A stretch of DNA of 64,000 nt. Origin: Shinella sp. SUS2. Its GTDB lineage: Bacteria > Pseudomonadota > Alphaproteobacteria > Rhizobiales > Rhizobiaceae. How positions within the stretch are numbered: position 1 is the stretch's first letter; every line of letters starts with the position of its first letter. The notes below the pieces were generated by a model, which saw only the letters and a list, made by a program, of their open reading frames with translations, searched no databases and was not told the origin of the DNA. Made by a program: the position numbers and the translations under genes. The stretch covers positions 320,848 to 384,847 of the forward strand of contig NZ_KQ410724.1 in NCBI RefSeq assembly GCF_001262505.1, read 5' to 3'. This document shows positions 1 to 64,000 of the stretch, one piece after another.

Positions 1-3000
1 CGATCGTCCTTCTCGCGGCGACCGATGCGGGCTATGCCCGGCTCGTCGCGCTTGTCAGCCGTGCCTATCTCGGCGGCGAAGGCAGCCAGGCGATCCGCGT
101 TGCCTATAGCTGGCTGCAGGAAGAGGGAGCGGAAGGACTGATCGCGCTTTCCGGTGCGCTCGGCGGCCCCGTCGACATGGCCTTCCTCGCCGGCCAGCCG
201 GCCGTCGCACGGGCGCGGCTTCACGCGCTGAAGCGCGTGTTCGGCGACCGGCTTTATATCGAATTGCAGCGGCACGGCCGCTTTGACAGGCAGCATGAAC
301 GGCGCATGGTCGAGCTCGCCTATGCGGAGGACGTGCCGCTGGTCGCGACCAACGAGCCGTTCTTCCCGGCACCCGACGATTACGATGCGCATGACGCCCT
401 GATGGCGGTGGCGCACAATGCGATGGTGTCCGACGACAACCGTTTCCGCCTGTCACCGGACCATTATCTCAAGAGCCGCAAGGACATGGCGAAGCTCTTC
501 GCCGACCTGCCGGAGGCGCTGGAGAGCACGATCGAGATCGCTCGGCGCTGCTCCTTCGTGCTGCAGACACGCGGGCCGATCCTGCCGCGTTTCACCGGTG
601 CGACGGACGATCCGGAGGAGGCGGAGCGCGCGGAGTCCGCGGAACTGCGGCGCCAGTCCGTGGAGGGGCTGGAAAGCCGCATGGAACTGCTCGGCCTGAC
701 GCCGGGCTATACGGAACAGGACTATCGCGAGCGGCTGGACTTCGAGCTCAGCGTCATCGAGCGCATGAAGTTCCCCGGCTACTTCCTGATCGTTGCCGAC
801 TTCATCAAATGGGCCAAGCAGCACAACATCCCCGTCGGCCCGGGGCGTGGATCGGGCGCGGGCTCGCTGGTCGCCTATGCGTTGACGATCACCGACGTCG
901 ATCCGCTGCGCTTCTCGCTGCTCTTCGAACGCTTCCTCAATCCGGAACGCGTCTCGATGCCGGACTTCGACATCGACTTCTGCCAGGATCGCCGCGAAGA
1001 GGTGATCCGCTACGTGCAGCAGAAATACGGCCGCGAGCAGGTGGCGCAGATCATCACGTTCGGGTCGCTGCAGGCGCGCGCGGCGCTGCGCGACGTCGGC
1101 CGCGTGCTCGAAATGCCCTATGGCCAGGTCGACAAGATCTGCAAGCTCGTGCCGAACAATCCGGCCAACCCGACGCCGCTCTACAAGGCGATCGAGGAGG
1201 AGCCGAAACTGCAGGAAGAGGCCGAGAAGGAGCCGGTCGTCGCGCGCCTGCTCGACATTGCCCAGAAGATCGAGGGCCTCTACCGCCACGCGTCGACGCA
1301 CGCCGCCGGTATCGTGATCGGCGACCGTCCGCTCTCGCAGCTCGTGCCGATGTACCGCGATCCGCGCTCCGACATGCCGGTCACCCAGTTCAACATGAAA
1401 TGGGTCGAGCAGGCCGGCCTCGTCAAGTTCGACTTCCTCGGCCTGAAGACGCTGACGGTGCTGAAGACGGCGGTCGATTTCATCCGCAAGCGCGCAATCG
1501 AGGTAAAGCTCGAAAGCCTGCCGCTCGACGACCAGCTGACCTACGAGATGCTGTCGCGCGGTGAGACGGTCGGCGTGTTCCAGGTGGAAAGCGCGGGCAT
1601 GCGCAAGGCGCTGATCGGCATGCGGCCCGACTGCATCGAAGACATCATCGCGCTGGTGGCGCTTTATCGCCCGGGCCCGATGGAGAACATCCCTGTCTAC
1701 AACGCCCGCAAGCACGGCGAGGAGGAGATCGAATCGATCCACCCGATGATCGACCATCTCCTCAAGGAGACGCAGGGCGTTATCGTCTACCAGGAACAGG
1801 TGATGCAGATCGCCCAGGTCCTGTCTGGCTATTCGCTCGGCGAAGCCGATCTACTGCGCCGCGCCATGGGCAAGAAGATCAAGGAGGAAATGGACAAGCA
1901 GCGCGCCCGCTTCGTCGATGGCGCCGTCAAGAACGGCGTGTCGAAGCCGCAGTCGGATCTCATCTTCGACCTGCTCGCCAAGTTCGCGAACTATGGCTTC
2001 AACAAGTCGCACGCCGCCGCCTATGCCATCGTCTCCTACCAGACGGCCTATCTCAAGGCGCATTACCCGGTCGAGTTCCTCGCCGCGTCGATGACCTACG
2101 ATATGTCCAACACGGACAAGCTGAACGATTTCCGGCAGGATGCCGGCCGGCTCGGTATCGAGGTCATCCCGCCCTCGGTGCAGACCTCGTTCCCTCATTT
2201 CGAGACCGGGGAAAACCGCATCTACTATGCGCTTGCCGCCATCAAGGGCGTCGGCGGGGCCGCGGTGCAGCATATCGTCGATGTGCGCGGTACGGCGCCG
2301 TTCAAGAGTCTGGAAGATTTTTGCGTGCGCATCGACCCCAAGTTCGTCAACCGCCGGGTCTTCGAGAGCCTGATCGTCGCCGGCGCCTTCGATTGTTTCG
2401 GCCATGATCGCGCGGCGATGATCGCCGGCCTCGACAGGCTTCTCGGCGCCGCCCAGCGCGCGCAGGAAAACAAGACGAGCGGGCAGGGCGATATCTTCGG
2501 CATGGGCGCGGCAACGGGGCCGGAGGTCATCACGCTTCCGTCCTACACGCCCTGGCTCGCCTCGGAAAAGCTGCACCGCGAATTCCAGGTGCTCGGCTTC
2601 TACCTGTCGGCCCACCCGCTCGACACCTATGCGCCGATCCTCTCCAAGATGCGCGTGCAGACCTTCGGTGACTTCGCCGCGGCGGTGAAGCGCGGCGCGA
2701 CCGCCGGTCGCCTCGCCGGCACGGTGACCTCCAAGCAGGAGCGCAAGACGCGCACCGGCAACAAGATGGGCATCGTCGCCTTTTCCGATTCGTCCGGCCA
2801 GTTCGAGGCAGTGCTGTTCTCTGAAATGCTGAACCAGTACCGCGACTTGCTGGAGCCCGGCAAGTCGCTGGTCCTGACCGTGCAGGCGGAAGAGCGGCCG
2901 GAAGGCATCGGCCTGCGCATCCAGACGCTGCGGTCGCTGGAGGAAGAATCGCTGCAGACGCAGAAGGCGCTGCGTGTCTACGTGCGCGACAGCGGCCCGC

Positions 3001-3179
3001 TTCGCTCCATCGCCGCTCATCTCAACACGAAGGGCGACGGTCTCGTCTCCTTCATCGTCATCAAGGACAACGGCCAGCGGGAAATCGAGGTGGAGCTCAA
3101 CGAACGCTTCCGCATTTCCTCGGAAATCGCCGCCGCCATGCGCTCCACGCCGGGCGTGCTGGACGTGGAACTGGTCTGA
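1..3179 (+). CDS. dnaE: DNA polymerase III alpha subunit, 5'-truncated at the window edge
   Basis: The reading frame is open from nt 3, with no stop before the first ATG at 177. The 1000 aa product has DnaE-like PHP/polymerase motifs (GSGAGSLVAYAL, FNKSHAAAYA). Confidence 0.93.
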   Translation, partial: IVLLAATDAGYARLVALVSRAYLGGEGSQAIRVAYSWLQEEGAEGLIALSGALGGPVDMAFLAGQPAVARARLHALKRVFGDRLYIELQRHGRFDRQHERRMVELAYAEDVPLVATNEPFFPAPDDYDAHDALMAVAHNAMVSDDNRFRLSPDHYLKSRKDMAKLFADLPEALESTIEIARRCSFVLQTRGPILPRFTGATDDPEEAERAESAELRRQSVEGLESRMELLGLTPGYTEQDYRERLDFELSVIERMKFPGYFLIVADFIKWAKQHNIPVGPGRGSGAGSLVAYALTITDVDPLRFSLLFERFLNPERVSMPDFDIDFCQDRREEVIRYVQQKYGREQVAQIITFGSLQARAALRDVGRVLEMPYGQVDKICKLVPNNPANPTPLYKAIEEEPKLQEEAEKEPVVARLLDIAQKIEGLYRHASTHAAGIVIGDRPLSQLVPMYRDPRSDMPVTQFNMKWVEQAGLVKFDFLGLKTLTVLKTAVDFIRKRAIEVKLESLPLDDQLTYEMLSRGETVGVFQVESAGMRKALIGMRPDCIEDIIALVALYRPGPMENIPVYNARKHGEEEIESIHPMIDHLLKETQGVIVYQEQVMQIAQVLSGYSLGEADLLRRAMGKKIKEEMDKQRARFVDGAVKNGVSKPQSDLIFDLLAKFANYGFNKSHAAAYAIVSYQTAYLKAHYPVEFLAASMTYDMSNTDKLNDFRQDAGRLGIEVIPPSVQTSFPHFETGENRIYYALAAIKGVGGAAVQHIVDVRGTAPFKSLEDFCVRIDPKFVNRRVFESLIVAGAFDCFGHDRAAMIAGLDRLLGAAQRAQENKTSGQGDIFGMGAATGPEVITLPSYTPWLASEKLHREFQVLGFYLSAHPLDTYAPILSKMRVQTFGDFAAAVKRGATAGRLAGTVTSKQERKTRTGNKMGIVAFSDSSGQFEAVLFSEMLNQYRDLLEPGKSLVLTVQAEERPEGIGLRIQTLRSLEEESLQTQKALRVYVRDSGPLRSIAAHLNTKGDGLVSFIVIKDNGQREIEVELNERFRISSEIAAAMRSTPGVLDVELV

Positions 3180-3199
3180 GGCACGGGAGACGGAGTGTC

Positions 3200-3898
3200 T
3201 TGGTCAACCTCGTCCTCTACAGCGACCAGACCGCGGGCGAGGGCGCGGAGATCGATGCCTGTCTCCTGGGCGTCCTTCGTGAGCGGCGCGGCGATGCCCG
3301 GATCGGTTACGTTGCGTCGGGCCCGGATCCGGAGCGTACGTTTTTTCAGGCGGGCAGGGCCTATTACGCGCGGCTCGGCCTTGATCTCTGTCTCTATCAC
3401 GACCTGGACCTCACCCGGGATGCCATGGACGTCGCCCGGCTCTTCGCCTGCGATGCCATTCACCTTTCCGGCGGGCATACCGGCGATTTCCTGATGCGGC
3501 TGAAGCGCAGTGCGCTGCTCGCGCCCCTGCGGGACTGGGCACGAGGCGGCGGTGTCCTGATCGGTGTCAGCGCGGGCGCCATCCTCATGGCGCCGACGAT
3601 CGCGACCGACGCGCTCTTCCTTGGGGAACGGCCGGAAGATGTGGAGGGCGAAGCCCTCGATCTGATGCCGTTGGAATTTTTCCCGCATCTCGATGACGAC
3701 GCGGCCTATTTCCCCGCGCTCCTTCGCTACAGCAGGCACACGCGGCGCCCCATTCTTGCCTGCAATGATGGGGACGGCGCGGTCGTGCATGAGGGCAGGG
3801 TCGCCTGTTTCGGCAAGGCCATCTGGATCGCCGATGGCGCGGTCACCGAGGCCCGCGGCACGGTTTCCCTGGAGGAAATCGCAGCACGCAGCGCTTAG
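3200..3898 (+). CDS. Peptidase E / S51 family dipeptidase
   Basis: TTG start preceded by GGGAGACGGAG. N-terminus MVNLVLYSDQ is PepE-like, and the S51 nucleophile motif GVSAG is present. Confidence 0.7.
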   Translation: MVNLVLYSDQTAGEGAEIDACLLGVLRERRGDARIGYVASGPDPERTFFQAGRAYYARLGLDLCLYHDLDLTRDAMDVARLFACDAIHLSGGHTGDFLMRLKRSALLAPLRDWARGGGVLIGVSAGAILMAPTIATDALFLGERPEDVEGEALDLMPLEFFPHLDDDAAYFPALLRYSRHTRRPILACNDGDGAVVHEGRVACFGKAIWIADGAVTEARGTVSLEEIAARSA

Positions 3899-3975
3899 GC
3901 GGCGGCGTGGGATATTCTGCCGGTGATGTTCGTCGCCTGGCATGTCTCAAGACGGCAGCGGTGAAGAGGGGCCTT

Positions 3976-5136
3976 TCAGCCTGCGTGGCCGTCGATTTCC
4001 CGTTCGTGCGCTGCGATTTGCGCGAAGGAGACGGAGCCTTGGGTGTCGCCTGGCGCCCGCCCCGCCAGGACGTAGCCCGAGCCTGCCTTTGTCAGCATCA
4101 GCATGTCGTCGGCAATCGAGATCCGGAAAATCGGGTGGGGAATGCCGTCGGCCATCGCAGCGGGCTGGATCGCGCAATGGGTTGCGGCGGGCCGGGCGCG
4201 GCGGAGCAGGAGGTCGGCCGCTGCGGCGACAGGTTCGTGTCTGACGAAGGCCGTGATGGCGTCGACGTCCGTCCGCTCCGCGATGCCGATCAGGGAGACG
4301 GCCGTCCAGGTCACGTCCCGTCCGCCGAGCTGCAAGGCGTAGAGGCGGACACCGCCGCCGGCGCAGGCTGCGCCACGCAGTCCGAAGCTCGTCTGGACGA
4401 GCCGAACCTCTTCGCGGCGGCCGCCGATGTCGATCACCTCTGTGGTTCCCGGATCAATCAGGGTCTCGTCCGCCGCATCGGCCGCGAGCCCCAAAGCGAG
4501 GAGCAGAGGGTCGGAAAGAGATTGCCGGAAGGCTTCGATGCGGGCTTTCGACAGCCGGAGCGCACGCCGGGGATTGGAAACGGCACCTTGTTCCCAGGCC
4601 GCTTCGAAACCGGCAGGATCGAGATAGCGGATGTCGGGCCATGCCTTGATCCAGGCAGCCGCCTGGTCCGTGGCCGGCCTGAGGCGTTCTGCCTCCTCGA
4701 AACGCTTGTCCAGCGCATCGAGCGCGCCGTCCCGGCCGCCGGAAAAGCCGGTCTGTGCATCCGCCTGGTCTGGGTTGGCGGCAATCCAGAGGCCGAGCTC
4801 ACCCAGCAGTGCGGCATGGTCGGGCGCGCCCATGGCGGACAGCCCTGCCATGCCGTTGGCAAGAATGGCCTGCCTTCGTGTCCCGCAGTTGTGAACGAAC
4901 TGGCTGTGTCCGCCGTTCAGCACCTGCGCGATGTAGAAATCGGCGTGGTAGAGCTGGATCAGCCGGTGCGGCACCTCGTCGGCACGGTAAAGGCCTGCCG
5001 AAAAGAGGTGGTTGACGAAATCGACGACGGTCGCAACGAGCTCGGACGCGTTGCCGGGACTATCCTTGGCAAGTGCATGAGGGATCGGGACGACAGGGGC
5101 CGGCTGGGGTGGCGTCACGCGTTTTCCGAAGGTCAT
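3976..5136 (-). CDS. Hypothetical protein; N-terminal region weakly resembles DMP19/DUF4375 (NGGxSQF motif), C-terminal half unknown
   Basis: 386 aa ORF on the strand opposite a long spurious + ORF. Motif VLNGGHSQFVHN. Family assignment is from memory and is low confidence. Confidence 0.45.
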   Translation of the reverse strand: MTFGKRVTPPQPAPVVPIPHALAKDSPGNASELVATVVDFVNHLFSAGLYRADEVPHRLIQLYHADFYIAQVLNGGHSQFVHNCGTRRQAILANGMAGLSAMGAPDHAALLGELGLWIAANPDQADAQTGFSGGRDGALDALDKRFEEAERLRPATDQAAAWIKAWPDIRYLDPAGFEAAWEQGAVSNPRRALRLSKARIEAFRQSLSDPLLLALGLAADAADETLIDPGTTEVIDIGGRREEVRLVQTSFGLRGAACAGGGVRLYALQLGGRDVTWTAVSLIGIAERTDVDAITAFVRHEPVAAAADLLLRRARPAATHCAIQPAAMADGIPHPIFRISIADDMLMLTKAGSGYVLAGRAPGDTQGSVSFAQIAAHEREIDGHAG

Positions 5137-5256
5137 TCAGACACCTTTGAAGAGGAGAGGCAGCGAGGGGCGTCATGTCATGGACGGCGCCCGCGTCGAG
5201 ACATTCGCCGGCAGGCGGTATCGATGGCCTGCTGCAAGGCAGGCCACAGCTGCCTG

Positions 5257-6594
5257 TCAGTTCACGACGGTGATCGATGCCTTCTTCTTTTTCTTCGATG
5301 TCTTGCCGCTCTGTACCGCTCCTGCATCGGCCTTCTGCACCTTGCGCGTCACGGTGATGAAGTCCGTTCCGTCGCCGGTTTCCGGGCCGAGCCCGGTGTC
5401 GGAGATGGAGAGGGAGGCGCCTTCGCCCATCAGGCCGGAAATGCGCAGGCGCATGTCCTCCGGAATATCGAGCCGGTCGAGGGTTTTTGCCAGCACCTCG
5501 GGGGCAGTGGCATCGGCTTCGGTGGTGATGCCGAGGCGCTTCATCGTCGCCTGCGAAAGCTGGTTGTCCATGCTGACGCCGTACCATTCCGCCTTGCCCT
5601 TGTCGGCATCGACCTCGCGGGCCAGCAGGAAATGCGTGCCAAGGGCGATTTCGGGGTTGCGGATGGTGATCGGCATTTCGAGGACGGGCTTGAATTTCTG
5701 CCGGACGAGGATCTGTCCATTCGGCGGCGCCCCCTTGCCGGCCTTGGCGTAGACGGCGGCGACAAACTCCGGAGAGATCATACCGTCTTCCTTCAGCCCT
5801 TCCGCGAGCTGGAAGGCGCGGATGGCGGTAACGGTCTGCTTGCCGTGCAGGCCATCCGGCACGCCGGCGTCATAGCCGAGCGTCGTCAGCAGCGTCTGCA
5901 GATCCATCAACATCTCGCGCTCGCCGCGGCGGGTGATCAGGATGCGGATCGGGTCCTGCTCTGTTCTTTGTACGATGGGCGTGATGACCTCCGGCTTCGG
6001 ATCGGTCATCGCCACCTCGACGCTCTTCTCGCCGGCTTCGATGAGCGCGGGGCGAAGGCCGGCCTCGGAGAGCAGCGGCGTATCCGGAACGACGACGACA
6101 GGTTTGAACAGCGCGGCATGCACGATGCGCTGCGGCGTGATCTCGCGGTCGGTGACGAGGACATGACCGCCGCGGCGCGTCGTGCTGAACAGCAGTTTCG
6201 CAAAATCGTTCGGCAGGCGCACGCAGCCGTGCGAGGCGGGGTAGGAGGGCACGCTGTTGGAGGCGTGCAACGCGATGCCCGACCAGGTCAGCCGCTGCAT
6301 GAAAGGCATCGGCGCGCTGTCATAGAGGTTCGAGAAATGTGTGCGCTTCTTTTCGAGGATCGAGAAGATGCCGGTCGGCGTGGAATGTCCCGCCTTGCCG
6401 GTGGAAACGCGCGATGTGGCGACCACCACGCCGCCGTCATAGACCTTCAACTCCTGCAGGTCCTTCGACACCATGATCTGGAGCGGACCTTCGAGCGTGC
6501 CGCCGAGCGCGGTGGCGCAGCTCAGCATCAGGCCCACTATGCTCATGCCGGTAACGAGGCGAAACTTCATGTGACCCATCCGTACGCAATACAA
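5257..6594 (-). CDS. L,D-transpeptidase (YkuD domain) with a peptidoglycan-binding domain; exported
   Basis: Catalytic HGCVRL motif and a PG-binding-like segment (LGYDAGVPDGLHGKQTVTAIRAFQ). N-terminal signal peptide. The true start is probably the MKFRL codon at 6570. Confidence 0.85.
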   Translation of the reverse strand: MYCVRMGHMKFRLVTGMSIVGLMLSCATALGGTLEGPLQIMVSKDLQELKVYDGGVVVATSRVSTGKAGHSTPTGIFSILEKKRTHFSNLYDSAPMPFMQRLTWSGIALHASNSVPSYPASHGCVRLPNDFAKLLFSTTRRGGHVLVTDREITPQRIVHAALFKPVVVVPDTPLLSEAGLRPALIEAGEKSVEVAMTDPKPEVITPIVQRTEQDPIRILITRRGEREMLMDLQTLLTTLGYDAGVPDGLHGKQTVTAIRAFQLAEGLKEDGMISPEFVAAVYAKAGKGAPPNGQILVRQKFKPVLEMPITIRNPEIALGTHFLLAREVDADKGKAEWYGVSMDNQLSQATMKRLGITTEADATAPEVLAKTLDRLDIPEDMRLRISGLMGEGASLSISDTGLGPETGDGTDFITVTRKVQKADAGAVQSGKTSKKKKKASITVVN

Positions 6595-6701
6595 ACCGGC
6601 AGGAAGCGTAGTGCATCCGATTTAAGGAAGGCTTGATGCACGCAGACGATCCCCCGATCTGTGCCATCCCGATGCAGTCAAGAACGCTGGCTTGCCGGGA
6701 T

Positions 6702-8051
6702 TTATTCGGTGGGTCCGTCGATTTTTCCGGCGGTCTTGAATGTCAATTTTTCGTGAAACCGGCTGGGGCCGTTCTTGCCGAACGTGTAGCCGGTCTCCAC
6801 GCTCGCCTTGCCGAACTTGTCGCGCAGGGTGTTCATCGCGGCCTCGGCGGCGGCGCGGCGGCTGGCGGCGGGATCGACGAGATCGGGCGGGTCGGCGCGG
6901 CCGGGATCGGCAAGATCGCTGACGCCGATGCCGATCAGCCGGTACTTCGTGCCGTCCACCTCCTTGCGCAGAAGCTCGGTGCCGGTGCGAAAGATGCGAT
7001 CGGCAAGCATGGTGGGGTCTTCCAGCTTGCGGTTGCGCGTGCGGCCTTTGAAATCGGCCGTCTTCAGCTTCAGGACGACGGTGTGGCCGGCGATGCCCGA
7101 CTTGCGCAGGCGCGTGGCGACCTTCTCGCTGAGACGGCGCAGGTGCGCCACCAGTTCGTCATAGCTTGAAATGTCGTCGAAGAAGGTGGTTTCGGCCGAT
7201 ACGCTCTTGGCCGGATCGTTCGCATGCACCTCCCGGTCGTCCTGCCCGCGGGAGAGGTTGAAGAGCCGTTTGCCCATGACGCCGTAGCGGCGCATCAGGT
7301 CGGTTTCCTCCATGGTCTGCAGCTGGCCGACAGTGCGGATGCCGTCGCGCTCCAGCGTCTCGGCAAAGGCCTTGCCGACGCCCCAGATGAGGCGCACCGG
7401 CTTCTCGCGCAGGAAGTCGAGCGCCTCGGCTTCGCCGATGACGGAAAAACCACGCGGCTTGTTGAGGTCCGAAGCCACCTTGGCGAGGAACTTGCAATAG
7501 GAAAGGCCGATCGAGATGGTGATGCCGACTTCGTTTTCGACGCGTTGGGCGAATCGGGCGAGCACCCGGGCGGGTGGATCGTGGTGCAGGCGTTCGGTGC
7601 CCTTCAGCTCCAGAAAGGCCTCGTCGATGGAAAGCGGCTGAACGAGCGGCGTCAGGTCCTGCATCATCGCGCGCACCTGCCGGCCGACGGCGACGTATTT
7701 CTCCATGTTCGGACTGATGACGACGGCGTTGGGACAGGCCTCCAGCGCCTTGAACATCGGCATGGCCGAACGCACGCCGTGGATCCGTGCGACATAGCAG
7801 GCGGTGGAGACGACGCCGCGTTTGCCACCGCCGATAATGACCGGCTTGTCCGCAAGGTCAGGATTGTCGCGCTTCTCGATCGCCGCATAAAAGGCGTCGC
7901 AGTCGATATGGGCGAGCGTCAGGCCATAGAGTTCGGCATGATAGACGAGGCGGGGGCTGCCGCATGCGCGGCAACGGCGCAGGTTCACAGGCTGCCCGGC
8001 AAGGCAGTCGCGGCAGAAGCCCGGAAAACGCGATTCGGCTGTGCTCATCAT
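6702..8051 (-). CDS. dinB: DNA polymerase IV (Y-family) with an N-terminal CxxC...CxxC zinc-ribbon extension
   Basis: Motifs [23 protein letters not shown] and [15 protein letters not shown]. The ATG ATG pair at 8051/8048 is preferred over the TTG at 8060. A LexA box lies immediately upstream. Confidence 0.9.
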
Positions 8052-8054
8052 GCG

Positions 8055-8069
8055 GAACAAATATTGAAC
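8055..8069 (+). promoter_or_regulatory. Alphaproteobacterial SOS (LexA) box GAAC-N7-GAAC upstream of dinB
   Basis: The sequence GAACAAATATTGAAC abuts the dinB start codon. It matches the GAAC-N7-GAAC (GTTC-N7-GTTC) LexA operator described for Rhizobiaceae and Rhodobacter. Confidence 0.7.
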
Positions 8070-8171
8070 ATCGCGACATTACCGCTTAAATTCACGAGTC
8101 TCAAGCGCTGCGGGAGGTGAAGGCATGACGACGCACAGGCAAGCGCGTGGAGACCCCCGCTTATCGCCCAC

Positions 8172-8471
8172 TCAGAAATCGTCGCTGCCGTGCGGCCCGC
8201 TGAGGACGGCGTGGGCGTGCACCACCGCCTCCGGCGTGACACCTGTCGCGGTGCTGAAAGAAAGGAGCGTCGGTTCGTGCTCCATCAGGAAAGCAACGAG
8301 GCCGGCGAGAAAGCCGGGATCGTCGATGGCATTGCGCACATCCGAAGGTGAGACGCCGGTAAGCGAGAGGAAACGCGAGAGCAGTTCGGGTTCTCCGGCC
8401 AGCCAGCCGAGGACGGCGACGGCGGTTGCCTCGGCATCGGCAACCGCGGGTGTATCTTTTTGGCTTTTCAT
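8172..8471 (-). CDS. DUF3572 family protein
   Basis: 99 aa, diverging from divK. Composition and length are typical of DUF3572, which sits upstream of divK-pleD in Rhizobiales. Confidence 0.6.
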
Positions 8472-8612
8472 CGTTTTTCCTCGGGAAATTTACCTTTTAA
8501 TCAACCAAGTCGCGCTAACGTCGATGCGGACAAGCTGGGTGATTTCGGCTTTGCCGCAACTTATCGATCCACCGGAAGGTTGCAAGGCCGGCAAGAGGAA
8601 CAGGGACGCACG

Positions 8613-8984
8613 ATGCCCAAGCAGGTGATGATTGTCGAGGACAACGAGCTCAACATGAAGCTCTTCCGGGATCTCATCGAGGCGTCCGGCTATACGACCA
8701 TCCAGACCCGGAATGGTATGGAAGCCCTTGATCTTGCCCGCAAACACCGCCCGGACCTGATCCTGATGGATATCCAGCTTCCCGAGGTCTCCGGCCTCGA
8801 AGTCACCAAGTGGCTGAAGGAAGACGACGAGCTGCATGTCATCCCGGTGATTGCCGTCACAGCCTTCGCGATGAAGGGCGACGAGGAGCGAATCCGCCAG
8901 GGCGGCTGCGAGGCCTATGTCTCCAAGCCGATCTCCGTTCCGAAATTCATCGAAACCATCAAAACCTATCTCGGCGACGCATGA
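8613..8984 (+). CDS. divK: Single-domain response regulator DivK
   Basis: 123 aa receiver domain ([14 protein letters not shown]...[12 protein letters not shown]...KPISV). SD AGGAA is upstream. pleD follows 16 nt downstream. Confidence 0.9.
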
Positions 8985-9000
8985 GTCGGAGGTCAGGGCC

Positions 9001-10368
9001 ATGACAGCGCGCATTCTCGTCGTCGACGACATTCCGGCAAACGTAAAGCTGCTCGAGGCGCGGCTGCTCGCGGAGTATTTCGACGTGCTGACGGCCGAGA
9101 ATGGCTATGATGCGCTTGCCATGTGCGAACGCACGCAGGTGGATCTCATCCTGCTCGACATCATGATGCCCGGCATCGATGGTTTCGAGGTCTGCGAACG
9201 GTTGAAGGCCAATCCGCGCACGGCCCATATCCCTGTTGTCATGGTGACGGCGCTCGACCAGCCCTCCGACCGCGTGCGCGGCCTCAAGGCCGGCGCCGAC
9301 GATTTTCTCACCAAGCCGGTCAACGACCTGCAACTCATGTCACGGGTGAAGAGCCTCGTGCGGCTGAAGACGTTGACGGACGAGCTGCGCATGCGCGCGG
9401 CCACCGCCCGCGCCATTTCCCTGGAGGAGGGGCTGGACAGCAATCTCGGCGACGAGCCGGGCGATATCCTCCTCGTCGATGGCCGCGCCAGCTCCCAGGA
9501 GCGCATCACCCGCGCGCTGAAGCCGATCGCCGAGGTCACCTCGATGTCCGATCCGCAGGCTGCACTCTTCCAGGCGGCCGAAAGCAATTTCGAGCTGGTG
9601 ATCGTCAACGCCAATTTCGAGGACTACGATCCGCTGCGCCTGTGCTCGCAGCTCCGCTCGCTGGAACGCACCCGCTTTCTGCCGATCCTGCTGATCGCGG
9701 AGCAGGGTGACGACGACATGGTGGTGCGCGCACTTGATCTCGGCGTCACGGACTATCTGATGCGGCCGATCGACCCGAACGAGCTGATCGCCCGCAGCCT
9801 CACCCAGATCCGCCGCAAGCGCTGCAACGACCGCCTGCGCGCCAGCGTGCGCCAGACGATCGAATTGGCCGTCACGGACGGCCTGACGGGTCTGCACAAC
9901 CGTCGCTATCTCGACAACCACATGAAGCTGCTGATCGACCGCGCGACGGCGCGGGGCCGGCCTCTGTCGGTCTGCATCACGGATATCGACCGCTTCAAGC
10001 TGGTCAACGACACCTATGGCCATGATGCCGGCGATGCGGTGCTGCGCGAATTCGCCAGCCGCGTGCGCTCGGCCGTGCGCGGCGCCGACCTTGCCTGCCG
10101 TTACGGCGGGGAGGAGTTCGTTCTGGTGATGCCGGATACCTCTGCCGACATGGCGGCAGGTGTCGCGGAGCGCCTCCGCACGATCGTCGAACGGGAACCG
10201 TTCCGCGTGCCCGGCACGGACGTCTTCCTGTCCATCACCGCTTCGCTCGGCCTTGCCAGTGCGCTGTCGGCCGGAGACAGTCCGGAAGCCCTGTTGAAGC
10301 GCGCCGATACCGCGCTTTATGAGGCGAAGCGCTCCGGCCGAAACCGGGTCGTGGCTGCCGCAGCGTGA
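9001..10368 (+). CDS. pleD: Response regulator PleD (REC-REC-GGDEF diguanylate cyclase)
   Basis: Two receiver domains followed by a GGDEF domain with an intact GGEEF site (RYGGEEFVLVMPD). GGAGG SD before the ATG at 9001. Confidence 0.92.
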   Translation: MTARILVVDDIPANVKLLEARLLAEYFDVLTAENGYDALAMCERTQVDLILLDIMMPGIDGFEVCERLKANPRTAHIPVVMVTALDQPSDRVRGLKAGADDFLTKPVNDLQLMSRVKSLVRLKTLTDELRMRAATARAISLEEGLDSNLGDEPGDILLVDGRASSQERITRALKPIAEVTSMSDPQAALFQAAESNFELVIVNANFEDYDPLRLCSQLRSLERTRFLPILLIAEQGDDDMVVRALDLGVTDYLMRPIDPNELIARSLTQIRRKRCNDRLRASVRQTIELAVTDGLTGLHNRRYLDNHMKLLIDRATARGRPLSVCITDIDRFKLVNDTYGHDAGDAVLREFASRVRSAVRGADLACRYGGEEFVLVMPDTSADMAAGVAERLRTIVEREPFRVPGTDVFLSITASLGLASALSAGDSPEALLKRADTALYEAKRSGRNRVVAAAA

Positions 10369-10928
10369 GGCGGCCGATTCGCCGCGAGGTTGTCCACAGG
10401 CGAATTCATATTTCGGGCATTTGACTTGGAAATCCGCAGGTTGCACGGTTCGTGCCGGTTGCTGACCGTACGTGAACCGTGTCGCCCCCGGAATCCGGTC
10501 ACGTGGTGAAAATTGGCTATAAGTCGTACTATTCGACTTTGGTGAAGCCTATCAATGGGTTGTATCGTGTATCGCCTTCCCGTACGTCAACCGGGTATTT
10601 TGCCATGGTTGCACATTTCTCTTGCTATGGTTGAAATTGATGTTGCCAACCATTGTTGCGATCCATGACGGAACCGCTGCTCAATGGCACACGTCTCCTC
10701 GGCGCGGTTAACTATGAGACAAGGCTCCGGCGGGGGAGCGTTAAGAATTCGTTGATTTTTTTTCTTTTTCGCGCGATGCTCAACTCATGCGCGGCAAACG
10801 AGGCCGCACAACCGGTTACCCCATGATGCTAGGTCCGCCGCATCTCCTGGGTCGTGGGGTCGGTCGGTCAGCTACGACAAATACGGAATCCTCGTGCCGT
10901 CGTCGTGTCTGACCGACCCCCATTCAAC

Positions 10929-10957
10929 GCCGCTCCCTCAGGGGAGCGGCGTTTTTG
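10929..10957 (+). terminator. Rho-independent terminator on the + strand inside the pleD-rpmG intergenic region
   Basis: Perfect 9-bp stem GCCGCTCCC/GGGAGCGGC with a 4-nt loop, then GTTTTT. No + strand CDS lies upstream within about 560 nt, which suggests an sRNA 3' end. Confidence 0.6.
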
Positions 10958-10977
10958 ATTCGGGGCAGGAGACACGA

Positions 10978-11022
10978 AGGCTGCCGACAAAAAGAAAAGG
11001 CGCCGGACGTTTCCGTCCAGCG
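10978..11022 (-). terminator. Putative rpmG terminator
   Basis: Hairpin GGCGCTGGACGGAAACGTCCGGCGCC followed by U-rich CUUUUCUUUUU (minus-strand sense), just downstream of the rpmG stop. Confidence 0.55.
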
Positions 11023-11050
11023 CCTTTGCGAACCGAAGCGGCTCCCAAGA

Positions 11051-11218
11051 TTACTTGATCTTGGTTTCCTTGAATTCGACGTGCTTCTTGACGACCGGGT
11101 CGTACTTCGTCTTGGTCATCTTGTCCGTCATCGTACGGCTGTTCTTCGTGGTCACGTAGAAGAAACCGGTGTCGGCCGTCGACAGCAGCTTGATCTTGAT
11201 GGTGGTAGCCTTGGCCAT
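11051..11218 (-). CDS. rpmG: 50S ribosomal protein L33
   Basis: 55 aa product [55 protein letters not shown]. It is below the ORF-track length cutoff and was found by manual translation. Confidence 0.92.
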
Positions 11219-11311
11219 GGTCGTCCTGCCTTTATCAAAAACGAAGCCGCGGACAGCCAGTCTGCTCTACGGCTTAAATCTGGGCGGAAACTACAAATCG
11301 CGCCCGAAAAG

Positions 11312-12496
11312 TCAACCCCGTTTCGGCCGGAAAACCATCCGGGCGAGAGAAAGTACGAGGTAAAACCCGAAGAAGCCGACGATCGCCCAGGCAAAACCGT
11401 CATTGCCGGAAACATCCATCGCCGCGCCGATGGCCTGCGGACCGACGACGGTGCCGACGGCATAACAGAAGATGAAGGCGGCATTGGCCGCCGCGAGGTC
11501 CGCGCCGACGAGGCGCGAGCCGAGGTGGCTGAGGCCGACCGTGTAGAGGCCGGCGACGCAGCCGCCCCACAGGAACAGCACGGTCGCCATCAGCACCCAG
11601 CTGTGCGAGATGAGGGGCAGGCAGAGCGCGCCGACGAGGCCGATGACCGCCATGATCGTCAGGAGGCGCCTGCGGTCCTTCATGCGGTCGGAAAGCATGC
11701 CGAGCGGGATCTGGAACGCCATGTTGCCGATACCCATCACGGTCAGCAGCAGGGCGGCCTGCGGCTCGCTGAAGCCGGCCCGCGTCGCGTAGATGGGGAA
11801 GAGCGAAAGGCCGCCGACCTCCACCGCGCCGAAGATGAAGACCGCCGCTGTCGCCGTCGGTACGAGAAGGATGTAGCGCATGAAATGCAGCTCGGGCTTC
11901 TCGTCGATATCAGGGCTTTCGCCGCGGGCGATGAAAATGGGAACGGCGGCCAGAAGGATGATGGCGGCACCCACCGCGAAGGGCAGCACGCCGTCGCTGC
12001 CCAGAAGTGAGAAGAGCAGGGGACCGGCGGCGAAGCCGAGCGACAGCACCGTGGCATAGATGCCCAGCACGAGACCGCGCCGGCGGGGCGGGGCAGCGGC
12101 GTTGATCCAGAATTCGGAGAGGATGAAGAGCGTGGTGATCGCGCCGTGGAAGACCAGGCGAAGCGGGAACCACAGCCAGAAATTCTGGATGTAGTAGAAG
12201 CCGAGGCCGCTGATCGCCGCCAGAATGATGGCGGCGATCATGATCGTCGAGGTGCCCCAGGCATGCGCAAGGCGCGTGGTGAAGGGGGCGGCAGCCATGG
12301 CGGCGACGCCGGCCATGGCAGAGTTGATGCCGATCATGGTGGGGGAAATGCCGCGCTTCTCCATGATGATGGAGAGCAGCGGAAGACCGAGGCCGATGGC
12401 GATGCCGACGGCGGAAATGGCGGCGACGGCTGCAAAGAGAGACCGCCAGTGGATGCTCTCCACCGGGCCCGAGGTGCCGGATTGCGGCTGCGTCAT
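11312..12496 (-). CDS. MFS transporter
   Basis: 12-TM hydrophobic profile. Start chosen at MTQPQSG (12496), which has a GAGGA SD. Confidence 0.8.
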   Translation of the reverse strand: MTQPQSGTSGPVESIHWRSLFAAVAAISAVGIAIGLGLPLLSIIMEKRGISPTMIGINSAMAGVAAMAAAPFTTRLAHAWGTSTIMIAAIILAAISGLGFYYIQNFWLWFPLRLVFHGAITTLFILSEFWINAAAPPRRRGLVLGIYATVLSLGFAAGPLLFSLLGSDGVLPFAVGAAIILLAAVPIFIARGESPDIDEKPELHFMRYILLVPTATAAVFIFGAVEVGGLSLFPIYATRAGFSEPQAALLLTVMGIGNMAFQIPLGMLSDRMKDRRRLLTIMAVIGLVGALCLPLISHSWVLMATVLFLWGGCVAGLYTVGLSHLGSRLVGADLAAANAAFIFCYAVGTVVGPQAIGAAMDVSGNDGFAWAIVGFFGFYLVLSLARMVFRPKRG

Positions 12497-12509
12497 ATGC
12501 GATAGATCC

Positions 12510-13172
12510 TCAAAGAAGGTCCCGAAGGAAGCGCCCGCGCTGGGTGTGATACAGCGGCACGGTTCTTCCGAAGGGCAGAGACTTGTCTTCCTGAAGGCTT
12601 TTTTGAAGCTCTTCAAGGATCAATACGGTTATGTCGGGCATCTCGATGCCGCCGCGGTCAAAAATATTCACCCAGCGCAGGTCTTCCAGCTCATGGCTCG
12701 CCGTTGCGCCGGCGGGGTCGATGCCCGCCTCGTCGGTAAAGAGCGCGAAGAAGCGCGTATCGAACCGCCGGACCATGCCGGCCGGCGTGATGGCGCGGGC
12801 AAGGAAACGCAGGTTGGAAAGGTCGGGGCGGAAGGGCAGGGCGTTTTGTGAGGCAGCCTCGATCGACGTGCCGACGGAAATACCGGCCTCTTCGTAGAGT
12901 TCCCGCAACGCGGCAACGCCCAGCGCTCGCAGGCGCGAATCGGAGCAGCGGGTGCCGCTGCGCAGCGCCAGCCGTTCGCAGGCCAGCGGGTTCAATGGAT
13001 GGGAGACGGGAACGAGGCGGTCCGTCGCATCGCGCCGGCCACCGGGAAAGACATAGACATCCGGCATGAAGACATGCTTGCTGCTGCGCCGGCCGACGAG
13101 CACCCGCATGCGCTCGCCCGACCGGTCGAGAAGCAGGATCGAGGCTGCATCGACGGGTCGGACGGGTGTCAT
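12510..13172 (-). CDS. NUDIX hydrolase
   Basis: Nudix box (ALRELYEEAGI). Its start ATG overlaps the stop of the upstream DUF983 gene in an ATGA arrangement. Confidence 0.8.
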   Translation of the reverse strand: MTPVRPVDAASILLLDRSGERMRVLVGRRSSKHVFMPDVYVFPGGRRDATDRLVPVSHPLNPLACERLALRSGTRCSDSRLRALGVAALRELYEEAGISVGTSIEAASQNALPFRPDLSNLRFLARAITPAGMVRRFDTRFFALFTDEAGIDPAGATASHELEDLRWVNIFDRGGIEMPDITVLILEELQKSLQEDKSLPFGRTVPLYHTQRGRFLRDLL

Positions 13173-13645
13173 GCCGTCCGGTCGCCGTAGGCGGACGCCG
13201 TGTCCACTTCCCTCTCTTCCGGCTTGTCGCCGAAGCCGTGCATCTTCAGCGCCCATTGCAGGCCGATGGCGCCGCCCTTGATGGGCTGCAGCAGAAGGAG
13301 CGACAGGATGAGCGTGATCGGGGTCCAGATGGCGAGGTGCTGCCAGGTGGTGAGCGGCCAGACGAGGTCCGTCGCCATGTAGCCGCCGACCACGATATGA
13401 CCGACGATGGTGATGACGAGATAGGGCGGCAGGTCGTCGGCACGCTGGTGCGTGTAGTCCTCGCCGCAGGCGGCACAGTTTTCCACGGGCTTGACGAAGG
13501 ACTTGAACAGGCGGCCTGAACCGCAGGCGGGGCAGCGGTTCAGCATGCCTCGCTTGATGGCACGGCCGAGCGGGCGCTCCACCGGCCGGGCGGCCGGGCT
13601 GTCGCCGAAATGCTGCGTGTTGCCGCTGGTTTCGTTCGCCTGCAT
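13169..13645 (-). CDS. DUF983 family membrane zinc-ribbon protein
   Basis: CPACGSGRLF...CAACGEDY zinc ribbon followed by TM helices. Translationally coupled to the NUDIX gene. Confidence 0.7.
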   Translation of the reverse strand: MQANETSGNTQHFGDSPAARPVERPLGRAIKRGMLNRCPACGSGRLFKSFVKPVENCAACGEDYTHQRADDLPPYLVITIVGHIVVGGYMATDLVWPLTTWQHLAIWTPITLILSLLLLQPIKGGAIGLQWALKMHGFGDKPEEREVDTASAYGDRTA

Positions 13646-13713
13646 GTCCTGTCCTTCCCGCCGGCACTTCGCGCCGGCCATTTCTCTTCGCGCCGGGGGC
13701 GGCGCGATACCGC

Positions 13714-16065
13714 TCAGCGTCTGCCGCGGGGCGGGCGCGTACCCGGCTGGTGCCGCGGCGCGCTGCCCTTGCGCCGGCCCGACTTGTGGAAGGAGCGCAC
13801 CGCCGTCGGCATCTTGCGTCCCTCGCTGATCATGTCGAACCGGAGCGAACCGGCAAGCGGCACCGCTTCCGCGAGTTTGACGCGCACCTCGTCGCCGAGT
13901 CGATAGCCGAGCCCGGTTTTTTCGCCGGACAGGGCCTGATGCGCCTCGTCGTAGATGAAGTAGTCGCGTCCGAGCATAGATATAGGCACGAAACCATCGG
14001 CACCATATGCCGGCAGGGTGACAAAAAGTCCCGCCTTGGTGACGCCCGAAACACGCCCGTCGAATTCCTCGCCGATGCGCCCGGCCAGGTGATGGGCGAT
14101 CAACCGGTCGACCGTGTCGCGCTCGGCCGCCATGGCGCGCCGCTCGAAGGTCGAGATCTCGGCCGCGATATCGTCGAGCACCGCTTCCTCGTCCGGCGTG
14201 ATGCCGCCCTCGCCAAGGCCGAGCGAGCCCACCAGCGCCCGGTGCACGATGAGGTCCGCATAGCGGCGGATCGGTGAGGTGAAATGGGCATATTTCATCA
14301 GGTTGAGGCCGAAGTGGCCGATGTTTTCGGGGCTGTAGATCGCCTGGCTCTGCGAGCGCAGCACCATCTCGCTCACCATCTGCTCGAACGGCTTGTCCTT
14401 GGCCTTCGCCAGGATGCCGTTGAAATGGTTGGAGCGCATGTTGCCGCCCTTCACCAGGGATATGTCGAGCGTCTGCAGGAACTCGCGCAGCACCTCCTGC
14501 TTGGCGAGCGAAGGCGCGTCGTGCACGCGGTAGATCAGGACCTGCTTCTTCTTTTCCAGCGTCTCTGCGGCCGCGACGTTGGCCTGGATCATCATCTCCT
14601 CGATGAGCTTGTGGGCATCGAGCCGCGGCGGCACGACGACGCGGTCGACCGTGCCGTCCTCCTTCAGGAGGATCTTGCGTTCGGGCATGTCGAGTTCGAG
14701 CGGCTGGCGGCGGTTCCGGCCGACCGTCATGATGCGGTAGGCTTCCCAGAGCGGCTTCAGGATCGTCTCGAGGATCGGGCCGGTCTTGTCGTCGGGCGCG
14801 CCGTCGATGGCGGCCTGCGCCTGCTGGTAGGAGAGCTTTGCCGCGCTCTTCATCATGATGCGGTGGAAGGTGTGGCCCGCCTTGCGGCCCTCATGCGAGA
14901 AGACCATGCGCACGGCGAGCGCCGGGCGGTCGACGCCTTCCTTCAGCGAGCAGAGGTCGTTGGAGATGCGCTCCGGCAGCATGGGCACGACGCGATCCGG
15001 GAAATAGACCGAGTTACCGCGTTTCAGCGCCTCGCGGTCGAGCGCCGATTTCGGCCGCACATAGTAGCTCACATCGGCGATAGCGACGGTGACGATCACG
15101 CCGCCGGGATTGTCGGGCGACGGGTCGGGCTCTGCGAAGACAGCGTCGTCATGGTCCTTGGCGTCGGCCGGGTCGATGGTGATGAGCGGCAGGCTGCGCC
15201 AGTCCTCGCGGTGCGCCATGGTGGCGGGGCCGGCGGCCTCCGCCTCGCGGATGACGGCATCGGGGAAGATGTAGGGAATGCCATGCGCATGGATGGCGAT
15301 CATGGAGATCGCCTTTTCCGAGGCGACGGAGCCGACCACGCCCTTGATCTGCGCGCGTGGCAGGCCGTAGCGGCCCATGCGCACGACGTCGATCTCGACG
15401 AGGTCACCGTCCTTGGCGCCCGCCGTGAAGTCCGCGTCGACCTCCATCTCCTCGCCGCGCCGGTCGATCGGCATGATGCGTCCGCCGCCGCCTGCCATGG
15501 AGCGGAACACGCCCATGCCGGAATTCTTCTTCTTGTCGAGCACCTTGATGATGCGCGCCGTATAGGCCGGGCCGCCGCGCTCCTTCGCCGGGAAGATCTT
15601 GGCCAGCACCCGGTCGCCGAGCCCGGCAACGGGCGCCTTGTCCTTGCGCGCACCGCCCGACTGACGGATCAGGACGGCGGGCGCGACGCCGGCATCGTCG
15701 AGCCATTCCGCCGGGCGGCCGATCAGTTCGCCATCGACGTCCCGCGTGGTGATGTCGAGCACGGTGACCGGAGGAAGGGCGCCGGGCCGCACCAGCGACT
15801 TGCGGCGCTTTTCCAGAAACCCGTCTTCCTCGAAGGATTTCAGCAGCGCCTTCAGCTCGACGCGCGCCTCGCCCTTCAAGCCGAAGGCCTTGGCGATCTC
15901 GCGCTTCGAGGCCTGTTCCGGGTGGTCGGCGATGAAGCGCAGCAGCACGTCGCGCGGCGGGATGGCACCATGGATAATCGGGGTATCGTCTGCCGGCGGC
16001 AGGTCATGGCCCGCGCGGCCCGGCCGCATGGATCGTCCTGCCCGGCCGCGTGGTTCTCTCGTCAT
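13714..16065 (-). CDS. rnr: Ribonuclease R (RNB family 3'-5' exoribonuclease)
   Basis: RNB domain plus C-terminal S1 and basic tail. The start at 16065 lies 4 nt after the topA stop. Confidence 0.92.
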   Translation of the reverse strand: MTREPRGRAGRSMRPGRAGHDLPPADDTPIIHGAIPPRDVLLRFIADHPEQASKREIAKAFGLKGEARVELKALLKSFEEDGFLEKRRKSLVRPGALPPVTVLDITTRDVDGELIGRPAEWLDDAGVAPAVLIRQSGGARKDKAPVAGLGDRVLAKIFPAKERGGPAYTARIIKVLDKKKNSGMGVFRSMAGGGGRIMPIDRRGEEMEVDADFTAGAKDGDLVEIDVVRMGRYGLPRAQIKGVVGSVASEKAISMIAIHAHGIPYIFPDAVIREAEAAGPATMAHREDWRSLPLITIDPADAKDHDDAVFAEPDPSPDNPGGVIVTVAIADVSYYVRPKSALDREALKRGNSVYFPDRVVPMLPERISNDLCSLKEGVDRPALAVRMVFSHEGRKAGHTFHRIMMKSAAKLSYQQAQAAIDGAPDDKTGPILETILKPLWEAYRIMTVGRNRRQPLELDMPERKILLKEDGTVDRVVVPPRLDAHKLIEEMMIQANVAAAETLEKKKQVLIYRVHDAPSLAKQEVLREFLQTLDISLVKGGNMRSNHFNGILAKAKDKPFEQMVSEMVLRSQSQAIYSPENIGHFGLNLMKYAHFTSPIRRYADLIVHRALVGSLGLGEGGITPDEEAVLDDIAAEISTFERRAMAAERDTVDRLIAHHLAGRIGEEFDGRVSGVTKAGLFVTLPAYGADGFVPISMLGRDYFIYDEAHQALSGEKTGLGYRLGDEVRVKLAEAVPLAGSLRFDMISEGRKMPTAVRSFHKSGRRKGSAPRHQPGTRPPRGRR

Positions 16066-16069
16066 GCCG

Positions 16070-18724
16070 TCAGGCCTTCTTTGCCTTGGTTGCGGTCTTG
16101 GCCTTGGGCGCTGCCTTCGGCTTTGCGGCCTTGGCATCGTCCGACTTCGCCGCCTTGGTGGTCTTCGTCGCCTTGGCCTTGCCCTTGGCGGGCGTCTTGC
16201 CGGCCTTGTCGGCGATCAATACGAGGGCCTCTTCCAGCGTCACGCTGTCAGCGGCCTTGCCCTTGGGCAGTGTGGCGTTGACCTTGCCCCAGTTCACGTA
16301 GGGGCCGTACTTGCCGTCCCGCACCGTGATGGGGCCGCCGTCCGGATGGTCGCCGAGCGTCTTCAGGGCCGCAGGCGTGCCGCGCGAGCGGCCGCCGGGG
16401 CCCTTCGACTGCTTGTCGGCAATGACCGAAACGGCGCGGTTGAGGCCGATCGAGAACACGTCCTCGACACTTTCAAGGTTCGCATAGCCGCCGTCATGCA
16501 GCAGGAACGGGCCGTAGCGACCGATGCCGGCGGAGATCATCTTGCCGGTTTCCGGATGCTGGCCGATATCGCGCGGCAGCGAGAGCAGGGCGAGCGCCTT
16601 CTCGTGGTCGATGCTCGCCGGCGTCCAGCCCTTGGGCAGGCTGGCGCGCTTGGCTTCCTTGCCGTCACCGCGCTGCACATACGGCCCGAAGCGGCCGTTA
16701 CGCAGCGTGATCTCTTCGCCCGTATGCGGATCCTTGCCGAGGCTCTGCGGCTCGTTGGAGGCAGCGGCCTCCGCATCCGAACCGTTGTCGGCGGAAAGCT
16801 GACGGGTGAAGTTGCATTCCGGATAGTTCGAGCAGCCGACGAAGGCGCCGAACTTGCCGAGCTTCAGCGAGAGCTTGCCGGTGCCACAGACCTGGCAGAT
16901 CCGCGGATCGCTGCCGTCCTCGCGCTTGGGGAAGACGAGCGGGGCGAGCTCCTCGTTGAGGGCATCGAGCACGTTGGTGACGCGCAGTTCCTTCGTGTCC
17001 TCGATCTGCGCGAAGAAGTCCTTCCAGAAATCGCGGAGAACCTGCTTCCAGTCGAGTTCGCCGGCCGAGATCTTGTCGAGCTTTTCTTCAAGGCCCGCGG
17101 TGAAGTCGTATTCGACATAGCGGGTGAAGAAGCTCTCGAGGAAGGCCGTGACGAGGCGGCCCTTGGCCTCCGGGATCAGCTTGCGCTTGTCGATGATGAT
17201 GTATTCGCGGTCGCGCAGCGTCGCAAGCGTTGCGGCATAGGTCGACGGACGACCGATGCCGAGCTCTTCCATCTTCTTGATGAGCGAGGCTTCCGAGTAG
17301 CGCGGCGGCGGCTCGGTGAAGTGCTGGCTGGCATTCACCTTCTGCTTGGCGACCGTCTCGTTGGCGTTGATCTCCGGCAGGCGGCCGTCGTCGTCACCGT
17401 CGTCCGACTGTTCGCCATCTTCCTTCTGGTCGGTATAGGCGGCGATGAAGCCGTCGAAGCGGATGACCGAGCCGGTGGCGCGCAGGCCTGCCTTGCGCCC
17501 GCCATTGTCCGCCTCGATCTCGACCGTCGTGCGCTCGATCTCGGCCGAGGCCATCTGGCTGGCGATGCCGCGCTTCCAGACGAGATCGTAGAGTTTCAGC
17601 TGGTCCGGATCGAGATAGCGCTTCACCTGGTCGGGTGTGCGGTCGAAGGAGGTTGGGCGGATCGCCTCGTGGGCCTCCTGGGCGTTCTTCGCCTTGGTGG
17701 AGTAGATGCGGGCCTTTTCCGGTACATAGCGTGCGCCGAACTGCTCGCCAACGGCCTTGCGGGCGGCGTCGATCGCCTCCGGCGCCATCTGCACGCCGTC
17801 GGTACGCATATAGGTGATGAGACCGACCGTCTCGCCGCCGATGTCGATGCCCTCATAGAGCTTCTGCGCCACCTGCATGGTGCGGGAGGCGGAGAAGCCG
17901 AGCTTGGAGGAGGCGGCCTGCTGCAGGGTGGAGGTGGTGAAGGGTGGCGAGGGATTGCGCTTGGTGGGCTTGGCCTCGACGCTTTCGACGCGGTAGGCCG
18001 CACCGTCGAGCAGCGCCTTGAGGCGGTTCGCCTCCTCGCCGTTGCCGATCGCCTTTGGTTGGAGACGCTTTCCTTCGGCCGAAACGAGGCGCGCCTCGAA
18101 CTCGTCGCCGCGCGGCGTCTTCAGGAGGGCGGAGAGGTTCCAGTATTCCTCCGAGACGAAACGCTCGATTTCGGATTCCCGGTCGCAGACGAGGCGCAGC
18201 GCCACCGACTGAACGCGGCCGGCCGAGCGGGCGCCCGGCAGCTTGCGCCAGAGAACCGGCGAGAGGTTGAAGCCGACGAGATAATCGAGGGCACGGCGGG
18301 CGAGGTAGGCATCGACCAGCGCGATGTCGATGTCGCGCGGGTTGCGCATGGCATCGAGCACGGCCGACTTGGTGATGGCGTTGAAGACGACGCGCTTGAC
18401 CGGTTTGTCGCCGATGACACGCTTCTTCTTCAGGACGTCGAGTACGTGCCAGGAGATGGCTTCGCCTTCGCGATCCGGGTCGGTCGCGAGAATGAGGCCG
18501 TCGGAGGATTTCACCGCGTCTGCAATGTCCTTCATACGCTTGGCCGAGGCGCTGTCCACTTCCCAGGACATCTCGAAGTCCTCGTCCGGGCGCACGGAGC
18601 CGTCCTTGGCGGGCAGATCGCGCACGTGGCCAAAGGAGGCGAGCACCGTGTAGCCGGGGCCGAGATACTTGTTGATCGTCTTGGCCTTGGCAGGCGATTC
18701 CACAACTACAACATTCATCGTCAT
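16070..18724 (-). CDS. topA: DNA topoisomerase I with a lysine/alanine-rich C-terminal tail
   Basis: TOPRIM N-terminus MTMNVVVVESPAKAKTINKYLG, C-terminal zinc ribbons, and a KAKATKTTKAAK tail. Confidence 0.95.
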   Translation of the reverse strand: MTMNVVVVESPAKAKTINKYLGPGYTVLASFGHVRDLPAKDGSVRPDEDFEMSWEVDSASAKRMKDIADAVKSSDGLILATDPDREGEAISWHVLDVLKKKRVIGDKPVKRVVFNAITKSAVLDAMRNPRDIDIALVDAYLARRALDYLVGFNLSPVLWRKLPGARSAGRVQSVALRLVCDRESEIERFVSEEYWNLSALLKTPRGDEFEARLVSAEGKRLQPKAIGNGEEANRLKALLDGAAYRVESVEAKPTKRNPSPPFTTSTLQQAASSKLGFSASRTMQVAQKLYEGIDIGGETVGLITYMRTDGVQMAPEAIDAARKAVGEQFGARYVPEKARIYSTKAKNAQEAHEAIRPTSFDRTPDQVKRYLDPDQLKLYDLVWKRGIASQMASAEIERTTVEIEADNGGRKAGLRATGSVIRFDGFIAAYTDQKEDGEQSDDGDDDGRLPEINANETVAKQKVNASQHFTEPPPRYSEASLIKKMEELGIGRPSTYAATLATLRDREYIIIDKRKLIPEAKGRLVTAFLESFFTRYVEYDFTAGLEEKLDKISAGELDWKQVLRDFWKDFFAQIEDTKELRVTNVLDALNEELAPLVFPKREDGSDPRICQVCGTGKLSLKLGKFGAFVGCSNYPECNFTRQLSADNGSDAEAAASNEPQSLGKDPHTGEEITLRNGRFGPYVQRGDGKEAKRASLPKGWTPASIDHEKALALLSLPRDIGQHPETGKMISAGIGRYGPFLLHDGGYANLESVEDVFSIGLNRAVSVIADKQSKGPGGRSRGTPAALKTLGDHPDGGPITVRDGKYGPYVNWGKVNATLPKGKAADSVTLEEALVLIADKAGKTPAKGKAKATKTTKAAKSDDAKAAKPKAAPKAKTATKAKKA

Positions 18725-18978
18725 TTTTCTCTGAGTACGGGCGCCGCACCCTTGGACGCACGGCGAAACGGGCGCCTTGCGCCGAAAAGTCGTGTCTCGA
18801 CATGAACAGACAAAGCGTTCCGGTCAAGAGGTAGGGGTGAAATTAGTGGGATGCAACGCGATGCAACCATTACGAGATTAATCGGAGATTGCAATTATGA
18901 ATAATCATTGTATCTTTTCCTAGGTCTAGGAATTGCAACCTTTGGGCGATTCCGAAATGTAGATGCAACGGAGGCGCT

Positions 18979-19233
18979 ATGAGCCCGAAACCAGCCAAGT
19001 CCGCCCTCCCGCCCCATACCGCAGAGGAGAACCTTGCCTACACCCGGCAGATGCTGGGCGAGCTGCGCACGGTCGTGAACGCCGAGGGGGCGGACATGCT
19101 GGGCTATCTGATCGAGATGGCCTATGTGGAGGCGGGGGACATTCTGGCCGGTCTGCGGCCGCTTTCAGTCCGGGGTCATCGAGACCCGGCCATCGGCATG
19201 CCGTTGAAGCCGGCCGGCAAGATCAAGCTCTAG
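18979..19233 (+). CDS. Putative small protein (84 aa), unknown function
   Basis: GGAGG SD 5 nt upstream of the ATG, and high GC3 codon usage. It overlaps the last 69 nt of the convergent dprA, which is unusual. Confidence 0.35.
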   Translation: MSPKPAKSALPPHTAEENLAYTRQMLGELRTVVNAEGADMLGYLIEMAYVEAGDILAGLRPLSVRGHRDPAIGMPLKPAGKIKL

Positions 19234-20316
19234 AAGAACGAGATAGACGGTTGCCGCGGTGATGCCGGTATGGCGGATGATCTCGTCGATTTCGGCCGGT
19301 ACCTGGCTCAATGCATTGGTGATGCGTTCCCGTTCGCCGTCGCCCGGCGGCAGACGCAGCGCGGGCGGCGTGTCCCCTGCGGGTTCGCCGGCGCCGGGGC
19401 GGGGAGTGAAAAGGTCGGGCTCGGACAGCGGGCGCAGGCTTTCCAGCACATCCTCCGGCGTCGTGGTGATCGTCGCCCCATCCTTCAGGAGGCCGTTCGT
19501 GCCCTCGCAGCGCGGATCGAGCGGGGAGCCCGGCACGGCGAAGACCAGCCGGCCGAAATCCGCCGCATTGCGCGCGGTGATCAGCGAGCCGGAGCGCACT
19601 GCCGCCTCCACCACCACCAAGCCGAGTGACATGCCGGCGATCAGCCGGTTGCGGCGCGGAAAATCCCGCGCCCGCGGCTCCCAACCGAAGGGCATTTCGC
19701 TGATGGCAAGGCCGTGCCCCTCGGTGAGTTCGGCAAGAAGGCCGATATTTTCCGGCGGATAGGGCTTGTCGAGACCGCCTGCCATGGCCGCGACGGTGCC
19801 GGTGTCGAGGCTGGCGCGATGGGCGGCCGTATCGATGCCGCGGGCAAGGCCCGAAACGATCGTGTAACCCGCCCGCCCGATCTCGCGTGCCAGCAGGCCG
19901 GCGAACTTGGTACCCGAGAGAGACGCGTTCCGCGCTCCGACGATGCCGACGGCCGGTGCCGCCGCGACAGCCCGGTTGCCCTTGACGGCGAGCAGCGGCG
20001 GCGCGCCGTCGATCTGGCGCAGGAGAAAGGGATAGTCGGGTTCGCCGATGCCGACAAAGGCGGCGCCGTGCCGGTCGGCAATGGCAAGTTCGCGCTCGGC
20101 CTCCGCCTGGCTGGCGACGCGGATGGCGCGCGAAGCGCCGCCACGGCGCGAGAGTTCCGGCACCATCTCCAGCGCCGTTTCGGCGCTGCCGAAGTGATTG
20201 ATGAGCTCGCGAAAGGTGACCGGCCCGACATTGTCGCTGCGGATGAGGCGCAGCCAGGCGATCCTCTGTCGTTCCGTCAGCGCAATTCCTCGTGTCCTTG
20301 CGCTGTGGTCGTCCAT
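19165..20316 (-). CDS. dprA: DNA processing protein DprA (Smf)
   Basis: Motifs LTERQRIAWLRL and GPVTFRELINHFGSAETAL, plus a Rossmann-like core. The start at 20316 abuts the plsY stop. Confidence 0.9.
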   Translation of the reverse strand: MDDHSARTRGIALTERQRIAWLRLIRSDNVGPVTFRELINHFGSAETALEMVPELSRRGGASRAIRVASQAEAERELAIADRHGAAFVGIGEPDYPFLLRQIDGAPPLLAVKGNRAVAAAPAVGIVGARNASLSGTKFAGLLAREIGRAGYTIVSGLARGIDTAAHRASLDTGTVAAMAGGLDKPYPPENIGLLAELTEGHGLAISEMPFGWEPRARDFPRRNRLIAGMSLGLVVVEAAVRSGSLITARNAADFGRLVFAVPGSPLDPRCEGTNGLLKDGATITTTPEDVLESLRPLSEPDLFTPRPGAGEPAGDTPPALRLPPGDGERERITNALSQVPAEIDEIIRHTGITAATVYLVLLELDLAGRLQRHADGRVSMTPD

Positions 20317-20318
20317 CG

Positions 20319-20933
20319 CTATCCCTTGCTGCCGATCTTGCTTTCCGTGCCGTTCAGGAGACGACTGATGTTGGCACTGTGTTTCCACCAGGTGATGAGC
20401 GTCAGCAGCAGGAAGAGGACCGCCACCTTCTCGTGACCGAGGAACCACAATACAACCGGAGATACGGCGGTTGCAACCAGGGCCGAGAGCGACGAATAGC
20501 GCGTCAGATAGGCAAGGCCGATCCAGACGACGGCAAAGACCGCGAGCATGACGGGCACGAGGCCGAGCAGCAGCCCGACATAGGTCGCGACCCCCTTGCC
20601 GCCCTTGAAGCCGAGCCAGACGGGAAAGAGATGGCCGAGAAAGGCGGCAAAGCCCGCCGCAAGGCCGGCATCCAGCCCCCAGCGCGACGCGATGGCGGTG
20701 GCAGCGGTGCCTTTGAGGGCGTCGAGCAGCAGGGTGGCCGCGGCAAGCTTCTTGTTGCCTGTGCGCAGGACGTTCGTCGCGCCGATATTGCCGGAGCCGA
20801 TCTGGCGCACGTCGCCGAGACCGGCCATGCGGGTGAGGATCAGGCCGAAGGGAATGGAACCGAGAAGGTAGCCGAAGGCGAGGGCGGCGAGCGTCGGCAA
20901 GGCGCCGAGCTGCCAGGTGAAGATGTCGGACAC
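20319..20933 (-). CDS. plsY: Glycerol-3-phosphate acyltransferase PlsY
   Basis: 204 aa membrane protein with [14 protein letters not shown] and FKGGKGVAT motifs. Confidence 0.92.
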
Positions 20934-21029
20934 GTCAGTTCCCCCGTTCCGTTATTCTGCATCCATGGTGGTGGATCCTCGGGCTTGGCCTGAGCATCCA
21001 CCCATGGGCTCACAGGACCGACATCCCTT

Positions 21030-22318
21030 TCAGTCCAGCGAATAGACCCGTTTTCCGGCAACATAGGTGCTAATCGCGCGTCCCGTAAAGCGGGCATCTT
21101 CGAAGGGCGTATTCTTCGAGCGCGAGACGAAGCGGTCCTTGGTGGCAAGCCACGGCTCGTCGGGGTCGATCAGCACGATGTCGGCGCGTGCACCGGGCGC
21201 AAGCGTGCCGGCGTCGAGGCCGAAGATCTGCGCCGGGCGCGTCGAGAGCGCATCGAGGAGCCGCATCAGCGGAACCTCGCCGCTGTGGTGCAACCGGAGC
21301 GCTGCCGCCAGCATGGTCTCGAGGCCGATCGCGCCGTCGGCGGCATCCGCGAAGGGCAGGCGCTTGGTGTCGACGTCCTGCGGATCGTGCGAGGAGACGA
21401 TGATGTCGATCTCGCCGCGGGCGAGCGCATCGACCATGGCCTTGCGGTCGTCCTCCCCGCGCAGCGGCGGGGAGAGCTTGAAGAAGGTGCGGTATTCGCC
21501 GATGTCGTTCTCGTTCAGCGTCAGGTGGTTGATCGAGGCGCCGCAGGTGACGTTTGCACCGCGTTCCCTGGCGGTCTTCACGGCCTCGGCCGATTCCGGC
21601 ACGGAGATCTGTGCGGCATGGTACTTGCCACGCGTCAGGCCGGCGATGCGCAGGTCCCGTTCGAGCGGGATCAGTTCGGCCTCGCGCGGGCTACCGGAAA
21701 GGCCGAGCCAGCTGGCGAGCAGCCCCTCGTTCATCACGCCGCCGGCGCCGAGATGTTTGTCGCGGGTTTCGAGCGCGATGACGCTGCCGAATTCGCGGGC
21801 ATAGGTCATCGCCCGGCGCAACACCTGCGCATTGTGCAGCGGGTTGCGGCCATTGGTGAAGGCGACGGCGCCGGCATCCTTCAGGAGGCCGAACTCGGTC
21901 ATCTCTTCACCTGCAAGGCCCTTGGTGAGGGCTGCGGCCGGATGAATGTTGACGATCGCCTTGTCGCGCGCGTTCTTCAGCACGAATTCGACAAGCGCGA
22001 TGTCGTCGATGACGGGATCGGTGTCCGGCATGGTGATGAAGGTGGTGACGCCACCGGCCGCCGCTGCGCGCGAGGCCGATTCGATCGTCTCGCGGTGCTC
22101 GGCGCCCGGCTCGCCGACGAAGACGCGGGCATCGACAAGGCCGGGAGCGGCGATGAGGCCGCGGCCATCGACGATTTCGGCGCCCTCGGGCGCGCCCTGG
22201 TTCTGCGCGCCGCTGCCGATGGCGGCGATCTTGCCGTTCTCGAGGACGATGGAGCCCATTTCATCGAGGTTGCGGGAGGGATCGAGGATGCGGAGGTTCT
22301 TCAGGACGGTGGTGCGGG

Positions 22319-22322
<4 letters not shown>
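21030..22322 (-). CDS. pyrC: Dihydroorotase (ATCase-associated type)
   Basis: Amidohydrolase-fold 430 aa protein. Its start overlaps the pyrB stop. Confidence 0.88.
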
Positions 22323-23260
<938 letters not shown>

Positions 23261-23431
23261 GAAACTCCGCCTCAACTGTCGTGGATACGCGGGGTCTATA
23301 GAGTGTCGGTTCCCCCGCGGCAAGGCGAAGCGGCGGCAAGGCCGCGCATTCCCACGCTTTTGTGAAGCCGAGCGCGCCGGCAACCGCACGGCCCCGTTTC
23401 GCCCCGCCGCGACTTGGGCTAGAACCCGCTC

Positions 23432-25084
23432 ATGACTCGCGACAAGACGACCGAACAGAAACTCGCCGATCTCAACCAGCCGCCGCTCTGGTCGGGCATC
23501 AATGCCTATCGCTCCGACCCGCTGCTGGTCGATGCAACCGACGCCATGCCCAAGGGGCTGCGCGACGAGTTCGACGCGATCGGCCGCTACGTGACCTCGC
23601 CGGAAGCGCAGGAGCTCGCCCGCATGGCGAACGAGGGCGTGCCGCAGCTGCGCACCCACGGCCCGCGTGGCGAGCGCCTCGACGTCGTCGATTATCATCC
23701 CGCCTGGCACGCGTTGATGCGCCGCTCCATGGCGAGCGGCCTGCATTCCTCGCTCTGGGAGAATGTGCCGGAGGAGAAGGGCAGGGCGCACAAGGCGCGT
23801 GCCGTGCGCTTCTACCTGACCGCTCAGCTCGAATGTGGCCATCTCTGCCCGCTGACCATGACGAGCGCCTCGGTCGCGGCCCTGTCCGTCTCGCCGCAGG
23901 TGCAGCGCGAATGGGGCCGGAAGATCCTGTCGCGCAAATATGACAGCACGAACAAGCCCGCCATGCAGAAGAGTGCCGTCACCATCGGCATGGGCATGAC
24001 GGAAAAGCAGGGCGGCACGGATGTGCGCGCCAACACCTCCACCGCCGAGCGTGTCGGCGAGGGCATCTACCGGCTCTCCGGCCACAAATGGTTCATGTCG
24101 GCACCAATGAGCGACGGGTTCGTCATGCTCGCCCAGACCCGCGAGGGCGTCGGCTGTTTCCTCGTGCCGCGCCTGCTGGAGGACGGCTCCAGCAACGGCC
24201 TGCGCTTCCAGCGCCTGAAGGACAAGATCGGCAACCGCTCCAACGCCTCCTCGGAGGTCGAGTTCTCCGAAACGTTCGGCTTCCTGCTTGGCACGCCCGA
24301 TGCCGGCATCCGCACCATCCTCGACATGGTGACCCTGACGCGGCTTGACTGTGCGCTGGCCTCGTCCGGCATCATGCGCGCCTCGCTCGCCGAAGCGGTG
24401 CACCATACGCGCGGCCGCAGCGTCTTCGGCAAGCCGCTGGTCGCCCAGCCGATCATGACGCGCGTGCTCGCCGACATGGCGCTCGACGTTGCGGGCGCGA
24501 CCGCGCTCTCCCTGCGCCTGGCGGAGGCCTTCGACAAGGCGCGCGACAGCGCCGAGGACGCTGCCTACGCCCGTATCATGACGCCCGTGACGAAATACTG
24601 GTGCTGCAAGATCGCGCCCGCCCTGATCTACGAAGCGATGGAGTGCATCGGCGGCAGCGGCTATGTCGAGGAGCGGCCGATCGCGCGGCATTATCGCGAG
24701 GCGCCCGTCAATGCGATCTGGGAAGGCTCGGGCAACGTCATGGCGCTCGATCTGATGCGCGTCACCAGCCGGGGCAGGGACCTGTTCGAGATGCTGTTTG
24801 CCGGGCTTGCCCGCGATCTCGGTCCGGCTGGCAAGAAGACGGTCGACGTGCTGCGTGCTGCGCTCTCGCTCTGCGAGCGCGACGAGGGAGCGGCCCGCAT
24901 GCTCGTGGAGCAGCTGGCGCTCGCCGCTGCCGCGGCCGAACTCTATCGCGCCGGTGCCGGGCGCATCGCCGATGCCTTCCTCGAAACGCGCCTCGCCTCG
25001 GGCTGGCGCTCGACCTACGGCATGCTCGATTCGCGCTTCGATTCGGCCTACATCGTCGACCTGCTCTATCCGCCGGCAAGATAG
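23432..25084 (+). CDS. Acyl-CoA dehydrogenase family protein, AidB-like
   Basis: 550 aa with an AidB-like N-terminal extension and an ACAD C-terminal domain ([20 protein letters not shown]). Confidence 0.8.
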
Positions 25085-26001
25085 GCGGTTGCCGCCAATA
25101 CGACCGGGATCGTGAAGAACGAGGCGATCGTTTGCAGCGTGGCGACGGCGGCATAGAGCGGCGCGTCGCCGCCCATCTGCTTGGCCAGCACGTAACCGTT
25201 CATCGCTGTCGGCACGCTCGCCCCCATGGCGATCGTCAGGAGCGGCTCGCCGCGCATGCCGAGCGCATAGGCCGCCGCCGTCATGACCAGCGGCATGAAC
25301 AGGAGCTTCAGGGCGACCGGCAGCAGCGCCAGCGGCCGGGGTTTCAGCGCATCGGCCAGCTTCAGTCCGGCGCCGACCATGATGAGGCCAAGGCTGAGCG
25401 AGGTGTCCGCGACGAGTTCCGTCGCCTGCATCAGCGGCGCGTAGATCGGGATTTCCAGAAGGTTGACGGCGACACCGAGCACCGAGCCGATGATCATCGG
25501 GTTGGTGACGATTTTCTGGGCGAAGGTCTTCAGGCTGCGCGTGCCGCCGCCGAACCAGACGAGAACGGCGATATTGTAGAAATTCAGGGGAATGATGATC
25601 AGTGTCGCCACGAGGGCGACGAGGGCAAGGCTGCCCGGGCCGTAAAGTTTTTCACCGATGGCGAGTGCGATGAAGGCGTTCCAGCGTGTCGAGGTCTGGA
25701 AAACCGAAGTAAACGACGCGCCTGAAACCTGCGCGGCGCGAAAAAGCGGCCAGGAGAGCGCCAGAATCGCTGCGATGAGCGTCACCGAGCCGATGGAGCC
25801 GAGCGCCACGCTGCCGGCGGCAATGCCCGAGAATTCCGCCTTGGCGAGCGTCGTGAAGAGCAGGCAGGGAAACAGCACGAAGAAGCCGAGCTGCTCGAGC
25901 CCGTTCCACATGTCGCGGTCGATCAGCCGCCAGCGCTTGAGGAAGACCCCGAGCACAACGAGCAGGAAGACGGGGAGAATGCTTTCGAAGATGGCGAGCA
26001 T
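25066..26001 (-). CDS. AEC (auxin efflux carrier) family transporter
   Basis: 311 aa, roughly 10 TM segments, AEC-like composition. Its 3' end overlaps the AidB-like gene by 19 nt (convergent). Confidence 0.75.
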
Positions 26002-26337
26002 GGGAACCGGGCGGGCGAGGAATGGTGGCTGCTCATTCCACGCCTTGCGCAGGCTTGCAAGCCTGCGCTGCCGTGCGGCCCGTGTGGAAATTAACCTTAA
26101 TGGAGGGTTTACGTTGCGTGCACAGAGTTAACGGGCGAAGGTTCCGTTTACCTGGTGTTAACCATGCGAGCGAGTGCAGCCTATGGCCAGAACGGCCCGG
26201 ATTTCGGTCATGACGACCCTGTTTTGTTTTGCGGCGGTGGATATCGTCGTCCCGCTCCTCGTCATCGCCACGGGCGTGGCGGTCAGCGAGATCGTCTTTG
26301 CAACCGGCGATCTTCTCGCGCCGAAGAGGAGGGTGGC

Positions 26338-26664
26338 ATGAAGTGGTTCCTGATCCTCTGGGCCGGCCCGATCGCGCTGCTCGGCAGCTGGTACGGGCTT
26401 TCCTACTACGACATGAGCTTCGGCATCTTCATGCTGACGCGCGATGCGCATGACCTGGTGTTCCAGATCTACGGCCATATCCTCGGCATTCCGCCGGAAG
26501 ACCTGCCGCCGCTGGTGCTGCGCGCCATCGTCGTGGACAGCTTCCTGGTGCTGGGCCTCATCGCCTTCCGGCGCCGCAAGAGGATTTTTGCCTGGTGGCA
26601 GGCGCGCCGTCAGTCCGCGTCCGCCGCCCTTGCCAGGGACGAAAGCCTGTCGAGAGCCCCCTGA
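26338..26664 (+). CDS. Small membrane protein (108 aa), unknown function
   Basis: AAGAGGAGGG SD before the ATG at 26338, and two predicted TM helices. The 5' part of the ORF-track entry is a likely artefact. Confidence 0.55.
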
Positions 26665-27095
26665 AGAATGAAGGAGGCGGCCGCCGAATCGATGCGTTCG
26701 GCGCGCTTCTTGCGCGACACGTCCATCTCGATCAGCGTGCGCTCCGCCGCCACCGTCGATAGCCGTTCGTCCCAGAAGACGAAGGGGATGTCCGTCTTGT
26801 CGGCCATGGAGCGCACGAAGGCGCGCGTTGCCTGGACGCGCGGCCCGGCACTGCCGTCCATGTTCATGGGCAGGCCGATGACGAAGGCGACGACCTTCTC
26901 CTTCGCCGCGAAGGCGAGCAGCAGCTCGGCATCCTGGGTGAACTTCACGCGCTTCAGCACCGGTCGCGGCGTCGCCAGCCGACGGCCGAGATCGGACACC
27001 GAAAGTCCGATGGTCTTGGTGCCGAGGTCGAGGCCGGCGATCGGCTGGCCGGGGGCGAGGGTTTCGGCCAGGTCTTCCAGTGTCAGCGTTGCCAT
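26610..27095 (-). CDS. ruvX: Holliday junction resolvase-like protein RuvX/YqgF
   Basis: Motifs [17 protein letters not shown] and [10 protein letters not shown] (RNase H-like YqgF). GAGAGG SD. Confidence 0.88.
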
Positions 27096-27106
27096 GGGGT
27101 AACCTC

Positions 27107-27403
27107 TCAGCGCTTGCGCACGAATTCCGTGCGCAGGACCAGACCCTTGATCGTCTCGTGCCGGCAGTCGATCTCGTCCGGATTGTCGGTGAGGCGGATG
27201 GACCGGATTACCGTACCCTGCTTCAGGGTCTGGCCGGCACCCTTCACCTTCAGGTCCTTGATGAGCACGACCGAATCGCCATCCGCAAGCACGGTGCCGC
27301 TGGCGTCCCGCACCTGGCTCCGGGCGGCCTTTTCCGCGGCGATTTCCGATGCCGGCCGCCATTCGCCGGTTGCTTCGTCATAGATATAGTCGTCGTCGCT
27401 CAT
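27107..27403 (-). CDS. PhnA-like (YjdC-type) small protein
   Basis: [54 protein letters not shown] resembles the PhnA C-terminal domain. AGGAG SD before the ATG at 27403. Confidence 0.65.
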
Positions 27404-27520
27404 GACGGCTCCTTGCATGTTGCTCCATCTCGAAAGCCACGCTTATAACGATCCGGCGATGGATGGAAACGGCCTTCGCCGGTTCTATATTGCGCCAAGG
27501 ACCCCAACGGGAGAACAAGC

Positions 27521-28225
27521 ATGAAAATCACCTGGCTCGGCCACTCCGCCTTCCGGATCGAAACGGCGAAAGCCAGAATCCTGATCGACCCGTTCTTCAC
27601 CGGCAATCCCGCGTTCGACGAGGCCACCCGCAAGGACGCGGTGGCGGGCCTCACCCATGTCCTGCTGACCCACGGCCACGGCGACCATGTCGGCGATACG
27701 ATCCAGATCGCGAAGGAGACCGGCGCGACCGTGCTCGCCAACGCGGACCTTGCCGCCTGGCTCGGCGCCAAGGGCGTGGAGAAGGTCGATATGGGCAACA
27801 CCGGCGGCACCGTGCATTTCGACGGTTTCTCCACCACCTTCGTCAATGCGCTGCATTCCTCCGCGCAGATCACCGAGGACGGTGTCTCCCATTCGCTCGG
27901 CAACGCCAATGGCCTTGTGCTGCATTTCGAAGACGAGCCGGCGCTCTATCACATGGGCGATACCGACATCTTCTCCGACATGGCGCTGATCCACGAATTG
28001 CACCAGCCGGAAATCGGCCTTGTGCCGATCGGCGACCGCTTCACCATGGGCGGCGCCGTCGCCGCGCTCGCCTGCCAGCGCTTCTTCAATTTCGATACGG
28101 TCATCCCCTGCCACTACGGTTCCTTCGGCATCATCGCGCCGACGGCCGATCTTTTCGTGCAGGCGATGGACGGTGCTTCGGCCAAGATCGAGGTGCCGGG
28201 CGCCGGCGGTGTCGTCTCGCGCTGA
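27521..28225 (+). CDS. Metal-dependent hydrolase, UPF0173 (MBL-fold) family
   Basis: Motifs [11 protein letters not shown] and HGHGDHVGD, consistent with the UPF0173 beta-lactamase-fold family. Confidence 0.8.
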
Positions 28226-28329
28226 GCGGCCGGAAAACGGGCGAGGGGGCGTGGAAGGGACCATTCCCCCGTTGCGCCCCTTGGGCTTGGTCAGTATAGC
28301 GGGTAGAAATTTCTGAGCGGAGACCACCC

Positions 28330-28617
28330 ATGTCCGTAGATCTAGCCACCGTGAAGCGCGTCGCGCGTCTTGCCCGCATCGCCGTCAGCGAGGAAGAGGC
28401 AGACCGCATGACCGGCGAGCTGAACGGCATCCTCGGCTTTGTCGAGCAGCTGTCCGAAGTCAATGTCGACGGCGTCGAGCCGATGACCTCCGTCACGCCG
28501 ATGGAGATGAAGAAGCGCGAGGATGTCGTCAATGACGGCAACAAGGCGGATGCCATCGTTGCCAATGCGCCGGCCACCGACCGTAATTTCTTCCAGGTTC
28601 CGAAGGTGGTGGAGTAA
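28330..28617 (+). CDS. gatC: Asp-tRNA(Asn)/Glu-tRNA(Gln) amidotransferase subunit C
   Basis: 95 aa product with [29 protein letters not shown]. Confidence 0.92.
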
Positions 28618-28620
28618 TCC

Positions 28621-29085
28621 TTGGCCGTCACCCTCGCCATCGAGAGCCCGCTTAGCGATGAGGTTCGCGCGCTGGTCGCCGAGCTGAACACCGTGCTGCT
28701 CGCGCTCTCGCCGCCGGAGGCCTGCTACCACCTGACCGTCGAGCAGATGGCCGAGCCGGCCGTGACGGTCTGGATCGCCCGTGACGAGGGAACCGTCGTC
28801 GGCTGCGGTGCGCTGAAGCGCCATTCCGCGGCGGTGGGCGAGGTGAAGCGCATGTTCACCCGGCCGGACTGGCAGGGGCAGGGCATCGGCCGGCGCATCC
28901 TTGGCGAGATCCAGGCTGCCGCCGAACGGGAGAAGCTGGAAACGCTCGTGCTCGAAACAGGCGACCAGCACCCGGCTGCCTGGGCGATCTACGAGAAGGC
29001 CGGGTTCACCCGCTGCGGCCCCGTGCTCGACTATCCGGATTCACCCTATTCCATATTCTATCAAAAGCAGCTTCGTGCTGCCTGA
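28621..29085 (+). CDS. GNAT family N-acetyltransferase inserted between gatC and gatA
   Basis: TTG start 4 nt after the gatC stop. Acetyl-CoA binding motif (VKRMFTRPDWQGQGIGRRIL). Ends 7-19 nt before gatA. Confidence 0.7.
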   Translation: MAVTLAIESPLSDEVRALVAELNTVLLALSPPEACYHLTVEQMAEPAVTVWIARDEGTVVGCGALKRHSAAVGEVKRMFTRPDWQGQGIGRRILGEIQAAAEREKLETLVLETGDQHPAAWAIYEKAGFTRCGPVLDYPDSPYSIFYQKQLRAA

Positions 29086-29091
29086 CCCGAA

Positions 29092-30585
29092 GTGACCGCA
29101 CCCATGACCGATCTGACCCGCCTGACCATTGCCGAAGCCCGCGAAAAGCTCGGCGCCAAGGAGATCACCGCCGTTGAGCTGACGGACGCCTATCTTGGCG
29201 CGATCGAGGCGGCGAACCCTGTCATCAACGCCTATGTCGCCGTGACGCCGGAAAAGGCGCGCGATATGGCGAAGGCCTCTGATGGCCGCATCGCTGCCGG
29301 CAAGGCAGGTGCGCTTGAGGGCATCCCGCTCGGCATCAAGGACCTGTTTGCGACCGAGGGTGTGCATACCCAGGCCTGCAGCCACATCCTCGACGGCTTC
29401 AGGCCGGAATACGAATCGACGGTCACCGGGAACCTGTGGGCCGATGGCGCCGTCATGCTCGGCAAGCTGAACATGGACGAGTTCGCGATGGGCTCCTCCA
29501 ACGAGAGTTCCTATTACGGCGTGGTCAAGAACCCGTGGCGCGCGAACGGATCCAACGCCGATCTCGTCCCGGGCGGTTCGTCCGGTGGTTCGGCCGCGGC
29601 CGTTGCCGCGTTCCTGTGCGCCGGTGCGACGGCGACGGACACCGGCGGCTCGATCCGCCAGCCCGCCGCCTTCACCGGCACCGTCGGCATCAAGCCGACC
29701 TATGGCCGCTGCTCGCGCTGGGGCATCGTCGCCTTCGCCTCCTCGCTCGACCAGGCCGGCCCGATCGCCCGCGACGTGCGCGATGCGGCGATCCTCTTGA
29801 AGTCCATGGCAAGCGTCGATGCCAAGGATACCACCTCCGTCGATCTGCCGGTGCCGGACTACGAAGCCGCGCTCGGCCAGTCGCTGAAGGGCATGCGTAT
29901 CGGCATACCGCGCGAATACCGCGTCGAGGGCATGCCGGAGGAGATCGAGGCGCTCTGGCAGCAGGGCATCGCCTGGCTGAAGGAGGCCGGTGCCGAGATC
30001 GTCGACATTTCCCTGCCGCACACCAAGTACGCGCTGCCGGCCTATTACATCGTCGCGCCCGCCGAAGCCTCGTCGAACCTCGCCCGCTATGACGGCGTGC
30101 GCTACGGCCTGCGCGTCGACGGCAAGGACATCGTCGACATGTACGAGAAGACGCGCGCTGCCGGTTTCGGCCAGGAGGTCAAGCGCCGCATCATGATCGG
30201 CACCTACGTGCTGTCGGCCGGGTATTACGACGCCTACTACCTCCAGGCGCAGAAGGTTCGCACGCTGATCAAGCGCGACTTCGAGCTCGCCTTCAACGCC
30301 GGTGTCGACGCGATCCTGACCCCGGCGACGCCGTCCTCCGCCTTCGGCATCGCCGACGAGGACCTCGCATCCGACCCGGTCAAGATGTACCTGCAGGACA
30401 TTTTTACCGTCACGGTGAACATGGCCGGCCTGCCGGGCCTTTCCGTGCCCGCCGGTCTCGACCACAAGGGCCTGCCCCTCAGCCTCCAGCTCATTGGCAA
30501 GCCCTTCGAGGAGGAGGTCCTCTTCAAGACGGCGCATGTCATCGAAAAGGCCGCCGGCCGCTTCACGCCGGCCAGGTGGTGGTAA
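29092..30585 (+). CDS. gatA: Glutamyl-tRNA(Gln) amidotransferase subunit A
   Basis: Amidase signature ([13 protein letters not shown]). The start may be the ATG at 29104 (MTDLTRL). Confidence 0.93.
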
Positions 30586-30840
30586 GGGGCCTTCAGCCCC
30601 TTCTGCCTGCACTGCGGGCGTACGGTTTCAATCGCCAGATCGTGTCGTAGCGGCAACACCTGCCGTTACGACAGGCGTGTCCGCGTCTTTTTTGCTTGAT
30701 CCCTTCCGAAGTCGAGAATAAACGCGCCTTCCCGGTCGTTCAGCCGGTGCGGATGTCAACGGATGGAGTTTTCCGCTCCTCCCGCGCGAGGCGGCCCTGC
30801 CGTCGTCGTGTACGGATGCCGCACCGAGAAGACTGGTATT

Positions 30841-30914
30841 GCGGACCTAGCTCAGCGGTAGAGCACCGGATGTTCCTCCGGAGGTCGCGGGTTCGATTCC
30901 CGTTGTCTGCTCCA
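30841..30914 (+). tRNA. tRNA-like gene with an anomalous 6-nt anticodon loop (TGTTCC), G3:U70 and a C7.U66 mismatch; identity ambiguous, possibly a pseudo-tRNA
   Basis: Clear D arm (GCTCAGCGGTAGAGC). T arm identical to the genuine tRNA-Gly at 58967. 3' CCA present. The anticodon stem CCGGA/TCCGG leaves only 6 loop nucleotides. Confidence 0.5.
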
Positions 30915-30984
30915 TTGGATAGCTCAGTGGTAGAGCATCAGATTGTTACTCTGACTGTGGAAGGTTCGAATCCTTCTCCAAAGC
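30913..30984 (+). tRNA. tRNA-Asn(GTT)-like element lacking an encoded CCA, with an A2.A71 mismatch; it overlaps the upstream tRNA-like gene by 2 nt
   Basis: D arm GCTCAGTGGTAGAGC. Anticodon stem TCAGA/TCTGA with loop TTGTTAC. T arm GAAGG-TTCGAAT-CCTTC. Acceptor CATTGGA/TCCAAAG. Confidence 0.45.
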
Positions 30985-31427
30985 GCTGACTCAAAATCAG
31001 CGACAGCCTTCCAAGCTGTCTTACCTCCGGTCCGGGGACCGGACTGCGGACGGTAGACCGCAAGTGGGCCGAAAGGCGCGTTTGTGGAAAACCCGACGCC
31101 GGACATTCGCGGTCCGGTTCGCGGTGACGGTCAAGCCGCCTTCCGGCCGGCAAGGGTGCCGCGGCATCCAAGCCCGCTTGAAGGCCGCGCGGCCCTCTCC
31201 CGAAAACCCGCCGCCGATGGCCGTCAGCCGGTTCCCGGATCATGCCTGTTGAAACATACCCCGCCCGCAGGTTCCCCGGGCGAAAAGGGGCTCACCGGGA
31301 ACTGGCAAGGGAAACGGAACCGGAACCGTGTTTGTGGTCCGCACCATCCCGCCGCCGATGCCAACAGAAACCAACGACGAAAGGACGATCGGTTCATGAC
31401 GTAGCGTATGACCGAAGGAGCAGAACG

Positions 31428-32573
31428 ATGACGATATTTCTCGATACGATCCTGGGGCGCACACGCGTCCTCGTGAAGGCAAACGAACGGGTGCTCGCCC
31501 TCTACAGGGGAGAAGTCCTCGGCATATTCGGCGCCGGTGAACACAGCCTGCCGAACCGCCGTGGCATGCTGGAGCTGGAACGTCACGACGTGAACCGGCC
31601 GACCTTCGTCTCGGCCTACGAGAAGCCGTTGTTCGATGGGCTCCCGGCGGTCGCGCAGCGCGAGCTGACGGTCTTTCGCACGAATGCCCGCGAGGTGGCT
31701 GTCGTCGAACGTGACGGTGAGCTTCACGCCGTTCTTGCACCGAACCAGAAGCTTGTGGTCTGGAACGCGGCAGGTCCGTGGACGGAGACGCGTGTCGACC
31801 TGGCCGGCGGGCTCGATGTCGATCCGGAGCTGATGCGCCGGTTGACGCGGGCGCGTCGCCTGGAACTCGTCACGGCCTTCCTGGTCAATGACGGGCAGGT
31901 CGGCCTGCTTGTCATCGACGGGACGCACCAGCGCATGCTGGAGCCGGGCGTCCACGCCTTCTGGAATGTCGGCCGGACGATCCAGGTGCGCGTGGTCGAT
32001 CTCAAGCGCCAGTCGCTCGACGTCACCGGTCAGGAGCTGCTCACCCGCGACAAGGTCACGATCCGGGTGAACATCGCTGCCGAATACCGCGTCGTCGAAC
32101 CGCTGAAGGCCGTCTCGGAGGTCAAGGATTTTGCGGATGCCCTCTACCGGGCGCTGCAGTTCGCCTTCCGCCAGACGCTTGGCACGCTGACGCTCGACCA
32201 GATCCTCGAACGCAAGGTGACGGTCCATGCGGAAGCGGCCGAGAAGGTCCGCACCGACATGGCCGCGATCGGGGTCGAGGTCTCGGCCATCGAGCTCAAG
32301 GACGTGATCCTGCCGGGCGAGATGCGCGACATCCTCAACCAGGTTGTCGCCGCTGAAAAGCAGGCCGAGGCCAATGTCATTCGCCGCCGCGAGGAGACGA
32401 ACGCCACCCGTTCGCTCCTCAACACGGCGAAGGTGATGGCGGAGAACCCGGTCATGCTGCGGCTGAAGGAGCTGGAAGCGCTGGAGGCCATCGCCGGCAA
32501 GGTCGAGCGCCTGACGATCCACAACGGAACGGCGGGCCTGATGAACGACCTCGTCCAGCTTCGCGACAAGTAG
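31428..32573 (+). CDS. SPFH/band-7 (slipin-like) domain protein with an N-terminal ~70 aa extension and a long coiled-coil C-terminus
   Basis: AAGGAG SD before the ATG at 31428. Band-7 core (TRDKVTIRVNIAAEYRVV...LDQILERK) plus an Ala/Glu-rich helical tail. The first 62 codons of the track ORF are a likely artefact. Confidence 0.8.
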   Translation: MTIFLDTILGRTRVLVKANERVLALYRGEVLGIFGAGEHSLPNRRGMLELERHDVNRPTFVSAYEKPLFDGLPAVAQRELTVFRTNAREVAVVERDGELHAVLAPNQKLVVWNAAGPWTETRVDLAGGLDVDPELMRRLTRARRLELVTAFLVNDGQVGLLVIDGTHQRMLEPGVHAFWNVGRTIQVRVVDLKRQSLDVTGQELLTRDKVTIRVNIAAEYRVVEPLKAVSEVKDFADALYRALQFAFRQTLGTLTLDQILERKVTVHAEAAEKVRTDMAAIGVEVSAIELKDVILPGEMRDILNQVVAAEKQAEANVIRRREETNATRSLLNTAKVMAENPVMLRLKELEALEAIAGKVERLTIHNGTAGLMNDLVQLRDK

Positions 32574-32716
32574 GGGATCGCCCGGCCGGAAGGCCGGGCG
32601 GTTCCGTTTCGGCGGGTATTCGCTTCCCTCTCTCCATCATCTCCGTGGATAGTCTTTCGTCTCCCTCGCCAAGCCTTTCCGGCAATGCTTTCATGGTGTC
32701 GGAAAGGGCCGCCCGC

Positions 32717-33229
32717 ATGATCGCCGTTCGCAATGCCCGTGAGGACGATGTTCCCGCTCTCGTCGAAATCGGCGTTCGGGCCTGGGAACAGGCCGTCGTC
32801 GGCGTCGCCGACCTGCAGGTGCGGCGCGACTATGCCCGCAACGCCTTCCAGCAGTTCCTTGCCCGCCACTGGTTGCGGGTGAGCGTCGCTGAAACCGAGG
32901 GCCGGACGGCCGGATGGGCGGCGCGCGAGGCGCTGGACGACGAGATCAGCGACCTCTGGATCGACCCGCCACAGCAGAAGAAGGGGCTCGGCTCCGCCTT
33001 GCTCTCCGCCATGGAGGCGGAGATCGTCGCAGCGGGTTTCGAGGCGGCGCGGTTGCAGACGCATGCCCGCAACACGGCCGCCGTCGGCTTCTTCCAGAAG
33101 CACGGCTATAGCGTGAACTGGCTGTCTATCGACTATTCCGAACGCCTCGACCGCGATGTCGAGTCGGTCGGCCTGCGCCGGCAGCTCGTTGCGGACGAGC
33201 CGCCCGGCTACGGGCCGGGCGGGTTCTGA
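32717..33229 (+). CDS. GNAT family N-acetyltransferase
   Basis: 170 aa from MIAVRNAREDDVPAL. Motif QQKKGLGSALLSAME. Confidence 0.7.
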   Translation: MIAVRNAREDDVPALVEIGVRAWEQAVVGVADLQVRRDYARNAFQQFLARHWLRVSVAETEGRTAGWAAREALDDEISDLWIDPPQQKKGLGSALLSAMEAEIVAAGFEAARLQTHARNTAAVGFFQKHGYSVNWLSIDYSERLDRDVESVGLRRQLVADEPPGYGPGGF

Positions 33230-33263
33230 GGGGAGGCGGGCTTTCGCCGCGCCTCCCGCCGGT

Positions 33264-33521
33264 TCACTGGTTGTCCAGCTGGGCCCGCACCAGCTCCAGG
33301 CCGCGTTGCGTGATGCGGTAGGGCCTGCCGCCGGAGGAGGCGATGCACCGCCGGCGCTTCAGTTTCCGGAAGAGGTCGATGTCGAGGCCGCTCGCTCGCC
33401 AGCCGTCCCGCGTGATGCAGGCGACCGTCATGACCTTCCGGTTGTCGTCTTTTTCGATGTCGATCCTGCCGCCCTGGGCGAGCAGATGGAGAATGCGCTG
33501 TTCGGCGCGCGAAATGTCCAT
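33264..33521 (-). CDS. UPF0386 / YjhX (TopAI) family protein, a putative topoisomerase I-inhibitor toxin homolog
   Basis: 85 aa, MDISRAEQRILHLLAQGGRI...KLKRRRCIASSGGRPYRITQRGLELVRAQLDNQ. It is collinear with, and the same length as, E. coli YjhX as recalled. Confidence 0.75.
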   Translation of the reverse strand: MDISRAEQRILHLLAQGGRIDIEKDDNRKVMTVACITRDGWRASGLDIDLFRKLKRRRCIASSGGRPYRITQRGLELVRAQLDNQ

Positions 33522-33714
33522 TGTCTTGAGAATCCGTCCGGCGTTCGAATGAACGCGAAAAAACGTTCCGCCACCTACGAGGTGGCAGGGCTCATCGTTT
33601 TTCCAGACCCTGCGCGCAAGCTGTCGCGGGCAGGGTCTTCAGCAGGTCTCAGACGAGTTAGACATCAAAACTCCATTTGCGGATGCCCCGGAATAGCCGG
33701 GGCATCCGCAAAGG

Positions 33715-34617
33715 TCAATGCATCGGCCAGATCAGGGAATGGTGCAGGAAGACGGCAGTCTTCACGCCGTTGGCCGAGGCGAGCGAGATGTTGGCCGCCC
33801 CGAGCGCGATGTCGCCGGCTGCATAGAGGCCGGGCAGGGAGGTCTGGCCCGTGTCGTCTGTGTGGAGGATGCTGCCGATCGGCGTTTCCTTCAGCGTCAG
33901 GCCGCGCCCGGCCGGGATGGTGCTGCGCACCCGCGCCTCCGGCATCACGAAGAGCGCCTTCACGAGGGTCGGGATGCCCGGCCCGGTTTCGACGGACAAG
34001 AGGCCATCCGGCCCGTCGGCGATGGCGGTGACGCGGCCCGGCCGGAGCTTCACATTGCGCTCGGCGAGCACGGCAAGGGCCGCGTCGTCCGGCTCCGGCG
34101 CCATGTTGGTAAAGAGCGTGACATTGCCCCAGTCGGCGACCACCGCCGCAAAGCGCGCCGCCTCGGCCGTGCGCGCCAGCACGCCGACCGGTCCACCGCC
34201 CACCTCGTAGCCATGGCAATAGGGGCAATGCAGCACCGTCTTGCCCCAGCGCTCGGCAAGGCCCGGGATATCGGGCAACTGGTCCTCGAAGCCGGTGGCA
34301 AGCAGCACGCGGCGCGCCGCAATCCGCCCGTCGTCGCCGGTGACGACGGAGAAGGCGTCCTTCTCCCCGTCCAGCCGTTCGGCCGGCACGTCACGGAAGG
34401 TGACCGTCGCGTAGGCGGCCAGCTGTCGGCGGGCATCGGCAAGGATGTCGCGGCCCGGCCGGCCGTCCTGGGCGAGGAAGCCGTGCGAATGGGCGGCGAA
34501 GCGGTTGCGCGGCTCGCCGGTGTCGAGAATGGTGATGCGGCGCCGGGCGCGGGCAAGCTGCAGGGCGGCGGAAAGGCCGGCAAAGCCCCCGCCGATGATG
34601 ATGGCATCTTCGGTCAT
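33715..34617 (-). CDS. FAD-dependent pyridine nucleotide-disulfide oxidoreductase (thioredoxin reductase-like)
   Basis: IIGGGFAGLSAA dinucleotide fold, a redox-active CPYCHGYE pair, and a C-terminal GDIALGAAN motif. Confidence 0.75.
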   Translation of the reverse strand: MTEDAIIIGGGFAGLSAALQLARARRRITILDTGEPRNRFAAHSHGFLAQDGRPGRDILADARRQLAAYATVTFRDVPAERLDGEKDAFSVVTGDDGRIAARRVLLATGFEDQLPDIPGLAERWGKTVLHCPYCHGYEVGGGPVGVLARTAEAARFAAVVADWGNVTLFTNMAPEPDDAALAVLAERNVKLRPGRVTAIADGPDGLLSVETGPGIPTLVKALFVMPEARVRSTIPAGRGLTLKETPIGSILHTDDTGQTSLPGLYAAGDIALGAANISLASANGVKTAVFLHHSLIWPMH

Positions 34618-34703
34618 GGTTCATCCTTTCTGTGGAGCGCGCGGCATCGTTCGCCCGATGGGTATCGGTCGTTCGATGCGGAGTATCGGGAAGGCGTTCC
34701 CGT

Positions 34704-35147
34704 TTAGCCGGTATCGGTCCGACGGCGTTTCGCCGCCACCCGGTAATCGGCGGCGAGGTCGGCAAGCGTCGTGCCGGCGAAGCGCGCCATCAGGATCGCC
34801 TCGGCGTCCTTCAGCGCGTCACCGATCACCCGGTTGACGGATTGCTCGATCACGCAGCCCGGCATTTCCGTCGCCGGGCCGATCTGGAAGACGATCGGCT
34901 CGCCGAGCGCGTTGTAGATGTCGAGCAGCGAGATGTCCGCAAGCGGCCGGGCAAATTGCCAGCCGCCGCCATGGCCGCGGCCGGATTGCACGATACCGGC
35001 GTCGCGAAGGCCTGCCATGGTGCGCCGGACGACGACGGCATTGGTGTCGAGGCAGAGTGCAAGGTCGTCCGAGGTCATCGGCGCCTCGCGTTCGGCCATG
35101 TGCATGAGTGCGTGGAGCACGGCGGAAAGACGGCTGTTTCTTTTCAT
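34704..35147 (-). CDS. Rrf2 family transcriptional regulator
   Basis: wHTH (RLSAVLHALMHMA...SDDLALCLDTNAVVVRRTMAGLRDAGIV). The start at MKRNSRL (35147) lies upstream of the TrxR-like gene. Confidence 0.8.
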   Translation of the reverse strand: MKRNSRLSAVLHALMHMAEREAPMTSDDLALCLDTNAVVVRRTMAGLRDAGIVQSGRGHGGGWQFARPLADISLLDIYNALGEPIVFQIGPATEMPGCVIEQSVNRVIGDALKDAEAILMARFAGTTLADLAADYRVAAKRRRTDTG

Positions 35148-35202
35148 GTAACAATAATAGTTACGAATCTTGCTTTCTGTCAACATGCCGGCGATGCAGG
35201 TG

Positions 35203-35508
35203 TCAGCCGGCGCGCAGTGTGCGGACGAGGGCAGGGCCGAAAATCAGCGCCGCCGGCACGAGCGCCGCGTGCAGAATCAGGATCGCCATCAGCTGCGTGC
35301 GAAAGGGCTCCTTGCGCGTCTTGTGCCGCAGCAGCTGTTGCGCGGCGACGGCGCCGAGGCTGCCGCCGAAGAGGGCGAACTGCAGCAGCCGCGCTTCGGA
35401 AACGCGCCAATGGCCGTCACGCGCGGCCTCCTTGTCCCACCAGTAGAGGCAGAACGTCACGACGTTGAGGAGAAGGAAGATGATGAGAAGCGTTGTCGTC
35501 GTACCCAT
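35203..35508 (-). CDS. DUF1294 family membrane protein
   Basis: Motifs [15 protein letters not shown] and RHKTRKEPF, with two TM helices. Confidence 0.7.
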
Positions 35509-35637
35509 GGCATCAGTTTAGTCGATCATCCTTGCGGCTTGGCTAACGAGGGTCGGCCTCATGCGCTGAAAACCTTGCACCGCCTGCCCATATGTTCTAC
35601 CGAGACAGCACCGAAGACACCACAGCAAGAGCCGAAA

Positions 35638-37140
35638 ATGACCCTCGTCGACGTCCGTACCCCCGATCCGAAACGCTTCATCCCCGGCGCCACCGGCGAT
35701 TGGGAAGTCATCATCGGCATGGAGGTGCACGCGCAGGTCCTTTCGAATTCGAAACTGTTCTCCGGCGCCTCCACCGAATTCGGCAAGGCGCCGAATGCCA
35801 ACGTCTCGCTCGTCGATGCGGCCATGCCCGGCATGCTGCCTGTGATCAACGAGGAATGCGTCCGGCAGGCCGTGCGCACCGGCCTCGGCCTCAAGGCGCA
35901 GATCAACCACCGCTCGATCTTCGACCGCAAGAACTACTTCTATCCGGACCTGCCGCAGGGCTACCAGATCTCGCAGTTCAAGGACCCGATCGTCGGCGAG
36001 GGCAAGATCGTCATCTCGCTCGGCCCCGACCGCCAGGGCAATTTTGAAGACATCGAGATCGGCATCGAGCGCCTGCACCTGGAGCAGGACGCCGGCAAGT
36101 CGATGCACGACCAGCATCCGACCATGTCCTATGTCGACCTCAACCGTTCGGGCGTCGCGCTGATGGAGATCGTCTCCAAGCCGGACATGCGCTCGTCGGA
36201 CGAGGCCAAGGCCTATATGACGAAGCTGCGCTCCATCGTGCGCTATCTCGGCACCTGCGACGGCAACATGGACGAGGGCTCCATGCGCGCCGACGTCAAC
36301 GTCTCCGTGCGCCGCCCCGGCGAAGGTTTCGGCACGCGCTGCGAGATCAAGAACGTCAACTCCATCCGCTTCATCGGCCAGGCGATCGAATACGAAGCCC
36401 GCCGCCAGATCGGCATTCTGGAGGATGGCGGTTCGATCGACCAGGAAACCCGCCTCTTCGATCCCGGCAAGGGCGAGACGCGCTCCATGCGCTCGAAGGA
36501 AGACGCGCACGACTACCGCTACTTCCCCGATCCGGACCTGCTGCCGCTGGAGTTCGACAACGAATTCGTCGGCAAGCTGCTCGCCGACCTGCCGGAACTG
36601 CCCGACGACAAGAAGATCCGCTTCGTCAAGGATCTCGGCCTTTCGGTCTACGACGCCTCGGTGCTCGTCTCGGAGAAGGCGATCGCCGACTATTACGAGG
36701 CCGTGGCTGCCGGCCGCGACGGCAAGACGGCCGCCAACTGGGTCATCAACGACTTGCTCGGTGCCTTGAACAAGGACGGCAAAGCCATTGAAGAGACTCC
36801 GGTTTCGCCCGCCCAGCTCGGCGGCATCATCGATCTCATCAAGGACGGCACCATCTCCGGCAAGATCGCCAAGGACCTCTTTGAAATCGTCTGGACCGAA
36901 GGCGGCAACCCGGCCGATATCGTCGAATCCCGCGGCATGAAGCAGGTAACGGACACCGGCGCCATCGAGAAGGCCGTCGATGAAATCATCGCCGCCAATC
37001 CCGATCAGGTCGCCAAGGTTCTCGCCAAGCCGACGCTTGCCGGCTGGTTCGTCGGCCAGGTGATGAAGGCGACGGGCGGCAAGGCCAACCCGCAAGCCGT
37101 GCAGGCCCTCGTCAAGGCCAAGCTGGGCATCGAGGACTAG
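35638..37140 (+). CDS. gatB: Asp-tRNA(Asn)/Glu-tRNA(Gln) amidotransferase subunit B
   Basis: 500 aa from [14 protein letters not shown]. Motifs GMEVHAQVL and [15 protein letters not shown]. Confidence 0.93.
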
Positions 37141-37208
37141 GAAGCAATTCCAGGAAAAGTGTGAAGCGGTTTTCCGTCTGGAACTGCTTCAAAACAAAGG
37201 AACTTCCC

Positions 37209-37709
37209 ATGTTCTTCGTCCGCACGGCCTCCGAACGCGACCTGGCGAAGGTCAGCGCGCTTCTGGCCGAGACGTGGCACGCCACCTATGACGCGCTCTA
37301 CGGCGCGGACAAGGTGCGCGAGATTACCGCGCGCTGGCATTCCGTGCCGGCGCTGAAGGCCCGGCTGGAGCGCAAGGACAGCGAGTTCGTCGTCGCCGAC
37401 AACGGCAAGGAGCTTGCCGGCATGGGCTATGTCGCCATGGCGAAGGATCGGCCGAAGGTGGCGTTCCTGCACCAGCTCTACGTGCTGCCGCGCTATCAGC
37501 GCCAGGGCATCGGCCGCGACATGTTCGCGGAACTCGAAACCTGCTTCCCGGATGCCACGACGATGCTGCTGGAGGTCGACCCGCGCAACGATGCGGCGGT
37601 CGCCTTCTACTACGCGCACGGCTTTGCCAAGGTCGGCGAGGCGCAGCACACCGCGGACAACATCTCCGGCGTGCCGCTGGATGTCTATGAGAAGCCGCTC
37701 GGCGGCTGA
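37209..37709 (+). CDS. GNAT family N-acetyltransferase
   Basis: AAGGAA SD before MFFVRTASERD. Motif QRQGIGRDMFAELE. Confidence 0.7.
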   Translation: MFFVRTASERDLAKVSALLAETWHATYDALYGADKVREITARWHSVPALKARLERKDSEFVVADNGKELAGMGYVAMAKDRPKVAFLHQLYVLPRYQRQGIGRDMFAELETCFPDATTMLLEVDPRNDAAVAFYYAHGFAKVGEAQHTADNISGVPLDVYEKPLGG

Positions 37710-37862
37710 TCCGCGGCGAAAAGCCGTGGGCGAAGGGGCGGGAATCGCTGGACATTCCAGCGCTGCCGCGCCATAAGCGGAAGAAAGATCGCCCGCTTTC
37801 TGCGGGCGGCCCAACAGTCTCGGGCCGCGCTTCCGGCACGGCCCTGCCAAGGACGCCAGCCC

Positions 37863-38261
37863 ATGAACCTTCTCAAGCAGATTTTTACCTGGTGGAACGG
37901 TCAGACGATCGGCACCCGTTTTCACACCTGGCGCTTCGGCACCCGGGTCGGCCAGGACGAACTCGGCAATGTCTACTACCAGGGCGGCGCGAAGGATTCC
38001 GAAGGGCGCACGCGCCGCTGGGTGATCTACAACGGTTATGCCGAAGCCTCCGCCATCCCGCCGGGCTGGCACGGCTGGATGCACCATCGCACCGATGTTT
38101 CCCCGGCCGATGAAAAGTATCAGGCCCGCGACTGGGAAAAGCCGCACCGCCAGAACCCGACCGGCACCGCCCAGGCCTATCGTCCGCCGGGCTCGCTTGC
38201 CGCCGCCGGCGAACGTCCGCGCGTGACGGGCGACTACGACGCCTGGACGCCGGGCAACTGA
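37863..38261 (+). CDS. NDUFA12-like (NADH:ubiquinone oxidoreductase 17.2 kDa subunit family) protein
   Basis: Motifs FTWWNGQTIGTRF, GNVYYQG, RRWVIYNG and IPPGWHGWMHH. Confidence 0.8.
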   Translation: MNLLKQIFTWWNGQTIGTRFHTWRFGTRVGQDELGNVYYQGGAKDSEGRTRRWVIYNGYAEASAIPPGWHGWMHHRTDVSPADEKYQARDWEKPHRQNPTGTAQAYRPPGSLAAAGERPRVTGDYDAWTPGN

Positions 38262-38337
38262 TACCGATTTGGCCACATTTCGCCGCTAGCTCCAAGCGAC
38301 CGGCGAACGCCGGAGCGGTTCGCAGGAGACGGCATTC

Positions 38338-38793
38338 ATGACATCAGGGTTTTTCTCGGCAAACGCCGGACGGCGGCTTCTTGTCGCCGCGCTTGCCGTG
38401 GCCGCCGCAGGCGCGGCGCTGTTGCCTGTGGCTGCTGAAGCCGCCCGCGTCGAGAACCCGGTCGCCGTCTTCTCCGGCATCGACAAGATCACTGGCCGCA
38501 TCACCAATTTCGACGTCTATATCGGCGAGACCGTGCAGTTCGGCGCGCTCCAGGTGACACCGAAGGTCTGCTACAGCCGCGACGACACCGAGGCACAGAA
38601 GGTGACGTCCTTCGTCGAGGTCGACGAGATCACTCTCGACCGCAAGATCCGTCGCATCTTCACCGGCTGGATGTTTGCCGACAGCCCCGGTCTCAACGCC
38701 GTCGAACACGCCGTCTACGACGTGTGGCTGACCGAGTGCAAGGCGAAGTCTGACGTGCCGCCGCCGGAAGACGCGAAGGCGAAGACCCAGTAA
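38338..38793 (+). CDS. DUF2155 family exported protein
   Basis: Signal peptide, and a typical position next to the NDUFA12-like gene in alphaproteobacteria. Confidence 0.6.
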   Translation: MTSGFFSANAGRRLLVAALAVAAAGAALLPVAAEAARVENPVAVFSGIDKITGRITNFDVYIGETVQFGALQVTPKVCYSRDDTEAQKVTSFVEVDEITLDRKIRRIFTGWMFADSPGLNAVEHAVYDVWLTECKAKSDVPPPEDAKAKTQ

Positions 38794-38863
38794 ATCGCTC
38801 TCCAGGGACGTTTTGCCTGCCCTCGTGGATCCCCGGGCCAAGCCCCGCGCCACATCTTCTCCG

Positions 38864-39478
38864 TCAAAACGGCAAATGCGGCGACGCCAGCGCGTTGGCC
38901 AGCATGTCCTCATATTCGATCTTCGGCACATCGATCGCGCCGAATGTCTTCAGGTGCTCGGTGGTGAACTGCGTGTCGAGCAGGCGGAAACCGTTTTTCT
39001 TCAACCGCTCCACCAGATGCACCAGACAGATCTTCGAGGCGTCCGTGCGCCGCGAAAACATGCTCTCGCCGAAAAAGGCCGCGCCGAGCGAGACGCCGTA
39101 GAGGCCGCCGACGAGTTTTTCCCCCTCCCATGCTTCCACGGAATGGGCATGGCCCATGCGGTGTAGCGTGCCGTAGAGCGACTTGATCTTCGTGTTGATC
39201 CAGGTGGAGGGCCGATCGGGCGCGGCCTCGGCGCAGGCGGCCAGCACCGCGTCGAACGCGGTGTCGAAACGGATGTCGAAGGGCTTTTTGCGGATCGTCT
39301 TGGCGAGGCTGCGCGAGACGTGGAACGTATCGAGCGGGATGACGCCCCGCATATCCGGCTCGACCCAGAAGAGTTCCGGGTCGTCGGCCGAATCAGCCAT
39401 CGGGAAAAGCCCGATGGAGTAGGCGCGTAGAAGCAGGTCCGGGTTGATTTCCGGGTGCCGGCTGCGTCGCCCTGCCAT
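38864..39478 (-). CDS. aat: Leucyl/phenylalanyl-tRNA--protein transferase
   Basis: Motifs [26 protein letters not shown] and [10 protein letters not shown]. Confidence 0.9.
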
Positions 39479-39490
39479 GACCGACGCCCC

Positions 39491-40837
39491 TCAGGCGTCG
39501 GTTTTGCCGGCCAGATAATTCTCCAGCCAGTGGATGTCGTAATCGCCGTTGGCGATGTCCTGATTGGCGATCAGGTCCTGGAAGAGCGGCAGCGTCGTCT
39601 TGATGCCGTCGATGACGAACTCGTCCAGAACGCGCCGCAGGCGCATCATGCATTCGACGCGGGTGCGGCCGTGCACAATGAGCTTGCCGATCAGGCTGTC
39701 GTAGTAGGGCGGGATGCGGTAGCCCTGATAGGCGCCCGAATCGACGCGCACGCCAAGGCCGCCCGGCGCGTGGAAATGCGTGATCGTACCCGGCGAGGGA
39801 ACGAAGGTGCGCGGATCCTCGGCATTGATACGGCACTCGATGGCATGGCCGGAGAAGACGATGTCTTCCTGGCTCACCGAAAGGCCGGCGCCGGAGGCGA
39901 CGCGGATCTGCTCGTGTACGAGGTCGATGCCGGTGATCGCTTCGGTGATCGGGTGCTCCACCTGAAGGCGGGTGTTCATCTCGATGAAATAGAACTCGCC
40001 GTTCTCGTAGAGGAACTCGACCGTGCCGGCGCCGCGGTATTTCAGCTTCTTCATGGCGTCGGCGCAGACCTGGCCGATCTTCATGCGCTGCTCGACGTTG
40101 AGGGCCGGAGAGTTGGCCTCTTCCCAGACCTTCTGGTGGCGGCGCTGCAACGAGCAGTCGCGCTCGCCGAGATGCACGGCATTGCCCATGCCGTCGCCGA
40201 CGACCTGGATTTCGATATGGCGCGGCTTGCCGAGGTATTTTTCCATGTAGACGGCGTCGTTGCCGAAGGCAGCGAGCGCCTCGGAGCGGGCCGTCGAGAC
40301 GGCTTCTTCAAGGTCCGCCTCGGTCTTGGCGACCTTCATGCCGCGGCCACCGCCACCGGCGGTCGCCTTGATGAGCACGGGAAAGCCGATCTGGCGGGCG
40401 ACTTCGAGCGCGTTTTCCGGCTTCACCTCACCGTCGGAGCCAGGAACGACGGGGATGCCGAGTTCCTGCGCCGTCTGCTTGGCGGTGATCTTGTCGCCCA
40501 TGATGCGGATGTGCTCCGCCGTCGGGCCGATGAAGGTGATGCCGTGCGCATCGAGGATTTCCGCGAACTTGGCGTTTTCAGACAGGAAGCCGTAGCCGGG
40601 ATGCACCGCGTCGGCGCCGGTGATCTCGCAGGCGGCGACGATCTGGTGGATGTTCAGATAGCTCTCGCGCGACGGGGGCGGGCCGATGCACACGCTCTCG
40701 TCGGCGAGGCGCACATGCATGGCATCGGCATCCGCCGTCGAATGCACGGCGACCGTGGCGATGCCGAGCTCCTTGCACGCCCGAAGGACGCGAAGGGCGA
40801 TTTCGCCGCGGTTGGCAATGAGGACTTTGGAGATCAT
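39491..40837 (-). CDS. accC: Acetyl-CoA carboxylase biotin carboxylase subunit
   Basis: ATP-grasp motifs from [17 protein letters not shown] onward; 448 aa. Confidence 0.95.
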
Positions 40838-40847
40838 GGGGGCCGCC

Positions 40848-41318
40848 TTATTCGATGATGACAAGCGGTTCGCCGTATTCGACCGGGCTTGCATCCGAGA
40901 CGAGGATTTCGGTGACCTTGCCGGAGCGCGGCGCCGGGATCTGGTTCATCGTCTTCATGGCTTCGATGATGAGGATGGTCTGGCCTTCCTTGACCGTGGC
41001 GCCGACCTCGATAAAAGCACGGGCGCCCGGAGCAGGCGACAGATAGGCCGTACCGACCATCGGCGCCGTGACGGCGTTCTTGTTGTTACGGGCGTCGGCA
41101 ACGGGGGCTGCGCCAGCCGTGGCTGCGACGGCCGGTGCGGCATAGGCGGCAGCCGGTGCAGCGATCGGTGCCTGGACATATTGCGGCGTGCCGGCGCGCG
41201 AGACGCGGATGCGCAGGTCGTCCTGCTCCACTTCGATCTCGGTGAGGTCTGTCTCGTTGAGGATGTTGGCGAGATCGCGGATGAGCGTCTGATCGATGCC
41301 GTGTTTCTTGTCAGCCAT
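40848..41318 (-). CDS. accB: Acetyl-CoA carboxylase biotin carboxyl carrier protein
   Basis: Biotinyl-lysine motif EAMKTMNQI. Confidence 0.93.
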
Positions 41319-41340
41319 GGAAATGAGCCTCTTGTTTTTC

Positions 41341-41778
41341 TTATTTCGTGATGGACGAAAGCGCGTGAAGCGCGAGGATGTAGCTGTGCGCGCCGAAACC
41401 GCAGATGACGCCCTTGACGGCGGGCGCGATCATCGACGTGTGGCGGAATTCTTCGCGGGCATGCACATTGGAAAGGTGCAGTTCGACCACCGGCACCTTG
41501 ATGGCGCGAATGGCGTCGTGCAGGGCGATCGAGGTGTGGGTATAGGCACCGGCATTGATGGCGATGCCAGCGGCGGCATCGCCGCCTTCGTGGATCCAGT
41601 CGACCAGATCGCCTTCATGGTTGGACTGGCGGAAATCGACCGCAAAGCCCAGCTTCTCACCCTCCGCCTTGCAGAGCGCCTCGATATCCGCAAGCGTGTG
41701 CCCGCCATAGATGCCGGGTTCACGTTTGCCGAGGGCGTTCAGGTTGGGACCGTTGAGCACGAAAAGGGTGGAAGCCAT
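41341..41778 (-). CDS. aroQ: 3-dehydroquinate dehydratase type II
   Basis: LNGPNLNALGKREPGIYG and a HxSNxHxRE-type motif (HLSNVHAREEFRH). Confidence 0.93.
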   Translation of the reverse strand: MASTLFVLNGPNLNALGKREPGIYGGHTLADIEALCKAEGEKLGFAVDFRQSNHEGDLVDWIHEGGDAAAGIAINAGAYTHTSIALHDAIRAIKVPVVELHLSNVHAREEFRHTSMIAPAVKGVICGFGAHSYILALHALSSITK

Positions 41779-41929
41779 TCACAATTCCGCATGCTGGAAA
41801 GACAATTACCTATAGACCGGCGGTTTCCACAGGGAAAGCCCCAAGGGCAGGGGCTTTGCCGGTCGAATGGGGCGATGTCCACAAGCAGCAACGGCTGAAC
41901 ACGGCCAGCGTGGCAGGAAGATGGCGGTT

Positions 41930-42688
41930 TTAGCAGGTCGCCTTGCCGCACGCCCTGACATTGGCGATCTTTTCGCGAAGGTCGTCCGCGCCCACCGCGC
42001 CGAAGATCATCTCCTGGCCGAGCACGTAGGACGGCGTGCCGGTGATGCCGAGCTCGTTGGCCAGCGAATAGGCTTCGCGCACCGCCTCGTCATGCGGCTT
42101 GTCGGCCATCGTCTTGCGGAGGTCAGCCTCGGCAAGGCCCATCGTCGCGGCAAGGGCGATCGCGCTTTCTTCCGTCGCGCGGCCCTCGTTGCCGAGCAGC
42201 GCGCGGTGGAACTCGCCGTACTTTTCAGGGGCGAGTTCCCGCACGGCTGCGCTCACCTTGTGGGCGGCGAGCGAATCGGGGCCGAGGATCGGCAGTTCCT
42301 TCAAAACGAAGCGGATGTTCTTGTCTTCCTTCAGCAGCGCATCCATGTCGGAGAGCGCGCGCTTGCAGTAGCCACAGTTGTAGTCGAAGAATTCGACGAT
42401 CGTGACGTCGCCCTTCGGATTGCCGAGTGCGATGTCATAGGGCGAGGAGAAGATCGCCTTTTCGTTGTCGGTGATGGCGGACTGGGCTTTCGCCTGCTGC
42501 TGTTCTTCCTGCTTCTTCTGCAGGGCCTCCTGCACCTCGATAAGGATTTCCGGGTTCTCGACGAGGTATTCCTTGATGAATTCGCCGATTTCCTTCTTCT
42601 GCGCATCATCGAGGGCAAGGGCGGGCAGGGGGGCTGCGACCGAAAGGGCAAGTGCTACCGTGGCCGCGAGCTTCGTCTTGAATGTCAT
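41930..42688 (-). CDS. DsbA-like thiol:disulfide oxidoreductase, periplasmic
   Basis: Signal peptide. CGYC active site embedded in a thioredoxin fold (EFFDYNCGYCKRA). Confidence 0.85.
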   Translation of the reverse strand: MTFKTKLAATVALALSVAAPLPALALDDAQKKEIGEFIKEYLVENPEILIEVQEALQKKQEEQQQAKAQSAITDNEKAIFSSPYDIALGNPKGDVTIVEFFDYNCGYCKRALSDMDALLKEDKNIRFVLKELPILGPDSLAAHKVSAAVRELAPEKYGEFHRALLGNEGRATEESAIALAATMGLAEADLRKTMADKPHDEAVREAYSLANELGITGTPSYVLGQEMIFGAVGADDLREKIANVRACGKATC

Positions 42689-42895
42689 GTCTTTGCTGTC
42701 CTCGTCGTGATGCGCCGGAGAAGTGCCATTGGCGGCCCCTCAACGTCAATGCGGGTCGTGGCGCTTTCAACGACCTTATGGTCGGGCAGGCGCAAACGAT
42801 AGGGTAAAAGCGGCGGATTTTCGGCCCTCGCGGGATTGTGAAGACGGGCATCTTGCGGCAGGAAGACGCGACCCGAAGAACCGGAAGGCAGTCCC

Positions 42896-44047
42896 ATGAA
42901 ACTCTCCCGCCGCGGCGCCGTCGAACCCTTTCACGCCATGGATGTGCTGGCTGAGGCGACGAAGCGTCGTGCGGCCGGCCGGCCGGTGATTTCCATGGCC
43001 GTCGGCCAGCCCGTGCATCCCGCACCGCAAGCGGCGCGAGACGCCGCCCGCCGGGCGCTCGAGATCGGCCGCATCGGCTATACGGATGCGCTCGGCCTCC
43101 TTTCGCTGCGCCGCGCCATATCCGATTTCTACAAGCGCCATCACGGCGTCTCCGTCGATCCGGGCCGGATCGCCATCACGACAGGCTCTTCGGCCGGCTT
43201 CAACCTCGCTTTTCTCGCGCTGTTCGATGCCGGCGACCGCGTTGCCATCGCGCGTCCCGGCTATCCGGCCTACCGCAATATCCTTGCGGCGCTCGGCATC
43301 GAGACGGTGGAAATCGAGGTGAATGCGGAAAACGGCTTCACGCTGACCCCGGCAGCGCTGGAGGCCGCCGTCGCTGCCCATGGCCGCATCGACGGCGTGC
43401 TGCTCGCCAGCCCCGCCAACCCGACGGGCACCGTGACCGGTCGCGCCAATCTTGCGGCGCTCTCCGCCTATTGCCGGGACAACGGCATCGCCTTCATCTC
43501 CGACGAGATCTACCACGGCCTCACCTTCGTCGGCGAAGAGGCGACGGCGCTGGAGTTCGGCGATGACGCGGTGATCATCAACTCCTTCTCGAAATACTAT
43601 TGCATGACCGGCTGGCGCATCGGCTGGATGGTGCTGCCGGAGGCGCTGGTGCGCCCCGTCGAGCGCATCGCCCAGAGCCTCTACATTTCCGCGCCGGAGC
43701 TTTCGCAGATCGCGGCGGAAGCTGCGCTCGGGGCGGAGGCGGAACTCAACGTCTATCGCGACGCCTACAAAGCGAATCGCGACCTCCTGGTGAAGCGGCT
43801 GCCGGAACTTGGCTTTGCCATCGCCTCGCCGATGGACGGCGCCTTCTACGCCTATGTCGATGTCAGCCGATTCACCAATGACAGCATGGCCTTCGCTCGC
43901 CGCATGCTCGCGGAAACCGACGTCGCGGCGACGCCGGGTGCCGATTTCGATCCGCAGGACGGGCACCATACGATGCGCTTCTCCTATGCGGGCGCCTACG
44001 AGGAGATGAGCGAGGCGGTCGACCGCCTCGCGCGCTGGCTCGCCTGA
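42896..44047 (+). CDS. Pyridoxal phosphate-dependent aminotransferase (class I, aspartate aminotransferase-like)
   Basis: PLP lysine region (NSFSKYYCMTGWRIGW). Confidence 0.85.
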   Translation: MKLSRRGAVEPFHAMDVLAEATKRRAAGRPVISMAVGQPVHPAPQAARDAARRALEIGRIGYTDALGLLSLRRAISDFYKRHHGVSVDPGRIAITTGSSAGFNLAFLALFDAGDRVAIARPGYPAYRNILAALGIETVEIEVNAENGFTLTPAALEAAVAAHGRIDGVLLASPANPTGTVTGRANLAALSAYCRDNGIAFISDEIYHGLTFVGEEATALEFGDDAVIINSFSKYYCMTGWRIGWMVLPEALVRPVERIAQSLYISAPELSQIAAEAALGAEAELNVYRDAYKANRDLLVKRLPELGFAIASPMDGAFYAYVDVSRFTNDSMAFARRMLAETDVAATPGADFDPQDGHHTMRFSYAGAYEEMSEAVDRLARWLA

Positions 44048-44129
44048 AACGGGGAAAGCGGTACCGTTTCAGGCGCTTGTGGCGGGAAACGGATTCAATC
44101 CCGCAAGCCCCTGAATCGCCTTGTGAGCA

Positions 44130-44894
44130 TCAGACCCGGTTGATCGACACACCGCCGTCGACGAGCATCGCCGTCCCGGTCGTGAAACTTGCGGCATCCG
44201 AGCACAGGAAGAGTGCGGCCTCGGCAATCTCCTCCGGCGCGGCGATGCGCTTGAAGGCATTGAGGCCGGCGATGAAGTCGCGCGCCTCCGGCGTGTTTGC
44301 CACCGCCCGCCCCATCGGCGTATCCGTCGCGCCCGGCAGTAGCGCGTTCACGCGAATACCTTTCGGCCCGTATTCCGAGGCGAGCACCTGCACGAGGCCG
44401 ACGAGGCCGGATTTCGAGGCGGCATAGGCTGCGAGCCCCGGAAAGCCGGCCGTGTAGCCGACGAAGGTCGAGGTGAAGACGAGGCTGCCGCCGCCGCGTG
44501 CTTCCATGGCCGGCAGCTGGTGTTTGGCGGCGAGAAAGCCGCTGGTCAGGTTGATGGCGACGACGTCCTGCCATTCGGCCAGGGAAAGGGCGGTGAGGGG
44601 GCCGACCGGACCTGTTGTTCCGGCATTGTTGAAGGCGATGTCGAGGCCGCCGAATTCGGCCCGCGCCGCCTCGACCAGCGCCTGGTGGTGGGCCTCCTCG
44701 CTGACGTCGCCTGGCACCGCGACGGCGACGCCGCCTGTTCCACGGATCTCGTCGGCAAGCTCTTCGAGCTGCTCGCGCCTGCGGGCGGAGAGCACGAGCC
44801 GTGCGCCCTGGCGGGCGAAGAGAAGCGCGGCGGCGCGGCCGATGCCGGAACTGGCGCCGGTGACGATGGCGATCTTGTTGTCGAGACGGGGCAT
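44130..44894 (-). CDS. SDR family oxidoreductase
   Basis: TGASSGIG Rossmann motif and a YxxxK catalytic pair. The MPRLDNK start has a GGGAGA SD. Confidence 0.85.
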   Translation of the reverse strand: MPRLDNKIAIVTGASSGIGRAAALLFARQGARLVLSARRREQLEELADEIRGTGGVAVAVPGDVSEEAHHQALVEAARAEFGGLDIAFNNAGTTGPVGPLTALSLAEWQDVVAINLTSGFLAAKHQLPAMEARGGGSLVFTSTFVGYTAGFPGLAAYAASKSGLVGLVQVLASEYGPKGIRVNALLPGATDTPMGRAVANTPEARDFIAGLNAFKRIAAPEEIAEAALFLCSDAASFTTGTAMLVDGGVSINRV

Positions 44895-45026
44895 GAATTT
44901 CTCCCTTGCTGGTTTCCTGCGGCCCGGATGTCGCAGAAGGGAGCGACGGGAGCCACCCGAAACCCGCGCACGAAAAAGGCCCGGACAATGCCGGGCCCTT
45001 CTCAATTCCTGGATATTAGCGGCTTC

Positions 45027-47885
45027 TTAGAAGAAGCCGCGGCGCTGCCACCAGCCGCCCTTCTTGGGCTTTTCCGGTTCGTCGTCCGGCGCTGCTTCTT
45101 TCGTCGTCGAAGACTTCACCACCGGCTCGGAGGCAATCTTGGAGATGTCGCGGTTGGCGCGGCCGGGCTTGGCCGGTTCGTCGAGAGCGGCAGAGGCTGC
45201 TTCGACTTCCGGCTCGACCGGGGTTGCCTCTTCGGCGGCAGAAGCCGGCTGGGCCTCGATCTCGCTGCGGGCAGCTTCATCGGTGGCGACCTCTTCTACG
45301 GCCTTGGCACGGCTGCGGCGAGCGCGCTTCGGCTTGGCCGCCGGCTCTTCAGCCACCACTTCGACCGGCGCTTCCTCGGCCGCGACGATCACTTCGGCGA
45401 CCTCTACCTCGACGGCGACGGCCTCTTCGGCGTCGTCCGCATCGCTATCGCCGTCCTCGGAGCCTTCGGCGCCAGCCTCGAGCGAGCCGTCCTCGGGACG
45501 GTTGCGGCGGCCGCCGCGCTTGCCGCGGCGGCGGCGCTTGCGGCGATCGGACGTGTCGTCAGCCTGCGCCTGGGGTGTGTCTTCCGCACCCTCGTCGCCA
45601 TCGGCCTCGTCGTCATCGAGCGCGTCGTCATCACCGGCCTGTTCGCCACCGAAGGATGCGGTGTCCGTGCCGTCACCGTTTTCGCGGCGGCCACGACGAC
45701 GGCGGCGGCGCTTGCGCTTGTTGCGGCCGTTCTCATCGGATGTCGCCGACGAGGACGAAGCCTGCGCGGCCGCGGCCGGACGCGCTTCTTCCTCGTCTTC
45801 GTCGATCTCGTCTTCGACTACGATGTCGTCATCTTCCGGTTCGGGTTCGAAGTGCAGAATCTGCTCGATCTTGACCGGGTTCTCGACGGGCTCGCCGCGG
45901 TCGATCGCAAAATGCTGCGCGCCGACATGGGCATCCGCCTCGATGATGATCTGGACGCCGAAGCGGGTCTCATAATCGATGATCGTGCCGCGCTTGTGGT
46001 TGAGCAGATAGAGCGCGATATCGGGCGTCGTGCGGACGACGATGTTGTGCGTCGTGTTCTTGAGCAGGTATTCCTCGATGCCGCGCAGGACATGCAGCGC
46101 CACCGACGACTGCGAGCGGATATGGCCCGTGCCGTTGCAATGCGGGCAGGTCTGCATGGTCGATTCGAGAACTGAAGCGCGGATGCGCTGGCGCGACATT
46201 TCCAAGAGGCCGAAATGCGAGATGCGGCCGACCTGGATGCGCGCGCGGTCGTTCTTGAGGTGGTCCTTGAGGCGCTTTTCGACCGACCGGTTGTTGCGCT
46301 TCTCCTCCATGTCGATGAAGTCGATGACGACGAGGCCGGCAAGGTCGCGCAGGCGAAGCTGGCGCGCCACTTCCTCGGCGGCTTCCAGGTTCGTCTGGAG
46401 CGCGGTCTCCTCGATCGAGTGTTCGCGCGTCGAGCGGCCGGAGTTGACGTCGATCGAGACGAGCGCCTCGGTCTGGTTGATGATGATGTAGCCGCCGGAC
46501 TTCAGCGTTACCTGCGGCTGCAGCATGCGGTCGAGCTGGGCTTCGATACCCGAGCGCGAGAAGATCGGATGCACGTCGCGATAGGGCTGCACGACCTTGG
46601 CATGGCTCGGCATCAGCATCTTCATGAAGCCCTTGGCTTCACGGTAGCCTTCCTCGCCGGCGACGATGATCTCGCTGATGTCCTTGTTGTAGAGGTCGCG
46701 GATCGAGCGCTTGATCAGCGAGCCTTCCTCATAGACGAGGCAGGGCGCGGTGGAGGCGAGCGTCAGCGTGCGGACGTTCTCCCACAGGCGCATCAGGTAT
46801 TCGAAGTCGCGCTTGACCTCGACGCGGGTGCGGTTTGCGCCGGCGGTGCGCAGAATGACGCCCATGCCCTGCGGAACCTCGAGGTCGCGGGCGATTTCCT
46901 TCAGGCGCTTGCGGTCCTGCAGGTTGGTGATCTTGCGCGAAATGCCGCCGCCGCGCGCCGTGTTCGGCATCAGCACGGAGTAGCGGCCGGCGAGCGACAG
47001 GTAGGTGGTCAGCGCCGCGCCCTTGTTGCCGCGCTCTTCCTTGGCAACCTGCACGAGCAGGATCTGGCGGCGCTTGATGACTTCCTGGATGCGGTACTGC
47101 TTGCGCGGCTTGCGCACGACGCGATCCGGAACCTCTTCCATCGCGTCTTCGGCGCCGACGGATTCGATGACTTCCTTTTCCTCGCCGTGATGATCGTCCT
47201 CGTCATCATCGTCATCGCGGCGACGGCGGCCGCGCGAGCGTTCGGCGGGCTCGGAAACCTCGTCGGTATCGACGGCCATGGCCATCGCGCCGCCGGGGGT
47301 CTCGTCGTCGCTGCTCTCGGCGGGGGCGGCGGCCTCTTCGGCGGCCGGTGCATCCTCGGCTTTCGCCTTGGGCTTGCGCGGGCGGCGCGGCTTCTTCGGC
47401 TTTTCGGCCGGTGCCTCTTCCGCAAGGGCGGCCGCGGCTTCGACGACTTCGGCCTCGACAACAGTCTCGGCGGTTTCTGCCTCGACGGGCGCAACGGCCT
47501 GCACTTCTTCTTCAACGGCGGCTGTTTCCGGCGTTGCCGCGTCTTCGGAGCGATCGCCCGCGGTCTCGACATGCTCGATGTCGTCGTCGCGGCGGTGCTC
47601 CTCGGCCTCGGCCCTCAGCAGGGCCTGTCGGTCGGCAAGCGGGATCTGGTAGTAATCCGGGTGGATTTCGGCGAAGGCCAGGAAGCCGTGGCGGTTGCCG
47701 CCGTAATCGACGAAGGCCGCCTGGAGCGACGGTTCGACGCGTGTGACCTTGGCAAGGTAGATATTGCCGCGGATCTGTTTCTTGTGTTCGGATTCGAAGT
47801 CGAATTCTTCTATGCGGTTTCCGCGCACGACAACGACGCGCGTCTCTTCAGAGTGAGACGCATCGATAAGCATTTTCTCTGCCAT
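45027..47885 (-). CDS. rne: Ribonuclease E with a long Arg/acidic low-complexity scaffold region
   Basis: N-terminal S1/catalytic core (MAEKMLIDASHSEETRVVVV...). 952 aa. Confidence 0.95.
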   Translation of the reverse strand: MAEKMLIDASHSEETRVVVVRGNRIEEFDFESEHKKQIRGNIYLAKVTRVEPSLQAAFVDYGGNRHGFLAFAEIHPDYYQIPLADRQALLRAEAEEHRRDDDIEHVETAGDRSEDAATPETAAVEEEVQAVAPVEAETAETVVEAEVVEAAAALAEEAPAEKPKKPRRPRKPKAKAEDAPAAEEAAAPAESSDDETPGGAMAMAVDTDEVSEPAERSRGRRRRDDDDDEDDHHGEEKEVIESVGAEDAMEEVPDRVVRKPRKQYRIQEVIKRRQILLVQVAKEERGNKGAALTTYLSLAGRYSVLMPNTARGGGISRKITNLQDRKRLKEIARDLEVPQGMGVILRTAGANRTRVEVKRDFEYLMRLWENVRTLTLASTAPCLVYEEGSLIKRSIRDLYNKDISEIIVAGEEGYREAKGFMKMLMPSHAKVVQPYRDVHPIFSRSGIEAQLDRMLQPQVTLKSGGYIIINQTEALVSIDVNSGRSTREHSIEETALQTNLEAAEEVARQLRLRDLAGLVVIDFIDMEEKRNNRSVEKRLKDHLKNDRARIQVGRISHFGLLEMSRQRIRASVLESTMQTCPHCNGTGHIRSQSSVALHVLRGIEEYLLKNTTHNIVVRTTPDIALYLLNHKRGTIIDYETRFGVQIIIEADAHVGAQHFAIDRGEPVENPVKIEQILHFEPEPEDDDIVVEDEIDEDEEEARPAAAAQASSSSATSDENGRNKRKRRRRRRGRRENGDGTDTASFGGEQAGDDDALDDDEADGDEGAEDTPQAQADDTSDRRKRRRRGKRGGRRNRPEDGSLEAGAEGSEDGDSDADDAEEAVAVEVEVAEVIVAAEEAPVEVVAEEPAAKPKRARRSRAKAVEEVATDEAARSEIEAQPASAAEEATPVEPEVEAASAALDEPAKPGRANRDISKIASEPVVKSSTTKEAAPDDEPEKPKKGGWWQRRGFF

Positions 47886-48519
47886 GTAGATTGAGCTCCT
47901 CGGCGCAGCCGCGATCCTGGCGGCGAACCGTTCCCATCTAGGGAGGTGCCGGGGGAGGAGGGGGATGCGCCGGATATGTAAGTTCTCGTCGGGCCCCGGT
48001 GCGGGGTTAGCGGACGGAGGGTGGCCGGTGCGCGAGCGCCCCGGTGCCTGTTACCCTCTGGTAGTATCCGCTGTGACAACATCAACGTCCAACGAGAATG
48101 CCTGTGCCATAGACCTGAGCGGTCCGATGAAATTGCCCTTGGGTAAGGGCGTTTGGTGGAAATCCACCTTGACTGTCCCGGCCACCGCCGGTTTACGCGA
48201 TCTTATCGGCCGGGAAAAAGCGGTGCGACGGCGGATGAAGGCCCGGTTCGGCGCCAAGCCCCGAAGGAGTGGCTGCCTGCTCTAAGCGATTCTATCCCGT
48301 CTATTCTTTTTCCCTGATTTTGCTTTTATGGCGGATATGTCACAATGGCAAGGGAAAAGCCAAAAGCGTCATAATCTTGATCGATTTGCCCCTATGGCTG
48401 CGCAAGTGCTGCGGCAACGCCCCTTGGCAAGCTTTGGTTAACCATATGGGGGCATCTATGGACCTCGTCCTGTGCCGCATCGCGCGGTTTCCACGCGTTT
48501 GAACGGACTGCCAGTGGTG
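47886..48519 (-). promoter_or_regulatory. Long rne 5' leader / divergent rne-amiC promoter region
   Basis: 634 nt without a credible CDS upstream of rne. A GC-rich structured proximal part is followed by a markedly AT-richer stretch (48290-48470) ahead of the divergent amidase gene. Confidence 0.5.
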
Positions 48520-49761
48520 ATGCTACGCCTTCTGACCGAAACCTTTTTCCGCGTTGCCGCCGGTGCGATCGTCGCCGTGCTCAGCCTGTCGCTCGTCACG
48601 CCCGCCCTTGCCGTTTCCGCCACGGCTGCACCGCTGCTCGCCTTTTCCGCGCGGATCGCCGGTGACGACGCCCGCACCCGTCTCATCATCGATTTCGACC
48701 GCAAGCCGGATTTCAAGGTCCATTACGTCGCCAATCCCTATCGCGTGCTGATCGACCTGCCGGAGACCGCTTTCGGCCTCAAGGCGGAGGAGCTGGAGGC
48801 GCGCGGCATCTTTTCCGACATCCGCTACGGCACGATGGCCGCCGGCCGTTCGCGCATCGTCCTGACGGCATCGCGTCCCGTCGGCGTCGTGCTGGCCGAG
48901 GTGCAGGAAGAGCAGGGGGCGGCGAGCTACCGGCTGGTCATCGACACGGCGATCGTCACCGACCAGGCCTTCCAGGCGCTCATGGAAAAGCAGAGCTGGC
49001 AGGAAGCTGCCGCCCCGGCCAGCGCCGAGCAGACGCCCGTCATGCTGCCCGGCAGCCGGGCGGACGGCCCCTTTGTCATCGCGGTCGATGCCGGGCATGG
49101 CGGCATCGACAACGGCGCACGCGGCGGCGTCACCAAGACCGAGGAAAAGCACGTCACGCTCGCCTTCGCCCGCCAGTTGACCGAGGCGCTGAACGCGCTG
49201 CCCGGCACGCGCGCCATCCTGACGCGCGACAAGGACGAGTTCCTCTCCCTGTCGCAGCGTGTACAGCTTGCCCGCAACGAGGGAGCGAACCTGCTGATCT
49301 CGATCCATGCCGACACGCTGAAACAGAAGGACATTCGCGGCGCGACGGTCTACACCATCTCCGACAAGGCCTCCGACAGTCTGGCCGCGAGCCTTGCCGA
49401 GCGTGAAAACCTGTCCGACCAGATCGCCGGCATCTCCTTCGTCGACGAACCGGCGGAAGTTGCCGATATCCTTTTGGACCTGACGCGCCGCGAGACGCAG
49501 GCCTTCTCGATCAATCTCGCCCAGAGCATCGTCAGCAATTTCAAGGATCAGGTGCTGCTGATCAACAATCCGCACCGCCATGCCGGCTTCCGCGTGCTGA
49601 CCGCGCCGGACGTGCCCTCGATCCTGCTCGAACTCGGCTTCATGTCGAACAAGGACGACGAGAAACTGCTGGTCGATCCCGCATGGCAGAAGAAGGTCGC
49701 GGGCCTCGTCGCCAAGGCGGTGGAACAGTATCGCTCGACGGTCGTCGCCAACGGCGGCTGA
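48520..49761 (+). CDS. amiC: N-acetylmuramoyl-L-alanine amidase (AmiC-like, AMIN domain plus Amidase_3)
   Basis: Signal peptide, AMIN domain, zinc-amidase motifs (VIAVDAGHGGIDNGA...LISIHAD). An alternative start exists at 48472. Confidence 0.88.
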   Translation: MLRLLTETFFRVAAGAIVAVLSLSLVTPALAVSATAAPLLAFSARIAGDDARTRLIIDFDRKPDFKVHYVANPYRVLIDLPETAFGLKAEELEARGIFSDIRYGTMAAGRSRIVLTASRPVGVVLAEVQEEQGAASYRLVIDTAIVTDQAFQALMEKQSWQEAAAPASAEQTPVMLPGSRADGPFVIAVDAGHGGIDNGARGGVTKTEEKHVTLAFARQLTEALNALPGTRAILTRDKDEFLSLSQRVQLARNEGANLLISIHADTLKQKDIRGATVYTISDKASDSLAASLAERENLSDQIAGISFVDEPAEVADILLDLTRRETQAFSINLAQSIVSNFKDQVLLINNPHRHAGFRVLTAPDVPSILLELGFMSNKDDEKLLVDPAWQKKVAGLVAKAVEQYRSTVVANGG

Positions 49762-50022
49762 GGTTTCTCGGTGCGCGGACGCGGAACGTGCTAGGCTCGC
49801 ATGTGCCGGAAAAGTGACAGCAGCCGCCATTGTGCGGTGGCGAAGCCGGGATGCATGCTGTAAGCCCTATTTTCCTCACATTCCGCTCGCTAGACGGGAT
49901 CGAGAAAATGGATGACTCGTCCTCGACGGGAGAGCGCAGCGGCCGGATGAGCCGGGGCGTGCAAGGCCGGGCAGCAGGTCTGCCTGATGACATGACAAGC
50001 ATAAGGCATCGGTAACTGGCTC

Positions 50023-52470
50023 ATGATCAGACTGATTGGATATTTCTTCGGGATTGGCGCCGTCTTTTTCCTCGGCGTGGCGGGCGCGGTTGCGCTCTAT
50101 CTCGGAAGTGTCACCAAGGATCTTCCCGATTATGAGGTCTTGAACAGCTATGCGCCGCCGGTGACGACGCGCGTGCATGCCGGCAACGGCGCGCTGATGG
50201 CCGAATATGCCCGCGAGCGCCGCCTCTACCTGCCGATCCAGGCGATTCCCGACCGCGTGAAGGCCGCGTTCCTTTCGGCCGAAGACAAGAACTTCTACCA
50301 GCATCCCGGTGTCGACGTGACCGGCCTTTTCCGCGCCATCGTGGTCAACGTCCAGAACATGGGCTCCGGCCGCCGCCCGGTCGGCGCGTCGACCATCACC
50401 CAGCAGGTGGCGAAGAACTTCCTGCTCTCCTCGGACCAGACCATCGACCGCAAGGTCAAGGAAGCGATCCTCTCCTTCCGCATCGAGCAGGCCTATTCCA
50501 AGGACCGCATTCTCGAACTGTACCTCAACGAAATCTTCTTCGGCCTGAATTCCTACGGCATCGCCGGTGCGGCGCTGACCTATTTCGACAAATCCGTCAC
50601 CGAGCTGACGATTGCCGAGACCGCCTATCTCGCCGCCCTGCCGAAGGGACCGTCGAACTACCATCCCTTCCGCCGTGCCGAGGCCGCCATCGAGCGCCGC
50701 AACTGGGTCATCGACCGCATGGTCGAGAACGGCTACGTCACCCAGAGCGACGGCGCAGAGGCAAAGGCCCAGCCGCTCGGCGTGACGCCGCGCCATCGCG
50801 GCTCCTATCTCTTTGCCTCGGAATTCTTCTCCGAAGAGGTTCGCCGGCAGATCATCGAACGTTACGGCGACAATGCGCTTTACGAAGGCGGCCTGTCCGT
50901 GCGCACCTCGCTCGACCCGCGCATCCAGGTCGCCGCCCGCAAGTCCTTGCAGAAGGGCCTGCTGAGCTATGACGAGCGTCGCGGGTTCCACGGGCCTATC
51001 AAGACCATCGAGATCGGTGGCGACTGGGGCGTGGAGCTGGCCAAGGTCGAAGCGCTCTCGGACGTGCCGGAATGGAAGCTCGCCGTTGTGCTCGCCGTCG
51101 ATGACGGCGGCGCCGATATCGGCCTGCAGCCGAGCAAGGAGGCCTCTGGCAAGGTCGTCGAGGAGCGCGTGACCGGCCGTATCGAGGCGAAGGCCATGAC
51201 CTGGGCCTATCGTTCGGCCAAGGGCGACCGTAAGACGGCAAAGTCGCCGGCCGGTGTCTTCACCGTCGGCGATGTCGTCTATGTCGAACCGCTGGAGGGC
51301 GGCACCTACCGTCTTCGCCAGCCGCCGAAAGTGCAGGGCGGCCTCGTCGCCATGGACCCGCATACCGGGCGCGTGCTCGCCATGGTCGGCGGCTTCTCCT
51401 ACGGCCAGTCGGAATTCAACCGCGCCTCGCAGGCCATGCGCCAGCCGGGCTCGTCCTTCAAGCCCTTCGTCTACGCCGCCGCGCTCGACAACGGCTATAC
51501 GCCGGCCTCCGTCATCATGGACGCGCCGATCGAGATCGTTGCCGGTGGCCAGGTCTGGCGTCCGCAGAACTACGGCGGCGGAGCGGCCGGCCCGTCGACG
51601 CTGCGCCTCGGCATTGAGCGCTCGCGCAACCTGATGACCGTGCGCCTTGCCAACGACATGGGCATGAACCTCGTCGCCGAATATGCCGAGCGCTTCGGCA
51701 TCTACGACAAGATGTATCCGGTGCTCTCCATGTCGCTCGGCTCGGGTGAGACGACCGTGCTGCGCATGGTCTCGGCCTATTCGGTGCTTGCCAACGGCGG
51801 CAAGCAGATCAAGCCGTCGCTGATCGACCGTATTCAGGACCGTTACGGCAAGACGATCTTCCGCCACGAGGAGCGTACCTGCGAGAACTGCAATGCGACC
51901 GACTGGGAAAACCAGGAGGAGCCTGTTCTCGTCGACAACCGCGAGCAGGTGCTGGATCCGATGACGGCCTACCAGATCACCTCGATGATGGAAGGCGTCG
52001 TGACGCGCGGCACCGCGGCCGGCAAGATCAAGCTTGACCGCCCGACCGCCGGCAAGACCGGCACGACCAACGACGAGAAGGACGCCTGGTTCGTCGGCTA
52101 CACGCCGGATCTCGTCGCCGGCCTCTATATCGGCTTCGACAACCCGGCCCCGCTTGGCCGCGGTGCGACCGGTGGCTCGCTTTCTGCGCCGATCTTCAAC
52201 GAATTCATGCAGGCGGCGCTCGAAGGTACGCGCCCGACCAAGTTCATCGTGCCGGAAGGCATGCAGTTCATCGCCGTCAACCGCAAGACAGGCATGCAGG
52301 CCTCCGAGGGCGAGCCCGACACCATCATGGAAGCCTTCAAGCCCGGCACCGGCCCTGCAGATGTCTTCTCGGTCATCGGCGGCGAGGAATTTGCCAGCCC
52401 CGAGGAAATCCTCAAAAGTTCGCCGCAGGCCAATCAGGCGGTGACGGGCGGCAGCGGCGGCCTGTTCTGA
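50023..52470 (+). CDS. mrcA: Penicillin-binding protein 1A (bifunctional transglycosylase/transpeptidase)
   Basis: GT51 motifs (EDKNFYQHPGVD, GASTITQQ) and transpeptidase SxxK/KTG (KTGTTND). Confidence 0.93.
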   Translation: MIRLIGYFFGIGAVFFLGVAGAVALYLGSVTKDLPDYEVLNSYAPPVTTRVHAGNGALMAEYARERRLYLPIQAIPDRVKAAFLSAEDKNFYQHPGVDVTGLFRAIVVNVQNMGSGRRPVGASTITQQVAKNFLLSSDQTIDRKVKEAILSFRIEQAYSKDRILELYLNEIFFGLNSYGIAGAALTYFDKSVTELTIAETAYLAALPKGPSNYHPFRRAEAAIERRNWVIDRMVENGYVTQSDGAEAKAQPLGVTPRHRGSYLFASEFFSEEVRRQIIERYGDNALYEGGLSVRTSLDPRIQVAARKSLQKGLLSYDERRGFHGPIKTIEIGGDWGVELAKVEALSDVPEWKLAVVLAVDDGGADIGLQPSKEASGKVVEERVTGRIEAKAMTWAYRSAKGDRKTAKSPAGVFTVGDVVYVEPLEGGTYRLRQPPKVQGGLVAMDPHTGRVLAMVGGFSYGQSEFNRASQAMRQPGSSFKPFVYAAALDNGYTPASVIMDAPIEIVAGGQVWRPQNYGGGAAGPSTLRLGIERSRNLMTVRLANDMGMNLVAEYAERFGIYDKMYPVLSMSLGSGETTVLRMVSAYSVLANGGKQIKPSLIDRIQDRYGKTIFRHEERTCENCNATDWENQEEPVLVDNREQVLDPMTAYQITSMMEGVVTRGTAAGKIKLDRPTAGKTGTTNDEKDAWFVGYTPDLVAGLYIGFDNPAPLGRGATGGSLSAPIFNEFMQAALEGTRPTKFIVPEGMQFIAVNRKTGMQASEGEPDTIMEAFKPGTGPADVFSVIGGEEFASPEEILKSSPQANQAVTGGSGGLF

Positions 52471-52571
52471 TCACGGGATGAGAGCGAGCGAGGGCGGGCG
52501 CGGGGCTTTACATCCGCGCCCGCCCTCTCTATTTCACGGCCACCGAAATAGCATTGAAGAAGAAGGCGGTT

Positions 52572-53703
52572 ATGCGCGCGGAAATCGAGAACGTCGTCGA
52601 CGAAATCAAGCAGGCCATAAGCCTGCTGAGGAGGCATCTTTGACTGGGATCAGGCGGTAAGACGACTGGACTGGTTGAACAACAAGGCAGAGGACCCGAA
52701 CCTCTGGAACGATGCCCAGGAAGCCCAGAAGCTGATGCGCGAGCGCCAGCAGCTGGACGAGGGTATCAATGGCGTCAAGGCCATCGAGCAGCAGCTCAAG
52801 GACAATATCGAACTCATCGAGCTTGGTGAGGAAGAGGGCGATGCTGCGATCGTCAAGGAAGCCGAGGACGCCCTGAAGGCTGTCCGCACCGAGGCCACGC
52901 GCAAGCAGGTCGAGGCGATGCTGTCAGGCGAAGCCGACGGCAACGATACCTATCTCGAAGTACACTCCGGCGCCGGCGGTACGGAAAGCCAGGACTGGGC
53001 CAACATGCTTCTGCGCATGTACACCCGCTGGGCCGAGCGCTCGGGCTACAAGGTGGAACTCCTGGAAGTCCATGACGGCGAAGAAGCGGGCATCAAGTCC
53101 GCGACGATGCTCGTCAAGGGCCACAATGCCTATGGCTGGCTGAAGACCGAATCGGGCGTGCACCGCCTGGTCCGTATCTCGCCCTATGACAGCAACGCGC
53201 GCCGCCACACCTCGTTCTCGTCCATCTGGGTCTATCCGGTGATCGACGATTCGATCACCATCGACATCAACGAGAGTGATTGCCGCATCGACACCTACCG
53301 CTCGTCGGGCGCTGGCGGCCAGCACGTCAACACGACGGATTCGGCGGTGCGCATCACGCACATCCCGACCGGCATCGTGGTTGCCTGCCAGCAGGAACGC
53401 TCGCAGCACAAGAACCGTGCCAAGGCCTGGGACATGCTGCGCGCCCGTCTCTACGAGGCGGAGCTGAAGAAGCGCGAGGAAGCTGCCAACGCCGAAGCCG
53501 CATCCAAGTCGGATATCGGCTGGGGCCACCAGATCCGCTCCTACGTCCTCCAGCCCTACCAGCTGGTCAAGGACCTGCGCACCGGCGTTGAAAGCACCGC
53601 TCCCTCGGATGTGCTCGACGGCGAGCTCAACGAATTCATGGAAGCCGCACTCGCCCACCGTGTCAACGGTGGCGCCGATTCGGTGGTGGATGACTTGAAC
53701 TAA
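52572..53703 (+). CDS. prfB: Peptide chain release factor 2, requiring a programmed +1 frameshift at CTT TGA C (52638-52644)
   Basis: Frame-0 [23 protein letters not shown] ends at an in-frame TGA. It is preceded by the SD-like AGGAGG 3 nt upstream of CTT, and the +1 frame continues LDWDQAV...SPF...[13 protein letters not shown]. The ORF track only shows the downstream part. Confidence 0.93.
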
Positions 53704-53832
53704 TTCTCATTCAAAGACGAAATGGAAACGGGCGCCGCGGCGCCCGTTTTTCGTTCATCTACCCACAACCTCTCCTCGTCGCACTCGGCGCAAGCTCGAG
53801 GATGACGAGGAGAGGGGACAGGGCAGCCGTTC

Positions 53833-54339
53833 TCAATTGGTCGCACGCTCGATCTTGATCTCGCCGAGATCGTCGATCAGGACCGTCCAGCTCTCGGGTT
53901 CCGCCGCCTTCGGATCGGTCTTCAGATAGACGGTCGCGAACAGCCCCGGCTGCGTGGTGATCCCCGACGAGTTTTCCGGTCGGATGTCGGTGACATAGGG
54001 TTTCATCGCCGAGAACTCCTCCAGCACGGTGGAGGAGGCGATCTTCGGGCCGTTGGCGGTCGCCTCGATCTGCTGGAGATGGACCTGTGCCGTGCCATCC
54101 GGCTGGCGCACTGCGATCAGCTTGTAGTAGCCGCGGCGCAGGGCGGCAGGCGCCTTCGCTTCGGCCGTCTCAGGCTTTGCCGCGGCCGCATCCTCCGCGC
54201 CATCCTCTGCCTGCTCTTCCCAGAAACCGGTGCTGACGACGAAGGTGATGGTTTCCGCCACCGGTGGTTCCTGGCCAAGGGCAGGGGATCCGGCGAGGAG
54301 AAGCAAGGCGAGGGCGGTGGCAAGTGCGTGCCGCGTCAT
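53833..54339 (-). CDS. Hypothetical exported protein
   Basis: Signal peptide MTRHALATALALLLLAGSPALG. No recognised motif. Confidence 0.55.
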   Translation of the reverse strand: MTRHALATALALLLLAGSPALGQEPPVAETITFVVSTGFWEEQAEDGAEDAAAAKPETAEAKAPAALRRGYYKLIAVRQPDGTAQVHLQQIEATANGPKIASSTVLEEFSAMKPYVTDIRPENSSGITTQPGLFATVYLKTDPKAAEPESWTVLIDDLGEIKIERATN

Positions 54340-54373
54340 GGCGAAACTCCTGTCCCTGGTCTGGTGAACCTTG

Positions 54374-55147
54374 TCAGTAGTCGAACTGTTCGGCGAGAAT
54401 CCGGTCGGACCAGGAATGATCGGGATCGGAGAGGATGCGGGCCGAAAGCCCGGCCGATTCGGCGATGCGTACCGACGTGACGGATTTGACCTCGGTATTG
54501 TCGGCGACCGCGTTGACCGGACGCTTCTCCGCTTCCAGGACCTCGATCTCCACTTTCACCTTGTTCGGCAGCAGCGCACCGCGCCAGCGCCGTGGCCGGA
54601 AGGCGCTGACCGGTGTCAGCGCCAGCAGCGGTGCCTCCAGCGGCAGGATCGGCCCATGGGCGGAGAGGTTGTAGGCCGTCGAGCCGGCAGGCGTGGCAAG
54701 CAGGAGCCCGTCGCAAATCAGTTCCTCCAGCCGCACGCGCCCGTCGATGCTGACCCTCAGCTTCGCCGCCTGGTAGGATTGGCGAAAGAGATAGACCTCG
54801 TTGATGGCAAGCGCCCGGCGCTCCTGGCCGCTCGCATCGCTGGTGACCATTTCCAGCGGCCGGAAAGCGTTCTCTACCGCGCCCTCGACACGATCGGGCA
54901 GGTCCGCCGGATCGTAGCGGTTCATCAGGAAACCGATGGAGCCGCGGTTCATGCCGTAGACGCGCTTGCCCGAATTCATCGTGGTGTGCAGCGTCTGCAG
55001 CATGAAACCGTCACCGCCGAGCGCGACGATGACGTCGGCCTCTTCCGGATCGGCATTGCCGTAGATCGAAATCAGTTCGTTGCGCGCGTCCTGCGCTTCG
55101 GCTGCCTGCGAGGCGACGAAGGAGAGGGAATTGAAATTACGCGCCAT
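54374..55147 (-). CDS. nadK: NAD kinase
   Basis: GGDGFML and NRGSIGFL motifs, plus a DGLLLATPAGSTAYNLSA segment. Confidence 0.92.
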   Translation of the reverse strand: MARNFNSLSFVASQAAEAQDARNELISIYGNADPEEADVIVALGGDGFMLQTLHTTMNSGKRVYGMNRGSIGFLMNRYDPADLPDRVEGAVENAFRPLEMVTSDASGQERRALAINEVYLFRQSYQAAKLRVSIDGRVRLEELICDGLLLATPAGSTAYNLSAHGPILPLEAPLLALTPVSAFRPRRWRGALLPNKVKVEIEVLEAEKRPVNAVADNTEVKSVTSVRIAESAGLSARILSDPDHSWSDRILAEQFDY

Positions 55148-55271
55148 GCCACCGATCCGCATCCTCGAAGCAAGCCCTGCTGTGTGCTGCACACAGGGCC
55201 GGTCTTTGTCGCATGCCTTTACGGCACGCGCATCTGAAAAATATGACAGAACGTCGTGAGGGCGGAAGCGC

Positions 55272-55466
55272 TCAGGCCTTCGCCGCTCCCGCCCGCTCTT
55301 CCAGCTTTTTCAGCACGGCCTGCCCGTTGGCCGCCGCTTCCATCGGATTGCCGAACGGCCCCTTCACCGGATAGGTGACGCCGCGAAAGGTGAGGGCGTA
55401 GAAGTACTTCCCGTCGATCCGCTTTTCGACCACCACCTTCGAAATCGGTCCCTTGTCTTCCGCCAC
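55272..55466 (-). CDS. Putative small protein (64 aa), unknown function
   Basis: GTG start with GGAGGAA SD 5 nt upstream. Coding-like codon usage. No family recognised. Confidence 0.4.
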   Translation of the reverse strand: MAEDKGPISKVVVEKRIDGKYFYALTFRGVTYPVKGPFGNPMEAAANGQAVLKKLEERAGAAKA

Positions 55467-55781
55467 CTTCGTTCCTCCACCATGGGTCTCGCAGGGCAGC
55501 CGATGCCGGCCGCCGCCGCAAAACGGGAATGCGGGCGCCCGAGGCGCCCGTCGATCAATCGCCTATAGGCCAGTCCATGCTGGACGGCAATGTGGAAGGT
55601 GGCGGAGCGAAGCGTGCGCCGCTGGAATCACAAAAGCGGAGGGCAGGCTGCGAGAACGACATGCGGAAAGTCGCAAAAGGGCGCGGAGAATTTGAGGGCT
55701 GCGTTGAACGACGAGCAACCAACCGGTCCGGTTAGCGCAAGAAAACGCTATTCTTTCGTCATGTCTGCGCTTTTGGAAAAA

Positions 55782-55857
<76 letters not shown>

Positions 55858-55910
55858 ACTCAGCGAGGGAGTTAGCATATTCTCCGCCGCTGTAAAGGGA
55901 AAAGGCGGCT

Positions 55911-56858
55911 TCAGATCGACCAGTTGCTGTCGAGGGCGGTTCTGGGGATGATTTCCTGGCAGCGCACCATCGAGCGGGGCAGGTTTTCGGCGAGGTGATC
56001 GATGAGGGCGCGCACGGCCGGCAGCATGCCGTGGCGCGAGGTGAAAACGGCGTGCACGGTCGATTCTGCGCTGGTCCATTCCGGCAGGACCGGTGTCAGG
56101 AAGCCGCTGCGGAAGCCGCGTTCGACGATCATGTCGGGCAAGAGGGCAAGGCCGATGCCTTCGATCGTCGCCCGCTCCAGCACGCTGAAATCCGAGCAGA
56201 GCAGCACGGGGGAATGGGAGACGTCGTGGACCTCGCCGTTCTCGTGAAAGAGTGTCCAGATCGCCCGCGGGCTGTTTTCCTGCATGGAGAGCGTGGGTAC
56301 GCGGCCGATCGTCTCGAGATCGACCGGGCCGTGCTGCTCCAGAAAGCGCGGGCTTGCAGCAAGATAGCGCCGCGTGCCGGCAAAGCGGCGCACGATCAGC
56401 GACTGGTCCGTGTCGTAGCCGTCGCGCACGCGCAGGGCGATATCGATGCGCTCCTCGATGAGATCGACCGCGCGGCCGGTGGTGAGGATGGAGAGGCGGA
56501 CGCCGGGATAGCGCTTCATGAAACCCGGCAGCACGTCGGCCACCATGGGGGCAAAACCCGGCGGCATCGACAGGCGCACGGTGCCTGCCGGTTCCGCCTT
56601 GGCGACTGCGATCACGGCCTCGGCCGCCTCCACGCCGGAGAGCACGGCCTCGCAGCGCTCATAGAAGGACTGGCCGATATCGGTGATGGCGAGCTTGCGG
56701 GTGGAGCGCTCGATGAGGCGCACGCCGAGCTGTTCCTCCAGCGCCGCAATGCGCTTGCTGATCTTGGACTTGGGTACGGACAGGGCGTTCGCCGCGGCGG
56801 TAAAGCCCTTGTGGCGCACCACGGCGGCGTAGAGCGCGAGATCGTTCAGGTCCTGCAT
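55911..56858 (-). CDS. LysR family transcriptional regulator
   Basis: N-terminal HTH (LNDLALYAAVVRHKGFTAAANALSVPKSKISKRI). Diverges from azoR. Confidence 0.9.
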   Translation of the reverse strand: MQDLNDLALYAAVVRHKGFTAAANALSVPKSKISKRIAALEEQLGVRLIERSTRKLAITDIGQSFYERCEAVLSGVEAAEAVIAVAKAEPAGTVRLSMPPGFAPMVADVLPGFMKRYPGVRLSILTTGRAVDLIEERIDIALRVRDGYDTDQSLIVRRFAGTRRYLAASPRFLEQHGPVDLETIGRVPTLSMQENSPRAIWTLFHENGEVHDVSHSPVLLCSDFSVLERATIEGIGLALLPDMIVERGFRSGFLTPVLPEWTSAESTVHAVFTSRHGMLPAVRALIDHLAENLPRSMVRCQEIIPRTALDSNWSI

Positions 56859-56989
56859 GGGCGTCTCCAGGCGATTTTGCGAATTATTGTTTCCTCAGTG
56901 AAACAGTCAATTGGATTTTTGCTGTCTAATCGCGTGATTGTTTTCGGAACATATGTATCGCACCCAAACCGCAACCAAGGTGCTGATCC

Positions 56990-57613
56990 ATGAACATCCT
57001 CCATATCGATTCCGGCATTCTCGGCGATCATTCCGTCTCCCGCCGCCTGACGGCCGCCGTTGCCGCCCAGATCAAGGCCGAACAGCCTGCCGCCACCATC
57101 ACCTACCGCGATCTCGTCGCCAATCCGCTGCCGCACCTGTCCGGTGCGCATCTGATGGCCGCCAATGCCAAGCCGGAAGAGCTCGACGCACAGATCGCCG
57201 CCGACGTCGCCGAAAGCAAGATCGTGCTCGACGAGTTCCTCGCGGCCGACACGGTCATTCTCGGCGTGCCCATGTACAACTTCTCCCTGCCCAGCCAGCT
57301 GAAGGCCTGGATCGACCGCGTTGCCGTCGCCGGCAAGACCTTCCGCTACACGGCCGAGGGGCCGGAAGGCCTCGCCAAGGGCAAGAAGGTCATCATCGTC
57401 TCCACCCGCGGCGGCCACTACTCCGCCGGTCCGGCCGCCGCCATGGACCACCAGGAAAGCTACCTGAAGGTCGTGCTCGGCTTCTTCGGCATCACGGATG
57501 TCGAGGTGGTGCGTGCCGAAGGCCTGAACCTCAGCCCCGATTCGAAGATCGAGGCGATTTCCGAAGCCGAGCGCACCATCAACGGTCGCGGCGTGCTGAA
57601 GCTTGCCAGCTAG
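56990..57613 (+). CDS. azoR: FMN-dependent NADH-azoreductase
   Basis: MNILHIDSGILGDHSVSRRL; flavodoxin-like AzoR family. Confidence 0.85.
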   Translation: MNILHIDSGILGDHSVSRRLTAAVAAQIKAEQPAATITYRDLVANPLPHLSGAHLMAANAKPEELDAQIAADVAESKIVLDEFLAADTVILGVPMYNFSLPSQLKAWIDRVAVAGKTFRYTAEGPEGLAKGKKVIIVSTRGGHYSAGPAAAMDHQESYLKVVLGFFGITDVEVVRAEGLNLSPDSKIEAISEAERTINGRGVLKLAS

Positions 57614-57626
57614 GCGCTGCCCTCCG

Positions 57627-57673
57627 AAACGCAAAAGGCCCGCCGGTGAAAGCCGGCGGGCCTTTTCGTTTGT
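57627..57673 (+). terminator. Bidirectional rho-independent terminator between azoR and rlmB
   Basis: GGCCCGCCGG-tgaaa-GCCGGCGGGCC followed by TTTTCGTTT, with an A-run on the other side. Confidence 0.75.
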
Positions 57674-57684
57674 CAGCGGCCGGT

Positions 57685-58560
57685 TCAGCCCAGAAGGTGC
57701 CGCTGTGTGGCGTAAAGCGCGATCGCCGCGGCGTTCGAGACGTTGAGCGACTTGATTGCGCCGGGCATATCGAGCCGGGCGAGCGCCTTGCAGGTGGCGC
57801 GCGTCTTCTGCCGCAGGCCCTTGCCCTCCGCGCCCATGACGAGGGCGATGCGATCGCCCGAAAGCGTGCCCTCCAGCGGTTCCGGGCCTTCCGAATCGAG
57901 GCCGATCGTCAGGAAACCGAGCTTGTGCAGCTCGTCCAGCGCGTCGGCGAGGTTGGTGATCTGGATATAGGGAATGAGCTCCAGCGCGCCCGAGGCCGTC
58001 TTGGCGAGCACGCCCGATTCGGTCGGCGAGTGGCGCTGCGTCGTGATGACCGCGCCGGCATTGAAGGCGACGGCCGAACGCATGATGGCGCCGACATTGT
58101 GCGGGTCCGTCACCTGGTCGAGCACCAGCAGCAGCGGACTGTCCTTCAGCGCTTCCAGCCGCCGGACGGGCAGGGGGCGCGTCTCCAGCATGACGCCCTG
58201 ATGGATCGCATCGGGGCCGAGCACCTTGTCGAGGTCGGACGGCAGCACGGTTTCGACCGGATAGGGCAGGGTGGAGATATCGGGCAGCTCCAGCCGCTGG
58301 GCGGCGTTCTGGCTCACCGAAAGCTTGATGATCTTCCGTTCCGGATTGTCCAGCGCGGCGCGCACCGTGTGCAGGCCGTAGAGGTAGACCTGGTCGGGTG
58401 AAGCCGCCGGGGCCTTCCAGCCCTCCGCCGGCTTGCGACGACGGTCGTCCCGGGGTGTCGGAATCTCGCCGCGCTCGCGCCGCTGGTCGCGATGCGCCCG
58501 GCGCAATTTGGCATAGTGGGTGTCTTTTGCGGATTTGCCGCCGGTATCGTCTTTGCTCAT
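57685..58560 (-). CDS. rlmB: 23S rRNA (guanosine-2'-O)-methyltransferase RlmB (SpoU/TrmH family)
   Basis: SpoU motifs (LVLDQVTDPHNVGAIMRSA, ALVMGAEGKGLR, LNVSNAAAIALY). Confidence 0.9.
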   Translation of the reverse strand: MSKDDTGGKSAKDTHYAKLRRAHRDQRRERGEIPTPRDDRRRKPAEGWKAPAASPDQVYLYGLHTVRAALDNPERKIIKLSVSQNAAQRLELPDISTLPYPVETVLPSDLDKVLGPDAIHQGVMLETRPLPVRRLEALKDSPLLLVLDQVTDPHNVGAIMRSAVAFNAGAVITTQRHSPTESGVLAKTASGALELIPYIQITNLADALDELHKLGFLTIGLDSEGPEPLEGTLSGDRIALVMGAEGKGLRQKTRATCKALARLDMPGAIKSLNVSNAAAIALYATQRHLLG

Positions 58561-58856
58561 GCGGCCTTATAGACCAAGTCGCAGCGAAGTGTGCAGCGGT
58601 TTTGCACAAGGGACGGGCGAAAAACAGAAAAACATCGGCCGGAGGGCGGGATGCTCCGCTTCCGGCGGAGTGCCGGCGGCTTGCGAACCGTGCCGGCCCA
58701 CCGCCGATTGGGGACGATGACGTTTTTCGCAATTTTTTCCGTGGCCTCGTGTTGACAGGACGATTTGTGCCCGTCATATACGCCGCCAGATCGAAGGCGC
58801 CGCCCACAAGGCACTGCCCGCCGGTCGACACTGGTCGCTTGATCCCGACGGAATAT

Positions 58857-58941
58857 GGAGGGATGCCCGAGTGGTTAAAGGGGACGGACTGTAAATCCGT
58901 TGGCTCAGCCTACGTTGGTTCAAATCCAACTCCCTCCACCA
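58857..58941 (+). tRNA. tRNA-Tyr(GTA)
   Basis: Acceptor GGAGGGA/TCCCTCC, anticodon loop CTGTAAA, long variable arm, ACCA 3' end. Confidence 0.9.
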
Positions 58942-58966
58942 TTGCGTTGCACGGATCAAGACCCCC

Positions 58967-59040
58967 GCGGGTATAGCTCAATGGTAGAGCAGCAGCCTTC
59001 CAAGCTGAATACGCGGGTTCGATTCCCGCTACCCGCTCCA
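58967..59040 (+). tRNA. tRNA-Gly(TCC)
   Basis: Acceptor GCGGGTA/TACCCGC, anticodon loop CTTCCAA, T arm GCGGGTTCGATTCCCGC, CCA end. Confidence 0.9.
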
Positions 59041-59107
59041 AAAAATCCATTACTTTACGGGTTTGCGCAGGTCATCTCTTTTGGTTGGCCGACAAGGCCG
59101 ATTCGCT

Positions 59108-59665
59108 CTAGCCGCGTTCCAGATAGATCTGGCAGTTCTGCCGGTTGGCTTTCCCGGTGATCGTATTGCCGTCGATTTTGACCACGTAGTCGTAGGTATC
59201 CGGTCGCGCGGTAACGATGGCATAGGTGTTTGGAGTATCCTCCGCCGCCATCGGGCTGATCTGAGCCTCGTCGGTTCCTCTCGCTGCACCGCTATAGGCC
59301 CATTTCCCCTTGCCGACCCGGCCGAACTGTTCGTCGACGGAGAAGGTGATTGTGAACTGCCGCCGCCCGCAGGCGACGTTGCCCAGCCACATGCCGATGA
59401 GATCGGTTTTGCCGGCCGGTGCCCCCTCTTGCGGTGCCGCGTCGCGCAGGTTCGAAATTTCGGTCTCGAGCTCGCGAATGATGGCGCGCAACCGGTCGAT
59501 TTCCTGCTGGTCATCGTCGTGACCCGTCCGTGGACCGCTTGGACCGCTTGCATCGAAATCCTGCGTGGAAGCCGGCATCGGTGCTATCCCGACAAGCAGA
59601 AGCGCGATGAGGCAGAGAGGCGGGGAGGATGCTCGTTTCAAGGTGGAACACACGCGGATTCGCAC
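59108..59665 (-). CDS. Hypothetical exported protein with a coiled-coil segment
   Basis: Signal peptide and a helical IDRLRAIIRELETEISNLRD stretch. Inserted between tRNA-Gly and tuf. Confidence 0.5.
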   Translation of the reverse strand: MRIRVCSTLKRASSPPLCLIALLLVGIAPMPASTQDFDASGPSGPRTGHDDDQQEIDRLRAIIRELETEISNLRDAAPQEGAPAGKTDLIGMWLGNVACGRRQFTITFSVDEQFGRVGKGKWAYSGAARGTDEAQISPMAAEDTPNTYAIVTARPDTYDYVVKIDGNTITGKANRQNCQIYLERG

Positions 59666-59719
59666 GGAGATCCTCCAAGTTAAAGTCGTGGCTTTTCTTT
59701 TTTCTCAGGTGCCCTGCTT

Positions 59720-60376
59720 CTAGAGAAACCAGTCGGCGCTCACGTCGGTCATGTCGGTGCCGCGGAGCGTGATAGTGCCGCCGCCGGAAAGGTTCAGCAC
59801 AGCGAAGCCGCTCTTGTCTTCGGTGGCGGTGAAGGTTTGCCCGCGCAGATCGATGAGGTCGGTCCCATCCTTGAAGTCGCGGATCGTGTCGTCGCCCTCC
59901 GCCTTGCCGAACACGAAGGTGTCGATACCCGTACCACCGGCAAGGGCATCGTCGCCCTGGCCGCCTCTGAGGGCGTCCTTTCCGCTTCCACCCGACAATG
60001 TATCCGCTCCTCTGTCGCCGAAGAGCTTGTCGTCCCCGGCGTCGCCGGAGACGGTGTCGTTGCCTGCGCCGCCCTCGACCTTGTCCGCGTCTGCACCGCC
60101 GGCCAGTTTGTCGTTTCCGGCGTCGCCCTTGATCTTGTCTTCGCCCTTGCCGCCCTTGATGCTGTCGTTGCCGGCCTCCCCACGCAAGGTATCCGCGCCG
60201 CTGCCGCCATCGATGCTGTCGTTTCCTTTTCGGCCTTTCACGACGTCGTCACCGCCAAGGGCGCGGATAATGTCGTCATTGTCGCCGCCGTTCAGCTTGT
60301 CCGCACGGTCCGTGCCTTGAATATTCCTGCCCTTCGCCCAGGCAAGGTCCATGGCCTCGCTCCACATCATCGCCAT
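59720..60376 (-). CDS. RTX-type calcium-binding repeat protein (hemolysin-type GGxGxDxUx nonapeptide repeats)
   Basis: About 14 tandem GxxGxD nonapeptide repeats (GGSGADTLRGEAGNDSIKGGKGEDKIKGDAGNDKL...). No N-terminal signal peptide, consistent with a type I secretion substrate. Confidence 0.8.
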   Translation of the reverse strand: MAMMWSEAMDLAWAKGRNIQGTDRADKLNGGDNDDIIRALGGDDVVKGRKGNDSIDGGSGADTLRGEAGNDSIKGGKGEDKIKGDAGNDKLAGGADADKVEGGAGNDTVSGDAGDDKLFGDRGADTLSGGSGKDALRGGQGDDALAGGTGIDTFVFGKAEGDDTIRDFKDGTDLIDLRGQTFTATEDKSGFAVLNLSGGGTITLRGTDMTDVSADWFL

Positions 60377-60808
60377 CGTCTCCTCTCGGTGGTTGAGAAT
60401 GAGCCGCTGAATCTAGAGCACGCGTCCTGGGGGAACGCAGTCAAGCAAAGGGAGTGGCGGCGGCATCCGTTCGGCGTAGGAGCGGCGCGGAGATGCTTGG
60501 GAAACGGGATTGTTTGGGTGAAATCCCGCTGTAAGAGGCAAGGCATCGCCCAGGTTGGGGCTGAGGAGCAATGCGGGAGCGAAGCGAACGTGCTTCCCTT
60601 CGAGTGGTCAACGCATGCAGCTCCCCTAAGGCCCTGCCTTGAAAAAGCGATTCCGCGTCATGATCTAAGGGCTATCCGGCTTCCCCCAGCCCGTTTCCGG
60701 CGGATTTTCCCGTGCATTTAGCGCTTGCGCATTCGTTGCGAAAGCCTTAAACGCCTGCCAAACCGGACGGGCCGGTTAGCCCAACTTTCGTTCAGTAGGA
60801 ATAAAAAC

Positions 60809-61984
<1,176 letters not shown>

Positions 61985-61989
61985 GCTTC

Positions 61990-62040
61990 GGGTCTCAGAC
62001 CTGGTGAGAGCCCCGCGGGAAACCGCGGGGCTTTTTGTTT
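61990..62040 (+). terminator. tuf rho-independent terminator
   Basis: GAGAGCCCCGCGG-gaaa-CCGCGGGGCTTTTTGTTTG. Confidence 0.8.
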
Positions 62041-62342
62041 GTGTCGTATGAGTGGGCGGATTTGCCCCTCACCCTAACCCTCTCCCCGCAGGCGGGGAGA
62101 GGGGACACGGCCCGCGAACGCTCGCTGGTTGGGGGGAGCCGGCGCGGCCTGTGTCCTTCGCCCCGTTTGCGGGAAGAAGGTGGCCGGCAGGCCGGATGAC
62201 GGGCCTGTACTCCTCTCGCCGGGATAAGCACTGATTTGTTGTAAAAAATGCATTTTTCGGGCTTGCCAAGTCGGCCCCCGCGCCGTAAAGACGCCATGCC
62301 TTGCCGGTAACGGGCGGTTCGCTTCGGATGCGGCAGGCGTAT

Positions 62343-62418
<76 letters not shown>

Positions 62419-62609
62419 TTCTCGCCGGACAGCGCGGACGACTTGCAGCGACGGGGACGGATGGCGTGACGGTGTTTTCCGTCATAATTCGTTAAAAGTC
62501 CGGTTGCCTCTTGTTAAAAAGAGAATCGGGCTTTATGTAGGGCAAAACAGACACGCGGTGCGTGGGGCTGATAGTTCAGCTTTACGTGCCGTAATGGCGT
62601 GGACATTCA

Positions 62610-62810
62610 ATGGCATCGAAAACGAATCCGATTGCGTTTCTGCAGCAGGTACGCTCCGAGACGGCGAAAGTGACTTGGCCCTCGCGGCGCGAGACGATGA
62701 TCTCGACCGTCATGGTTTTTGTCATGGTCTTCCTGGCTGCAGTGTTCTTCTTCGCTGCGGACCAGCTGATGGGCTGGCTGATTGGCCTCGTCCTCAGCGC
62801 CAGCGCCTGA
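62610..62810 (+). CDS. secE: Preprotein translocase subunit SecE
   Basis: 66 aa with a single TM helix, sitting directly upstream of nusG. Confidence 0.9.
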   Translation: MASKTNPIAFLQQVRSETAKVTWPSRRETMISTVMVFVMVFLAAVFFFAADQLMGWLIGLVLSASA

Positions 62811-62826
62811 TTGGTTGGAGATGAAC

Positions 62827-63357
62827 ATGGCTTCCCGTTGGTACATCGTCCACGCCTATTCGAATTTCGAGAAGAAGGTCGCTGAGGACATCGAGAACAA
62901 GGCGCGTCAGAAGGGCCTTGATCATCTGTTCGAAAAGATTCTCGTGCCGACCGAAAAGGTCGTCGAGGTGCGTCGCGGCCGCAAGGTCGATGCCGAACGC
63001 AAGTTCTTCCCCGGCTACGTGCTGGTGCGGGCGAACCTGACGGACGAAGCGTATCACCTCATCAAGAATACGCCGAAGGTCACGGGTTTCCTCGGTTCCG
63101 ACAACAAGCCGGTTCCGATCCCGGACAGTGAGGCCGAGCGCATCCTGTCGCAGGTCCAAGACGGTGTGGATCGTCCCAAGCCTTCGGTCTCGTTCGAGAT
63201 CGGCGAGCAGGTCCGCGTTTCCGACGGCCCGTTCGCCTCGTTCAACGGCACCGTGCAGGATGTCGACGAGGAGCGGTCGCGCCTCAAGGTGGAAGTGTCG
63301 ATCTTCGGCCGCGCCACCCCGGTCGAGCTGGAATACGCCCAGGTCGAGAAAATCTGA
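62827..63357 (+). CDS. nusG: Transcription termination/antitermination factor NusG
   Basis: MASRWYIVHAYSNFEKKV NGN domain and a KOW domain (GEQVRVSDGPFASFNGTVQDVD). Confidence 0.95.
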   Translation: MASRWYIVHAYSNFEKKVAEDIENKARQKGLDHLFEKILVPTEKVVEVRRGRKVDAERKFFPGYVLVRANLTDEAYHLIKNTPKVTGFLGSDNKPVPIPDSEAERILSQVQDGVDRPKPSVSFEIGEQVRVSDGPFASFNGTVQDVDEERSRLKVEVSIFGRATPVELEYAQVEKI

Positions 63358-63557
63358 TTTTGGCGGGCGCTTCCGGGCGCCGCCCATTTGAAATCCAATT
63401 CTCTCACGAGGATTGGTGGCGGAAGTTTCCGCCAACCGCGTGGAAGGGAAGGCGGCCTTTAGCCGGGCGCCCGGACCGCACCACGCAACCGCAGCCGCCG
63501 ATCTTGCGATCGGCATCACGGGCCGGGCAACCGGCCGCATTCTGAAAGGCAGAGAAA

Positions 63558-63989
63558 ATGGCTAAGAAAGTTGCAGGCCAGCTCAAGCTTCAGGTCAAGG
63601 CAGGATCGGCAAACCCGTCCCCGCCGATCGGCCCGGCGCTTGGTCAGCGTGGTATTAACATCATGGAATTCTGCAAGTCGTTCAACGCAGCGACGCAGGA
63701 AATGGAAAAGGGTATGCCGATCCCGGTCGTCATCACCTATTACCAGGACAAGTCCTTCACGTTCGTGATGAAGCAGCCGCCGGTGACCTACTTCCTCAAG
63801 AAGGAAGCCAAGATCACCTCGGGCTCGAAGACCCCGGGCAAGGGCGCGACGGTCGGCAAGCTCACCAAGGCTCAGATCAAGTCGATCGCTGAAGCCAAGA
63901 TGAAGGATCTCAACGCCGCCGATATCGAAGGCGCGATGGCAATGGTCGAGGGTTCTGCCCGCGCCATGGGCCTGGAAGTGGTAGGTTAA
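63558..63989 (+). CDS. rplK: 50S ribosomal protein L11
   Basis: [40 protein letters not shown]. Confidence 0.97.
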
Positions 63990-64000
63990 GACCATGGCCA

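Follow-up and report, generated by a model that had tools for sequence, protein, structure and literature searches.

A probable ecpR1 small RNA gene between pleD and rpmG of Shinella sp. SUS2, with CtrA-like sites at its promoter

The intergenic region separating pleD from rpmG in the window (the whole stretch of 64,000 nucleotides of Shinella sp. SUS2 DNA that was analyzed) very probably contains the gene for EcpR1, a trans-acting sRNA of the Rhizobiales, which would occupy positions 10785-10955 of the plus strand and lie at its canonical locus, after divK-pleD and convergent with rpmG. In Sinorhizobium meliloti, EcpR1 represses the gcrA and dnaA mRNAs (Robledo 2015), and in rhizobia it slows the cell cycle under stress. 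The pleD-rpmG RNA belongs to a described and experimentally characterized family and is not a new candidate. The initial annotation had read the region as a candidate sRNA locus, and this reading is upheld by an Rfam match and by all other features of the family that can be tested on a sequence. The sRNA finding is real yet not novel, because EcpR1 has already been characterized in rhizobia.

Identity of the sRNA and its genomic neighborhood

An Rfam scan, which the initial annotation had named as a check, gave a full-length match to RF02500 (Atu_C6/EcpR1) at 10816-10923 of the plus strand, covering model positions 1-113 of 113 with 81.8 bits and an E-value of 7e-10. The score is above the gathering score of this model (60 bits), and no other such match occurs in the 64-kb window. 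We also built a covariance model of our own, R1, from 14 sequences. It scores the present sequence at 110.5 bits and matches 98 of 100 sources, almost always over its full length. The sRNA gene spotted by eye belongs to a curated family, and any Rfam-based annotation would give it the same label. Atu_C6 of Agrobacterium tumefaciens, which gives RF02500 its name, belongs to the same family and has the same two-stem architecture; the likeness to the present RNA comes from the end-to-end model match, and Atu_C6 itself is known chiefly from transcriptome catalogues.

At least 120 Hyphomicrobiales genomes at species level contain the 19-mer of loop 1, and nearly all of the 120 loci with enough flanking sequence have pleD upstream on the plus strand and rpmG downstream on the minus strand. 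The present locus is one further genome for a family known across Hyphomicrobiales. The flanking genes had been named pleD and rpmG from the outset, and Pfam calls on L130, a locus with 100% identity, give the same names; a 123-aa Response_reg gene, corresponding to divK, is also called there. Loci L130, L125 and L121 each have a called gene of 455 aa containing PF00072 and PF00990, and the true start of pleD is probably at 9001, giving a protein of this length. The 483-aa open reading frame that starts at 8917 is rejected as an upstream extension of pleD; it has no exact protein match, since pleD probably begins further downstream, at 9001. The RpmG protein has exact matches in 616 blocks of the sequence collection.

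Of the 680-nt pleD-rpmG region, the sRNA takes up only about 170 nt (10785-10955). The ecpR1 promoter and its upstream control sequences make up 10704-10784, and the remainder consists of the spacer behind pleD and the terminator of rpmG, which is almost invariant in relatives. As the initial annotation had stated, no open reading frame of at least 60 aa lies wholly within 10369-11050; the largest has 57 aa (10653-10826), and longer ones merely intrude from antisense pleD or from rpmG. The features of the locus are given in Table 1.

Table 1. Predicted and annotated features at the pleD-rpmG locus (positions in the window)
Feature	Position	Strand	Remarks
divK	8613-8984	+	Single-domain response regulator of 123 aa; opens the divK-pleD operon
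pleD	9001-10368	+	455 aa (probable start), two receiver domains and GGDEF
AT-richer spacer	10369-10703	.	Lineage-variable; short conserved islands only
TTGTCCACA island	10390-10398	+	Shortly 3' of the pleD stop; 8/9 match to the DnaA-box consensus TTATCCACA
TATCAATGGGTTG IHF-like site	10550-10562	+	Matches the IHF core consensus WATCAANNNNTTR
CtrA-like half-site TTAACTAT	10708-10715	+	7/8 match to TTAACCAT; about -77 of the inferred start
CtrA-like box TCAACGAATTCTTAAC (TCAA-N7-TTAAC)	10740-10755	-	One mismatch to TTAA-N7-TTAAC; overlaps the -35
ecpR1 -35 hexamer GTTGAT (predicted)	10751-10756	+	Matches S. meliloti ATTGAT
ecpR1 -10 hexamer CGATGC (predicted)	10774-10779	+	17 nt past the -35
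ecpR1 full-length transcript (predicted)	10785-10955	+	Ends by homology with the published 171-, 142- and 101-nt forms
5' leader hairpin	10788-10810	+	Expected to be absent from the dominant processed form
SL1	10818-10860	+	12-nt loop UCCGCCGCAUCU at 10834-10845, the predicted target-pairing seed
SL2 (long-range stem)	10862-10918	+	UCCUCG at 10889-10894 in the apical loop
ecpR1 Rho-independent terminator	10926-10958	+	12-bp stem, 4-nt loop, TTTTT
rpmG Rho-independent terminator	10986-11027	-	14-bp stem, 9 GC pairs, T-rich tail; convergent with the ecpR1 terminator
rpmG	11051-11218	-	Ribosomal protein L33, 55 aa, PF00471

Promoter, ends and structure of the RNA

The ecpR1 gene is predicted to carry its own sigma-70-type promoter at 10751-10779. 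Its sequence, GTTGAT-N17-CGATGC, differs from the S. meliloti promoter ATTGAT-N17-CAATGC at two of the 12 hexamer positions and has the identical 17-nt spacing. The S. meliloti promoter has been validated by mutation, with a -10 mutation abolishing EcpR1 (PMC4414408), and members of the family are expected to have a sigma-70-type promoter about 29 nt 5' of the processed end. The promoter is near-invariant among close relatives, and the sequence upstream of it diverges. Homology with the published forms places the primary 5' end near 10785-10787 (position 10785 is 6 nt downstream of the -10), the processed 5' end near 10814 and the 3' end in the T-run of the terminator, all of which should be read as probable positions. 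When positions are counted from the 21-nt segment C16-G36, the 142-nt and 171-nt forms both finish at 10955, within this T-run.

Two details of the initial annotation did not survive. A T-rich hairpin had been proposed near 10735-10780; this segment has a z-score of -0.05, 87 of 200 shuffled sequences fold equally well, and its T-run forms the spacer of the sRNA promoter, separating the -35 hexamer from the -10. The promoter-like hexamers TTGACT (10422-10427) and CTATAA (10517-10522) exist but are separated by 90 nt, and relatives do not conserve TTGACT; they do not constitute a promoter. The plus-strand terminator, by contrast, is real: at 10926-10953 it has a 12-bp stem, nine pairs of which are GC, then TTTTT, and it is without an upstream coding sequence. 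Loci L017 and L128 retain this ecpR1 terminator, with compensating changes in its stem.

The ecpR1 transcript is predicted to fold into the leader hairpin, SL1, SL2 and the terminator with a free energy of -88.8 kcal/mol (z -5.4), a value that none of 200 shuffled sequences equaled. The leader hairpin was present in 29 of the 29 leaders examined (mean z -1.8), despite the unrelated sequences of these leaders. Segment C16-G36, which includes the SL1 loop and has been reported to be identical in all homologues, is found without change at 10829-10849, and the SL1 seed is 100% identical to the validated seed of S. meliloti. The GC-rich loop UCCGCCGCAUCU is unpaired in both the minimum free energy and centroid structures, for the 174-nt and the 101-nt forms alike. 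With respect to SL2, the long-range stem described in the initial annotation holds, with GGTCGGTCAG (10862-10871) as one arm and CTGACCGACC (10909-10918) as the other, whereas the plain loop that it was thought to enclose does not: the 37 nt inside contain an inner helix and the UCCUCG loop. The context of SL2 is here AAUCCUCG as against the commoner GCCUCCUCG, which is still within the variation of the family.

The stems were then compared among homologues. Compensatory changes were detected at 24 of 29 pairs in 99 homologues, among them nine of nine pairs of the outer stem of SL1, and 10 of 11 and three of three pairs of the outer and inner stems of SL2; none of 500 shuffles attained any of five measures. 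In the 99-sequence alignment, which is biased towards pairing as it was fitted to the covariance model, 97.0% of the cells are paired versus 32-56% when the partners are slid. The compensatory pairs are also visible in MAFFT alignments, which are not fitted in this way. A MAFFT alignment of 50 diverse homologues misregistered the outer SL1 arms, and the covariance-model alignment was used instead. Judged from these alignments, the predicted SL1 and SL2 stems are upheld by compensatory substitutions in about 100 species.

The best-studied relative is EcpR1 of S. meliloti (SmelC291 / SmrC10 / Sra33; RF02500), which lies at the same divK-pleD/rpmG locus on the pleD strand. The two share the 21-nt SL1 segment with its target-pairing loop, an SL2 with UCCUCG, the promoter layout xTTGAT-N17-CxATGC, a terminator that fits the 171-, 142- and 101-nt forms, and a hairpin in the leader between the start site and SL1. 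They differ in the sequences of the SL2 stem and the leader, in which pairing is nevertheless retained, and the spacer between pleD and the sRNA is about 160 nt longer here. In addition, the present leader lacks the sequence that was read in S. meliloti as a sigma-54-like motif, which supports the view of those authors that this motif is non-functional.

Alternative readings and the AT-rich spacer

Instead of being an independent gene, the conserved block might form the structured 3' UTR of the divK-pleD operon together with its terminator, and any sRNA would then be a product of mRNA processing. No intrinsic plus-strand terminator is predicted between the pleD stop (10368) and 10926, and therefore read-through from the operon to the ecpR1 terminator is possible. 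However, the promoter at 10751-10779 has a validated architecture and is better conserved than the 335 nt between it and pleD. The distance between pleD and the sRNA ranges from about 130 to about 620 nt between genomes, whereas that between promoter and sRNA is fixed within clades, and in S. meliloti the RNA disappears upon mutation of the -10, and an independent transcription unit is seen on Northern blots (PMC4414408). We therefore consider an origin by mRNA processing very unlikely. Even less probable is a protein-coding role in place of a non-coding RNA, with a small protein made either from the 41-aa open reading frame at 10787-10912 or from those of 37-57 aa in the AT-rich part. Several open reading frames of 25-57 aa are indeed present, and those overlapping the conserved block show tblastn similarity to relatives, a consequence of nucleotide identity. 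Across the family, however, substitutions keep base pairs and not codons, length changes in SL2 are not multiples of three, and the ATG at 10787 falls within the leader, where other genera have unrelated sequence. In L128 and L017, the best candidate of the AT-rich part (10555) has lost its ATG and carries a frameshift.

The AT-richer character of the 5' part, reported in the initial annotation, was confirmed (GC content of 0.47-0.515 across 10400-10800 against 0.61-0.69 in the flanks; 0.47-0.52 in the spacer), but this part does not belong to the sRNA. The spacer is fast-evolving and lies outside the sRNA; it is about 60-70% identical, with indels, to those of loci L017 and L128. A second structured RNA in 10400-10720 was rejected (fold z-scores of -1.75 and -0.87 for the plus and minus strands; best Rfam E-value 0.18), as were small proteins in the spacer, given start codon loss and frameshifts in relatives, and a repeat or mobile element, a second copy of which is absent from the 64-kb window. 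A promoter-like site on the minus strand (10555-10528) is also unlikely to be functional: its conserved -35, TTGATA, coincides with the IHF-like island and its -10 is lost in L128; neither a terminator nor an open reading frame was found downstream of this site. Two short islands are conserved. The TTGTCCACA island is kept in L125, L121, L128 and L017. The IHF-like TATCAATGGGTTG, the only match to the IHF consensus in the 64-kb window (0.37 expected per window), is kept in L128 and L017, where the base that varies is an N of the consensus.

With its AT-richness, a DnaA box matched at eight of nine positions, the sole IHF-consensus match in 64 kb and CtrA-like boxes, the spacer could be taken for a replication origin or an origin-like element in which the sRNA is incidental, and in Caulobacter the sRNA gene ccnA is located within the origin. 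This is the least credible of the three alternatives. The cumulative GC skew climbs smoothly through the region without an inflection, and the spacer is poorly conserved even inside the genus. DnaA-like boxes are few and their positions are not conserved: as a family-wide feature, they were found at only 10 of 121 loci, at scattered positions and with weak enrichment. An ecpR1 gene with its own promoter remains the preferred reading of the locus.

Expected function and a possible link to CtrA

In S. meliloti, a primary transcript of about 171 nt is processed, and the dominant product, about 101 nt long, contains SL1 and SL2. Transcription increases in stationary phase and under stress, partly via ppGpp. 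The SL1 loop pairs with the gcrA and dnaA mRNAs in their 5' regions without a need for Hfq, at -109 to -95 in gcrA and around the RBS and start codon in dnaA; this blocks the translation of gcrA and promotes RNase E-dependent decay of the dnaA mRNA (PMC4414408). Species of Sinorhizobium, Rhizobium and Agrobacterium respond to overexpressed S. meliloti EcpR1 with the same cell-cycle phenotype. By analogy, the present primary RNA would be processed to the SL1-SL2 form, and its level may rise in stationary phase and stress, partly driven by ppGpp. The loop UCCGCCGCAUCU would pair, independently of Hfq, with the same two mRNAs in their 5' regions, and this pairing would block gcrA translation and trigger decay of the dnaA mRNA by RNase E. 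The window contains three other near-complements of the SL1 loop versus 1.2 expected, and gcrA and dnaA lie outside it; it is therefore uninformative on targets.

The promoter region could carry an additional layer of control. Possibly, although we place the chance somewhat below even, the cell-cycle master regulator CtrA acts directly on ecpR1. The consensus of the CtrA half-site is TTAACCAT (PMC3692519), and the half-site TTAACTAT precedes the next TTAA by exactly 33 nt. TTAA is rare, with 19 occurrences in 64 kb, and boxes of the TCAACGAATTCTTAAC type are present at only two loci in the 64 kb, one of which is the ecpR1 promoter. Exact TTAACCAT was found in other Rhizobiaceae, and exact TTAA-N7-TTGAT occurs at a fixed position in 39 of 121 homologous loci, a strong enrichment over the background of 0.001 per 183 nt. 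A near-consensus box, GTTAA-N7-TTGA, together with the upstream half-site is conserved across Rhizobiaceae and Phyllobacteriaceae; the spacing of 33 nt between half-site and box (three helical turns) is fixed, while the intervening sequence varies. Both candidate sites of the present locus are imperfect, and conservation of TTGAT may reflect nothing more than its role as the -35.

The conserved CtrA-like motifs coincide with a CtrA ChIP-seq peak in the homologous spacer of S. meliloti, located at 1411567, between SMc01370 and SMc01369 (PMC4433202, Table S4). It is an orphan peak that sits about 111 nt upstream of EcpR1 (1411678-1411848); the experiment yielded 198 peaks per 6.7 Mb from fragments of about 300 bp (PMC4433202). 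The CtrA-depletion expression data that were inspected include no probe for the sRNA. Overproduction of DivK or PleD left the activity of a PecpR1 reporter unchanged, which speaks weakly against control by CtrA. Sigma-70 and ppGpp are the only published elements of ecpR1 transcriptional control, and within the limits of our search, no link between CtrA and ecpR1 was found in the literature mentioning EcpR1. The CtrA-type promoter architecture of ecpR1 appears to be a new lead.

Two other sRNAs offer comparisons. CcnA of Caulobacter crescentus, too, has mRNAs of cell-cycle master regulators as its targets, and it represses gcrA via the 5' UTR of that mRNA (PMC8959179). It is of a different family, without sequence or structural homology to EcpR1. 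Unlike EcpR1, CcnA sits in the replication origin, activates ctrA as well, and is driven by the cell cycle and not by stress (PMC8959179). GspR (SmelC775) of Sinorhizobium is a trans-acting sRNA induced by stress or in stationary phase whose stem-loop seed targets the ctrA mRNA; it is unrelated in sequence to EcpR1, restricted to Sinorhizobium, and has another locus and other targets (PMC5928217).

If CtrA does act on ecpR1, a loop would be closed in which CtrA activates EcpR1 and EcpR1 represses gcrA and dnaA, and the accumulation of CtrA could account for part of the induction by ppGpp and in stationary phase. EcpR1 would then be a functional analogue of Caulobacter CcnA. This gives a directly testable hypothesis, according to which EcpR1 would wire stress signaling to the CtrA/GcrA/DnaA circuit in rhizobia, in parallel to CcnA.

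Identity and architecture of ecpR1

The initial annotation had proposed a candidate sRNA in the pleD-rpmG intergenic region, and this reading was correct. When the whole window was scanned against Rfam 15, the only non-tRNA match above the gathering score was RF02500 (Atu_C6, EcpR1), whose model was matched end to end at 10816-10923 (+); the score of 81.8 bits exceeds the gathering threshold of 60. EcpR1 has been characterised in Sinorhizobium meliloti as an sRNA that acts in trans (Robledo et al. 2015, PMC4414408). Its promoter is of the sigma-70 type (ATTGAT-N17-CAATGC), and the RNA has two 5' ends located 29 nt apart, forms of 171, 142 and (dominant) 101 nt, and a structure of two stem-loops (SL1 and SL2) plus a Rho-independent terminator; a 21-nt segment, C16-G36, is identical in all homologues (PMC4414408). 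The exact 21-mer is present in the window, and the processed and primary 5' ends can therefore be placed at 10814 and 10785, respectively. Counted from these positions, the 142-nt and 171-nt forms both stop at 10955, within the T-run of the terminator. The putative promoter consists of GTTGAT, 17 nt and CGATGC, ends 6 nt before the primary 5' end and differs from the validated S. meliloti promoter at two hexamer positions. The hexamers originally suggested as a promoter, TTGACT and CTATAA, are separated by 90 nt, and the first of them is not kept in relatives.

The 174-nt RNA is predicted to fold into a leader hairpin, SL1, SL2 and the terminator (-88.8 kcal/mol, z -5.4), with the 12-nt SL1 loop (UCCGCCGCAUCU) unpaired and UCCUCG located in the SL2 loop. 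Several elements seen initially recur in this architecture: the long-range stem is a 10-bp outer stem (10862-10871 paired with 10909-10918), the + strand terminator is strong and followed by TTTTT, and the intergenic region indeed lacks any ORF of at least 60 aa lying wholly within it. The “second T-rich hairpin” at 10735-10780 is no more stable than shuffled sequence (z -0.05). The leader hairpin lies between the deduced start site and SL1, outside the coverage of the Rfam model, and the “sigma-54-like motif” of S. meliloti sits inside it. Leaders of 30-71 nt form a hairpin in 29/29 genomes despite unrelated sequences (mean z -1.8), and this hairpin may be a determinant of 5' processing.

At the sequence level, the window element shows every feature of the EcpR1 family and is an orthologue of EcpR1/Atu_C6, an already known RNA that standard Rfam annotation would label here. 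Locus, seed, architecture and promoter type are shared; the differences are confined to the variable stems, the leader and a longer upstream spacer. Caulobacter CcnA and Sinorhizobium GspR are functionally alike, as sRNAs acting on mRNAs of master cell-cycle regulators, but are unrelated in sequence.

The mechanically called pleD ORF encodes 483 aa and begins 84 nt 5' of the start used in every relative with a called gene (the extension being 8917-9000), whose products have 455-458 aa. Because an exact 483-aa PleD product is not on record, translation probably begins with the ATG at position 9001. One homologous locus (L130; GCA_001267455.1, contig KQ434081.1) is 100% identical to the window across 5.9 kb. 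Among labelled relatives, the nearest is a Shinella sp. MAG (L017), whose PleD is 90% identical.

Features of the locus and of the surrounding window
Feature	Position	Strand	Remark
divK	8613-8984		precedes pleD
pleD	9001-10368	+	455 aa, receiver and GGDEF domains; probable start
pleD-rpmG intergenic region	10369-11050
Variable spacer	10369-10703
DnaA-box-like TTGTCCACA	10390-10398		directly 3' of pleD stop
Inverted repeat	10445-10483		~11-12 bp; CACGGTTCGTG ... CGTGAACCGTG
IHF-like island	10550-10562		TATCAAnGGGTTG / TATCAATGGGTTG
Promoter-like site	10555-10528	-	TTGATA-N16-AATAGT
CtrA-like half-site	10708-10715	+	TTAACTAT
CtrA-like full box	10740-10755	-
ecpR1 -35	10751-10756	+
ecpR1 -10	10774-10779	+
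Leader hairpin	10788-10810	+
SL1	10818-10860	+
C16-G36 21-mer	10829-10849	+
SL2	10862-10918	+
Terminator	10926-10953	+
rpmG	11051-11218	-	encodes L33
Membrane-protein gene	25066-26001	-
CtrA-type cluster	26091-26165		TTAACCTT, TTAATGGAGGGTTTAC, TTTACCTGGTGTTAAC and exact TTAACCAT
Six tRNA genes (Rfam scan)	30841-30984, 55785-55857, 58857-59037, 62343-62415		two tandem pairs among them

Distribution and covariation

At least 120 species-level genomes carry the loop-1 19-mer, and almost all of them belong to the Hyphomicrobiales. Searches of the flanks by tblastn with the window PleD and RpmG showed that, at nearly every locus with enough flank, the sRNA is preceded by a co-directional pleD and followed by a convergent rpmG. 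When 50 diverse homologues were aligned with MAFFT alone, the outer arms of SL1 were out of register, and a covariance model was therefore built from 14 well-aligned sequences. Run against 100 sources, this model matched 98, nearly all full-length; the two without a match were an Acidobacteriota MAG and a Hyphomicrobiaceae locus. In the window it matched once only, at 10815-10927. The Acidobacteriota MAG (L023) carries the loop-1 19-mer without the EcpR1 structure, and this occurrence is probably due to chance. For L086, L117 and L044, which come from Rhodomicrobium and a Hyphomicrobiaceae genome, SL1 is present, the downstream part is unlike the usual SL2, and the model match is weak or absent.

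In the 99-sequence alignment, which was fitted to the covariance model and so favours pairing, standard pairs occupied 97.0% of cells, versus 32-56% when the 3' partners were slid by 1-3 columns. Both sides had changed in 24 of the 29 pairs, and none of 500 shuffles reached any of five pairing measures. The conclusion of a conserved structure is safe since the effect size is large and compensatory pairs were already present in the unfitted alignments.

The AT-rich spacer

The AT-richer stretch pointed out initially was also recovered, with a GC content of 0.47-0.52 across 10400-10800 versus 0.61-0.69 in the surroundings. For comparison, the window was aligned to relatives at increasing distance: L125 and L121 (~98% identical), L128 (~83%) and L017 (~80%). 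Positions 10704-10965 are almost invariant among them; 10369-10703 shows just 60-70% identity with frequent indels, and cannot be aligned to other genera. The distance from pleD to the sRNA is lineage-specific: 464 nt in this window, 482 nt in L017, about 300 nt in Ensifer, 514-622 nt in Rhizobium/Neorhizobium and 130-350 nt in most other families. No conserved ORF (ORFs being checked against relatives), significant RNA structure on either folded strand, further copy in the 64-kb window or GC-skew inflection was detected for this stretch, which is best described as a variable spacer.

Some short motifs were noticed post hoc. The DnaA box consensus is TTATCCACA, and the 8/9 match next to the pleD stop, itself a post hoc observation, is kept within the genus; (T/C)TGTCCACA or TTTCCACA occurs just 3' of the pleD stop in three further Rhizobiaceae loci (L123, L124, L127), and family-wide the enrichment of DnaA-like boxes is weak. 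The IHF-like island is, post hoc, the sole match in 64 kb to the IHF core consensus, WATCAANNNNTTR; it is kept in L128 and L017, the variable base falling on an N position. GGTTG, likewise post hoc, occurs in 8 copies within 264 nt (10388-10651), 6 of them on the + strand, versus ~0.5 expected from its window-wide density, and several copies are kept in L128 and L017. The promoter-like site is directed at the 3' end of pleD, and its -35 overlaps the IHF-like island; both hexamers are kept in L017, the -10 is lost in L128, and no terminator or ORF was found downstream. Neither L128 nor L017 retains the inverted repeat, and no T-run follows it.

Possible CtrA control and proposed mode of action

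Anchoring 28 non-redundant Rhizobiaceae and Phyllobacteriaceae loci (within L003-L128) on the -35 revealed three conserved blocks with free sequence between them: TT(A/T)ACC(A/T)T; gTTAAGAAa..GTTGATTTT, exactly 33 nt downstream of the former; and the -10-like ttGcGCaA. The CtrA consensus comprises a full site, TTAA-N7-TTAAC, and a half-site, TTAACCAT (PMC3692519). Block 1 corresponds to the half-site, which is exact in Rhizobium, Neorhizobium and Ensifer, and block 2 reads TCAA-N7-TTAAC on the - strand, one mismatch from the full site, overlapping the -35 (10740-10756). Exact TTAA-N7-TTGAT occurs at a fixed position in 39/121 loci, the background rate being 0.001 per 183 nt. The entire window contains just 19 copies of TTAA, of which two fall at -77 and -44 of the deduced ecpR1 start. 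All other near-consensus full boxes within the 64 kb are grouped in a single cluster, at 26091-26165. This cluster lies in a divergent intergenic region, between a membrane-protein gene and a small membrane-protein ORF (+), and is likely a strong CtrA-bound promoter region, judging by its motifs.

A CtrA ChIP-seq peak has been reported at position 1,411,567 of the S. meliloti chromosome (Pini 2015 Table S4, PMC4433202). Its neighbours, SMc01370 (pleD) and SMc01369 (rpmG), were both flagged as wrongly oriented (PMC4433202), and the peak was therefore left unassigned. A 2020 review places S. meliloti EcpR1 at 1411678-1411848 (+), so that the peak lies ~111 nt upstream of its start; given that the experiment yielded 198 peaks across 6.7 Mb with ~300-bp fragments, a chance coincidence is unlikely. 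The motif statistics likewise support a real signal. Against CtrA control, neither window site matches the consensus perfectly, TTGAT may be conserved simply as a -35, and overproduction of DivK or PleD left the activity of a PecpR1 reporter unchanged. On balance, we consider direct CtrA control of ecpR1 a serious possibility that falls somewhat short of probable. No link between EcpR1 and CtrA binding was found in the searched papers that mention EcpR1; taken with the orphan peak, the CtrA-type architecture of the promoter appears to be a new lead, and this is the sole part perhaps new to specialists.

The comparative data indicate that ecpR1 has an independent conserved promoter, stems under selection and a terminator; its seed is perfectly conserved, predicted to be single-stranded, and identical to the mutationally validated seed of S. 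meliloti. If the RNA behaves as in that species, it would be induced in stationary phase and under stress, partly via ppGpp, and be processed to a ~101-nt core. The SL1 loop would pair with the gcrA 5' UTR, mainly inhibiting translation, and pairing with the RBS/start-codon region of dnaA would lead to RNase E-dependent decay; both of these target genes lie outside the window. This action would be Hfq-independent and would result in a slower cell cycle. S. meliloti EcpR1 causes an elongation and DNA-content phenotype in Sinorhizobium, Rhizobium and Agrobacterium species; because of this effect across three genera and the identical seed, the function of EcpR1 is likely conserved in this organism.

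Follow-up and report, generated by a model that had tools for sequence, protein, structure and literature searches.

The window analysed here is a 64-kb stretch (64,000 nt) of the genome of Shinella sp. SUS2. In it, gatA and its terminator are followed by a region holding two tRNA-like elements (TL1 and TL2), two hairpins resembling anticodon arms (A and B) and further structured RNA domains, and then by the gene for a slipin-family SPFH/Band-7 protein (Table 1). The slipin has repeated N-terminal beta modules, then an SPFH domain and then a long helix, and no transmembrane segment was predicted in the model. The neighbours of this RNA-slipin unit in the window are gatA, a GNAT gene and others. 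The comparative set consisted of 17 non-redundant loci from Rhizobiales and metagenomes.

Table 1. Coordinates of the features in the gatA-slipin region of the window
Feature	Positions	Strand	Description and basis
gatA	29092-30585		
Intrinsic terminator of gatA	30673-30695	+	Terminator-like stem and T run; upstream boundary of the RNA-slipin unit
Putative sigma70-type promoter	30695-30722	+	-35 CTTGAT 30695-30700, 16-nt spacer, -10 AATAAA 30717-30722
5' domain, about 110 nt	30728-30840	+	Nested helices H2 (30746-51 with 30820-25), H3 (30761-82), H4/5 (30784-30811)
TL1 (tRNA-like 1)	30841-30914	+	Full cloverleaf; ARAGORN, Rfam tRNA model, minimum-energy fold
TL2 (tRNA-like 2)	30913-30984	+	ARAGORN tRNA-Asn(GTT), Rfam tRNA model
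Hairpin A	30985-31001	+	GCUGA-CUCAAAA-UCAGC; 5-bp stem, 7-nt loop; fold
Hairpin B	31002-31020	+	GACAGC-CUUCCAA-GCUGUC; 6-bp stem, 7-nt loop; fold
3' rod domain, about 210 nt	31029-31241	+	14-bp closing helix, 31029-42 with 31228-41
Lineage-specific insertion	31242-31379	+	Shinella, shorter in Ensifer soli; contains CCGGGAACTGG
Conserved pre-start segment	31380-31427	+	AAAGGA..AUCGGUyCAUGACGUAG..; Shine-Dalgarno GAAGGAG 31414-31420; alignment blocks
Slipin-family SPFH/Band-7 gene	31428-32573	+	381 aa; Band_7

TL1 has canonical D and T loops, the pairs G1:C72, C2:G71 and G3:U70 in its acceptor stem, and an encoded CCA. The cloverleaf is its minimum-energy fold, and it scored 51.3 bits against the Rfam tRNA model (gathering score 29). 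ARAGORN called the element 'tRNA-???' with a 2-nt anticodon, corresponding to a 6-nt loop, so that an earlier note on this DNA had parsed it correctly in giving it the same limits and no readable anticodon. The G3:U70 pair and the C7.U66 mismatch that the note described are both read directly from the sequence; its statement that the T arm is identical to that of the tRNA-Gly(TCC) at 58967 had to be corrected, as the two share 16 of 17 bases and pair 49:65 is G:U, not G:C. Among relatives the 'anticodon' loop measures 4 to 8 nt, GNRA tetraloops included, and because of this TL1 is unable to decode. The 17-sequence alignment revealed covariation in both the T and the anticodon stems as well as at 5:68, 6:67 and 7:66. 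The C7.U66 mismatch occurs in 7 of the 17 aligned sequences; this aside, TL1 of the Rhizobiales has both a 7-bp acceptor and the 3' CCA. G3:U70, which is the main identity element for AlaRS, is found together with the CCA in 16/17 Rhizobiales sequences. R. jaguaris has G3:C70 with two mismatches and no G3:U70, and the TL1 of Photobacterium has U3:A70 and is without CCA.

TL2 scored 59.1 bits against the same model (gathering score 29), and the earlier reading of it as a tRNA-Asn(GTT) fold is also the call made by ARAGORN. It starts inside, or just 3' of, the CCA of TL1 across the family, with the 2-nt overlap already noticed in Shinella. Its D, anticodon and T arms are conserved, it has no CCA, and its acceptor stem is reduced to about 3-5 bp (GGA:UCC plus 1-3 pairs), of which three pairs are invariant and one further pair is U:A in just 9/17. 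The A2.A71 mismatch and the missing CCA, both claimed before, are marked in the cmscan alignment, as is C73. In the 7-nt loop of TL2, U33 never changes and the triplet varies: it is GTT in Shinella, and GTT, GAT, TGT, GCG, TTT, TAT, CAT, TAG or ACG in relatives, differing even between close ones. A decoding tRNA is expected to combine a 7-nt loop with an anticodon kept among orthologs, and neither element does, TL1 on account of its loop length and TL2 on account of its differing triplets. Note that a link between the TL2 'tRNA-Asn' and GatCAB was considered and rejected, since other families carry the unit at other sites and the anticodon varies.

The two hairpins with 7-nt loops reported after TL2 both fold at their positions (z = -3.8). 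Hairpin A is optional: it is present in 12/17 loci, is absent from L084, L085, L091 and L093, and has a loop that fits CUNNNAA; in locus L082 a single divergent hairpin replaces A and B. Hairpin B is nearly universal in the family, and its stem covaries between CACC/GGUG and CAGC/GCUG. In Shinella, 15 of its bases (CAGCCTTCCAAGCTG) recur in the anticodon arm of the genuine tRNA-Gly(TCC) at 58967, which bears out the Gly-TCC-like loop seen in it earlier. The RNA was also searched for an in-cis sequence with which the triplets of TL2 and hairpin B, or the NCC of TL1, might pair in the manner of a codon or a kissing loop. Even the best candidate window showed complementarity in only 35-59% of sequences, and a partner of this kind for the variable triplets was rejected.

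Outside the tRNA-like core, helices 2-5 of the 5' domain are 91-100% paired, with compensatory changes at 45:125, 62:80 and 85:110, and the Shinella sequence of this domain folds with z = -3.8. Inside the closing helix of the rod domain, which is 99% paired, lie a side branch at 31043-31099 and, at 31100-31223, a long helix with interruptions. Compensatory changes affect 32 pairs of helices 16 and 18-23, and the Shinella sequence folds into the same shape (z = -4.35). The insertion downstream of the rod is missing from most aligned loci and gives no folding signal (z = 0.14). It bears on the inverted repeat CCGGTTCCCGG...CCGGGAACTGG that had been described in this region: the repeat exists, but it is not a conserved pairing, since CCGGGAACTGG lies in this lineage-specific segment. 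The conserved, covarying partner of CCGGUUCCCGGAUC (31228-31241) is instead GGUCCGGGGACCGG at 31029-31042. The alternative pairing of the insertion with 31228-41 is not kept in L091, as read from its sequence. A switch based on the inverted repeat was rejected, its partner being within the insertion and the pairing being lost in L091. Finally, a tentative helix between 30735-39 and 31396-31400 has two compensatory pairs and a duplex energy no better than that of shuffles. An anti-Shine-Dalgarno role for the conserved 5' CUCCC was also discarded: L103 lacks the motif, and with the segments before TL1 or before the Shine-Dalgarno the 5' end pairs no more stably than shuffles do.

Taken over the 17 sequences, 94.7% of the cells of the consensus structure are paired; shuffles reached 86.7% and slid controls about 42%. 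The alignment contains 53 compensatory pairs, while the shuffles gave 26.9±2.6 and 0/500 of them reached the observed number; RNAalifold found compensatory changes in 52 of 120 pairs. Given this very strong covariation, the RNA is, as judged from sequence comparison, real in the evolutionary sense.

The motif CTTG(A/C)N-N16-17-(C/A)TAWAN stands at a constant distance from the conserved RNA at 17/17 Rhizobiales loci. Because both motif and spacing are conserved, we infer a promoter at 30695-30722, with a probable transcription start near 30729; a scan for E. coli-type consensus promoters made no call at these positions. The search for a terminator between the RNA and the slipin start codon found none.

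The tandem TL pair lies directly upstream of the slipin gene in every homolog locus retrieved, a linkage that is obligate over the loci counted (10/10 slipin-homolog loci plus those from the pattern scan, slipins of Rhodospirillales and Rhodobacterales being left out of the count). In the retrieved loci the pair sits in a gene-free gap of 700-820 nt before the slipin gene. Since the arrangement of tRNA-like elements and hairpins recurs in every related locus examined, it is not due to chance. Conservation of the unit, marked by compensatory changes, extends over Rhizobiaceae, Phyllobacteriaceae and Beijerinckiaceae, and the neighbourhoods in which it occurs are of three unrelated kinds, gatA-gatB and acpXL among them. 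Mesorhizobium, Nitratireductor and Beijerinckia carry it away from gatA, and the adjacency to gatA is thus incidental. Comparison with orthologous loci had been suggested as a check for intact tRNAs at this site; in their place the non-decoding TL pair recurs, both at gatA-gatB and elsewhere. GNAT genes are found near the unit in Rhizobiaceae and are unlinked to it outside this family, and a YjhX toxin gene is near the unit in some loci only. A pattern scan of viral contigs found nothing, so that there is no sign of phage origin, and comparison of the region with plasmid DNA matched only ordinary Firmicutes tRNA arrays.

A recognisable form of the tRNA-like core also occurs in Gamma- and Betaproteobacteria, and by this measure the RNA spans at least three proteobacterial classes. 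Slipin homologs from the Photobacterium, Burkholderia and E. coli loci share 36-39% identity with the Shinella protein over 96-98% of the length, and the Photobacterium and Burkholderia genes are preceded by tRNA-like elements, which a profile of the alphaproteobacterial TL pair detects with E = 1.3e-17 (Photobacterium) and 2.8e-4 (Burkholderia). The Photobacterium and Burkholderia operons have the order rtcR-sigma54-slipin-rtcB(-rlaP), with rtcR divergent, and promoters of the TGGCAC-N5-TYGCW type are visible in the sequence of the beta and gamma rtc (RNA-repair) loci. RlaP lengthens damaged 3' ends of RNA, and restoring heavily damaged tRNA requires it (PMC12776372). PaFlo8 of P. aeruginosa is likewise located in an rtc locus (PMC13086221); a 2026 survey of Pseudomonas SPFH proteins noted the rtc-embedded paralog and did not mention the RNA. 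Profiles of the alphaproteobacterial 5' and rod domains had no match in the beta and gamma loci, so that most of the mass of the RNA is without counterpart in the rtc systems. Moreover, tblastn with RtcB and RlaP gave no match in the 64-kb window or at any Rhizobiales locus, and no rtcB, rlaP or rtcR was found in the window or within 2.5-5 kb of the unit at any Rhizobiales locus. It is consequently homology alone that connects the Rhizobiales unit with tRNA repair.

An RNA of this type has been predicted before. According to the account given in bioRxiv 10.1101/312249, Burroughs and Aravind (Nucleic Acids Res) predicted in 2016 a Band-7-associated tRNA-like RNA, b7a-tRNA, which adjoins Band-7 and RtcB; the same account presents it as proposed to be a functional analogue of YrlA and interchangeable with it, and as not validated as of 2018. 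Our literature search found no report of later experimental validation. As b7a-tRNA is described there, the Shinella RNA is similar in being followed directly, in the same orientation, by a Band-7/SPFH gene, and in its strong resemblance to authentic tRNA, both elements being called by ARAGORN and exceeding the Rfam threshold. Its slipin and TL pair are, furthermore, homologous to their counterparts in the rtcR-slipin-rtcB(-rlaP) modules of Photobacterium and Burkholderia. Unlike the b7a-tRNA module of that account, the Rhizobiales form has neither rtcB nor rlaP nor rtcR linked to it, and it is an overlapping tandem pair embedded in an RNA of about 700 nt. Its putative promoter is of the sigma70 type, unlike the sigma54 promoters of the beta and gamma b7a loci, and the covarying 5' domain, the anticodon-arm hairpins and the 210-nt rod of the Rhizobiales have no detectable counterpart in those loci. 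Thus, what was already known is b7a-tRNA as a prediction, and what is new is a tandem, much enlarged Rhizobiales form, detached from rtcB, rlaP and rtcR. The word 'undescribed', which the earlier note had offered for the RNA, does not apply to the type as a whole in view of the 2016 prediction (10.1101/312249); it stands insofar as Rfam has no family for b7a-tRNA or for the Rhizobiales RNA, and the literature search found no description of the enlarged architecture.

Other known RNAs share single features with this one. YrlA, the Y RNA that accompanies Ro60 (Rsr) in the rsr-yrlBA-rtcBA operon (RF02553), is likewise a non-decoding tRNA mimic beside a ring- or cage-forming protein, in repair operons under RtcR/sigma54. 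Its model gave a weak match over the T arm of TL1 and the D arm of TL2 (29.2 bits, E = 4e-4; gathering score 69), but the Shinella RNA has no Ro-binding stem and no rsr (an ORF and Pfam survey covering 26-37 kb found none), and it has complete cloverleaves rather than a permuted T-arm/D-arm module. The Rfam matches to YrlA, mascRNA and tRNA-Sec were set aside as sub-threshold echoes of the tRNA shape. Genuine tRNAs and tRNA genes cotranscribed with mRNA (thrU-tyrU-glyT-thrT-tufB) have in common with the unit the cloverleaf, the D and T loops, the CCA of TL1 and, putatively here, co-transcription with a protein gene; the unit differs from them in its lack of a conserved anticodon, in the 4-8 nt loop of TL1, in the truncated acceptor of TL2 without CCA, and in the overlap of the two elements. 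With the tRNA-like domain of tmRNA, TL1 shares G3:U70 and a CCA on a non-decoding, tRNA-shaped module; unlike tmRNA, there is no tag reading frame and there are no pseudoknots, and G3:U70 is not conserved outside Rhizobiales. ARAGORN found no tmRNA, and Rfam gave only tmRNA_permuted, at 11 bits over the T-loop.

Hairpins shaped like anticodon arms, or recognition of tRNA, in a 5' leader recall the E. coli thrS operator and the T-box leaders. Here, however, the loop sequences are not conserved, and hence no single synthetase can read them, and the RNA contains no codon-like partner for the variable triplets. A scan of 30600-31500 against Rfam 15 at a permissive E-value, covering T-box and other cis-regulatory leaders, returned tRNA and chance-level matches only. 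The earlier note had seen no match to a known family by eye, and no Rfam family explains the leader, whether gathering or permissive thresholds are used; with cmscan, both elements are above the tRNA gathering score. The vault particle, with its MVP (beta repeats, an SPFH-like shoulder and a cap helix) and its vault RNA, is a further likeness. PADLOC has no model for either protein, and its defence-system models gave no match.

We propose that the Shinella RNA is the Rhizobiales version of b7a-tRNA and acts as partner of a slipin oligomer in the surveillance or repair of tRNA damage, a reading that we consider probable, though with considerable room for doubt. The RNA, of about 700 nt, would be made as one unit from its own sigma70-type promoter, reading through into the slipin gene. 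Its fold consists of the 5' domain, a pair of neighbouring L-shaped tRNA mimics, mimics of one or two anticodon arms, and the 210-nt rod. The tRNA mimics keep what shapes a tRNA, namely U8, G18-G19, the UUCGA T-loop, the Levitt pair and the lengths of the stems. RNase P may cut 5' of TL1 and 5' of TL2, releasing TL1 with its CCA end, and the cognate partner of the slipin oligomer could be either the whole RNA or the excised TL1. Slipin and RNA would together make up an RNP of the Ro60-Y RNA kind, on which enzymes of tRNA damage, sensing or repair would meet surfaces shaped like a tRNA or an anticodon loop. The homologous RNA-slipin pair of Beta- and Gammaproteobacteria heads operons controlled by RtcR/sigma54, followed by the RtcB ligase and the 3'-end-extending nucleotidyltransferase RlaP. 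In Shinella and other Rhizobiales the pair has become a stand-alone unit with a putative sigma70-type promoter, and its RNA has gained large extra domains.

A bolder version of this proposal, which we regard as quite improbable, makes the slipin a soluble vault-like cage, with the beta modules, an SPFH 'shoulder' and a cap-like helix, and makes the RNA of about 700 nt its dedicated component. This vault- or Ro-like RNP might bait or sense tRNA-damaging enzymes, in Rhizobiales without RtcB, and the TL1 freed by RNase P might be alanylated via G3:U70.

The RNA could, instead, be a purely cis-acting leader, in which the tRNA-like elements serve as processing or stability signals (RNase P sites, RNase Z/E sites or a structured 5' cap) and the rod controls ribosome access, with no trans product and no RNP. 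The RNA is indeed contiguous with the slipin gene, with no terminator in between, a conserved block stands directly 5' of the Shine-Dalgarno, and the tentative helix between the 5' end and 31396-31400 contributes its two compensatory pairs. Moreover, the CCA of TL1 with TL2 following at once would, by the known rules for substrates, suit punctuation-type cutting by RNase P. We nevertheless consider this account unlikely. An RNA of 600-700 nt with 120 or more conserved pairs far exceeds the needs of processing, the pairing of the 5' end with the pre-Shine-Dalgarno segment is no better than in shuffles, and the anticodon-arm mimics have no obvious processing role; in the beta and gamma loci an operon of several genes follows the tRNA-like elements, which the account of 10.1101/312249 gives as predicted separate ncRNAs. 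Note that a function as leader is compatible with the RNP proposed above and does not exclude it.

The RNA might also be a decoy or sensor for tRNA-targeting toxins (anticodon nucleases, or acetylating or cleaving toxins), its triplets being under conflict-driven selection and its cleavage signalling or absorbing the attack. TL2, hairpin A and hairpin B together offer as many as three 7-nt loops of canonical form. The U33 that never changes in the TL2 loop also stands in most loops of hairpin B, position 37 is mostly a purine, and the 'anticodons' vary strongly. Many loops of the family equal real anticodon loops, for example CUUCCAA (Gly), CUGUCAC (Asp), CUGUUAA (Asn) and CUGAAAA (Phe), hairpin B of Shinella matches the arm of a resident tRNA-Gly, and homologous modules stand in operons that are induced by damaged tRNA and encode tRNA repair enzymes. 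However, loop variability among 17 sequences is equally well explained by absence of constraint, hairpin A is dispensable in several lineages, some TL1 loops are plain tetraloops, and no toxin gene is consistently adjacent, YjhX being near some loci only. We therefore give this reading a low probability.

Much less likely still are working tRNAs, an odd tRNA and a tRNA-Asn, used in translation or as aminoacyl donors, for instance Ala-TL1, charged via G3:U70, for a GNAT- or Fem-type transferase. Both elements exceed the Rfam tRNA threshold, G3:U70 and the CCA occur in TL1 of nearly all Rhizobiales sequences, and GNAT genes are nearby in Rhizobiaceae; against this, outside Rhizobiaceae they are unlinked, and R. 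jaguaris and Photobacterium lack G3:U70 and the CCA. A part for TL1 as a non-ribosomal Ala donor in Rhizobiales keeps a slight probability. The decoding version is refuted by the comparative data: the TL1 loops of 4-8 nt do not decode, and the TL2 anticodon shifts between close relatives, on an element with neither CCA nor full acceptor stem. Finally, a decayed or rearranged tRNA cluster or a tRNA-derived integrase-site scar beside gatA, without function, as the earlier note had entertained, would account for the resemblance to resident tRNAs such as tRNA-Gly(TCC) and for the tRNA-disabling defects, but it is refuted, and hardly credible, given conservation with compensatory changes across families and classes, always before the one linked gene and in unrelated neighbourhoods, with no integrase or repeat boundary seen; the third option of the note, a tRNA mimic or structured RNA, is the one that conservation, covariation and the non-decoding loops support.

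With a single RNA and a single protein, the Rhizobiales unit offers a self-contained case for studying what an SPFH cage does with a tRNA-shaped RNA and how tRNA damage is sensed or buffered; its RNA has become a large composite that persists without the repair enzymes. The 2016 prediction of b7a-tRNA has gone almost unnoticed in the literature. Since the tRNA-like elements pass tRNA detectors, genomes can be credited with spurious genes for tRNA-Asn, Ile, Lys, Thr and others, and their tRNA gene counts inflated.

Re-reading of the sequence confirmed the description that the earlier note gave of 30841-31427: two overlapping, defective tRNA-like genes followed by anticodon-arm-like hairpins and a structured noncoding leader. 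ARAGORN reported the first element (tRNA-like 1, TL1), noted for its 6-nt loop, as 'tRNA-???' with a two-base anticodon, and agreed that the second (TL2) reads as tRNA-Asn(GTT) and overlaps TL1 by two bases. Both scored above the Rfam tRNA gathering score of 29 (TL1 51.3 bits, TL2 59.1 bits), the A2.A71 mismatch of TL2 was marked in the cmscan alignment, and the isolated TL1 sequence folded into a cloverleaf. Folding also recovered the two hairpins after TL2 (A and B; stems of 5 and 6 bp, 7-nt loops, z = -3.8), and 15 bases of hairpin B recur unchanged in the anticodon arm of the genuine tRNA-Gly(TCC) (58967). As the note had it, the leader matched no known ncRNA family: a permissive Rfam scan of 30600-31500 gave nothing else notable apart from a sub-threshold YrlA match (29.2 bits, gathering score 69). 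This match (30863-30963) spans the TL1 T arm and then the TL2 D arm, which stand in this order in YrlA too, and might point to a relationship between YrlA-type modules and tandem tRNA-likes.

Comparison of loci indicated that the RNA element belongs to the gene of the downstream SPFH/Band-7 protein (slipin), not to gatA. The window protein is 96% identical to a Shinella yambaruensis 'slipin family protein', so that the source of the window is a Shinella-like genome. Among 80 gatA loci scanned, the overlapping pair was present in Neorhizobium sp. DT-125 ('???' and Ile(GAT)) and not in a sister Neorhizobium. We then examined slipin homologs of 69-77% identity from Ensifer soli, Rhizobium viscosum, R. 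jaguaris, Nitratireductor, Mesorhizobium, Beijerinckia and several metagenomes. Every one has a gene-free gap of 700-820 nt upstream of slipin, and ARAGORN found the tandem pair there in all of them, whether the unit lies at gatA-gatB, in the acpXL lipid A cluster or elsewhere. Moreover, scanning for the TL1/TL2 junction pattern retrieved nine further metagenome contigs, with slipin downstream wherever the contig was long enough, and no match in viral contigs. The tRNA-mimic RNA is thus obligately linked to one SPFH protein.

Layout of the gat locus and of the RNA element (positions in the window)
Feature	Position	Remarks
gatC	28330-28617	
GNAT gene	28621-29085	
gatA	29092-30585	
Terminator	about 30673-30695	precedes RNA element
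5' domain	30728-30840	
TL1	30841-30914	
TL2	30913-30984	
Hairpins A and B	30985-31020	
Rod domain	31029-31241	closing helix 14 bp, 99% paired, covarying
Shinella-type insertion	31242-31379	
Pre-start block with Shine-Dalgarno sequence		conserved
Band_7/SPFH (slipin) gene	31428-32573	GNAT gene next
GNAT gene	32645-33229	
YjhX (TopAI-type) toxin gene	33264-33521 (-)	
Pyridine nucleotide-disulfide oxidoreductase	33715-34617	within 33715-35508 (-)
Rrf2-family regulator	34704-35186	within 33715-35508 (-)
DUF1294 protein	35203-35508	within 33715-35508 (-)
gatB	start near 35.6 kb	

Seventeen non-redundant Rhizobiales and metagenome leaders were aligned over their full length, and RNAalifold predicted 120 pairs, 52 of them with compensatory changes. 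When the predicted helices plus two added by hand were tested, 94.7% of the paired cells could pair, compared to 86.7% after column shuffling and roughly 42% with slid partners; double changes occurred in 53 pairs, compared to 26.9±2.6 after shuffling (0/500 shuffles as high). For the rod, the 3' domain, the thermodynamic fold equals the covariation-based shape (z = -4.35). A putative sigma70-type promoter, CTTG(A/C)N-N16-17-(C/A)TAWAN, lies at a fixed upstream distance in all loci, and no terminator was found between the RNA and the slipin start codon. The Shinella-type insertion holds GGUUCCCCGG, nearly identical to the rod closing helix in its 3' strand, together with the complement of GGUUCCCCGG, and looks like a local partial duplication with its own hairpin.

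Across this alignment, TL1 and TL2 keep the L-shape nucleotides U8, A14, G18-G19, T-loop UUCGA and Y48. In 16 of the 17 sequences TL1 retains G1:C72, C2:G71, G3:U70 and CCA; covariation occurs at 5:68, 6:67 and 7:66. The 'anticodon' loop of TL1 has 4 to 8 nt, with GNRA tetraloops among relatives. TL2 starts 0-3 nt past the TL1 CCA, has no CCA itself, and three pairs (GGA:UCC) of its acceptor stem are invariant, a further one being U:A in only 9/17. Its loop stays at 7 nt with an invariant U33, and its triplets vary even among close relatives (GTT, GAT, TGT, GCG, ACG, TTT, TAT, CAT, TAG), ending in U followed by AA in 12/17. An NNU-AA loop is the context of t6A37-modified tRNAs. Hairpins A and B share this 7-nt loop pattern, the stem of B covaries, and a search along the RNA found no complement to the variable triplets. 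Given the loop-length range, the drifting triplets and the acceptor and CCA losses, these elements cannot decode, and what is selected is tRNA shape. Those features of TL1 that could point to alanylation occur in Rhizobiales only, and even there are lost in R. jaguaris. In the window (TL2, 30943-30949; A, 30990-30996; B, 31008-31014) and in the corresponding columns of its aligned relatives, the 7-nt loops resemble genuine anticodon loops of various tRNAs, and the residues at 37 and 38 fit as well (CUGUCAC, CUGUUAA, CUUCCAA, CUGAAAA and UUUGGGU are examples).

Using tblastn against plasmid and chromid records, slipin homologs (36-39% identity over 96-98% of the length) were found in Photobacterium, Burkholderia and E. 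coli, all three loci having a TGGCAC-N5-TYGCW-type (sigma54) promoter. Photobacterium carries an overlapping TL pair directly upstream of slipin (Rfam 54 and 46 bits); Burkholderia has a minimal acceptor-plus-T-arm element, then a TL with a GAAA-capped anticodon stem; E. coli has a T-arm remnant only. The alphaproteobacterial TL-pair profile matched Photobacterium (E = 1.3e-17) and Burkholderia (E = 2.8e-4). Photobacterium and Burkholderia have rtcR in divergent orientation and rtcB after slipin; rlaP is found at the Burkholderia and E. coli loci. These comparisons show that the RNA-slipin pair is homologous to the module that opens RtcR-controlled tRNA-repair operons. The slipin-rlaP island occurs in 1629/5426 complete E. 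coli genomes; in one (L104, CP061233.1 611.5-613.7 kb) yjbD (DUF3811) and lysC flank this variable island, which holds the sigma54-type promoter, the lone T-arm remnant (ATGGGTTCGATTCCCAC), beneath which no RNA feature is annotated, and the genes of slipin and the RlaP nucleotidyltransferase.

Burroughs and Aravind reportedly described, in a 2016 abstract, SPFH/Band-7 modules with 'a novel tRNA-like molecule' as potential RNA-repair scaffolding cofactors. In bioRxiv 10.1101/312249 the Band-7-associated RNA (b7a-tRNA) is described as experimentally unvalidated and proposed as a functional analogue of YrlA. P. aeruginosa PaFlo8 has been placed in the rtc locus, with no RNA mentioned (PMC13086221), and RlaP adds one or two nucleotides at damaged RNA 3' ends and is required to restore heavily damaged tRNA (PMC12776372). 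Judged by these homologies, the window element is a member of the predicted b7a-tRNA class, so that 'undescribed', as the earlier note put it, does not hold for the class; it does for the window element, apparently a new, enlarged, stand-alone variant. The genes rtcB, rlaP and rtcR are absent from the 64-kb window and from every Rhizobiales locus examined, the promoter is of sigma70 instead of sigma54 type, the RNA is some three times as large, and the beta and gamma loci gave no match to the profile of either its 5' domain or its rod.

The slipin family comprises 537 clusters at 50% identity (E < 1e-30), with named members in several alphaproteobacterial orders. In the AF2 model (mean pLDDT 75) a beta-rich N-terminal region leads into an SPFH domain and a long helix, and there is no transmembrane segment. 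Repeats of a beta module of about 65 aa (motif V..ER.L...G....L.PG.H..W) make up the N-terminus; about eight of them precede the SPFH domain and helix in an 894-aa relative (P0201). Major vault protein could be aligned to a larger part of the model than could ordinary SPFH proteins, and slipin may be a vault-like soluble cage.

Our results establish a conserved, structured, non-decoding tRNA-mimic RNA, the sole reading in the earlier note that stands. Of the alternatives, a purely cis-acting leader is improbable, and an anticodon-nuclease decoy rather more so; both are in part compatible with the ribonucleoprotein (RNP) model that we favour. The comparative data refute a neutral decayed tRNA array or integration scar as well as working, decoding tRNAs; where the note had allowed for ordinary tRNAs at orthologous loci, all Rhizobiales and metagenome slipin loci examined carry the tandem non-decoding pair, with variable triplets. 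In the RNP model, one transcript would yield both RNA and slipin, and RNase P, cutting at the TL1 and TL2 5' ends, could free TL1 with its CCA. A slipin oligomer would bind the RNA or its parts, by analogy with Ro60 and Y RNA, and the RNP might offer tRNA- and anticodon-loop-shaped surfaces during tRNA damage, acting as a scaffold, bait or sensor.

Finally, some neighbouring features were observed. Rhizobiaceae gat loci contain several GNAT acetyltransferase genes interspersed with gatC, gatA and gatB (also at 8.4-10.3 kb of loci L081/L082): in the gatC-gatA interval, behind gatA or slipin, and two behind gatB. Immediately after the slipin or GNAT gene, Shinella, R. viscosum, R. jaguaris and one metagenome locus (L082, L096, L103) carry the YjhX gene, which is not present at the Mesorhizobium, Nitratireductor and Beijerinckia slipin loci. 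The Rrf2, oxidoreductase and DUF1294 genes, an insertion that separates the GNAT gene from gatB, are absent at the Ensifer soli locus. In agreement with a Rhizobiaceae origin, 10816-10923 elsewhere in the window matches the EcpR1 (Atu_C6) sRNA in Rfam with 81.8 bits.

Follow-up and report, generated by a model that had tools for sequence, protein, structure and literature searches.

A solitary yjhX/topAI homolog in Shinella is preceded by a conserved leader with an eight-codon upstream ORF

We analyzed a 64,000-nt stretch of the Shinella sp. SUS2 genome (hereafter “the window”), in which a yjhX/topAI homolog lies on the minus strand (33264-33521, ATG start, 85 aa, predicted winged-helix fold). 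Its product matched PF09857 (YjhX_toxin) at 131.3 bits against a gathering cutoff of 27 (E 1.2e-38, positions 1-85 of 85) as well as NCBIfam NF010240 at 135.1 bits (cutoff 99), and aligned without gaps to E. coli K-12 TopAI over 84 residues with 44% identity (E 5e-20). An initial annotation, made from the sequence letters alone, had proposed an 85-aa homolog collinear with YjhX/TopAI and had named an HMM search as a check: the family match proved to lie far above the cutoff, and the window YjhX is a single domain of ~85 residues collinear with E. coli TopAI. Besides toxin length and overall identity, the two proteins share the invariant residues of the family, which in a 28-sequence alignment comprise S4, E7, Q8, R9, L11, H12, G17, and G18, followed by C35, R38, G40, F51, P67, Y68, R79, and N84, all retained in the window YjhX. 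A second Cys (DC motif near position 46), present in most members, is missing from its clade. The 85-residue gene is thus a genuine relative of the E. coli topoisomerase I inhibitor TopAI. “YjhX family toxin” is the existing NCBI name for such genes.

In E. coli, TopAI (YjhX) belongs to a TopAI-YjhQ(-YjhP) toxin-antitoxin operon (Yamaguchi & Inouye 2015, PMC4666372), and within the YjhX family, topoisomerase I inhibition and growth arrest on induction are known only for this E. coli protein (PMC4666372). As in E. coli, the TopA target is encoded in the Shinella genome: topA (16070-18724, minus strand) lies 14.5 kb from yjhX, in agreement with the ~15 kb given earlier, and its product is 37% identical to E. 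coli TopA across the N-terminal 650 residues. This proximity is real, but other lineages place yjhX in unrelated contexts, and we found no evidence that it carries meaning.

Upstream of yjhX and co-oriented with it are genes for a TrxR-like flavoprotein (33715-34617) and an Rrf2 regulator (34704-35186), the former separated from yjhX by a 193-nt gap (33522-33714). On the other side, a GNAT acetyltransferase gene on the plus strand (32717-33229; Acetyltransf_1, 50.5 bits) converges with yjhX across a 34-nt spacer (33230-33263) between the oppositely oriented genes, which contains a GC-rich hairpin (33231-33257; -28.7 kcal/mol and z -2.8 on the plus strand, -24.9 kcal/mol and z -3.1 on the minus strand). 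The U-tract is absent from this hairpin, which is a probable two-way transcript end. The ORF coordinates and domain matches agree with the initial annotation on the Rrf2/TrxR-like pair and the gap behind it, on the convergent GNAT 34 nt away, and on the absence of a co-oriented upstream antitoxin gene, the upstream co-oriented genes being TrxR-like and Rrf2.

The same annotation had raised the question whether the GNAT acts like YjhQ. If so, the two genes would form a convergent type II toxin-antitoxin pair in which the GNAT neutralizes YjhX as YjhQ does in E. coli. YjhQ is indeed a GNAT-fold protein, a GNAT does sit next to yjhX here, and a homolog of it (47-51% identity) still adjoins yjhX, on the upstream side, in two rearranged loci (L054 and L076). 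However, the window GNAT shares with YjhQ only the generic GNAT motif (E 0.12, 55 residues), and only motif A aligns with the GNAT beside yjhX on the Agrobacterium tumefaciens plasmid pAtK224b (E 2e-4 over 55 residues), whereas that plasmid GNAT matches YjhQ over 116 residues (E 2e-5). A search of the whole 64-kb window for YjhQ and YjhP homologs gave as its best result a weak match to a second GNAT (28621-29085, E 0.026), so that Shinella differs from the E. coli operon in having neither a co-oriented downstream GNAT nor a YjhP methyltransferase in the window. A partner protein encoded outside these 64 kb is conceivable. In addition, the gene downstream of yjhX lies on the opposite strand, and this convergent orientation precludes co-transcription. 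The adjacency itself is restricted to one clade, comprising Shinella, Mycoplana, and related Rhizobium, in which the entire gatA-gatB interval is syntenic. GNAT genes are frequent throughout the gatC-gatA-gatB region. The slot of the GNAT is occupied by a CBS-domain gene in Mesorhizobium and Aminobacter, by gatA in S. meliloti, and by unrelated genes in Hyphomonadaceae, and yjhX persists with its leader in Mesorhizobium, S. meliloti, and Hyphomonadaceae, where this GNAT is lacking. Judging from sequence comparison, the GNAT does not look like a partner of yjhX but rather like a neighbor, and we regard a convergent toxin-antitoxin pair as very unlikely. The answer to the question of a YjhQ-like antitoxin role is therefore mostly negative, and an ordinary one.

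Beyond the window, co-oriented GNATs beside yjhX were scarce: of the 65 metagenomic loci that could be assessed, 4 had one, as did none of 7 other lineages. An iterated GNAT profile built on trimmed ORFs converged at 55 matches. The plasmid pAtK224b represents the rarer arrangement. Its YjhX comes likewise from Rhizobiaceae, is 49% identical to that of the window, and is preceded at ~117 nt by an eight-codon upstream ORF (MFTIAGNR*), but it has a YjhQ-like co-oriented GNAT 11 nt downstream and sits beside parB and a DUF932 gene, whereas the window yjhX is chromosomal and has no YjhQ-like partner. Homologs were detected in 25 of 72,556 plasmid records and in 4 “phage” records, several of these being in fact chromosomes. 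In Shinella, Mycoplana, Rhizobium, Mesorhizobium, Aminobacter, and S. meliloti, yjhX is divergent from gatB, and dN/dS of 0.07-0.25 against 14 orthologs indicates purifying selection. Given this divergent gatB synteny, the dN/dS values, the rarity on plasmids and phages, and the scarcity of co-oriented GNATs, the window yjhX is most likely a vertically inherited, single-copy chromosomal gene without antitoxin. As a syntenic core-genome gene beside gatB, it contrasts with the E. coli locus, which is part of a horizontally acquired island. The label “orphan” given earlier is thus correct insofar as a co-oriented antitoxin is absent, but not as the description of an anomaly, since most sampled members of the YjhX family are solitary and this is their usual state.

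The initial annotation had left the regulation of yjhX as an open question and had missed a short ORF in the 193-nt gap; a leader with a toiL-like upstream ORF (uORF) is now a candidate answer. The uORF (33639-33665, minus strand) encodes MSNSSETC* in eight codons (ATG TCT AAC TCG TCT GAG ACC TGC TGA), starts 144 nt upstream of yjhX at the positional equivalent of E. coli toiL, and has a Shine-Dalgarno GGAG (33671-33674, minus strand) 5 nt 5′ of its ATG. Further upstream, a putative promoter (33690-33718, minus strand) would consist of a -35 TTGACC (33718-33713) overlapping the TGA stop of the TrxR-like gene, a 16-17 nt spacer, and a -10 CTATTC/TATTCC (33696-33690). TTGAC recurs 49-55 nt 5′ of the uORF start codon in 48 of the 77 leaders from alphaproteobacteria, including loci with a divergent gatB upstream. 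The spacer and -10 of this promoter-like site are covered by the strong hairpin already seen in the gap by the initial annotation (33673-33714, minus strand; -35.1 kcal/mol, z -7.8). Because this hairpin is kept only with a co-directional upstream gene, being degraded or absent at loci without one (L017, L024-L029), we read it as the probable terminator of the Rrf2/TrxR-like operon.

The uORF was detected in the window and at 76 of 80 related loci, with three of the misses lacking upstream sequence and the other, L076, carrying a nine-codon version. All 77 alphaproteobacterial leaders examined contain it, each with GGAG (or GAGG/GGTG) no more than 12 nt from the start, and its length is eight codons in 74, nine in two, and seven in one. 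We counted 36 different peptides and 45 different nucleotide sequences among them, including synonymous variation at Ser5 (TCT/TCC/TCG/TCA) and Arg8 (CGC/CGG/CGT/CGA) and the use of all three stop codons. The alphaproteobacterial peptides follow the pattern M[SF][NS]xSE[ST]R, in which the C-terminal Arg is usual and is Cys in the window.

The RNA around the uORF is conserved as well. A covariance model of the Shinella group recovered a full-length leader at 34 of 34 Mesorhizobium/Aminobacter/Hyphomonadaceae loci (E down to 4e-17) and scored the S. meliloti leader at 96 bits. Paired cells make up 83.7% of the cross-lineage alignment, compared to 30-43% when partners are slid, and two-sided changes affect 48 of 60 pairs, a number reached by 0 of 500 shuffles, with all pair counts from this alignment inflated by its having been fitted to the covariance model. 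Elsewhere in the window, a weak match to the model (37738-37877, minus strand; 18.9 bits, E 0.06) was judged to be noise, and nothing in Rfam reached gathering score over 33200-33800 (STnc490, sX6, and RAGATH-16 all scored far below). On these comparative grounds, the 193-nt gap is a conserved leader. It could instead be incidental, i.e., a terminator of the upstream operon (the hairpin called H3 below) followed by yjhX, with the short ORF a chance frame, as terminator-like sites do occur between co-directional genes and chance short ORFs are common. The comparative data contradict this reading: the leader is retained where a divergent gatB lies upstream (L017, L024-L028, Mesorhizobium, and S. 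meliloti), a separate hairpin at 33714-33673 is available to the upstream operon, and both the uORF with its Shine-Dalgarno, fixed in length among the alphaproteobacterial leaders, and the uORFs of distant loci considered below occur far too regularly. We therefore consider an incidental leader scarcely credible.

Three hairpins follow the uORF. The 5′ arm of H2 (33605-33638, minus strand; AGACCCTGCCCGCG ... GCGCGCAGGGTCT) starts 1 nt past the uORF stop, so that it would lie beneath a ribosome that has reached the end of the uORF; 93.6% of H2 cells are paired in the Shinella-group alignment and 88-90% in the cross-lineage alignment, where 13 of 14 pairs show two-sided changes. H3 (33557-33604, minus strand) is an extended hairpin with an A-run (GGAAAAACG), a stem (CCTGCCACC/GGTGGCGG, 33588-33568), and then AACGTTTTTTC; it sits 36 nt 5′ of the yjhX ATG. 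Its stability is -21.1 kcal/mol (z -3.6), and all 18 pairs covary across lineages with 86-87% of cells paired. A terminator scan flagged H3, whose stem at 33588-33568 is followed by the U-tract AACGUUUUUU in the manner of an intrinsic-terminator hairpin. Overall, a hairpin with a U-rich tract was found in 66 of 77 alphaproteobacterial leaders, compared to 30 of 244 (12%) random windows. H3 thus resembles an intrinsic terminator, and we infer that transcripts would end there. An EcfG/ECF-type promoter (GGAAC...CGTT) over H3 was also considered and rejected, as its spacing is wrong and the H3 stem and U-run account for the sequence. In the small hairpin H4 (33541-33556, minus strand; GCGTTC attc GAACGC), 99% of Shinella-group cells are paired, as are 94% across lineages, where all 6 pairs covary.

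Such an arrangement could operate mainly by transcription attenuation: H3 would be an efficient terminator, and a ribosome stalled at the uORF end would block H2, whose freed 3′ arm would then form an antiterminator with the 5′ arm of H3. This would fit the abutment of the uORF stop codon on H2, the complementarity in Shinella between GCAGGGU in H2 and GCCCUGC in H3, and the enrichment of hairpins with U-tracts in the alphaproteobacterial leaders. Yet H2 and H3 are only weakly complementary in Mesorhizobium and not at all in Hyphomonadaceae, leaving the candidate pairing to Shinella, and we found no conserved antiterminator against H3. The tract after H3 in Hyphomonadaceae (UCUGUUUC) is U-poor, and the U-run is itself paired with a covarying A-run. 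When the uORF was masked as ribosome-bound in constrained folds, H3 formed in every lineage, so that relief of termination at H3, if any, is left unexplained. We consider a mainly attenuation-based mechanism unlikely.

A further route to repression would be offered by a predicted closing helix, P1, in which the uORF (33666-33640) would pair with the yjhX translation-initiation region (33513-33540, minus strand) through the helices GAUGUCUA:UGGACAUU, GUCUGAGA:UCUCAAGAC, and CUGCUG:CGGACGG. No canonical Shine-Dalgarno was found 5-10 nt 5′ of the yjhX ATG. P1 closes the minimum-free-energy folds of the leaders in nine of nine lineages, E. coli among them, and the duplex between uORF and start region has a mean energy of -18.6 kcal/mol, with a z of only about -1.8 relative to shuffled uORFs. 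P1 helix-1 is 88-94% paired and varies by wobble changes alone, because both of its strands are coding, and the other parts of P1 are 60-95% paired; genuine covariation in P1 is slight. Cognate and non-cognate duplexes differ by 1-3 kcal/mol, i.e., there is no strong signal of co-evolution between uORF and start region. The pairing is accordingly a prediction drawn mainly from thermodynamics.

[quoted passage not shown] Both have an eight-codon uORF with a Shine-Dalgarno, starting 144 nt (Shinella) or 139 nt (E. coli) upstream, a hairpin that starts at the uORF stop, and a uORF predicted to pair with the downstream initiation region. In contrast, the Ser/Thr-rich MSNSSETC is unrelated in sequence to MLENVIIR, which contains neither Ser nor Thr, the alphaproteobacterial peptides resembling ToiL only in length, position, and the usual C-terminal Arg. 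The Shinella leader contains a covarying intrinsic-terminator-like helix that is not seen in E. coli, where the mechanism includes Rho-dependent termination inside topAI (PMC12121999). Leaders of other lineages and of E. coli went undetected by a covariance model of the alphaproteobacterial leaders, and RNA-level homology with the toiL leader is thus not demonstrable. Conservation of ToiL has been stated only for bacteria with a topAI-yjhQP operon (PMC12121999). Using a motif set post hoc from the data themselves, we found ToiL-like uORFs (MxEIVAR* type) 5′ of yjhX at 68 of 83 other loci and in 0 of 353 random windows, with peptides such as MSEIVAR*, MKEIVAR*, MLEIAVIR*, and MLENVVNR*; Bdellovibrionales, Sphingomonas, and many metagenomic loci supply clear cases. 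Literature searches with UPF0386, PF09857, DUF2084, and the uORF peptide strings returned nothing beyond the two E. coli papers. Among other uORF-based switches, ermCL, msrDL, the whiB7 uORF, and trp-type attenuators likewise have a short leader ORF at which ribosome occupancy is proposed to remodel downstream RNA. The yjhX leader differs from them in having no conserved alternative antiterminator pairing and in controlling a homolog of a topoisomerase inhibitor rather than a resistance or biosynthesis gene.

Whether such control is exerted over a toxin depends on the nature of YjhX itself. The alphaproteobacterial protein could be a non-toxic, small housekeeping winged-helix protein, i.e., a DNA-binding or nucleoid-associated regulator, with its “toxin” label inherited from overexpression in E. 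coli. Core-genome synteny, purifying selection, the lack of an antitoxin in most lineages, and the rarity of yjhX on plasmids and phages would all suit such a role, as would the structure model, a high-confidence winged helix whose nearest relatives are MarR/PadR DNA-binding domains. Identity to these domains is 12-23%, and YjhX, a single 85-residue domain, differs from them in having no MarR dimerization helices; a sequence search of the PDB returned no relative of YjhX, with a lipocalin at E 0.13 taken as noise. Against a housekeeping role, E. coli TopAI was reported to act on TopA without direct DNA or RNA binding (PMC4666372), and the window YjhX retains the invariant residues of the family. 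Furthermore, an elaborate, apparently repressive leader, common to the E. coli toxin locus, suggests a need for low expression. We therefore give the housekeeping alternative a rather low probability.

The interpretation we favor, and hold to be probable though by a modest degree, is that the window yjhX belongs to the YjhX/TopAI family as a lone gene passed on vertically, that its leader represses it, and that ribosome stalling would induce it to yield a TopA inhibitor. Specifically, a conserved leader of ~190 nt, in place of an antitoxin, would hold yjhX expression down through the succession of promoter-like site, well-translated uORF, H2, H3, H4, and a yjhX start region with a poor Shine-Dalgarno. 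By default, most transcripts would end at H3, or the uORF strand would occlude the start codon of yjhX. Ribosome stalling on the uORF, for instance under translation stress or ribosome-targeting antibiotics, may hold the uORF strand single-stranded, and the freed start would allow YjhX to be translated. By analogy to E. coli TopAI, YjhX would then bind the N-terminal part of DNA-bound topoisomerase I, slowing transcription and replication, and may likewise be toxic in Shinella.

Extended to the family, these observations lead to a broader and more tentative proposal, which may hold but could somewhat more easily fail: a toiL-type sensory uORF, not an antitoxin, would be the ancestral and near-universal controller of YjhX/TopAI, and throughout Proteobacteria and Bdellovibrionota YjhX, triggered by translation stress, would act as a brake on topoisomerase I. 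The toxin-antitoxin arrangement of E. coli would then be a minority, largely mobile-element variant, and the Rhizobiales/Hyphomonadaceae leader a distinct, strongly covarying RNA outside Rfam and present in S. meliloti, marked by an intrinsic terminator and a separate type of peptide (M[SF]NxSE[ST]R*).

To our knowledge, TopAI is the only endogenous protein inhibitor specific for bacterial topoisomerase I, and we know of no study of it outside E. coli or other than as one half of a toxin-antitoxin pair. The comparative picture is that a lone yjhX is usual, that in Rhizobiales it belongs to the core genome beside gatB, and that a toiL-like uORF accompanies it nearly everywhere. A leader that works in the proposed way would link ribosome stalling directly to the control of DNA supercoiling in many bacteria and account for the tolerance of a potentially lethal protein that has no antidote. 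It would also bring in a structured leader RNA not yet cataloged, which is present in Sinorhizobium meliloti.

The 85-residue open reading frame at 33264–33521 (−), which the initial annotation had likened to the E. coli topoisomerase I inhibitor YjhX (TopAI), was borne out as a member of that family. In the HMM search proposed there as a check, PF09857 (YjhX_toxin) covered the whole protein at 131 bits (cutoff 27), while NF010240 (NCBIfam) matched at 135 bits; TopAI of E. coli K-12, whose topAI-yjhQ-yjhP locus was our reference for TopAI and YjhQ, aligned without gaps at 44% identity. The nearest database relatives are Shinella proteins already named “YjhX family toxin” by NCBI, i.e., yjhX itself belongs to an already-named family. 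The members of this family make up a compact group of 208 clusters (50% identity) among 1.84 billion representatives and are rare on plasmids and phages, and yjhX evolves under purifying selection in the window’s clade (dN/dS 0.07–0.25). A non-toxic housekeeping role for YjhX seems to us unlikely. Plasmid counts are inflated: the 3.72-Mb replicon CP090106.1 from S. meliloti, listed in PLSDB as “plasmid pSymB”, carries gatB, gatA, gatC, and ruvX and is thus evidently a chromosome, as are several other multi-megabase “plasmid” matches. In an alignment of 28 family proteins, C35 and the cysteine of a “DC” motif near position 46 are conserved in most members; the latter (window residues 44–48) is missing from the Rhizobiales/Hyphomonadaceae clade, and Shinella and its Rhizobiaceae relatives have a cysteine at position 60 instead.

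The surrounding gene order was also as first described, with topA at 16070–18724 (−), a GNAT gene at 32717–33229 (+) convergent to yjhX across a 34-nt spacer, and co-oriented genes for an Rrf2 regulator and a TrxR-like flavoprotein upstream, beyond a 193-nt gap. When window genes were mapped by tblastn onto 80 related genomes, yjhX was always divergent from gatB in those of Shinella, Mycoplana, Mesorhizobium, Aminobacter, and some Rhizobium. A gene for a CBS-domain protein lies convergently downstream in Mesorhizobium and Aminobacter, gatB and gatA directly flank yjhX in S. meliloti, and in Hyphomonadaceae the genes around yjhX are unrelated to those of the window. The SPFH/Band-7 gene (31422–32573), separated from gatA by two neighboring tRNA genes (30841–30911 and 30913–30984, both +), is variably present among Shinella genomes, which marks the gatA-gatB interval as a variable region. 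The Rrf2/TrxR-like pair (33715–35186, −) is likewise variably present among Shinella genomes (missing in loci L010, L017, and L024–L028) and looks like an insertion. Elsewhere in the window, the rhizobial small RNA EcpR1 (Atu_C6) was matched by Rfam at 10816–10923 (+; 81.8 bits, gathering score 60), and a DUF1294 gene (35203–35508, −) has a counterpart near yjhX in the unrelated Enterobacteriaceae bacterium 89 (L085:5227–5562), a proximity that may be coincidence.

The suggestion that the convergent GNAT might act like the E. coli antitoxin YjhQ did not hold up. The two proteins have only the acetyl-CoA motif in common (E 0.12), and adjacency to yjhX is restricted to the Shinella/Mycoplana/Rhizobium clade, in which synteny extends over the complete gatA-gatB interval; we therefore regard an antitoxin function toward the window YjhX as very improbable. 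The best YjhQ match within the window is a second GNAT (28621–29085, +), located between gatC (28330–28617) and gatA (29092–30585), and still weak (27.5% over 120 residues, E 0.026). Further GNAT genes lie 3′ of gatB in S. meliloti and several other loci. A toxin–antitoxin-like yjhX-GNAT arrangement does occur in Rhizobiaceae, on A. tumefaciens pAtK224b (L171:2501–3237), where, in contrast to the window, a co-oriented GNAT resembling YjhQ (E 2e-5 over 116 residues) follows yjhX after 11 nt, a spacing as in E. coli, and the pair is flanked by DUF932 and parB genes. Alignment of the window GNAT with the pAtK224b GNAT was limited to motif A.

The description of yjhX as an orphan was correct in that no co-oriented antitoxin lies beside it; this is no anomaly, the solitary state prevailing in the lineages and loci sampled. 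An adjacent GNAT was absent in 7/7 other lineages (Sphingomonas, Parvibaculum, a Bdellovibrionales MAG, an enterobacterium, Caulobacterales, and two others), and with an iterated GNAT profile a co-oriented downstream GNAT was detected in 4 of 65 assessable loci among 80 metagenomic loci taken. All four were confirmed by Pfam, and two are HD-domain/GNAT fusions whose start overlaps the yjhX stop (L156:1691–2779, L159:3252–4340); no ToiL-like uORF was seen at either. In two enterobacterial loci, one on a plasmid, a YjhP-like SAM methyltransferase gene directly follows yjhX and GNAT is absent (L085:3269–3979, L173:2769–3515), so that the operon also occurs in a toxin–methyltransferase form.

We defined the leader by reading the minus strand of the 193-nt gap and aligning upstream regions of related loci, in which its parts follow a fixed order up to the yjhX ATG. 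A promoter-like site (TTGAC, ~17 nt, CTAT-type hexamers) is followed by a GGAG Shine-Dalgarno sequence, an eight-codon uORF at 33665–33639 (−; ATG TCT AAC TCG TCT GAG ACC TGC TGA), hairpin H2 from 1 nt after its stop codon, hairpin H3 between an A-run and a U-run, and a small hairpin H4, then ~20 nt to the ATG. This architecture is kept with divergent gatB upstream (L017, L024–L028, Mesorhizobium, S. meliloti), indicating that the leader belongs to yjhX and not to an upstream operon. The strong hairpin noted initially in the gap is real (33714–33673, −35.1 kcal/mol) and overlies the putative promoter spacer and −10. Since it persists only in loci with a co-directional gene ahead, it is best read as that gene’s terminator; it could couple the Rrf2/TrxR-like and yjhX transcription units. 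The TGA stop of the Rrf2/TrxR-like pair falls inside the putative −35 TTGACC. A terminator scan placed a hairpin with U-run 36 nt before the ATG, and such an H3-type hairpin with U-tract was found in 66/77 alphaproteobacterial leaders vs 12% of random windows and 26% of other lineages; the E. coli leader lacks it. No conserved antiterminator was found in leader comparisons or folds, and no Rfam family matched the leader.

A Shine-Dalgarno-led uORF was present 122–167 nt upstream of yjhX in the window and in 76/80 related loci, the four misses being three loci without upstream sequence and one nine-codon version. Exactly eight codons were found in 74 of these 77 uORFs, which comprise 36 distinct peptides (consensus M[SF][NST]x[SA][EQ][ST]R) and 45 nucleotide versions, with synonymous codons at Ser5 and Arg8 and use of all three stop codons. 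E. coli toiL, 139 nt upstream of topAI (PMC12121999), likewise has eight codons (ATG CTG GAG AAT GTA ATC ATC CGA TAA in K-12). Clearly ToiL-like uORFs precede yjhX outside Rhizobiales and Hyphomonadaceae, including MLELAVIR* in the Bdellovibrionales MAG, MLENVVNR*, MKELAIR*, and MSEIVAR*, and MxEI[VA]xR* is the dominant type in metagenomic loci. A ToiL-like motif, set after the data were seen, was positive in 68/83 loci vs 0/353 random windows. The pAtK224b locus also has an eight-codon uORF (MFTIAGNR*).

Minimum-free-energy folds from nine lineages, including E. coli, shared one plan: a closing helix, P1, around H2, H3, and H4, in which the initiation region of yjhX (−25 to +9) is paired with the whole uORF, start and stop codons included. 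Across 30 Shinella-group leaders, 89.9% of cells were paired vs 33–47% with slid partners, and 12 pairs changed on both sides (reached by 1/500 shuffles). A covariance model built from this alignment recovered the full-length leader at expected coordinates in 34/34 Mesorhizobium, Aminobacter, and Hyphomonadaceae loci (E 4e-17 to 1e-3) and in S. meliloti (96 bits), with no match in other lineages or E. coli. A weak full-length match within a long ORF that lies downstream of gatB (37738–37877, −; 18.9 bits, E 0.06) is probably chance. In a cross-lineage alignment, fitted to the model and hence favoring the structure in its pair counts, 83.7% of cells were paired vs 30–43% slid and 48/60 pairs changed on both sides (0/500 shuffles), covering 13/14 pairs of H2 and all of H3 (A-run:U-run extension included) and H4. 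P1 is less secure: its uORF-start:yjhX-start part is 88–94% paired and changes by wobble only, and the overall duplex has −18.6 kcal/mol (z about −1.8).

Family membership, gene arrangement, conservation, and covariation, all directly observed, are best accounted for by a solitary, vertically inherited TopAI homolog under a toiL-type leader of lineage-specific form, which differs from that of E. coli in its peptide type and an added intrinsic-terminator-like helix. By default, yjhX would be kept off by termination at H3, start-codon occlusion by the uORF strand, or both, and would be switched on by ribosomes that stall on the uORF; we infer the promoter, termination, occlusion, and inducing signal, as well as TopA inhibition in this organism. 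The toiL study (PMC12121999) describes ToiL conservation only for bacteria that carry the topAI-yjhQP operon or a protein with ≥50% identity to E. coli TopAI, and the literature searched held no mention of these uORF peptides or of the YjhX family outside E. coli; the link between yjhX and ToiL-like uORFs across the family appears unreported there. The observation as originally framed is ordinary; the antitoxin-less arrangement with its distinct toiL-like leader is a new form of a known system, and this reading would tie translation stress to topoisomerase I control in a way that is specific and can be tested quickly, a model rhizobium included.
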